A stretch of DNA of 32,398 bases from Sphingomicrobium sp. (GCA_035758865.1 DASTVY010000236.1:1-32398), one strand, 5' to 3'. Shown: positions 1-32,398, counted from the stretch's first letter. Program-made: numbers and translations. Notes: a model not told the origin generated them from the sequence alone.

Positions 1-8
1 TCGCCGCT

Positions 9-1454
9 TCAGCCATGCCTGACTACTTCGGCACCACGGACCAGTGCGTCGATCGCCTCATCGACATGCTCGGAATGGGTCCGGAACGAAAGGATCGCGC
101 AGCGAATATAGAATTGTCCGTCGATCCGTGTTCCGCTGAGCATCACCCGGCCTTCTTGCTGCAAATGCTGAAGCAATCGTTGACTGGCGGCGTCGGAATC
201 TGTGCCTGCGGGGGCGTAGCGGAAGGCGACGACCGACAAGTCAGGCGCCGGCCCGGCTTCGAAGTCCGGCAATTCAGACAATCGGGCGTGGAAATATTGG
301 GCCAGCAGCAGCTTTTCGCGCTGCGCCGCACGGAAGGCCGCGATGCCTGCCATCTGCAGAGGCAGCCACAACCGTAGGGCGCGGAAATGGCGCGTCAGCT
401 CGGTCGACAATTCCGCCGGCGACGGGCCGACCTCGCTTTCGCCCAGCGGCTGAATGTAATCGGCGGTAGCAGTGAAGGCATGGAGCAGCTGGTTGCCGTC
501 GCGGACCAAAGCGGCGCCGGTCCCATAGGGCAGGAACAATGTCTTGTGCGGGTCGAGCGCGACACTGTCGGCCCGCTCGATCCCGCGCAGCTTCTCGCGC
601 CCCTCGTCGCACAGGGCGAACAGGCCGCCATATGCGCCGTCAACATGAAGCCAGATGCCATGCCGCTGGCAGACATCGGCGACGGCCTGCAACGGGTCGA
701 CCGAGCCGGTGTCGATCGTTCCGGCCGAGGCCACCACGAGCCAGGGCCGGACGCCATCAGCGATGTCGCGCTCGATCGATCGTTCCAGCGCCTCCGCCGA
801 CATTCGGCAGCGGTGGTCTGTGTCGATCAGGCGCTTTGGCGAGCGTCCGCGTCCGGCGATATGCAGCGCCTTGTCGACGCAATAATGAGCGAAACGGGTC
901 ATGTAGACCGCCCCGCCCCCGTCCGGATCGCGCGCCTCGCGGGCGGCGACGATCGCAGTCAAATTGGCGAGGCTGCCGCCGGACGTAAGAGTCCCTGCGC
1001 TGGTCCGCGGATAGCCGATAACTTCGCCCAGCCACGCCGTGCAGGCATTCTCGATTCGGACCGCGCCGGGGCTTGCCGAGGAGAAGCCGGAATATTTGTT
1101 GGAGACAGCGGCGAGGAAGTCGCCCAGTGCCGAATGGAACAGGCCACCACCCGGGATATAGGCCATGAACTTGGGCGAGGTGGTGGTGAAGCCAGGCCGG
1201 TTCACGCATTCGCCAAAGTAGGAGAGCAGTGCGTCCGGATCGCGCCCTCCTTCCGGAAATTCGGGGTCGAGTCGCTGCGCGAACACCCCTTCCCAACTAT
1301 TGTTGGTGGGCAGGTCCGGAACCGCGTTCAGATAGTCGAGCGCGTGCTCCAACACTCGCTCGCCAAGCTGCCGCCGCTCGCGCTCATCGGGTTCGAGCGG
1401 CCGCATCGCCGACTTCAGCGCATCGAGCTCCGCCTTGAGCTGGTCGACCGTCAC
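9..1454 (-). CDS. Group II PLP-dependent decarboxylase (aromatic-L-amino-acid/DABA decarboxylase family)
   Basis: 481 aa; motifs TSGGSLAN, SAGTIDTGSVD, WLHVDGAYG and PLP-lysine DPHKTLFLPY. GTG start overlaps the hemB stop (GTGA). Confidence 0.88.
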   Translation of the reverse strand: MTVDQLKAELDALKSAMRPLEPDERERRQLGERVLEHALDYLNAVPDLPTNNSWEGVFAQRLDPEFPEGGRDPDALLSYFGECVNRPGFTTTSPKFMAYIPGGGLFHSALGDFLAAVSNKYSGFSSASPGAVRIENACTAWLGEVIGYPRTSAGTLTSGGSLANLTAIVAAREARDPDGGGAVYMTRFAHYCVDKALHIAGRGRSPKRLIDTDHRCRMSAEALERSIERDIADGVRPWLVVASAGTIDTGSVDPLQAVADVCQRHGIWLHVDGAYGGLFALCDEGREKLRGIERADSVALDPHKTLFLPYGTGAALVRDGNQLLHAFTATADYIQPLGESEVGPSPAELSTELTRHFRALRLWLPLQMAGIAAFRAAQREKLLLAQYFHARLSELPDFEAGPAPDLSVVAFRYAPAGTDSDAASQRLLQHLQQEGRVMLSGTRIDGQFYIRCAILSFRTHSEHVDEAIDALVRGAEVVRHG

Positions 1455-2446
1455 CCCGCGATCAGTCGAGCGGCAAGCGGCGCATGGTAAGTGAGAACGC
1501 CGGAAGCGCCCGCGCGCTTGAAGGCCAACAGCGTCTCCATGACCAGCGCCTCGCGCTCGCCCGCGCCGGCTGCGGCAGCGGCCTCGATCATCGCATACTC
1601 GCCCGACACCTGGTAGGCGAAGGTCGGTACGCCGAACGCGTCCTTCACCCGCGCTACCACGTCGAGATAGGGAAGGCCTGGCTTCACCATCACCATGTCG
1701 GCGCCCTCGGCAATGTCGAGCGCCACTTCGCGAAGCGCCTCCGCGCTATTGGCCGGATCCATCTGGTAGCCGCGCTTGTCGCCCTTCAAGAGGCCGCGCG
1801 AGCCAACTGCATCGCGGAATGGGCCATAGAAGGCGGAAGCATATTTGGCGGCATAAGCCATGATCGCGACGTCCGGGCAGTCGGCAGTTTCAAGCCCCTG
1901 ACGGATGGCGCCGATGCGGCCGTCCATCATATCCGAAGGTGCGACGATATCGGCCCCGGCCTTGGCCTGGACCAGCGCCTGCTGAACCAGCACCGCGACC
2001 GTCCGGTCATTGATGACGCGGCCCTGGTCGTCGGTCAGGCCGTCGTGGCCATGAGCGGTGTAGGGATCGAGCGCGACGTCGGTCAGGATGCCGACCTCCG
2101 GCACCGCATCCTTGATGGCCTTGATCGCGCGGCAGATGAGATTGTCCGGATTGAGCGCTTCCCGAGCATCGTCGCTGCGCAGATTGGCCGGGGTGTTCGG
2201 AAATAGCGCGATGCAGGGAATTCCGAGGTCGCGCGCCTCGCGGGCCTTGTCCGCGAGCTTGTCGACCGACCAGCGGCTGACGCCCGGCAAGGTCGCAATC
2301 GGTTCCTCCTGTCCCTGCCCCTCGCAGATGAACAGCGGCCAGATGAGATCGCTCGGGTGAAGCCGATGCTCGGCCAGCATGTCGCGGATCCAGGGCGCGC
2401 TGCGGCCGCGGCGCATCCGGATCGCCGGGAAGGAGGCGGTTACCAT
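1451..2446 (-). CDS. hemB: Porphobilinogen synthase (delta-aminolevulinate dehydratase), Asp-rich non-Zn type
   Basis: Start trimmed to ATG 2446 (MVTASFPAIRMRR). Motifs DVALDPYTAHGHDG, APSDMMDGR, KYASAFYGPFRDA, MVKPG, YQVSGEY. Confidence 0.96.
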   Translation of the reverse strand: MVTASFPAIRMRRGRSAPWIRDMLAEHRLHPSDLIWPLFICEGQGQEEPIATLPGVSRWSVDKLADKAREARDLGIPCIALFPNTPANLRSDDAREALNPDNLICRAIKAIKDAVPEVGILTDVALDPYTAHGHDGLTDDQGRVINDRTVAVLVQQALVQAKAGADIVAPSDMMDGRIGAIRQGLETADCPDVAIMAYAAKYASAFYGPFRDAVGSRGLLKGDKRGYQMDPANSAEALREVALDIAEGADMVMVKPGLPYLDVVARVKDAFGVPTFAYQVSGEYAMIEAAAAAGAGEREALVMETLLAFKRAGASGVLTYHAPLAARLIAG

Positions 2447-2507
2447 GGAACGCGCTCTAGCCGAGGTGGGTGACGGAAAGAAAGCCAGACCTAAGCATTG
2501 GGCCGGC

Positions 2508-3398
2508 ATGACCGATGCGCTTCCGAAACGGGCAATGCTGGTGATCAATGCCGCCAGCCGCAATGGCGAGGCCATATTCGAGGAGGCGCGCGACAAGCTG
2601 GCCGCTGCCGGCCTGGAGCTGATCGACGCCCATGTCGTCCACAATCCCGAGGTGATGGAGCCGGTCGTCAAGGCCGCCATCGCCCGGGCGCCGATGGTCA
2701 TTGTCGGCGGCGGCGACGGCACGCTGTCCGCCGTGGTCGATCATTTCGTCGGCAAGGACACGATATTCGCCGTGCTGCCGGTGGGCACGGCCAACAGCTT
2801 CGCCCGGTCACTCGGCCTGCCGCTCGACATTGACGGCGCGATCAAGGTCATTTCCTACGGCCGGCGAAAACGCATCGACCTCGGAGTCATCGACGGCGAC
2901 TATTTCGCCAATGTGGCCGCGCTGGGCATGAGCCCGCTGATCGCGGACACGGTACCCAATGGACTAAAGCGCTTTCTCGGTGTCATCGGTTACGTCATCT
3001 GGGCGGTCCGCGTTGCGTTCAAGTTCCGGCCGTTCAAGCTTCGGCTGACGCTCGATGATGGAACGGCGGTCAGCTGCTGGGCGACCGAAGCGCGGATCGC
3101 CAATGGCACTCACCAAGGCGGCGTGCTGCTGATCGAGAATGCCGAACTCGACAGCGGCGAAATGGTCATCCAGGCGGTGACCGGTAAGAGCATTCCCGGC
3201 CTTGCCTGGAGCTGGTTCGCGACGCTGTTTCGACTTCGCCGGCGCGATCAGACGGTGACCGAATGGCGAGGCAGGAAGATGACCCTAGACGCGAAGCCGC
3301 GCCAGAAGATCAGCATCGATGGCGAGATCGCTGCGAAGACGCCGGTCATCGTCGAATGCGCTCGTGGCGCGATCGAGGTGGCCGCGCCGAGGGACTAG
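2508..3398 (+). CDS. Diacylglycerol kinase-family (YegS/DgkB-like) lipid kinase
   Basis: [24 protein letters not shown] and IDGE motifs. Start at 2508 ([11 protein letters not shown]) is chosen; ATG 2445 is an alternative. Confidence 0.88.
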
Positions 3399-6157
3399 CC
3401 CAATCGCGCCAGCGCCGCCGACAGCCGCTCCGCTTCGGCCGCGCGGGCGTCATGGTCGGCGCGAGCCTTCTCGACCGCTTCGGGCTTGGCGCGCTCGGTG
3501 AAGGACGGGTTGCCGAGCCGCGCAGCCAGGCTGTCGCGATCCTTCTGGGCAGCGGCGACCGCCTTCGACAGGCGCGCGCGCTCCGCATCGAGGTCGATCG
3601 CTCCCTCCAGAGGGAAGGCAATCGTCACACCGCCGACGACAATCTGGGCCGAGCTGGGCGGTACGCTGTCGCTGTTCACAGGGCTTCCGACCTTGGCCAT
3701 CCGGGCCAGCGTAGGGCCATTCTTACTTAATCGTTCGATCATCCTCGCGTCGCCGCCGATGACGTGCGGCACCAAGTTTGCGCTCCATGGAATATTGAGC
3801 TCTGCACGCATGGCGCGCACCTGATCGATCACCTCGACCAAGCCGCCGATGTCGCGAGCCGAGTTGGGATCGCGCTGTGCCTGCGGCTCCGGCCACTTCG
3901 CGACGATCAGCTCGTAGGGCCGCTCGCCCATGCTGTGCCATAGTTCTTCCGTGACGAACGGCATGAAGGGGTGGAGCATGACCAGGATCTGGTCGAACGC
4001 CCAGGCAGCGACCGCGCGGGTCTCGTCGTCGAACGCGCCCTTAATGAGCTCGACATACCAGTCGCAAAAGGTGCCCCAGGTGAAATGGTAGATGGCATCG
4101 GCCATGTCGTCGAAGCGAAGCTCGTCAAACGCCTTGTTGAGCCGGCCAAGAGTCGAGATGACTTCTCCGATTACCCAGCGGTTGACTGGCAGGCTCGCCT
4201 CAGGAGCGGCGATGCTCTGCGAAGCGCCGACTCCGTTGCCCTGTAGGAAACGCGCAGCGTTCCACAGTTTGGTCGCGAAGTTGCGGTAACCCTCGACCCG
4301 CTTTTCATCGAGCTTGATGTCGCGGCCCTGGCTTTCCATCGCCGCCAAGGTGAAGCGGACAGCATCCGCTCCATATTTGTCGATCAGGCCGAGCGGATCG
4401 ACCGTATTGCCCTTCGATTTGGACATCTTCTGGCCCTTGGCATCACGGACCAGGCCATGGAGATAGAGCGTTTTCCACGGCCTCTCGCCCATGAACTCGA
4501 AGCCCTGCATGGCCATCCGGGCATCCCAGAAAAAGATGATGTCAAAGCCGGAAATGAGCACGTCGTTGGGATAATGCCGCTTGAGATCGTGAGTTTGTTC
4601 AGGCCAACCGAGGGTGGCAAACGGCCACAACGCCGACGAGAACCAAGTATCGAGGACGTCCTCGTCTTGCTTCAGTTGAACCCCCTCTCCGGCCTGCTGT
4701 TGCGCGTCGGCAAGTGTTTCGGCGACAAAAACATTGCCATCTGCATCATACCAGGCCGGAATGCGGTGGCCCCACCATAGCTGGCGCGACACGCACCACG
4801 GCTGGATATTCTCGAGCCAGTTGAACCAGGTCTTCTTCCAGGTTTCGGGGACGACGGCGATATCGCCAGACTTCACTGCCTCGATAGCCGGCTTGGCCAG
4901 CGTCGCAGCATCGACATACCATTGGTCGGTCAGCATCGGCTCGATCACCAGCCCGGACCGGTCGCCGAACGGCTGCATTATAAGCTTGTCCTCGGCCTTG
5001 ATCATCAGGCCTTCGGAATCGATGTCGGCCACCACGGCCTTGCGGGCTTCATAGCGGTCGAGGCCGCGGTAAGCCTCGGGCACAAGATTGAGCGCGTCGA
5101 CTTCCTCTGCGGTGGCCGGCTCGCCGCGCGCGATCGCCTGGGCGCGCATTGCGGATTCGGCATAGGACGGCCCGTCGACGCGCATGTGGGCGGTTCCGTC
5201 CATCAACCGGTACATTGGGATGCCGTTGCGCTGGGCCACGCCATAGTCGTTGAGATCGTGTCCGCCGGTGATCTTGACTGCGCCGGACCCGAAATTCGGA
5301 TCGGGATAGTCATCCGTGATGATCGGGATCAGGCGACGATGTTCCTTCGGCCCCACCGGAATCTCGCAAAGCTTCCCGACGATCGGCCGATATCTTTCAT
5401 CGCCCGGATGAACCGCGACCGCGCCATCGCCGAGCATCGTCTCCGGCCGGGTGGTAGCGATTGAGATGTAATTCCGCTCTTCCTCAAGGACGACGTTCCC
5501 ATCCTCGTCCTTCTCGAGATAGGTATAGGTTTCGCCGCCCGCCAGCGGATATTTGAAGTGCCACATGTGGCCCTGCACTTCGCGGTTTTCGACCTCCAGA
5601 TCGCTGATCGCGGTCTGGAACTTGGGGTCCCAGTTGACCAGGCGCTTGGCGCGATAGAGCAGCTTGCGATTGTAGAGCTCGACGAAGACCTTGATCACGG
5701 CCTTCGAAAAGCCCTCGTCCATGGTGAAGCGCTCGTTGGCCCAGTCGCAGCTGGCACCGAGGCGGCGAAGCTGGCGCGTGATCTGCCCGCCCGATTGCGA
5801 CTTCCATTCCCATACATGGTCGAGGAAGGCCTCGCGGCCGATCTCGGCGCGCTTCACACCCTGGCTGTCGAGGTTGCGCTCGACCACCATCTGGGTCGCG
5901 ATCCCGGCATGGTCGGTGCCGACCACCCACAGGCTGTCCTTGCCCTGCATTCGGGCGTGACGAATGAGGACGTCCTGCAGCGTGTTGTCTAGCGCATGGC
6001 CGATGTGCAGCGAGCCGGTGACGTTCGGTGGCGGCATGACGATGGTATAGGGTTCGGCGTCCGGCCGCTCCGGCCGGAACAGCCCCTGCCCTTCCCAATG
6101 GGCATACCAGCGGGCCTCGATCGGGCCCGGTTCGAACGTCTTGGCAAGCTCGGTCAT
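3395..6157 (-). CDS. valS: Valine--tRNA ligase
   Basis: 920 aa; [13 protein letters not shown] (HIGH), [33 protein letters not shown] and C-terminal coiled coil. Confidence 0.98.
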
Positions 6158-6163
6158 GTGATG

Positions 6164-6192
6164 CGCCTAGCCTTGCCGCGCTGCAGCATCAA
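6164..6192 (-). promoter_or_regulatory. Putative sigma-70 promoter for a leaderless valS mRNA
   Basis: Minus strand reads TTGATG-N17-TAGGCG-N6-ATG, with no Shine-Dalgarno sequence. Confidence 0.5.
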
Positions 6193-6200
6193 CCGTCAGC

Positions 6201-6269
6201 CGTCATTGCGAGCGAAGCGAAGCAATCCAGTGTGGATTGCCCCGTCGCCTTCGGCTCCTCGCAATGACG
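6201..6269. repeat. Palindromic REP/RPE-like interspersed element
   Basis: 12-bp terminal inverted repeat CGTCATTGCGAG (6201-6212)/CTCGCAATGACG (6258-6269) encloses the inner hairpin GCAATCCA (6222-6229)/TGGATTGC (6233-6240). It resembles the GTCATTGCGAG...GCAATCC repeats common in alphaproteobacteria. Confidence 0.8.
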
Positions 6270-6271
6270 AC

Positions 6272-8332
6272 CTAATGCGCAGGCTTCAGCCAGCGGTTCA
6301 GCCAGTTGAACACTTCGCCATACCACTGGATCGAGTTCTTGGGCTTCAACACCCAATGATTTTCGTCGGGCATGACCAGCAGGCGCGACGGAATCTCGCG
6401 GCGCTGGAGAGCGGTAAAGGTGGCGATCCCCTGCGTGTAGGGAATGCGGAAGTCCTTTTCGCCGGTGATGACCAGCATCGGAGTCTTCCACTTGGCGACA
6501 TGGTTGACCGGGTTCCAGCGCTCGAACGCGGCCGGATCCTCATAATAGGTCTTGCTGCCATGCTCCCATTCGTCGAACCACAGCTCTTCCGTCTCATAAG
6601 CCATCGCGCGGGCGTCGAACACGCCGTCATGCTGGACGAGGCATTTGAACCGGTCGGGCCACTGGCCGGCGATCCAGTTCATCATATAGCCGCCATAGCT
6701 GGCGCCGAGCGCGCAAGCATTGTCGGCTTCGAGCTGCGCGTCGTTGGCGGTGGCGAAGGCCAGGCCCTTTTGCAGGTCTTCCAGCGGCCAGCCGCCCCAA
6801 TTGTTCTGGATGGAGTCCGTGAAGGCCTGGCCGTAACCGGTGCTTCCGTGGAAATCGACGCTGACGACCGCGTAACCCGGTGCCGAAAGGAGGCGCGAGT
6901 TCCAGCGGTAGGACCAGGCGTTGTTGAAGCTGCCCTGCGGCCCGCCATGGACGACGAACGCAATCGGAAGCTTGGCGGCGGCGGCATTTTGCGGTCCTGC
7001 CGGCTTCAGCTTGAAGCCCCACACCTTGTCATTGTTGGCGCCGGTGAAGCTGAACTTTTCGAAGCTGACCGGGTCAAGCTCCGCAAGCAGGTCGCGGTTG
7101 ACGTTGGTCAGCTGCGAGACCTTGCCCTTTGAATCGACGCGATAGAGGTCGTCCGGCGCCTTGATGCTGTTCATCGCGAACAGGACCGAACCGTCGGCGA
7201 GGGGCATCGCCGCATGTGCCGCGCCTTCTTTGGTCAACCGGGTGACGCGACCGCTTGCGACGTCGACGCGGAACAGCGGATTTTCCAACGTATCGCCGGC
7301 ATCGACGACGATCGACTTGCCGTCCTTCGACCAGGCGATCGAACCGACCGAGCGGTCCCAGTTGGCGGTGACGGCGCGAACCTGGCCGCTGGCAAGGTCG
7401 CGGATCTTCAGCACCTGGCGGTCGGCCTCGTAACCCGCCCGCGCCATCGAGAAATAGGCGAGCTTGCCGCCATCCGGCGACAAGGTCGGGAGGTTGTCGG
7501 TGCCATCATTGTCTGCAGTGAGGTTGGTCGGCTGGGCCGATCCGTCCGCCGGCGCCGAGAAGATATCGAGATTGGTCGAGGTTGCCTCGATGCGGCCGGC
7601 CTCGCGAAGCGCAAAATAAACGGTGCGCCCGTCGGCTGAAATGTCGATTTCCTCGCCGCCGCCGAACGGCTTGGACGGGGTATCGCCGGCCAAGGCGCCG
7701 GTTACCGGAACACCGGCACCGGTCACCTTCCCGCCCTCGATCGGGAAGGAGAAGATGCGGCTCCGGACGCCGGGTTCAGCCCAGGTATCCCAGTGGCGGA
7801 CGAACAGCTGGTCATAGACCCGACCCGCGCCCGCCTTTTCGGTCTTGGCGACGCCCGCGCATGTAAAATCGGTACAGCGCAGGTCGCGATCAGCCCACAG
7901 GACAACATGGCTGCCGTCGGCGCTGACCTTGAAGCCCGAAATGTCGCCCTTGAAGCTCGACAGCTGGGCGGGTTGCCCGCCCAACGCCATGCGGAACAGC
8001 TGGTCTTGCCCGCTGACCGGGGCCAAGTACCAGACGGCGCCGTCATTACCGAACACGGCGTCATGGGCACCCTCGGTCGCGCCGGCGAGCGGCTGCGGGG
8101 CCGCGCCCTTGGCCGTCAGGTCGAGGATATGAGTGACGTTGTTGCGCTTGTTCGCGGCAAGGTCGGTCGTCGACAGGCTGAAGAGGGCATAGCGTCCGTC
8201 GGGGGACACGCTGTGCGTGCCGAGGCGGCGCATCATATGCATGTCGGTCGCCGTCATCGGACGGGCGACGGCGGGAGTGGCGGAAAGAGCGGCAGCCGCG
8301 ACGCTGGCGGCGAGTGCAAGGCGCATGATCAT
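6272..8332 (-). CDS. Secreted S9 family (prolyl oligopeptidase/dipeptidyl aminopeptidase) peptidase
   Basis: N-terminal signal peptide, beta-propeller-like repeats, HGGPQG, nucleophile GASYGG, and Asp (EKDFRIP) and His (DENHWV) completing the triad. Confidence 0.93.
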   Translation of the reverse strand: MIMRLALAASVAAAALSATPAVARPMTATDMHMMRRLGTHSVSPDGRYALFSLSTTDLAANKRNNVTHILDLTAKGAAPQPLAGATEGAHDAVFGNDGAVWYLAPVSGQDQLFRMALGGQPAQLSSFKGDISGFKVSADGSHVVLWADRDLRCTDFTCAGVAKTEKAGAGRVYDQLFVRHWDTWAEPGVRSRIFSFPIEGGKVTGAGVPVTGALAGDTPSKPFGGGEEIDISADGRTVYFALREAGRIEATSTNLDIFSAPADGSAQPTNLTADNDGTDNLPTLSPDGGKLAYFSMARAGYEADRQVLKIRDLASGQVRAVTANWDRSVGSIAWSKDGKSIVVDAGDTLENPLFRVDVASGRVTRLTKEGAAHAAMPLADGSVLFAMNSIKAPDDLYRVDSKGKVSQLTNVNRDLLAELDPVSFEKFSFTGANNDKVWGFKLKPAGPQNAAAAKLPIAFVVHGGPQGSFNNAWSYRWNSRLLSAPGYAVVSVDFHGSTGYGQAFTDSIQNNWGGWPLEDLQKGLAFATANDAQLEADNACALGASYGGYMMNWIAGQWPDRFKCLVQHDGVFDARAMAYETEELWFDEWEHGSKTYYEDPAAFERWNPVNHVAKWKTPMLVITGEKDFRIPYTQGIATFTALQRREIPSRLLVMPDENHWVLKPKNSIQWYGEVFNWLNRWLKPAH

Positions 8333-8403
8333 GGTGCGTTGCGTAACGGGCAGCGGTTAACGGTTCAACTACCCGCAGCGTGAAGCGATATCCGCTCGTC
8401 GAA

Positions 8404-8817
8404 TTATAGCGGGCGGCCCGTGATGCGATGGATCTCGCGCTTCACATGCTCGTCAACGATGTTGGGCAGGTGATCATCCAGCCATTGCTTGAGGATCGGC
8501 CGGAGCATTTCGCGAACCATTTCCTCGAGCGGATTGACTTGCGCAACTGGCGGCGCGGAAGCGGCGACGGTGGCGAGCTGCTCCAGCCGCTGGCGGCTTT
8601 CGTCGGCAACATCCTCCTCCATCAGCGGCGGGCCGAGGTCGACCGCCGGAATCGACACGGCTTCCATGCTCTCGTCGAGCTCGAGCACGTCTTCCTCGTC
8701 GATTTCGCCTTCTAAATCCGAGGGCGGAGCCGCGGCGCGGACTTCCTTCTCCTCAGCGATCACACGCTTGATCGACGCAAGGATGTCTTCCATCGAGGGT
8801 TCCCGGGCCACTGCCAT
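8404..8817 (-). CDS. popZ: Polar organizing protein PopZ (DUF2497)
   Basis: N-terminal EPSMEDILASIKRVI helix, acidic Pro-rich linker, C-terminal LEEMVREMLRPILKQWLDDHLP. Lies downstream of pcm-tolC, as is usual in alphaproteobacteria. Confidence 0.9.
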   Translation of the reverse strand: MAVAREPSMEDILASIKRVIAEEKEVRAAAPPSDLEGEIDEEDVLELDESMEAVSIPAVDLGPPLMEEDVADESRQRLEQLATVAASAPPVAQVNPLEEMVREMLRPILKQWLDDHLPNIVDEHVKREIHRITGRPL

Positions 8818-8830
8818 GGCCCCCTTTTAC

Positions 8831-10261
8831 CTAACGTGAGGCCGGAGTCACGCCCTGCGGCATCTCTGCCGGTGTAACGGTGCTGGTCGAAACCGGGTCG
8901 TGCCGAGGGTCATTTGACCAATCGTTCCAGTCGCCCGCCACTCGGCGATAATTGCCCAGCGGGTCATAAAGCGCACCGCCATCCAGCCCCAGATCCTGTG
9001 CCTCGGCCTGTCCCATGGCGTTCAGCAGCTGGAAGCCGGCGACATAGGCATCGCGCCGCGCCGTCACCAGCAGCACCTGCGAGTTCAGCAATTCCTGCTC
9101 CGCATCCAGCACGTCGAGGATGGTGCGGGTGCCGACGCTATTTTCCGCGCGCACGCCCTCAAGTGCCAGCTCGTTGGCCTTCACGGCTACCTCGTTGGAT
9201 TTGATCGCATCGACCGCAGCCTGATAATCGGCGAAGGCCGATCGGGTGACCGCGACGACCGAGCGTTCGGTTCCGACGCGCTGTTCGAGCGCCTGACCTT
9301 CCAGCGCCTGGGCCTGACGGATGCGGGCCGACGGAAGGCCGCCCTGGTAGAAGGGAACCGTGCTGGTCAGCCCGACGCTGGTGGCAGTGCCGGACTGAAG
9401 CCCCAGATCATCGCCGGTGGCGTCGAACCAGTCGCCCGACGCAACCGCGGAAACCGTTGGAAGCCGGGTACCGCGCACCGATTTCACGTCATAGCCGGCT
9501 GCCTCGGCCTGGCGGGTCTGGGCGATCAGGTCCGGATTGTCGACCAGCGCGACGCGAACCGCCTCGTCGGCAGTGCGGGGGAAGGGCGGAAGCGGTGGCG
9601 GAGGCTGAAGTTGGTCGGGCTGATCACCGATAACCCGCCGATAATTCTGCTCGCTGCCGATCAGCCGGCCCTGGGCCAGCGTATAGCGCGAACGGGCCAG
9701 CGCCAGTCGAGCCTCCGATTGGGCGACGTCGGTGCGGGTGACGTCGCCAATTTCGAACCGGTCCTGGGTTGCCTGGAGGTTGGTCTCAAGCACTTTGACA
9801 TTGTTGTTGTTGAGCTCGACCGTCGCGCGATCCCGGATGACGTCCATGTAGGCGGCAACCGCCTCGGTGAACACATCGCCCTCGACCGCGCGCAAGGTGG
9901 CACGGCCGGCCTCAACCCTGATCTTGGATGCCTTGACGTCGTTCTTGACGGTTCCGCCCTGGTAGAGCGGAAGGCCAAGATCTACTCCGGCGTTCATATA
10001 GGGTCCCTTGCCGGTACCGACGTCGAAGCGCCCGCTGCGCGTAACGTCGCGCGTAACGCCCAGGGTTCCGCTGACTTTCGGCCGGCCCGCCGAGCGCGAA
10101 ATGGCGACGCCGGCGTCGGTCGCCTTCAGGTTTTCGCGCTGGGCCATCAGCGTGGGGTTGGCGCGATAGGTCGAGACCAGCGCTTCGCGAAGCGTGTCGG
10201 CGGACGCGCTACCGGTGGCGAGCGAGGCGATAAGCGTTGCGATGGCGATGTTACGGGTCAC
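8831..10261 (-). CDS. tolC: TolC family outer membrane protein
   Basis: Start trimmed to GTG 10261 (signal peptide ...ASADTLREAL). Two OEP repeats: RFEIGDVTRTDVAQSEARL and GTRTILDVLDAEQEL. Confidence 0.92.
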   Translation of the reverse strand: MTRNIAIATLIASLATGSASADTLREALVSTYRANPTLMAQRENLKATDAGVAISRSAGRPKVSGTLGVTRDVTRSGRFDVGTGKGPYMNAGVDLGLPLYQGGTVKNDVKASKIRVEAGRATLRAVEGDVFTEAVAAYMDVIRDRATVELNNNNVKVLETNLQATQDRFEIGDVTRTDVAQSEARLALARSRYTLAQGRLIGSEQNYRRVIGDQPDQLQPPPPLPPFPRTADEAVRVALVDNPDLIAQTRQAEAAGYDVKSVRGTRLPTVSAVASGDWFDATGDDLGLQSGTATSVGLTSTVPFYQGGLPSARIRQAQALEGQALEQRVGTERSVVAVTRSAFADYQAAVDAIKSNEVAVKANELALEGVRAENSVGTRTILDVLDAEQELLNSQVLLVTARRDAYVAGFQLLNAMGQAEAQDLGLDGGALYDPLGNYRRVAGDWNDWSNDPRHDPVSTSTVTPAEMPQGVTPASR

Positions 10262-10283
10262 AGGCAATGCTCTCCGCTCAAAT

Positions 10284-10916
10284 TCAGAAAGTAAAGGCCC
10301 GCGGCCGTTCGAAACCAGGAAGCGCATCGACGTCGGAATCGGCAAGGCTGCGCCATCCGATCGCGCCGTTGGCGCAGGTTCCGACGCTAAGGCGCGCGAT
10401 GCCACGGTCGAAGATTGCGCCGGCGATGCGGCCGCCGGACGCGATCTGCTTTGCAAGTGCGGCGGGAATTTCCTCGACCGCGCCTTCCAGCAGGATGAAA
10501 TCATACGGGGCGCCCTTGCTCCAGCCGTCCTGGAGCGGGCCGGTGACGGTTTCGACGCCGGCCGCTTGGGCCTGCTCGGCGAGCGCCGGGTCGGATTCCA
10601 GCGCGACCACTTCGAGCCCGATTTCGCGAAGCACAGCGGCTGAATAGCCGGTGCCGGAGCCGACAACGAGCGCGCGTTCACCGGGCCGTGGCTCAGCCTC
10701 GGTCAGCAGGCGACCCAGCGCGGCCGGCGGCATCAGCGAGCGGCCATCTCCGAGCCGGATCGAACGGTCGAAATATGCCACCGCACGTGCCGCCTCGGGC
10801 ACGAAGCGTTCGCGCTCCACCTTGCCCATGGCGGCCAGCACGCCGCGGTCGGTAACGCCCTGGGGGCGGAGCTGGTTGTCGACCATCGTCCGGCGGGCCA
10901 GGCTGAAATCCTGCAT
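10284..10916 (-). CDS. pcm: Protein-L-isoaspartate O-methyltransferase family protein
   Basis: ARRTMVDNQLRP, SAM motif LVVGSGTGYSAA, APYDFILLEGAV; GAGGT SD upstream; pcm-tolC-popZ synteny. Confidence 0.88.
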   Translation of the reverse strand: MQDFSLARRTMVDNQLRPQGVTDRGVLAAMGKVERERFVPEAARAVAYFDRSIRLGDGRSLMPPAALGRLLTEAEPRPGERALVVGSGTGYSAAVLREIGLEVVALESDPALAEQAQAAGVETVTGPLQDGWSKGAPYDFILLEGAVEEIPAALAKQIASGGRIAGAIFDRGIARLSVGTCANGAIGWRSLADSDVDALPGFERPRAFTF

Positions 10917-11037
10917 CAATACCTCGTTCGTAACGAACTGTTATATGCCACTAATACAGTGGCGCTTCAAGTGGTCCTTATCCGCTGCGGCTTGGTCCGC
11001 CAAGGCAGCGCTTGCCCCCATTCGTCGAATCGTCCGG

Positions 11038-11066
11038 TTGACAAGCGACGGGGGTAACCGCCAAAG
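11038..11066 (+). promoter_or_regulatory. Putative promoter of tRNA-Cys
   Basis: Perfect TTGACA at 11038-11043, about 40 nt upstream of the tRNA; the -10 element is degenerate. Confidence 0.5.
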
Positions 11067-11079
11067 GCCTCACCCGCGG

Positions 11080-11153
11080 GGCCCGATGGCGGAGTGGTGA
11101 CGCAGCGGACTGCAAATCCGTGCACGCCGGTTCGATTCCGGCTCGGGCCTCCA
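11080..11153 (+). tRNA. tRNA-Cys (GCA)
   Basis: Acceptor stem GGCCCGA/TCGGGCC, discriminator T and encoded CCA; anticodon arm GCGGA-CTGCAAA-TCCGT; T-arm GCCGG-TTCGATT-CCGGC; 74 nt. Confidence 0.97.
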
Positions 11154-11277
11154 ACCTTCCTGATATTTTTGCGCGAAACCTGTCCGATTCCGGACATGGC
11201 TGTCCAGATGCGGACGGCAAGTTCGGTCAGTTCGATCTGCCAGCGGAGGCTTGTCGACAAGTACATGGCGATACTGT

Positions 11278-11294
11278 CGCAACTTCCATGCCAA
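11278..11294 (-). promoter_or_regulatory. Sigma-54 (-24/-12) promoter-like element
   Basis: Minus strand reads TTGGCATGGAAGTTGCG against the consensus YTGGCACGNNNNTTGCW, with exact GG-N10-GC spacing. Confidence 0.55.
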
Positions 11295-11319
11295 TTCACA
11301 CGATCCAGGCGAAACCATC

Positions 11320-12729
11320 TTACCGCGAAGCGGTCTCGGCCCCGGGCGGATAAAGCGAGTCCCCGCCCAGTGCGCGGTAGAGCTCGACCAGGTTGGTCGC
11401 GGCCTCGAGCCGCATCAGCACGAGGCTCTGCTGGGCCGAATAATAGGTCCGCTGCGCATCGAGCGTGGCGAGGAAATTATCGATGCCGGCGCGATAACGA
11501 GCATCGGCGAGCTGATAATTGTCGGCGGCTGACGCCTGCTGCGCCTGGCGGGCGCGCAGCTCGTCGCCGGCCGTACCCTGGCGGGCAAGCGCATCTCCCA
11601 CTTCGCGGAAGGCCGTCTGGATCGCCTTTTGGTAAATGGCGATGGCCGCATCGCGCTCTGCCACCGTACGGCGCACGTTCGCGCGGTTCGCGCCAGCGTT
11701 GAAAATGGAATAGCCGGCCGATGCCGAAGCGTTCCAGTTGAGCCCGCTGGAGAGCAGGCCGCCGAGCGAATTGCTGGCTAGCCCGAGCAGGCCGGTCAGG
11801 GAGATGTTGGGGAACATAGCCGCGCGGGCGGCGCCGATCTCTGCATTGGCGGCGAGAAGCCGATATTCCGCCTCCATCACATCCGGACGCCTTAACAGCA
11901 CTAGCGAACTGACACCCTCCGGAAGCGGGACCACCGTCGGCGCAGCCTGCTCGATCGAGACCGGAAGCAGCTTGGGATCGATCGGAGTGCCGACCAGCAG
12001 CTGCAGCAGGTTGACGTCCTGGGCCAGCGCCGTTCGCTGCTGTGCGACCAGGGCCTGGGCGGCAAAGAGGATCTGCTCGGCCTGGCGGAGGTCCGTACGC
12101 GGCGCGATGCCGCCTTCCAGCCGGGCACGGGTCAGCCTTACGCTTCGCTCGGCGCTGGTCGCCGTATCCTGGGCGATCTTCAACAAGCTCGCATCGGCGC
12201 CATAGGTCAGCCAGGCGTTGGCGATATCAGCGACCAGTGCGAGGCGCGTCGTGCGCCCGGCGGCCTCGGTCGCGAAATAGCGGTTGAGCTCGGCCTTGGT
12301 CAGCGAACGGATCCGGCCGAACAGGTCGACATCGAAGCTGGGCACTTGAAGCCCGGCTCGATATTCGAGGTCTGCACCGCTTTCGCCTGCGCCGGTCGCT
12401 TCCGTCCCCGTCACCGTCGCCCCGGCGTCGAGGTGGGGAAATAGGTCCGCGCGCTGGATCCGATACTGCTCGCGGGCAGCGGCGATGTTGCCGGCGGCGA
12501 CCATGAGGTCGCGGTTGTTGGCGAGGCCGAGCGAGATCAGCCCCTGCAGCCGGGGATCGCGGAAAATGTCCTGGTAGGTGACTGCAGGAAGTGCCGCTTC
12601 GCTCTGGCGAAGGTAGGCGTCGCCGACCGGCCAGGATTGCGGCACCGCGGGATCGGGGCGGACATAGTCCGGATCCATCGTCATGCAGCCGGCAAGGAGC
12701 ACGACTGCGAGCGGAGCAAGTTTCCTCAT
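11320..12729 (-). CDS. RND efflux outer membrane lipoprotein (OprM/NodT family)
   Basis: Lipobox LLAGC, NNRDL, LLRRPDV.EAE, IGAARAAMFPNISLTG, LYRALGG; ATGA overlap with the permease gene. Confidence 0.93.
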   Translation of the reverse strand: MRKLAPLAVVLLAGCMTMDPDYVRPDPAVPQSWPVGDAYLRQSEAALPAVTYQDIFRDPRLQGLISLGLANNRDLMVAAGNIAAAREQYRIQRADLFPHLDAGATVTGTEATGAGESGADLEYRAGLQVPSFDVDLFGRIRSLTKAELNRYFATEAAGRTTRLALVADIANAWLTYGADASLLKIAQDTATSAERSVRLTRARLEGGIAPRTDLRQAEQILFAAQALVAQQRTALAQDVNLLQLLVGTPIDPKLLPVSIEQAAPTVVPLPEGVSSLVLLRRPDVMEAEYRLLAANAEIGAARAAMFPNISLTGLLGLASNSLGGLLSSGLNWNASASAGYSIFNAGANRANVRRTVAERDAAIAIYQKAIQTAFREVGDALARQGTAGDELRARQAQQASAADNYQLADARYRAGIDNFLATLDAQRTYYSAQQSLVLMRLEAATNLVELYRALGGDSLYPPGAETASR

Positions 12730-15700
12730 GCCGCCGCCTCGCCGCGCTTTGCCCGCCGCTCGCGAAGGTAGGTCAGGCCATCGCGGACCCCGCGCCGAAC
12801 AAGCACGAAAAATAGCGGGATGTAGAAGATGGCGAGGATGGTCGCGGTCAGCATGCCGCCGATGACCGAAGTGCCGATGGCGATGCGGCTGTTGGCGCCG
12901 GCGCCGGTGGAGATTGCCAGCGGAAGCACGCCGAAGATGAAGGCGAAGCTTGTCATCAGGATCGGCCGCAGACGTATCCGCGCGGCTTCCAAGGCGGCCT
13001 CGATTACCCGCTTGCCCTGCCGTTCCATGCGCTCGGCGAACTCGACCATCAGGATAGCGTTCTTCGCCGCCAGGCCCATCGTCGTCAGAAGGCCGATCTG
13101 CAGGTAGACGTCGTTCTGGAGGCCACGCAGGGTGACGGCGAAGATCGCCCCGACCAGTCCCAACGGAATGATCAGGATCACCGCAAGCGGAACCGACCAG
13201 CTTTCGTAGAGGGCAGCGAGGCAGAGGAACACCACCAGCAGCGAAATCGCATAGAGCAAGGGCGCCTGGCCCGAAGACAGCCGTTCCTCATAGGACTGCC
13301 CCGACCAGGCCACGCCCACGCCGGGGATTTGCGAAGCCAGTTCCTCGATCCGGGTCATCGCATCGCCGCTGCTCTTGCCCGGCGCCGGCTGCCCCTGGAA
13401 CTCGTAGGATTGGACGCCCATGAACCGCGAAAGGCTGACCGGCGCAACCGACCATCCGGTCCGGGCAAAGGAGGAAAACGGCACCATCTCGCCACGGTCA
13501 TTCCTGACGGACCATTGGTCGATGTCTTCCGGCTTGGCGCGGAACGGCGCGTCACCCTGGACGTAGACCCGCTTCACCCGGCCGCGATCGATGAAGTCGT
13601 TGACGTAACGCCCGCCCCACGCGGCCGCGAGCGTGCTGTTAACGTCGGCGGTGCTGAGGCCGAGCACGGAGATGCGCTCCTGGTTCATGTCGACCTTCAG
13701 GGTCGATACGTCGGGGAGTTCGGAGAGGCGAACCTGCTGCAGCGACTGGTCAGTCTGTGCCAGCTCCAGCAGCTTGTCGCGCGCTTCTTCGAACTGGCGC
13801 TGCGGCATGCCGCTGGTGTTCTGCAGCTGCAGATTGAACCCGCCGGACTGACCCAGGCCGCGGATCGAGGGCGGGATCAGCGCAAACACCTGCGCATCGC
13901 GATAGTCGCCGAATGCGCCGCGTGCGCGCTGGACGATCGCGTCCGCGCTATTCTCCTTGCCGTGGCGATCTTTGAAGTCGGTCAGGTTGATGAACGACTG
14001 GCCGGCATTTTGTCCCGTGGCGCCCTGCCCGCCGCCGGCGACGATGAAATAGGTTTTGAAATTCTGCTTGTCCGGGCCGTCCTTCACATAATTTTCGACC
14101 GCCAGCTGCATTTCCTTGGTGCGCTCCAGCGTCGCACCTGCAGGAAGGCGGAACTGGATCTGCATCGCTCCCTGGTCCTCGCTCGGAAGGAACCCGGTCG
14201 GAAGCCGGACAAACATGACGGCGAGCAGGAGACAGACCAGCGCATAGCCGCCGAGAAACCGCCATTTGCGATCGACCACATAGGTGACCATGCCGACGTA
14301 CCAGTCGCGGAGCTGGTTAAAGCGGCTGTTAAATCCATTGCGTCCCCTCGAGAGCAAAGCGGCTGCTCGCGGGAACCGATGGCCCAGCGCAGTATCCTTC
14401 GGATCGACGTGGGTTCGCCGAAGGACCCCCGACGCGATCGCGGGACTCAAGGTCATGGCCACGAACACCGAAAGCACCATCGCCGACACGATGGTTGCTG
14501 AGAACTGACGGTAGATGACCCCGGTCGATCCACCGAAGAAGACCATCGGTAGGAATACCGCGGACAGGATGAGCGCGATGGCGACCAGCGCCATCTGGAT
14601 CTGGCTCATCGACATAATGGTAGCTTCGCGGGGCGTGAGATCCGGGTTTTCCTCCATGATGCGCTCGACGTTCTCGACCACGACGATGGCGTCGTCGACC
14701 AGCAGGCCGACAGCGAGCACCAGGCCGAACAGGGTCATGGTGTTGATCGAGAAATCGAGTGCATAGAGCACCGCGAAGGTACCCATCAGCACGACCGGAA
14801 TGGCGATCGCCGGGACCAAGGTAGCGCGCCAGCTTTGCAGGAAGACGAACATAACGATGATTACCAGGATCATCGCTTCGACCAGCGTCTTCACCACTTC
14901 CTCGATCGACAGCTTGATGAAGTCGGTCGTGTCGTAGGCGTAGGCGTATTTGTACCCGGCCGGGAAGCTCTGCGCCAATTGCTCGACCTTTACCTTGACC
15001 GTGTCCGCCGTCTCCAGGGCGTCCGCACCAGGCGCAAGGAAAATGGCGATGCCCGCGCCCGGCTTCCCGTTCAGTCGCCGGTCGGAATTGTAGTTTTCAG
15101 CGCCCAGCTCGACCCGCGCTACGTCAGCCAGCCGAACGCGCGCGCCACTGGATTCCGCCTTGACGATGATGTTTCGGAACTCTTCGGGGGTCTGGAACCG
15201 CGAGGATGCAGTGACCGTGGCGTTGAGCATTTGGCCGGGGAGCGCGGGCGTGCCGCCGACTTCGCCGGCGGCAACCTCGACATTCTGCGCGGAAATGGCG
15301 CTGATGATGTCACCGGGCATTAGCGAATAGGAGCGCAATTTGGCGGGATCGAGCCAGATGCGCATTGCGTATGGCGCCCCGAACACATTGACGTCGCCTA
15401 CGCCAGGCATCCGGGCAAGCGTGTCCTGCATATTGCTGGACAGGTAGTCGGACACGTCCATGTCGGTGGTTCGGCCGGATTCGTCATAGACGGCGATGAT
15501 CAGCAGGAAGTCGGTCGATGATTTGGTGACTCGGACGCCCTGCTGCTGGACTTGTTGCGGAAGACGAGAAACAGCCGACTGGACGGCGTTTTGCACCTGG
15601 ACCTGGGCAATGTCAGGGTCGGTCCCCTTTTCAAAGGTGACGTTGATCGTCGCCTGTCCGCGCGAGCTGGAAGATGACTGGAAATACAGGAGGCCGTCGA

Positions 15701-15914
15701 GGCCGGTCAGCTGCTGCTCCAGCACCTGGGTAACGCTGTCCTGGAGGGTCTGGGCGGAGGCGCCGGGATAGGAGGCGCGGACATTGACCTGGGGCGGTGC
15801 GACGTCTGGATATTGGGCGATTGGAAGCCGATTGATGGCGCCCAGGCCGAGCAACATGATCAGGATGGCGATCACCCATGCAAAAATCGGGCGATCGATG
15901 AAGATGCGTGACAT
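12726..15914 (-). CDS. RND efflux permease, AcrB/MexB (HAE1) family
   Basis: 1062 aa; MSRIFIDRPIFAWV, proton-relay GLLVDDAIVVVENVER, AKNAIL, RLRPILMTS. Confidence 0.96.
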   Translation of the reverse strand: MSRIFIDRPIFAWVIAILIMLLGLGAINRLPIAQYPDVAPPQVNVRASYPGASAQTLQDSVTQVLEQQLTGLDGLLYFQSSSSSRGQATINVTFEKGTDPDIAQVQVQNAVQSAVSRLPQQVQQQGVRVTKSSTDFLLIIAVYDESGRTTDMDVSDYLSSNMQDTLARMPGVGDVNVFGAPYAMRIWLDPAKLRSYSLMPGDIISAISAQNVEVAAGEVGGTPALPGQMLNATVTASSRFQTPEEFRNIIVKAESSGARVRLADVARVELGAENYNSDRRLNGKPGAGIAIFLAPGADALETADTVKVKVEQLAQSFPAGYKYAYAYDTTDFIKLSIEEVVKTLVEAMILVIIVMFVFLQSWRATLVPAIAIPVVLMGTFAVLYALDFSINTMTLFGLVLAVGLLVDDAIVVVENVERIMEENPDLTPREATIMSMSQIQMALVAIALILSAVFLPMVFFGGSTGVIYRQFSATIVSAMVLSVFVAMTLSPAIASGVLRRTHVDPKDTALGHRFPRAAALLSRGRNGFNSRFNQLRDWYVGMVTYVVDRKWRFLGGYALVCLLLAVMFVRLPTGFLPSEDQGAMQIQFRLPAGATLERTKEMQLAVENYVKDGPDKQNFKTYFIVAGGGQGATGQNAGQSFINLTDFKDRHGKENSADAIVQRARGAFGDYRDAQVFALIPPSIRGLGQSGGFNLQLQNTSGMPQRQFEEARDKLLELAQTDQSLQQVRLSELPDVSTLKVDMNQERISVLGLSTADVNSTLAAAWGGRYVNDFIDRGRVKRVYVQGDAPFRAKPEDIDQWSVRNDRGEMVPFSSFARTGWSVAPVSLSRFMGVQSYEFQGQPAPGKSSGDAMTRIEELASQIPGVGVAWSGQSYEERLSSGQAPLLYAISLLVVFLCLAALYESWSVPLAVILIIPLGLVGAIFAVTLRGLQNDVYLQIGLLTTMGLAAKNAILMVEFAERMERQGKRVIEAALEAARIRLRPILMTSFAFIFGVLPLAISTGAGANSRIAIGTSVIGGMLTATILAIFYIPLFFVLVRRGVRDGLTYLRERRAKRGEAAA

Positions 15915-15917
15915 GGG

Positions 15918-17087
15918 CTAGGAAGCGCGCCCGGCAGGCTTGGCGGGCCGGATCCGCTGCGGCGTGCTGGCCGGAACCGGCTTGATCTTCGCGCCTTCCC
16001 TCAAATTTCCGACGCCCTGCGTGATGACCTTCTCGCCGGCGGCGAGCCCTTGCGTAACGACCCAATTCGCGCCGTCGGTCCGTTCGGCGACCACGGTTCG
16101 AGCCACAGCGGTATTGCCGGGTCCGACCACCCACAGGGTCGCATTACCCTTCGGGTCGCGGGCGATTGCCTGCTGCGGCACCAGGAATGCAGTCGTGTTG
16201 ATCGCCTGCGCGAAATGCGCGGTGACGAACATTCCGGGCAGCAGGATCGACTGGGGATTGGGGAAACGGGCGCGGAGGGTCACCGACCCGACGTCGGCGT
16301 TGACCACCACCTCAGTGAACTGGATCGTGCCGGTATATCCGTAGTCGCTACCGTCCGGGAGTGTCAGGCGGACCTGCGCCATGGTCGGCACCGCTCCGTC
16401 CCGCGTCAGCGATTGGCGAAGCGCCAGCAGGTCGGGTGCCGACTGCTGGATATCGACATAGACCGGATCGAGCCGGGTGATAGTCGTCAGTGACTCCGCC
16501 TGGTTGGCGGTGACCAGCGCGCCTTCGGTGAAATTGGATAGGCCAATCCGTCCGCTGATCGGCGCCGGCACCCTTGTGTAGCGAAGGTTGATCTGGGCGG
16601 AACGAAGCGAGGCATTGTTCTGGGCGATTGCGGCATTGGCCTGGCGCGATTGAGCGAGCGCGTCGGTGTAGTCCTGCTTCGACACCGCCTCCATTTCCGC
16701 CAGCGGCTTATACCGCGCGGCCCGCGCCGCTGCCGCTTCGGCGCTTGCGCGAGCACTCTGCAGGTTGGCCGACGCCTGAGCGACCTGGGCCTGATAGATG
16801 CTCGGATCGATCTGATAGAGGGTCTGTCCCTGCCGGACGACGGAGCCTTCCGCGAACATGCGTCGAAGGATGACGCCCGAAACCTGCGGCCGCACTTCGG
16901 AAATCTGGAAGGCCGCGACGCGGCCGGGAAGCGATTGCTCGACCGGGACGCTGCTCGCCTGGACCGTCACGAAGCCGACCTGGACAGGTTGGCCGTTGGG
17001 GCCGCCCGCACGCTCCGCTTCGCCGCTGCCGCAGGCGGCGAGCAGGCCAAGCGCAGCGACCACTACTGAGCGGCCAAACGAACTCAT
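15918..17087 (-). CDS. RND efflux periplasmic adaptor (AcrA/MexA family) lipoprotein
   Basis: Start trimmed to ATG 17087; lipobox LLAAC, EVRPQVSGVI, APISGRIG, RARFPNP..LLPGMFV. Confidence 0.92.
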   Translation of the reverse strand: MSSFGRSVVVAALGLLAACGSGEAERAGGPNGQPVQVGFVTVQASSVPVEQSLPGRVAAFQISEVRPQVSGVILRRMFAEGSVVRQGQTLYQIDPSIYQAQVAQASANLQSARASAEAAAARAARYKPLAEMEAVSKQDYTDALAQSRQANAAIAQNNASLRSAQINLRYTRVPAPISGRIGLSNFTEGALVTANQAESLTTITRLDPVYVDIQQSAPDLLALRQSLTRDGAVPTMAQVRLTLPDGSDYGYTGTIQFTEVVVNADVGSVTLRARFPNPQSILLPGMFVTAHFAQAINTTAFLVPQQAIARDPKGNATLWVVGPGNTAVARTVVAERTDGANWVVTQGLAAGEKVITQGVGNLREGAKIKPVPASTPQRIRPAKPAGRAS

Positions 17088-17377
17088 CCGATTAGTGGCC
17101 ACGGTTGGCCTATAAGGGCCTGAGCGAGCAGATTTTCGCCTAACATTCCACACCCCTATGTCGCGACCGCGCCTGAGTCGGGATCAGGACCTCTAACGCC
17201 TCGATGCGCCATTTTCAGCCGTCCCGTGCAGCTCTTAGCGGAACCAGTATGACCGTTCGTCGAAGCTTTTGTTACAGAAAGCGGCAAATAGGTTGCATTG
17301 CAAGACTGAATTGCCGCGGTGCAACCGTTGGCCCGCCTCCATTGCGAAGGCCCGAAACTCGCCTTACGTCGACAAAT

Positions 17378-17809
17378 ATGAAGCGAATGTACCTAATTCC
17401 CGCGCTGGCCTTGCTCGCGGCCTGCGGCCAAGGGGGCGAGCCCGATATCGACGTCACCGATGCATGGGCTCGTCCGACACGCGGCGACGCGCCTGGTGCG
17501 GTCTACGTCACCATCGAAAACAAGGGTGGCAAGGACGATCGGTTGATCGGGGTCATGACCGACCATGCGGCGATGGCGATGGTCCACCAGACCGAAATTT
17601 CGAACGGGGTCGCCCGGATGCGCATGGCCAACGAGATCAATGTGCCGGCGGGCGACAGCATCAAGATGGTGCCGGGCGGGACTCACATCATGCTGGAGGG
17701 CCTCAGGACCCCGCTGCACACCGGCGACACATTCGAGCTCGTCCTGAAGTTCCGCTCAAGCGGAGACGAGAGCGTCACGGTGCGAGTGGCTGAGGCGGAC
17801 GAGCAATGA
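17378..17809 (+). CDS. Copper chaperone PCu(A)C family lipoprotein
   Basis: Start trimmed to ATG 17378; lipobox LLAAC, DAWAR, Cu motif H-x10-M...GGTHIML; ATGA overlap with the SCO gene. Confidence 0.9.
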   Translation: MKRMYLIPALALLAACGQGGEPDIDVTDAWARPTRGDAPGAVYVTIENKGGKDDRLIGVMTDHAAMAMVHQTEISNGVARMRMANEINVPAGDSIKMVPGGTHIMLEGLRTPLHTGDTFELVLKFRSSGDESVTVRVAEADEQ

Positions 17810-18408
17810 GCTTGTCGCGGTTGCGCCTAGCGCTGTGGGTGCTGTTAGGCCTGGTGGCCGCCGGAGTGATTGTCTTCCTCTGGCAGCAGTCGAAGCAGGA
17901 GCAGCCGACATTCACCCAGACGGGGATGGCTACAATCGGCGGACCCTTCACCCTGACCGCGTCGAACGGCAAGACATTTTCCAGCGCCGAGCTGAACGGC
18001 AAGCCGGCGGCGGTCTTCTTCGGATTCACCCACTGCCCCGACGTCTGCCCGGCCACGCTCGCACGACTTACCAAGCTGCGCCGCGAGCTGGGCAAGGGCG
18101 ATGACGCGCTGTCGATCGTCTTCATCAGCGTCGATCCCGAGCGCGACACACCGGCCGAGGTCGACACCTATTTGAAGCTCTATGACAGCCGGGTGATCGG
18201 CCTGACCGGCACCCCGGCGCAGATCGAGCAGGTCAAGAAGCAGTTCGGCATCTATTCGCGTAAGAGCCCACAACCGGGCGGCGGATACAGCGTCGATCAC
18301 ACTGCGACGGTCATCCTTCTGGACAAGAACGGCCAGTTCGCCGCAACCCTGTCGCCTGAGGAGGGCAATCAGGTCGCGCTCGACAAGCTTAAGCGGATCG
18401 CCGCTTAA
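17806..18408 (+). CDS. SCO1/SenC family copper chaperone
   Basis: N-terminal TM helix, FGFTHCPDVCP (CxxxC), ISVDPERDT, YSVDHT conserved His. Confidence 0.95.
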   Translation: MSLSRLRLALWVLLGLVAAGVIVFLWQQSKQEQPTFTQTGMATIGGPFTLTASNGKTFSSAELNGKPAAVFFGFTHCPDVCPATLARLTKLRRELGKGDDALSIVFISVDPERDTPAEVDTYLKLYDSRVIGLTGTPAQIEQVKKQFGIYSRKSPQPGGGYSVDHTATVILLDKNGQFAATLSPEEGNQVALDKLKRIAA

Positions 18409-19277
18409 ATTTCCTGAGCGGCCATCACCCGTTCGAGCAGCCGGTCCATCGCTCCCTGCGATTCCGGTTCCTCCAGGTTGGGCGTGTGGCCGACATCCGG
18501 AACCACGACCAGCTCGGCATCGCTTCCCAGCCGCTCGACCATCTGCTCCGCAATGTCCTGGGCAAGCAAGTCCGATCGCTCTCCGCGAAGGATCGTAACC
18601 GGACGCCCGGCGAGAGATTCAAAGAGGTGCCAGTTGGCGCCCTGCGGCCCTTCGGTCGCGGCCCGGAAATTCTCCGCGATACGCATGTCGTAGTTGAGGC
18701 CGATGCCGTCCGACGTTTCATGCAGGATCCGACGGGTGTAGCGCTCCCACTGGTCACGCTTCCACTTCGGGAAGACTTCGCGGTTGCGCTCAGAAAGAGC
18801 GTCGATCGCCTGATCCCAGCTGTCGAACCGCACTTCCCGTCCAACATAGCCGCCGATGCGGTCGATCCCCGCCTGGTCGATGACCGGGCCGATGTCGTTG
18901 AGCATCGCGCCCGCAATCCGGTCGGCATCGGTCGAGGCGAGAAGCATGGTGCAGATCCCGCCCAGCGACGTGCCCATGAACACCGCGTCGGCGATGCCCT
19001 CCTGATCGAGCAGCTTCAACAGGTCGGCGACGTAATAATGCGGCGCGTAGTGGCTGGGATCGGGATCGAAATCGCTCATGCCGCGCCCGCGCAGCTCAAC
19101 AATGATTACCCGCCAGTCGCCGGCATAACGGTCCGCAACCGGCTCGAAATCCCTGGCATTGCGCGTCAGGCCCGGAATGCACAGGATCGGCGGCTTGTCC
19201 CGGGGACCTTCATAGTTGCGATAGTGGAGGCGGAGACCTTCCGCGCTGTACCAGAAACGGTCGGTCCAACTCGCCAT
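18405..19277 (-). CDS. Alpha/beta fold hydrolase
   Basis: PGLTRNARDF, RGRGMSD, nucleophile GTSLGG, LRGERSDLL, VGHTP. Confidence 0.9.
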   Translation of the reverse strand: MASWTDRFWYSAEGLRLHYRNYEGPRDKPPILCIPGLTRNARDFEPVADRYAGDWRVIIVELRGRGMSDFDPDPSHYAPHYYVADLLKLLDQEGIADAVFMGTSLGGICTMLLASTDADRIAGAMLNDIGPVIDQAGIDRIGGYVGREVRFDSWDQAIDALSERNREVFPKWKRDQWERYTRRILHETSDGIGLNYDMRIAENFRAATEGPQGANWHLFESLAGRPVTILRGERSDLLAQDIAEQMVERLGSDAELVVVPDVGHTPNLEEPESQGAMDRLLERVMAAQEI

Positions 19278-19315
19278 TACTTCCCCCGGATGCGGACTCC
19301 CCCTATCGCGGGCCG

Positions 19316-20692
19316 ATGGCCAAGCCGCAAGCCGTTCCGATCCTCGAGTTGGGCGAGAATTTCTACGATGCGGTCCAGCCGGCGGATTTTCCTCGATGCA
19401 GGCCGCGCTTTCTGAACCGGCGATGGGCCGATCAGATCGGATTGGGCGACCTGGATGCTAAGGGATGGGCGCGGCATTTCTGCCGGTTCGAGTCTCTTCC
19501 CAAAAATCTCAAGAAGCCGCTAGCCCTTCGCTATCACGGCCACCAGTTCCGGGTTTACAACCCAGACATTGGAGACGGTCGCGGCTTCCTGTTCGCGCAG
19601 CTTCGTGGGCCGGAAGGCCGCCTGCTGGACCTGGGGACCAAGGGCAGCGGCCAGACCCCTTACAGCCGCAAAGGCGACGGTCGGCTGACCCTGAAGGGCG
19701 GGGTCCGCGAAGTGCTGGCGACCGAGATGCTCGAGGCGCTGGGCGTCAACACTTCGAAGAGCTTCGCGCTGTTCGAAACCGGCGAAGAGCTATGGCGCGG
19801 CGACGAGCCCTCTCCCACGCGCTCGTCGGTGCTGACGCGCCTCAGCCATGGCCATATCCGCATCGGCAATTTCCAGCGTTTCGCATTCTTCAACGATGTC
19901 GAGGCGATCGCCGCGCTCGCTCGATACTGCCTGAAGCACTTGCTCGATGAACCGCTGGGCGATGACAAGGAAAATGCAGCGAGGTTGCTGGACCGGGTCT
20001 GCTCGTCGACCGCGACGCTGGCGGCAAGTTATGTCGCTGTCGGCTTCGTCCATGGCGTGCTCAACAGCGACAATATCAACATCACCGGCGAGAGCTTCGA
20101 CTACGGTCCCTGGCGGTTCACGTCCGAATGGGACGAGGAGTTCGTCGCCGCCTATTTCGATGAAATCGGGCTTTATGCATTCGGCCGCCAGCCCGAGGCG
20201 ATCCATTGGGACGTGGCCCAACTGGCCGGCTGCCTGGCAATGATCGGCGAAGCCCCGGCGCTGTCGGACCTGCTGGCGTCCTGGCCCGGGCGGTTTCAGC
20301 TGGCCCTTTCGGAGCGGATGCTGGCGCGGCTCGGCATTGCGCCGCGCGGGGAGGCCGACGACCGGCCGCTGGTGTCGGCGATGATCGCTGCGCTCAGGAC
20401 CCGCACGGTGGGGATGGATCGCTTCTTCTTCGACTGGCGTGGCGGGCGGCAACCGTCGGACGAAGTTTACGGCGGGGACGAATTTGACGAGCTCAAAGCT
20501 CAGCTGGAGGGCCGCGAGCAGGTTCTCACTCACCCCTATTGGTCCGATCCCGCGCCCTGCTCGATGCTGATCGACGAAGTGGAATCGATCTGGTCGGCGA
20601 TCGCCGATCGAGACGACTGGAGCCCCTTCGAATCCAAGATCGAGGCAGTTCGGCTCCTCGGCGATGCCATGACGGCGGATGCCCCCGCTTGA
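19316..20692 (+). CDS. selO: SelO/YdiU family protein adenylyltransferase (pseudokinase)
   Basis: YHGHQF, GDGRG, KGSGQTPYSRKGDGR, GFVHGVLNSDN, ESFDYGP. Confidence 0.93.
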   Translation: MAKPQAVPILELGENFYDAVQPADFPRCRPRFLNRRWADQIGLGDLDAKGWARHFCRFESLPKNLKKPLALRYHGHQFRVYNPDIGDGRGFLFAQLRGPEGRLLDLGTKGSGQTPYSRKGDGRLTLKGGVREVLATEMLEALGVNTSKSFALFETGEELWRGDEPSPTRSSVLTRLSHGHIRIGNFQRFAFFNDVEAIAALARYCLKHLLDEPLGDDKENAARLLDRVCSSTATLAASYVAVGFVHGVLNSDNINITGESFDYGPWRFTSEWDEEFVAAYFDEIGLYAFGRQPEAIHWDVAQLAGCLAMIGEAPALSDLLASWPGRFQLALSERMLARLGIAPRGEADDRPLVSAMIAALRTRTVGMDRFFFDWRGGRQPSDEVYGGDEFDELKAQLEGREQVLTHPYWSDPAPCSMLIDEVESIWSAIADRDDWSPFESKIEAVRLLGDAMTADAPA

Positions 20693-20740
20693 CCGGCCAT
20701 CCCCCGCATGGTTAGCGCCGCTCAGCGTGCGGGAGATTGA

Positions 20741-22171
20741 ATGAGCCGGGAAATTCTAGTCTCGACCGAACCGGCCACTGGCGCCGAAATCTGGTCCGGG
20801 CCTGTGGGCGATGCGTCGGCCGAGGTCGCGGCCGCACGTGCGGCCTGGCCGGCATGGGCGGCCCATTCGGTCACCTATCGGATCGAAACCCTCCGCCGCT
20901 TCGGCAATGTCGTCCGCTCCCGCGAAACGGAGTTTGCCGAACTGATCGCGCGAGAGACCGGCAAGCCCTTTTGGGAGGCCAAGACGGAAGTCAATTCGGT
21001 CGTCGCAAAGGTCGACATCTCGATCAACGCCTATTCGGAGCGGACCCCGACCAACCGGCTGGAAGCGGCGATGGGCAACAAGGTCACCGTCCGCCACAAG
21101 CCGCATGGCGTACTGGCGGTGCTCGGACCCTATAATTTCCCCGCGCACCTTCCCAACGGCCACATCGTCCCGGCGCTGATCGCTGGCAATGCCGTGGTCT
21201 TCAAGCCGTCCGAGAAGACTCCCGCGACGGGTGCCTTCCTCGTCGAATGCTTCCACGAGGCTGGTGTGCCGGAGGGCGTCATCCGCCTGCTGATCGGCGG
21301 TCCGGCCGAAGGCAAGTCATTAGCCGGACAGGCTGGAATTGACGGCCTGCTTTTCACCGGATCGGTTGGTGCTGGCATGGCGCTTCATCGTCAGTTCGCC
21401 GAGAATCCGAACAAGATCCTGGCGCTCGAGCTGGGCGGAAACAACCCGATCGTGGTGTGGAACGCGCCGGACCTTCAGTCGGCCGCGACGATCGTCGTTC
21501 AATCTGCCTTCCTTTCGGCCGGACAGCGCTGCACCGCCGCGCGTCGGCTGATCGTCGAGGATGGCAAGCATGAGGAGTTGGTCGACCAGATCTGTAAGCT
21601 CATCGACCGGATCATTGTCGACCATCCGATGGCCGATCCGCAGCCCTTCATGGGTCCGGTCATCGACCTGGTCACCGCCGATATACTGCAGGACCGTTTC
21701 CTCGGCTTGATGATGAAGGGCGGCAAAGCGATCCGCCGGCTGGAGCGGCCCATTGAGGAGCGTCCCTATCTGACTCCCTCGCTGATCGACATGACCGATG
21801 CCAAGGACCGGCTGGACGAGGAACTGTTCGGGCCGGTTCTCCAGCTGATCCGGGTCAAGGATTTCGACGCGGCGATCGACGAAGCCAACAATACCCGCTT
21901 CGGCCTCGCCGCCAGCATCCTGACAAAGGATCCCAAGCTCTACGACCGTTTCTGGGCCAACGTCCGATCCGGCGTAATCAACTGGAATCGGCCGACCAAC
22001 GGAGCGCCATCCAATGCTCCCTTCGGCGGGGTCGGATTTAGCGGCAATCATCGTCCAAGCGCCTATTACGCCGCCGACTATTGCGCCTATCCGGTTACAA
22101 GTGTCGAAGCAGAAAACACCCGATCGGTAATACCTGAGGGCCTGCGCGACACTAGTGTTGCGGAGAACTAG
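20741..22171 (+). CDS. astD: Succinylglutamate-semialdehyde dehydrogenase
   Basis: ALDH motifs (GPYNFPAHLPNGHIVPAL, FKPSEKTP, LELGGNNP, SAGQRCT, EELFGP) plus the AstD-type C-terminus SGNHRPSAYYAADYCAYP. Confidence 0.92.
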   Translation: MSREILVSTEPATGAEIWSGPVGDASAEVAAARAAWPAWAAHSVTYRIETLRRFGNVVRSRETEFAELIARETGKPFWEAKTEVNSVVAKVDISINAYSERTPTNRLEAAMGNKVTVRHKPHGVLAVLGPYNFPAHLPNGHIVPALIAGNAVVFKPSEKTPATGAFLVECFHEAGVPEGVIRLLIGGPAEGKSLAGQAGIDGLLFTGSVGAGMALHRQFAENPNKILALELGGNNPIVVWNAPDLQSAATIVVQSAFLSAGQRCTAARRLIVEDGKHEELVDQICKLIDRIIVDHPMADPQPFMGPVIDLVTADILQDRFLGLMMKGGKAIRRLERPIEERPYLTPSLIDMTDAKDRLDEELFGPVLQLIRVKDFDAAIDEANNTRFGLAASILTKDPKLYDRFWANVRSGVINWNRPTNGAPSNAPFGGVGFSGNHRPSAYYAADYCAYPVTSVEAENTRSVIPEGLRDTSVAEN

Positions 22172-22248
22172 ATCGCAATGAGTAGAAGGCAGCCGACGCG
22201 TCTCGATCGAAGCTAATTGAGGCACCGTCCTTCGATCCGCCCCTGCCC

Positions 22249-22277
22249 TTGACTCGATCTGGGCGCGGTATTTTAAT
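22249..22277 (+). promoter_or_regulatory. Sigma-70 promoter of the chrB-chrA operon
   Basis: TTGACT (22249-22254)-N17-TTTAAT (22272-22277). Confidence 0.65.
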
Positions 22278-22280
22278 GCC

Positions 22281-22353
22281 GGGATGGGGCATGCGATCGC
22301 CCCATGAGGCGACATGCTGAAGTATCGCGTCCTAACTTCGAAAGGGACGCATC
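22281..22353 (+). ncRNA. Structured cis-regulatory leader, probably the chrB-a/chrB-b RNA motif
   Basis: Hairpin ATGGGGC (22284-22290)/GCCCCAT (22299-22305). Its loop GCGAT can pair with ATCGC (22324-22328), forming a pseudoknot. A second hairpin GCGTCC (22327-22332)/GGACGC (22345-22350) covers the AAGGGA SD. It lies upstream of a chrB gene, the known context of these motifs. Confidence 0.6.
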
Positions 22354-23181
22354 ATGTCCGCGACCAATAGCATTAGCCCTGAAAAACTTGCCCGTTTGAT
22401 CGGCACTTCCAACTGCCCGACGATCATCGATGTCCGTCCCAACTGCGACCAACTGTTGCCGGCGTCCATCGGGCGATCGGCAGACGATGTGAACGAATGG
22501 GCGCCTAACTTTTCCGGCCAAAAAATCGTTGTCAGTTGCGTCCACGGCAAGGAACGGAGTGCCGGCGTCGCGGCCATCCTTCGCAGCGAAGGCGCTGACG
22601 CAGAGATACTCGAAGGCGGATTTTCCGCGTGGCGCGATGCCGGACTTCCCGTGGTCGACGCCGCGAAACTGCCCGATCGGGATCCACTGGGCCGAACCGT
22701 CTGGGTCACGCGGGCGAGGCCCAAGGTCGACCGGATCGCATGCCCCTGGCTCATCCGCCGCTTCGTCGATCCGACGGCGGTCTTCCTGTTCGTCACACCG
22801 AGCGAAGTCGCGGGTGTGGCCGAGCGCTTCGGCGCAACGCCATTCGATGTCGACGGGGTGTTCTGGAGCCACCGCGGAGAGAAATGCACCTTCGACACGA
22901 TGGTCGAGGAATTCGGCCTGGCCGCGATCGATGCTTTGGCGCGCCTCGCCGTGATCGTTCGCGGGGCCGACACAGCACGGCCGGAAATCGCACCGCAGGC
23001 GGCCGGGCTGCTGGCCGCGTCACTTGGTCTGTCTCGGATCTATTCCGATGATCTGGAGCAGCTTGAGGCCGGGATGCTGATTTACGATGCCTTTTACCGC
23101 TGGTGTCGGGACGCGGTCGACGAAACCCATGACTGGGTTTCGCACAAGCCCAGGCAAGCACGGCAGCCAGTGACCGCATAA
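22354..23181 (+). CDS. chrB: Chromate resistance protein ChrB-like (rhodanese domain plus chromate-resistance domain)
   Basis: IIDVR...CVHGKERS...LEGGFSAW rhodanese domain, then WVTRARPKVDRIACPWLIRRFVD, FWSHRGEKCTFD, IVRGADT, YDAFYRW. Confidence 0.9.
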   Translation: MSATNSISPEKLARLIGTSNCPTIIDVRPNCDQLLPASIGRSADDVNEWAPNFSGQKIVVSCVHGKERSAGVAAILRSEGADAEILEGGFSAWRDAGLPVVDAAKLPDRDPLGRTVWVTRARPKVDRIACPWLIRRFVDPTAVFLFVTPSEVAGVAERFGATPFDVDGVFWSHRGEKCTFDTMVEEFGLAAIDALARLAVIVRGADTARPEIAPQAAGLLAASLGLSRIYSDDLEQLEAGMLIYDAFYRWCRDAVDETHDWVSHKPRQARQPVTA

Positions 23182-24377
23182 TGGCCGCGGCGGAGCCGAC
23201 CCTGGCGGCGATCTTCATGCGCTTCCTGCGCTTCGGCCTGCTCGCCTGGGGTGGGCCGGTAGCGCAAATCGCGATGGTCAAGCGTGAGCTGGTAGAGGAA
23301 GAACAGTGGCTGACACCTGAGCGCTTCAATCGGCTGCTGGCCGTCTATCAGGTGCTGCCTGGGCCTGAAGCGCATGAGCTCTGTGTCCACCTCGGCATGA
23401 TGAAGCGCGGACGGCTCGGCGGTCTCCTTGCTGGCCTCGGATTCATGCTGCCCGGCCTGCTCCTCATCCTCGCGCTGGCCTGGATCTATCAGCGGCTTGA
23501 CCTCGACCGGCCGCTGATCGCGGCAATTTTCCTCGGCATCCAGATCGGAGTCATCGCGCTCATCATCCGTGCCGTGCATCGCATCGGCGAGCATGTGCTG
23601 ACCGACAAATGGCTGTGGGCGGTCGGCATTTCCAGCGCAACCGCCTCACTGCTTGGCGTCAGCTTCTGGATCGTCCTGCCCGTCGCAGGGCTCACCTATG
23701 CATTACTCGCCGCTGAGCGCTACTGGCTGGCAGCCGCGGTGGCTCTGGCCGGCATTGCCGCCGCCTTCTGGTTCACCGGTCCGGTCGAGGGACTGACCGG
23801 CGCGGCCGGTGCGAGCGCCGTAACGCCGGGTTCGGTCAGCGCGCTGGCGCTGTTCGTCTCCGGACTCAAGGCGGGCCTTCTGACCTTTGGCGGCGCCTAC
23901 ACCGCCATTCCCTTCGTGCGGAACGACGCAGTGGGCCGCGGCTGGATTGGTGAAGGCCAGTTCTTGGACAGCCTGGCGCTGGGTGGGATCATCCCTGCCC
24001 CGCTGATCATTTTCGCGACCTTCGTCGGTTATCTTGCCGGAGGCCTGGCCGGAGCGCTGGCAATCACTGCCGGCATCTTCCTGCCCGCCTTTTCCTTTGC
24101 GCTTTTGTTCTACGACCGGCTGGAGCGAGTGATTGAGGATGAGCGGCTGCATAGCCTGCTGGAAGGCGTCGCGGCAGGCGTCGTCGGGCTGATCGCGGTA
24201 ACCGCGCTGCAGCTCGGATGGAATGTGGCGCAGTCGGTGCCATCACCCCTCGTCGCGGCGATAATTTTCGGCGCCTCGCTGGCGCTGCTCTACCTGTGGA
24301 AGTCCAAGCTCAACGTGCTTGCGGTCGTTGCCGGGGCCGCGATCCTCGGCACCTTGTTCGCGTTGGGCGCGCCGTGA
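23181..24377 (+). CDS. chrA: Chromate efflux transporter ChrA (CHR family, long-chain)
   Basis: Two homologous halves (LAWGGPVAQI...QVLPGP; LTFGGAY...IIPAP), multiple TM helices; TAATG coupling to chrB. Confidence 0.93.
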   Translation: MAAAEPTLAAIFMRFLRFGLLAWGGPVAQIAMVKRELVEEEQWLTPERFNRLLAVYQVLPGPEAHELCVHLGMMKRGRLGGLLAGLGFMLPGLLLILALAWIYQRLDLDRPLIAAIFLGIQIGVIALIIRAVHRIGEHVLTDKWLWAVGISSATASLLGVSFWIVLPVAGLTYALLAAERYWLAAAVALAGIAAAFWFTGPVEGLTGAAGASAVTPGSVSALALFVSGLKAGLLTFGGAYTAIPFVRNDAVGRGWIGEGQFLDSLALGGIIPAPLIIFATFVGYLAGGLAGALAITAGIFLPAFSFALLFYDRLERVIEDERLHSLLEGVAAGVVGLIAVTALQLGWNVAQSVPSPLVAAIIFGASLALLYLWKSKLNVLAVVAGAAILGTLFALGAP

Positions 24378-25357
24378 GCACTCCACCCGAAATCCTTATC
24401 ATCACCCGGCGAGACATCCGGCGAGTGATGCAGCCTTCCGACTATCTGGCTGCGGTGGAACTGGGCTTCCGGGCCGGGGCAATGGGGAAGGCGGGCGCGC
24501 CGCACCCCATGCACATTCCGGTCACCCGCGGCGACTTCCACGCCAAGGGCGCCAGCATCTCGCTCGGCCGTGACTATGTTGCGGTAAAGATCAACGGCAA
24601 TTTCCCCGGAAATCCGGCGAAACACGGCCTCCCCACCATCCAGGGCGCGATTGTATTGGCCGACGGCGGCAATGGTGCCGTGCTCGCCATCATCGATTCC
24701 GTCGAAGTCACAATCCAGCGGACGGCGGCAGCAAGCGCTATCGCCGCCAAACTGCTGGCGCGACCGGACTCGAACACCTTGCTAATTTGTGGCTCCGGCG
24801 AGCAGGGCCGCGCCCATGCGATTGCGCTGCCGGACGTCCTACCGATCAAGCGCTGCCTGCTCTGGGATCGCGAAACTGAAGCCGCCGAGGCGCTGGCGGC
24901 TGAATTGGATGCTGTTGCCGTTCAGGACGTGGAATCGGGTGCGGAGCAAGCCGACGTGATCGCCTGCTGCACTACGGCGCATGAGCCGTTTCTGGATTTG
25001 GGAATGGTTCGGCGGGGAACGTTCATCGCCGCAGTGGGTGCAGACAATTCCGACAAGAACGAGATCGCGCCGGCACTGATGGCAGCGGCCAGGGTGGTGA
25101 CGGACGTCACCACCCAGTGCATCGAAATGGGCGATCTTCACCATGCGATCGAGGCCGGGACCATGGCTGCCGCAGAGGTCTATGCAGAGCTGGGCCAGCT
25201 CCTAGTCAGCGAGAAGGCGGGCCGCACTTCCCAGGAGGAGATCTTCATCTTCGATTCAACTGGCATTGGCCTGCAGGATGTCGCGGCTGCGGCAGCAATC
25301 TACGAGCGTTGCAGCGGCGACCTCTCCGTTCAGTCGATATCGTTTTCGGCGCCTTAG
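24374..25357 (+). CDS. Ornithine cyclodeaminase/mu-crystallin family protein
   Basis: Start trimmed to GTG 24374, overlapping the chrA TGA. NPAKHGLPTIQG, RTAAAS, Rossmann GSGEQG, AVGAD, FDSTGIGLQD. Confidence 0.88.
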   Translation: MSTPPEILIITRRDIRRVMQPSDYLAAVELGFRAGAMGKAGAPHPMHIPVTRGDFHAKGASISLGRDYVAVKINGNFPGNPAKHGLPTIQGAIVLADGGNGAVLAIIDSVEVTIQRTAAASAIAAKLLARPDSNTLLICGSGEQGRAHAIALPDVLPIKRCLLWDRETEAAEALAAELDAVAVQDVESGAEQADVIACCTTAHEPFLDLGMVRRGTFIAAVGADNSDKNEIAPALMAAARVVTDVTTQCIEMGDLHHAIEAGTMAAAEVYAELGQLLVSEKAGRTSQEEIFIFDSTGIGLQDVAAAAAIYERCSGDLSVQSISFSAP

Positions 25358-26844
25358 CTCCGCATCTCCGGCAAATAATCGCTCTCGCCCGGATCGCTGA
25401 ACTTGGTGATCTTAGCGTCGAAGCGCAGTCGGACCTTGCCGGTGGCGCCATGGCGCTGCTTGGCGACGATCAGCTCGGCGGTGCCGTAGACCCGCGCCAT
25501 TTCTTCCTGCCAAGCGGCGAATTCGGGATGATCTTCGGCAGGCTGCTTGGCGGCGACATAATAGTCCGGGCGGAACACGAACCAGACCATGTCGGCGTCC
25601 TGCTCGATCGAGCCGGATTCACGAAGGTCCGACAGTTGCGGCTTCTTGTCTTCACGCTGTTCGACGGCGCGGCTCAGCTGCGACAGTGCGATGACCGGCA
25701 CGTCGAGTTCCTTGGCGAGGGTCTTGAGGCCGCGGCTGATCTCCGAGATCTCGTTGACCCGGTTGTCGTTACTCGACTTGCCGGTGCCCTGAAGCAGCTG
25801 GAGGTAGTCGACGACGACCATGCCGATGCCCTTTTGACGCTTGAGGCGTCGAGCTCGAGCGCGGAGCGCGGCGATAGTCAGGCCCGGGGTATCGTCGATG
25901 TAAAGCGGCAGCGTCGAAAGCTCGCCCGCCGCCCGGGCCAGTGACCGGAACTCCTGCTGGCTAATCTTGCCCATGCGGAGGTTTTCAGAGCTGATCCCCG
26001 ACTGCTCGGCCAGGATACGCGTCGCCAGCTGGTCGGCCGACATTTCCAGGCTGAAGAAAGCGACCGGCGCGCCGGCGCTCTTTTCCGGAGCGATCCCGTC
26101 TTCCTGGTCGCGAATGAAGCGCTGCGCCGCACTGAACGCCATATTGGTCGCAAGCGAGGTTTTGCCCATGCCCGGGCGGCCGGCGACGATCACCAGGTCG
26201 CTTTTATGCATGCCGCCGACTTTGGTGTTGATCCCGTCGAGGCCGGTGGTGATGCCCGAAAGGTGGCCACCACTGTTCAAGGCCTTTTCGGCCTGCTCGA
26301 GCGCGAGCCGCGTGGCGTCGCCGAAGCTCTTCACGGAATTGGCCGTGCCCCCCTCTTCGGCGACGCGATAGAGCTCGCTTTCGGCCCGTTCGATCTGGGC
26401 CAGCGGCTCTACTTCCTCCGATGTGTCCAGCGCGCCCTCGACCAGGTCGCGCCCGACTCCGACCAGTGCCCGGAGCAGGGCGAGGTCGTAAATCTGCTTG
26501 GCGAAATCGCGCGCGCCGATAACCGCCGCGCCGGATCCCGTCAGCTGGGCTAGATAGGCCGGTCCGCCCACTTCCTTCATCGCTTCGTCCGCGTCGAAGA
26601 TCGGTTTCAGCGTAACCGGGTTGGCGACCATATTCTTGTCGGTCATCCGAAGGACGGCTTCGTAGATGCGGCCGTGCAGCGGTTCGAAGAAATGGTGCGG
26701 CTTCAAGCGCAGCTGGATGTCCTCGACCAAGCGGTTGTCGATCATCAGCGCGCCCAGCAGCGCGGCCTCCGCCTCGATATTCTGAGGGAGCGAGGGGGTG
26801 GCGGGCGCTTCAGCCCCACCGTCGATTCGAACTACTTCGGCCAT
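25354..26844 (-). CDS. dnaB: Replicative DNA helicase
   Basis: PQNIEAEAALLG, Walker A GRPGMGKT, FSLEMS, VDYLQL, LSQLSRAVEQR, DLRESGSIEQDAD, KQRHG. Confidence 0.98.
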   Translation of the reverse strand: MAEVVRIDGGAEAPATPSLPQNIEAEAALLGALMIDNRLVEDIQLRLKPHHFFEPLHGRIYEAVLRMTDKNMVANPVTLKPIFDADEAMKEVGGPAYLAQLTGSGAAVIGARDFAKQIYDLALLRALVGVGRDLVEGALDTSEEVEPLAQIERAESELYRVAEEGGTANSVKSFGDATRLALEQAEKALNSGGHLSGITTGLDGINTKVGGMHKSDLVIVAGRPGMGKTSLATNMAFSAAQRFIRDQEDGIAPEKSAGAPVAFFSLEMSADQLATRILAEQSGISSENLRMGKISQQEFRSLARAAGELSTLPLYIDDTPGLTIAALRARARRLKRQKGIGMVVVDYLQLLQGTGKSSNDNRVNEISEISRGLKTLAKELDVPVIALSQLSRAVEQREDKKPQLSDLRESGSIEQDADMVWFVFRPDYYVAAKQPAEDHPEFAAWQEEMARVYGTAELIVAKQRHGATGKVRLRFDAKITKFSDPGESDYLPEMRS

Positions 26845-26884
26845 GAGTTTGCTCTAAGGCTATCCAGCCCGCTGAGGATATCGG

Positions 26885-26899
26885 GAACAAATGTAGCAC
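26885..26899. promoter_or_regulatory. Putative alphaproteobacterial LexA (SOS) box
   Basis: GAAC-AAATGTA-GCAC, one mismatch to GAAC-N7-GAAC, with an A/T-rich spacer. Confidence 0.45.
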
Positions 26900-26902
26900 G
26901 AC

Positions 26903-26911
26903 TGTGGATAA
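26903..26911 (-). promoter_or_regulatory. DnaA box upstream of dnaB
   Basis: TGTGGATAA is the reverse complement of the perfect consensus TTATCCACA. A degenerate copy TCGTCCACA lies at 26968-26976. Confidence 0.65.
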
Positions 26912-26995
26912 TCTGTGAGCCGAACCACTTGCCTGTCGGCGGGATTCCCCAAACTTGCGAAGCCGTGTCGTCCACAGAAAAAGATCACGGTGGAA

Positions 26996-27024
26996 TTGAT
27001 GGCGCGATAGTGCCTCGCTAGCCA
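26996..27024 (+). promoter_or_regulatory. Putative promoter for a leaderless dcd mRNA
   Basis: TTGATG-N17-TAGCCA-N6-ATG with no SD; same geometry as the valS promoter. Confidence 0.5.
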
Positions 27025-27030
27025 CACCCC

Positions 27031-27585
27031 ATGACCATTCAATCGGACCGCTGGATTCGCGACCAGGCTCTCAATCACCGTATGATCGAACCGTTCGTCG
27101 AGGCGCAGCGGCGCGAAGGCTGTATCAGCTACGGCCTGTCCTCTTATGGCTATGACGCGCGCGTTGCCGACGAATTCAAGATATTCACCAACGTCGACAG
27201 CGCGACCGTGGACCCCAAGGACTTCGCGTCCAACAGCTTCGTCGACCGCCAGACCGATGTTTGCATAATTCCACCGAATAGTTTTGCGCTCGCCCGGACG
27301 GTCGAATATTTCAGGGTTCCCGAGGACGTGCTGGTGATCTGCCTCGGCAAATCGACCTACGCCCGCTGCGGGATCATCGTGAACGTTACGCCCCTGGAAC
27401 CTGGCTGGGAGGGGCATGTGACGCTGGAATTCTCCAACACCACGCCCCTTCCCGCCAAGATCTATGCCAATGAAGGCGCGTGCCAGTTCCTGTTCCTGAA
27501 GGGCAATGAACGGTGCGAGATCAGTTACGCCGACCGTGCCGGCAAATATATGGGGCAACGTGGAGTGACATTGCCCAAGCTCTGA
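27031..27585 (+). CDS. dcd: dCTP deaminase
   Basis: [60 protein letters not shown]. Confidence 0.97.
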
Positions 27586-27711
27586 TAGGCTAAAGCGACA
27601 GCGTTGGCTGGCCTGCTCGGCGGGCGATGCCCTTCGTCACTTGACTCTTTGCAGCAAAAGTGGGCGTTTGATTTCGCTCGGATTACCGCGAACCTCGCAA
27701 GGGGAAGCGTT

Positions 27712-28860
27712 ATGGCCGATCCCACCGATCCCGTATTACCACCTGCCGACCCCACCGATCCCGTATCGCCACTCGCCGAAACGACCGCGGCAGGGCCCGC
27801 CCCCGGCATAGGTCTAGCGATCTCCGGTGGCGGTTACCGCGCAATGCTGTTCCATCTGGGGTCGTTCCTTCGCCTGTTCGAGGTTGGGCTGCTGAAGAAG
27901 CTCGACCGAATTTCCAGCGTCTCCGGAGGGTCGATAACCTCCGCTAAGATCGCGCTTGAATGGGACCGGCTGGGAAGTCGGGATCACTTCGTCGAACATG
28001 TCGTCGGCCCGATCCGTGGGCTCGCCGGGACGACGATCGACGTTCCCTCGGTCGCCGGAGGAGTCCTGCTTCCCGGAAGCGTGGCCGACCGAATCTCCGG
28101 CTTCTATCGAAGGCATTTGTTCGGCGACGCCACGCTTCAGGACCTGCCCGACGAGCCGCGCTTCGTGATCAACGCGACCAGCGTCGAAACGGGCAGCCTG
28201 TGGCGCTTTTCGAAACCCTACATGCGCGACTGGCGCGTCGGCAAAGTCGATAATCCCGATGTCCCGCTTGCCGATGCGGTCACTGCATCCTCCGCTTTCC
28301 CGCCGGTGCTCTCCCCCTTTGTGCTCGAAGTCGATCCCGCGGATTTCTCGGTGGTCGAGCAAGGCGTCGACGCGAAGTTCTTGTCGGACATCTCGCTGAC
28401 CGACGGCGGCGTTTACGACAATCTGGGCCTGGAGACGGTGTGGAAGCGCTATCAGACCGTGCTCGTCTCCGATGCTGGCGGGCTGCTCGCCCTCGATCCA
28501 TCGCCGCCGGCCGACTGGGCGCGGCACGCGCTGCGGGCAATTGAAATCATCCATGGCCAGGTTTCGTCAGTGCGAAAACGTCAGGTCATCGCTTCCTATC
28601 AGTCCGGCGAAAGGAGCGGCGCCTATTGGGGGATTGCGTCCGATATCGGCCGTTACCAACTACCCGATGCCCTCCCCGCGCCGCTCGGTCGGACGCGGCA
28701 GCTGGCGGAAACCGCGACACGGCTCAAGCGCCTCGGCAAGGATGACCAGGAACGGCTGATCAACTGGGGCTACGCGGTGTGCGACGCTGCAATCCGCAAA
28801 CATTATCCAGAGGCGAGCGCCCAGGCACCGGGTGGATACCCTTACCCGATCGGAGTTTGA
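27712..28860 (+). CDS. Patatin-like phospholipase
   Basis: 382 aa from ATG 27712 (AAGGGGAAG SD). Oxyanion loop SGGGYRA, nucleophile SVSGG (Ser71), ASSAFP, catalytic DGGVYDN (Asp231). Confidence 0.9.
   Translation: MADPTDPVLPPADPTDPVSPLAETTAAGPAPGIGLAISGGGYRAMLFHLGSFLRLFEVGLLKKLDRISSVSGGSITSAKIALEWDRLGSRDHFVEHVVGPIRGLAGTTIDVPSVAGGVLLPGSVADRISGFYRRHLFGDATLQDLPDEPRFVINATSVETGSLWRFSKPYMRDWRVGKVDNPDVPLADAVTASSAFPPVLSPFVLEVDPADFSVVEQGVDAKFLSDISLTDGGVYDNLGLETVWKRYQTVLVSDAGGLLALDPSPPADWARHALRAIEIIHGQVSSVRKRQVIASYQSGERSGAYWGIASDIGRYQLPDALPAPLGRTRQLAETATRLKRLGKDDQERLINWGYAVCDAAIRKHYPEASAQAPGGYPYPIGV
27715..27774 (+). repeat. In-frame 30-nt tandem duplication (2 copies)
   Basis: GCCGATCCCACCGATCCCGTATTACCACCT / GCCGACCCCACCGATCCCGTATCGCCACTC, encoding ADPTDPVLPP-ADPTDPVSPL. 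Confidence 0.9.
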
Positions 28861-28863
28861 TCG

Positions 28864-30870
28864 ATGGCCCACCGTCTTCCGCCACAGATCATCGATCTGC
28901 TCTTGCTTGGGGCTCCGGAACGCCGTCGCCAGCTCCAAGACCTGCCGATCCTCGGCGACGTGTGGAGCCACGTTGCTGACAAGCCCGACCTTCCGCCGGA
29001 TCTATTGATCATCCCCGCTAGGGGACATGCTACGGCCGACGTTGCGCGCTTGCTCAAGGCGCCGGGCGAGAGGCATAACCGAGGTCGCGGCGATATCAGC
29101 GTTGCCTTCATCGAAGGCATTATCGTTGCCACCTTATCCCTTCGCGACCTCGTCGAATTTGTGATCCCTGCCACCAAATGGTGGAAGGGCATCGAGGATG
29201 ATTGGCAGCCGGAGGCGAAGCGGACATCTCCGAAACTCGCGCAATGGATTTCCGCCGAAATCCGCAACCTCCTGCCAAGACCGGCCGAGATTAGCCCGGC
29301 CGACGTCAGCCGCCGGCGCGCCGAATTTGCTCCAAACAGCAGTGCCGAAGCGGCGGCACGAATGGGCGCACTGATCGGAACTTTCGTCGCTGCCCAAGTT
29401 GAGATGAAGGAACATCCGGAACGTCAGACTCCAAACTGGAGCGACTTTGGCCCGGATCCACAGCGCATTTTCCGGGCGGTTGTGGATTTCTTCGAGCCCG
29501 AACGGATTGCCCGCCTCGGCGTCAGCGCGCTTCAAACCATCTTCGATAATTACCATGGGCTCAAACGGGACGGTGCCGATCATCGGGGCGCGATCTTTCA
29601 GGTCACGACCAACCGCGTTGCCGAAATGGCCCTCTGGGATTCGGTACCTGCAATCAAGGCCGATGCAGCGCGAACCTTATTCTCGATCAGCTGTGAAAAG
29701 CTCGGCTGGGCCGTGATCGACAGCGGCATCGACCACCGGCACCCGGCTTTCCGGGATCAAAAACACGCTCACAAGGTCATCACGGAGTCTGGAGTCCTCA
29801 AGGCCGACCCCGACAAATCGCCCTACAAAGAGCAAATGCGGCATCGCATCCGTGCGGCGTTCGACTTTACCCGAATTCGCGCCATCCTTGGCGTCAAGGA
29901 TAGCGAAATCCCGGCGATTGGCGCGGCAATTGCGGCCAATAATGGACTGGCAAAGCGCGATTGTACCCAGCGCCTCAAAAAGATCATCGATGACCGCGAC
30001 AACGGCCGGCCAGTCGATTGGCGGAACGTGGAGCCGCTGGTTTCATTGGATCTGGCCGTGGCGCCCCCTCCCGAGGTCGTCCACGGCACTCACGTCGCCG
30101 GCATAATTGGCGCTGACTGGCAGGAAAGAAACACCGTCACTGGTAATTTCGACGTCCGGATTCAGGGTGTCTGCCCCGACATACGCCTCTACGATTTTCG
30201 GGTGCTGGGAAGTGATCGCGGCGATAGCGAATTCGCCGTCTCGGCGGCGCTTCAGTTCATCCGTTATTTCAACGAGGCGCTCGGTTTCCAGCGGATCCAC
30301 GGGGTCAATATGAGCCTTGCGATCCGCCATAATGTGCGAAACTACGCATGCGGCCAGACCCCGGTGTGCAAGCAGGCAGAGAGTCTGGTCGCCAACGGCG
30401 TGGTCGTCGTCGCTGCGGCGGGGAATCGCGGCTATCTGCAATACCAGCTCGCCGACCAGTCGGTTTACGAGGGCTATGCCGCGTCAAGCATAACCGACCC
30501 CGGCAATGCCGACGGGGTAATCACCGTCGGCGCAACCCATCGCAGCGCGCCGCACACCTATGGCGTCAGCTTCTTCTCTAGCCGTGGGCCGACCGGCGAC
30601 GGTCGACAAAAGCCCGATCTGCTTGCGCCTGGCGAGAAGATCACGAGCTGCGTCGGTTCGGACCGCGACGATGCAATGGACGGCACCAGCATGGCTGCCC
30701 CGCACGTCAGCGGGGCCGCGGCACTGCTGATGGCGCGCCACGAGGAGCTGAAGGGCAATGCGCCTCGAATCAAGGAAATCCTTTGCAACACGGCGACCGA
30801 TCTGAGGCGCGAGCGACAGTTCCAGGGCCACGGAATGGTCGACGTTCTGCGCGCGATTCAATCAATCTGA
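28864..30870 (+). CDS. S8 family subtilisin-like serine peptidase, no signal peptide, long N-terminal region
   Basis: Triad VID286SG, H407GTHVAG, GTS609MAAPHV; oxyanion AAAGN521; SSRGP..DGRQKPDLLAPG. Confidence 0.93.
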   Translation: MAHRLPPQIIDLLLLGAPERRRQLQDLPILGDVWSHVADKPDLPPDLLIIPARGHATADVARLLKAPGERHNRGRGDISVAFIEGIIVATLSLRDLVEFVIPATKWWKGIEDDWQPEAKRTSPKLAQWISAEIRNLLPRPAEISPADVSRRRAEFAPNSSAEAAARMGALIGTFVAAQVEMKEHPERQTPNWSDFGPDPQRIFRAVVDFFEPERIARLGVSALQTIFDNYHGLKRDGADHRGAIFQVTTNRVAEMALWDSVPAIKADAARTLFSISCEKLGWAVIDSGIDHRHPAFRDQKHAHKVITESGVLKADPDKSPYKEQMRHRIRAAFDFTRIRAILGVKDSEIPAIGAAIAANNGLAKRDCTQRLKKIIDDRDNGRPVDWRNVEPLVSLDLAVAPPPEVVHGTHVAGIIGADWQERNTVTGNFDVRIQGVCPDIRLYDFRVLGSDRGDSEFAVSAALQFIRYFNEALGFQRIHGVNMSLAIRHNVRNYACGQTPVCKQAESLVANGVVVVAAAGNRGYLQYQLADQSVYEGYAASSITDPGNADGVITVGATHRSAPHTYGVSFFSSRGPTGDGRQKPDLLAPGEKITSCVGSDRDDAMDGTSMAAPHVSGAAALLMARHEELKGNAPRIKEILCNTATDLRRERQFQGHGMVDVLRAIQSI

Positions 30871-30880
30871 GGAGCCGGCG

Positions 30881-32104
30881 ATGCAATTTGAATTTCTTCC
30901 GGCGTTTCAGGGCGACTGCTTCCTGATCCATGCGGGCACCAAGGCCAAACCTGTGCTGATCCTGGTCGATGGCGGGCCGGGCGGCACCTATAATAAGCAT
31001 CTCAAGCCGAGGTTGATGCAGCTTCGCGACGAACGCGAGTTGGACGAGTTCACCCCGCTTGTGATCAATCTGGTGATCGTCAGCCACGTCGACGATGATC
31101 ATATCAATGGCATCGTCGAGCTGTTCCGTGACATCCGCAAAGCGAAAATGAACGGGGATCCGCCCCTCTTCACAGTGCTTGGCCTGTGGCACAACAGTTT
31201 CGACGAGATCATCGGCAATGATGAGGTCAACGTAGCGACGGCGCAGTTCGGTACCGCCTCGATCGCGCCGGTCATGGCCGATTCGGAGAGCCACGAGCAA
31301 TTCGATGCAGCTTTGATCTTGCAGAGCATTGCCCAAGGCAACGAACTTCGCGACCTGGCCAATTCCGACGAGTTGCAGATACCGATCAACGACGGTTTCG
31401 GCGGGCTAATCAAAAGTTCGCCTGGCAAGAAGGCCGTCCGTAAGATCGGCGGCGTTAGTTTCACTGTGATCGCTCCGCGGGCACCTGAGCTGGTCAAACT
31501 TCAGAAAGATCATGACAAGTGGCTGAAAGAGCAAAAGAAAGCCGGAAAAGTGATCACGCCGGGCTCGATGCTGCAGGCGATGCTGGACACGGCCGTTCCC
31601 AATCTTTCGAGCATCGTTCTTCTTGCGGATGACGGCAAGCGAACGGCACTCCTCACCGGGGACGCGCGAGCGGACTTCATCGTCACCGGCGCGGAAGAGA
31701 TCGGGCTGATCGCAAAGGGGGCCACGCTCGACGTAGACCTGTTCAAGTTGCCGCACCACGGAAGCGACCGGAACGTCGATCCATCGAGCCTGCAGCGAAT
31801 TCGTGCGAAGCAGCATTTATTCACGGGGAACGGCCTGTTCGGCAATCCCGAACGTGCCACGTTCGAGATGTTGCGCGACGCTCGGCCCGGCGCTGAGATG
31901 GAGCTCTACCTGACCTACGACATCGCTTCGATCGACCCGACCCGGAAGGTCGTACACGCGCAGGAACGGCAGAAGGCGATCAACAGGGGCAAACCGCCGG
32001 GCCCCGTGTGGTCCGATTCTGCCAATGCTCTGGCGACGCTGGTGCCCAATCTTCCGAATTCGATGAAGGTGATCCAGCCCACCGGGCCTGCGGTGAAGCT
32101 TTAA
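30881..32104 (+). CDS. MBL-fold metallo-hydrolase, ComEC/Avs1a-like (putative nuclease)
   Basis: QGDCFLI, LVDGG, SHVDDDHING (HxDxDH), NLSSIV, LLTGDA, KLPHHGS; GAGGAG SD; no signal peptide or TM segment. Confidence 0.85.
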   Translation: MQFEFLPAFQGDCFLIHAGTKAKPVLILVDGGPGGTYNKHLKPRLMQLRDERELDEFTPLVINLVIVSHVDDDHINGIVELFRDIRKAKMNGDPPLFTVLGLWHNSFDEIIGNDEVNVATAQFGTASIAPVMADSESHEQFDAALILQSIAQGNELRDLANSDELQIPINDGFGGLIKSSPGKKAVRKIGGVSFTVIAPRAPELVKLQKDHDKWLKEQKKAGKVITPGSMLQAMLDTAVPNLSSIVLLADDGKRTALLTGDARADFIVTGAEEIGLIAKGATLDVDLFKLPHHGSDRNVDPSSLQRIRAKQHLFTGNGLFGNPERATFEMLRDARPGAEMELYLTYDIASIDPTRKVVHAQERQKAINRGKPPGPVWSDSANALATLVPNLPNSMKVIQPTGPAVKL

Positions 32105-32120
32105 TCGCCAACCGCGATTG

Positions 32121-32398
32121 TCAGGCCGGCTGCTTCTTCCGTTCGGCCCGTTCGGTTTTTGCCGCATCGTGCTCGAGAAGCTCCCGGGCACGCAGGATCA
32201 TCTCCACCCAATCGTGGAACGCATGGGCCAACTTGGTCACAACCTCCTTCAGCGGCCCTTCCTTCAAGCACCCGTCCGCATCGAAGCTGTCGTCCGAAAC
32301 GTGACCTAGATAGGCTTCGGGTTGCTGCATCACCGGCATGTTGAGGAATACGCAGGCCTGTCGCAGCTGGTGATTGGCCCCGAATCCACCGATTGCGC
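32121..32398 (-). CDS. NAD(P)H-dependent FMN reductase (ChrR/YieF flavoprotein family), 3' part only; 5' end outside the window
   Basis: The frame stays open to the window edge. Manual translation gives ...AIGGFGANHQLRQACVFLNMPVMQQPEAYLG..., the ChrR/YieF family signature. The ORF track shows only the last 72 aa. Confidence 0.85.
   Translation of the reverse strand, partial: AIGGFGANHQLRQACVFLNMPVMQQPEAYLGHVSDDSFDADGCLKEGPLKEVVTKLAHAFHDWVEMILRARELLEHDAAKTERAERKKQPA

What the first reader, a model, noticed from the sequence alone, without database searches (positions are those of the whole stretch)
27712..32104. Patatin phospholipase + cytoplasmic S8 subtilase + Avs1a-like MBL hydrolase operon: candidate undescribed protease-gated defence/conflict system
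Seen in sequence: three co-oriented genes separated by only 3 nt and 10 nt, sitting between housekeeping dcd and a convergent FMN reductase. All catalytic residues are intact, and none of the proteins has a signal peptide or TM helix, so a secreted nutritional protease/lipase role is unlikely. Established: each domain occurs in anti-phage systems (patatin CapV in CBASS, S8 IetS in IetAS, MBL hydrolase beside a protease in AVAST type 1). Their usual sensors (CD-NTase, AAA ATPase, STAND NTPase) are absent here. Inference: the S8 protein acts as both sensor and activator, proteolytically unleashing a nuclease and a membrane-damaging phospholipase. I do not recall this trio as a named system, but I cannot search.
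Basis: partly seen in the sequence, partly recalled or inferred. Interest (0 to 1): 0.85.

Follow-up and report, generated by a model that had tools for sequence, protein, structure and literature searches.

The report
Subtilase-gated nuclease with swappable lipase
Three tightly linked genes encode a subtilisin-type protease, a nuclease-type enzyme that is likely switched on when the protease clips it, and an optional lipase, together a probable anti-phage suicide cassette whose protease-nuclease pairing has been noted in print but apparently never tested.

Summary
In detail: patatin (27712-28860), S8 subtilase (28864-30870) and MBL hydrolase (30881-32104), 3 and 10 nt apart, catalytic residues intact, in a variable slot between dcd and an FMN reductase. 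The fixed core is S8→MBL (39 of 39 informative metagenome loci). It fits the subtilisin-linked 'Clade 3' of protease-gated MBL nucleases named bioinformatically by Evans et al. 2025; the members tested in the papers read use trypsin or caspase. The modelled MBL has two flexible insertions where the known gating loops lie; the S8 has its own prodomain; no sensor gene recurs. Patatin is optional (33 of 111 loci) but long-standing: 2-4 nt spacer, scattered over the S8 tree. It also stands alone at dcd in 3 of 150 genus genomes. What looks new: the same patatin lineage also sits with M4-like metalloprotease-MBL, caspase-MBL and 6A-MBL modules, and a Tle1-type lipase takes its place beside two sister S8s. 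So the lipase looks like an interchangeable co-effector, not a dedicated S8 substrate. Verdict: new, untested variant of a known kind; defence role inferred, not shown. Interest 0.5.

The parts
27031..27585 (+). dcd, dCTP deaminase; housekeeping left flank, not part of the cassette
   Evidence: PF22769; found in 136 of 150 genus genomes
27712..28860 (+). Patatin-like phospholipase, 382 aa (GGGxR, SxS71xG, D231GG); optional co-effector
   Evidence: directly upstream of this S8 clade in 33 of 111 informative loci
28852..28855 (+). GGAG ribosome-binding-like site for the S8 gene, inside the last patatin codons; 3-nt spacer follows the stop
   Evidence: sequence; spacer 2-4 nt in 32 of 38 homologous junctions
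28864..30870 (+). S8 subtilase without signal peptide, 668 aa; triad D286/H407/S609, oxyanion N521
28864..29643 (+). Predicted prodomain (aa 1-260) with a variable helical insertion (aa 105-243, 25% mean identity to homologues); candidate autoinhibitory and sensing part
   Evidence: model aligns over this region to pro-forms ProN-Tk-SP and pro-subtilisin E, mature enzymes align from about 261; Csp prodomain only a lead at 0.86
29749..30063 (+). Second variable helical insertion inside the catalytic domain (aa 296-400, 35% mean identity against 73% for aa 401-668)
30881..32104 (+). ComEC-fold MBL hydrolase, 407 aa, predicted gated pro-nuclease; H69, D71, D73, H74, N241, D261, H292, H293 invariant; F320 in place of the usual His
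31208..31315 (+). MBL insertion 1 (aa 110-145, pLDDT 47-59 over 111-140), conserved F123-G124; candidate cut site
31541..31600 (+). MBL insertion 2 (aa 221-240, pLDDT 61-71), L231-x-x-M234 (F/Y in 45 of 48 rows), just before invariant N241; candidate cut site
32121..32398 (-). 3' part of an NADPH-dependent FMN reductase, convergent right flank, cut by the window end

Best explanation
This is an accessory three-gene cassette in which a subtilase without signal peptide, predicted to be held inactive by its own prodomain, likely matures on an infection cue and clips two flexible loops of the neighbouring MBL protein, which would release a DNase that probably kills the infected cell, while the patatin is an optional, likely parallel membrane-attacking co-effector. 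Shown here: gene layout, intact motifs, fixed S8→MBL linkage, patchy distribution, purifying selection, place of the MBL in a subtilase-linked clade, optional and swappable lipase. Predicted from models: the prodomain, the two loops. Carried over from tested homologues (VcMBL, HamM, Avs1a, CanC): double cleavage, zinc-dependent DNase, abortive infection. Inferred only: the cut sites (near F123/G124 and after M234), that the S8's two variable helical insertions do the sensing, and the patatin's role.
For: MBL directly downstream of this S8 clade in 39 of 39 informative metagenome loci out of 120, and in all other fetched loci with the same N-terminal domain except L009; the more distant S8 subclade (L011-L033) has none. 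In a 35-row tree the MBLs sort by partner protease (7 changes, minimum 6) and the window's lies among 19 S8-linked rows, 95% support, as Clade 3 in PMC12642450. Best fold match is the ComEC nuclease domain; the two low-confidence insertions align with the insertion regions of an Avs1a that passes the NCBIfam cut-off; tested homologues are cut at Ile133/Ile232 and Ile134/Ile234. Both loops carry conserved aromatic residues (F123 35/48; F/Y234 45/48), which suits subtilisin P1 preference (recalled). Accessory: MBL in 1 of 150 genus genomes, with a different S8 and not at dcd; S8 in 4 of 400 order genomes; trio between IS elements on an S. meliloti plasmid. 11 of 12 differences in an independent contig pair are synonymous against a 25% share of possible changes. 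Defence-type neighbours (TIR, SIR2, Pycsar-type, FRG, Dsr1-like, HNH) in 10 of 32 distinct loci of 8 kb or more, by hand count. Lipase slot: patatin or Tle1-type beside sister S8s L192/L144 (100) and L242/L003 (98).
Against: No experiment on any subtilase-linked member was found. Two thirds of the long loci, and the window itself, lie among housekeeping genes, and no control set was scored, so defence enrichment is not tested. No match among viral contigs. GC3 of the three genes is ordinary for the genome (19th-44th percentile), so no sign of recent transfer. MBL F320 departs from a conserved His. Whether the loops cover the active site could not be examined. The S8 model is poor around the active site (pLDDT under 50 over 520-608 in part). 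Patatin is missing from 78 of 111 loci.
Confidence: 0.55

Rival explanations
1. One reading: the S8 cleaves and activates both the MBL and the patatin, a one-protease, two-zymogen death switch.
For: 2-4 nt spacer in 32 of 38 junctions and correlated distances patatin-S8 (rho 0.79, 15 loci); a lipase-like alpha/beta hydrolase is activated by double cleavage in PMC12642450; lipases of two folds occupy the slot.
Against: The same patatin lineage sits with S8, M4-like, caspase/CHAT and JAB-type enzymes, unrelated protease classes; S8-linked patatins are rejected as one clade (p-AU 1e-4), whereas the MBLs track their protease; intact stand-alone orthologues in G010, G029, G172.
Confidence: 0.15
2. 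The patatin is an independent passenger; only S8-MBL is a functional unit and the adjacency reflects shared insertion hot spots and inheritance.
For: Stand-alone at the same dcd site in 3 of 150 genus genomes, and these are the window patatin's nearest relatives (99/97); absent from 70% of S8-MBL loci; five distant homologues stand alone among housekeeping genes.
Against: Stereotyped spacer with embedded GGAG across distant taxa; label scattered over the S8 tree, at least 10 forced changes, which fits an old trio with repeated loss; an MBL within 6 kb in 11 of 12 plasmid patatin loci fetched (of 20 hits; mostly rhizobial, not independent).
Confidence: 0.13
3. The lipase acts upstream: on membrane disturbance it makes a lipid product that triggers maturation of the protease, so it is the sensor or amplifier, not a killer.
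For: Usually first in the operon; works with several protease classes; replaceable by another lipase fold; no other sensor recurs.
Against: Most S8-MBL loci lack any recognisable lipase; unrelated proteases would each need a lipid-sensing site; no direct evidence.
Confidence: 0.07
4. Not phage defence: a stress or lipid-catabolic unit, for instance the MBL acting as a phosphoesterase on products of the lipase.
For: Second-best fold match is the phosphorylcholine esterase Pce; many loci in housekeeping contexts; F320 in the window.
Against: MBL is fixed to the protease, not to the lipase; nearest characterised relatives are DNases of defence systems; sporadic distribution across phyla.
Confidence: 0.1

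Closest known systems
Clade 3 (subtilisin-associated) protease-MBL modules, Evans et al. 2025 (PMC12642450; parts 1-3 of 7 and passages read, figures not seen)
   Same: MBL-fold hydrolase encoded next to an S8 subtilisin-like protease; own tree gives the same split into trypsin-, caspase- and subtilase-linked MBLs.
   Different: In the text read only trypsin-clade MBLs were tested; 'patatin' and 'phospholipase' occur 0 times in the main text. Here the protease carries no fused STAND or helicase sensor and has its own prodomain.
Canu (caspase-nuclease), KaeCanABC, Tuck et al. 2025 (PMC12799240; passages read)
   Same: Stand-alone protease gene upstream of a gated MBL nuclease, no STAND sensor, three genes.
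   Different: Protease is a subtilase, not a caspase; no CanB between the two; third gene is a lipase. Canu-like loci with patatin (L263) or Tle1 (L276) were seen here.
AVAST type 1 Avs1a/Avs1b, Hachiman HamMAB, Lamassu hydrolase-protease (trypsin-MBL modules; PMC12799240, 10.1101/2025.09.03.673762, 10.64898/2026.08.25.746987; passages read)
   Same: Homologous MBL (PADLOC LmuA E 1e-44, Avs1a E 4e-28) with two insertions at equivalent places.
   Different: Opposite gene order, trypsin fused to a sensor, cut sites at Ile-Ser or KSS; none of the sensors is present here.
IetAS
   Same: Cytoplasmic S8 protease in a defence setting (recalled).
   Different: Only weak IetS scores (E 1e-6); no AAA ATPase partner in the window or recurring among homologous loci.
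CBASS CapV phospholipase effector
   Same: Patatin fold used as a membrane-attacking effector (passage in PMC13069673).
   Different: No CD-NTase in the operon; weak PADLOC score (E 1e-4); SxSxG nucleophile motif, with only weak PDB sequence matches (cPLA2, ExoU, VipD).

Membership tests
Protease-gated MBL module, Clade 3 (subtilisin-linked) | MBL homologous to Avs1a/HamM/CanC | tested here: met
   PADLOC LmuA, RTasMBL, Avs1a hits; alignment; tree
Protease-gated MBL module, Clade 3 (subtilisin-linked) | Encoded next to an intact S8 subtilisin-like protease | tested here: met
   10-nt gap, triad intact; 39 of 39 informative homologous loci
Protease-gated MBL module, Clade 3 (subtilisin-linked) | Falls in the published Clade 3 of the authors' tree | tested here: inconclusive
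   Their sequences and figure were not available; my own tree gives a subtilase-linked clade holding the window's MBL
Protease-gated MBL module (all clades) | Two insertions relative to ComEC | tested here: met
   Low-pLDDT stretches 111-140 and 221-240 at the insertion regions of Avs1a
Protease-gated MBL module (all clades) | Insertions occlude the active site and are cut by the partner protease, releasing DNase activity | not testable with these tools
   No coordinates or assays; shown only for trypsin and caspase members
AVAST type 1 | Avs1a above NCBIfam cut-off | tested here: not met
   125 bits against 420
AVAST type 1 | Trypsin-like Avs1b and STAND NTPase Avs1c | tested here: not met
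   Protease is S8; flanks are dcd and FMN reductase
Canu | Caspase-family protease upstream of the nuclease | tested here: not met
   PF00082, no Peptidase_C14 or CHAT hit
IetAS | AAA ATPase IetA beside an IetS-family S8 | tested here: not met
   No ATPase in the cassette; IetS 20-25 bits only
CBASS | CD-NTase cyclase in the operon | tested here: not met
   None among the flanking genes; no recurring cyclase among homologous S8 loci
6A-MBL | 6A-MBL enzyme and E2-E1-JAB partner above cut-off | tested here: not met
   31.8 bits against 220; no E2-E1-JAB gene. L264, which carries a related patatin, does pass

The most novel reading that the evidence does not exclude
Protease-gated MBL nucleases of the 'protease-first' type share an overlooked, interchangeable lipase slot: one patatin lineage, or a Tle1-fold substitute, plugs into subtilase-, M4-like metalloprotease-, caspase- and 6A-type MBL modules and adds membrane destruction (or a lipid trigger) to DNA destruction; the subtilase version needs no sensor gene because its prodomain with variable helical insertions is itself the phage receptor. 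This would add two protease classes (S8 zymogen, M4-like) and a two-arm killing logic to the known modules.
Probability: 0.3. Interest if true: 0.72.

Novelty: new variant of a known kind. Interest (0 to 1): 0.5.

Why it matters
The subtilisin branch is the one major clade of protease-gated MBL nucleases for which no test was found in the papers read. This locus is compact and has no separate sensor gene, so it makes an open question directly testable: how a stand-alone subtilase zymogen is triggered inside the cell. The comparison adds specific predictions (cut sites at aromatic residues rather than Ile or Ser; sensing in two variable insertions) and shows a lipase slot that moves between protease classes, including an M4-like metalloprotease-MBL pair not mentioned in the passages read.

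Tried and rejected
A complex prediction of S8 with patatin never ran because the queue was full, so binding is untested. The genome-contig scan used generic subtilase motifs, covered 2 of 64 parts and gave only 9 close loci (L003-L010 and L009 as the exception); the metagenome scan covered 28 of 64 parts. Viral contigs: nothing. Expression: run X19 (metatranscriptome) has six near-identical 151-183 nt contigs over S8 and MBL and X20 has 2-5% divergent pieces over patatin; a control on silent and housekeeping DNA could not be obtained, so this is not used as evidence. No empty-site joint appeared in the four runs laid. Promoter and terminator scan and repeat search: chance level, no attachment sites. 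Single-protein PDB search with the MBL: 0 hits; the profile found ComEC only. Atlas match of the S8 N-terminus to Csp prodomain and Y4kK_N at 0.86 is a lead only. A LytTR two-component pair upstream of the S8 in 8 loci was rejected as a sensor: four of them with full S8 fall in one starred S8 clade, so it reads as shared synteny. The longer patatin ORF from TTG 27604 was rejected: homologues begin near 27712 and the ATG has a ribosome-binding-like site. Fourteen patatin rows (six long branches, eight near-duplicates or partial/opposite-strand rows) were dropped before the AU test. Literature: nine searches found no paper on the trio.

Full report
OBSERVATION. The three ORFs, gaps, motifs and flanks are as described. 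The catalytic residues are invariant among close homologues, none of 57, 82 and 88 aligned homologues has a signal-like N-terminus by a simple screen, and an independent contig covers 27525-31218. In run X2, 11 of the 12 differences over the three genes are synonymous, against a 25% share of possible changes (transition bias not modelled). No curated family cut-off is met except Pfam domains: Avs1a 125 of 420 bits, 6A-MBL 32 of 220; PADLOC best hits are 'subtilase', LmuA, RTasMBL and Avs1a.

ACCESSORY STATUS. dcd was found in 136 of 150 genus genomes. In the 29 best dcd loci other than the window's own, none shows the S8 or MBL within 1.5 kb, and the FMN reductase follows at 30-63 nt in three of them, against 4.5 kb here. 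The MBL query matched 1 of 150 genus genomes (G001, with a different S8, on another contig). The S8 matched 1 of 100 relatives (G002, a distant subclade) and 4 of 400 order genomes. The patatin matched 3 of 150 genus genomes, each time alone between dcd and the FMN reductase. These tallies include unpublished G020 and G145 as negatives, and G020 gave locus L093. Many genomes are incomplete, so read 'not found in those searched'. GC3 is ordinary.

WHAT IS THE UNIT. A motif from the S8 N-terminus pulled 120 metagenome loci. The MBL lies directly downstream in 39 of 39 with enough sequence. Patatin lies directly upstream in 33 of 111 (30 of 93 clusters at 95%; L121 is only a weak 30-residue match). 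The full trio is in 12 of 34 loci informative on both sides. Named trios: Candidatus Binatia (L006), Teichococcus deserti (L007), an IS-flanked S. meliloti plasmid locus (L237) and G385. One exception to the pair: L009 has the S8 without MBL. More distant S8s that share only the catalytic domain (L011-L033) have neither partner. The patatin-S8 spacer is 2-4 nt in 32 of 38 junctions, many with GGAG in the last codons; among 15 trio loci, distances correlate (patatin-S8 0.79, patatin-MBL 0.77, S8-MBL 0.86), which shared host ancestry could also give. On the S8 tree the patatin label needs at least 10 changes and is not clustered (83 of 500 shuffles as low). I read this as an old trio with repeated loss of patatin (inference). 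No sensor family recurs among 335 neighbouring ORFs in 273 clusters; pYEATS-bearing SIR2 or FRG proteins precede the cassette in three loci.

THE LIPASE SLOT. Of 20 plasmid patatin hits I fetched 12; 11 have an MBL gene within 6 kb (mostly rhizobial plasmids, not independent). Partners: S8 (L237, L241); an unannotated 580-720 aa protein with HExxH and a downstream E, resembling M4/M36 peptidases (L258-L261, L265, L266, and G515, G360), with a longer MBL; a caspase locus (L263); a true 6A-MBL (L264). L259 and L260 lie beside CBASS genes; L260 and L261 are followed by DUF1837 and DEAD-helicase genes (Hachiman-like; label recalled). In 300 phylum genomes, 7 patatin hits: the two closer ones directly precede an MBL (one facing a CHAT protein), five distant ones stand alone. 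The window's patatin is sister to the three stand-alone dcd-site copies (99/97), and G385 (S8) is sister to G515 (M4-like) (100/99); S8-linked patatins are rejected as one clade (p-AU 1e-4, 24 of 38 rows). The MBLs, by contrast, sort by protease. A Tle1-fold (PF09994) gene takes the upstream place beside sister S8s twice: L144 (co-oriented) against L192, and L003 (divergent) against L242. It follows the MBL in L240 and, truncated, in L135, and precedes a caspase-X-MBL locus in L276.

MECHANISM. The MBL model (pLDDT 89) matches the ComEC nuclease domain best. H69, D71, D73, H74, N241, D261, H292 and H293 are invariant in 48 of 48 S8-linked rows (L003 and L243 are one locus); treating them as the metal site rests on recalled MBL chemistry. 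Two low-confidence insertions (111-140, 221-240) correspond to the insertion regions of Avs1a. In tested homologues these loops block the site and are cut twice: Ile133/Ile232 in VcMBL, Ile134/Ile234 in EpiAvs1a, KSS in short Hachiman MBLs, conserved Gly in CanC. Here they carry F123-G124 and L231-x-x-[F/Y; M in the window]234, fitting subtilisin's hydrophobic P4/P1 preference (recalled); these are my predicted cut sites. The S8 model aligns with pro-forms of subtilases from residue 21-45 onward, mature forms from about 261, so it is predicted to be a zymogen. Two helical insertions are far more variable (25% and 35% identity) than the catalytic core (73%), as a receptor surface might be; this is inference. 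The patatin, being shared between unrelated proteases and kept alone in relatives, more likely acts in parallel than as a dedicated S8 substrate. Against: no member tested; F320 replaces a conserved His; only 10 of 32 long loci have clear defence-type neighbours and no control was scored; none in viral contigs; no complex model could be run.

COMPARISON AND NOVELTY. Evans et al. (PMC12642450; parts 1-3 of 7 and passages read) name three MBL clades, with trypsin, caspase and S8 proteases, test only trypsin members, and mention further sensor associations in a figure I could not see. Tuck et al. (PMC12799240; passages; xlsx supplement searched with no hit for subtil/patatin; docx supplement too large to read) mention nucleases with 'other diverse' protease families in fig. 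S2. Two trypsin-MBL preprints (passages) and PMC13069673 (passages) have no subtilase case. Nine literature searches found no description of the trio; unseen figures and supplements of the first two papers may show the patatin or M4 link. Earlier notes of this scan report patatin beside caspase-MBL and 6A-MBL loci and an M4-MBL pair; they agree with what I had found but are not independent support. It works like canu and trypsin-MBL modules; it is not a member of AVAST, canu, IetAS, CBASS or 6A-MBL. Verdict: new variant of a known kind, interest 0.5; novel case (interchangeable lipase slot, self-sensing subtilase) probability 0.3, interest 0.72.

Noticed in passing
L259:7084-10656, L260:7085-10569, L261:7085-10587, L270:7477-10508, L271:2060-5616, L265, L266: Unannotated M4/M36-like HExxH metalloprotease followed by a long MBL (HEHxDH), with the same patatin family before or after; forms its own MBL clade; a fourth protease class for such modules.
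   Followed up: partly
L276:1238-6080 (NZ_CP096253.1): Tle1/DUF2235 - caspase - unknown - MBL, a canu-like locus with a Tle1 lipase, converging on an S8 plus AAA ATPase pair.
   Followed up: partly
L272:779-3933 (G001) and L275:2905-6350: A second, distinct S8-MBL pair (about 30% identical MBL) in the closest relative and on Rhizobium plasmids; in L275 preceded by an XendoU-LTD gene.
   Followed up: partly
L174:6257-7744; L238:8538-9638; L239:8463-9566: SIR2-pYEATS or FRG(-pYEATS) genes directly upstream of the (patatin-)S8-MBL cassette; possible recruited sensors or co-effectors.
   Followed up: no
L236:6466-13141 (NC_011758.1): S8-MBL directly behind a cyclase - E2 - cNMP-binding TIR (Pycsar-type) operon.
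   Followed up: no
L003:3283-17209 (same as L243): S8-MBL with divergent Tle1 inside an island of four TIR genes, SLOG, HEPN and a SIR2-like gene.
   Followed up: no
window 27715-27774: 30-nt tandem duplication (83% alike) at the patatin N-terminus, giving a doubled ADPTDPV motif that the 97% identical homologue set may or may not share.
   Followed up: no
dcd-FMN reductase interval, L083-L111: Variable slot in the genus: nearly empty, or small secreted proteins, kynureninase, DUF1508-like or stand-alone patatin.
   Followed up: partly
window 22354-24377: chrB-chrA chromate resistance pair (ChrB_C/rhodanese and chromate transporter); ordinary.
   Followed up: no
L286:6337-8602 (G574): Patatin directly followed by a caspase-clade MBL with no protease gene recognised in the 8.7 kb fetched (contig ends after the MBL).
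   Followed up: partly
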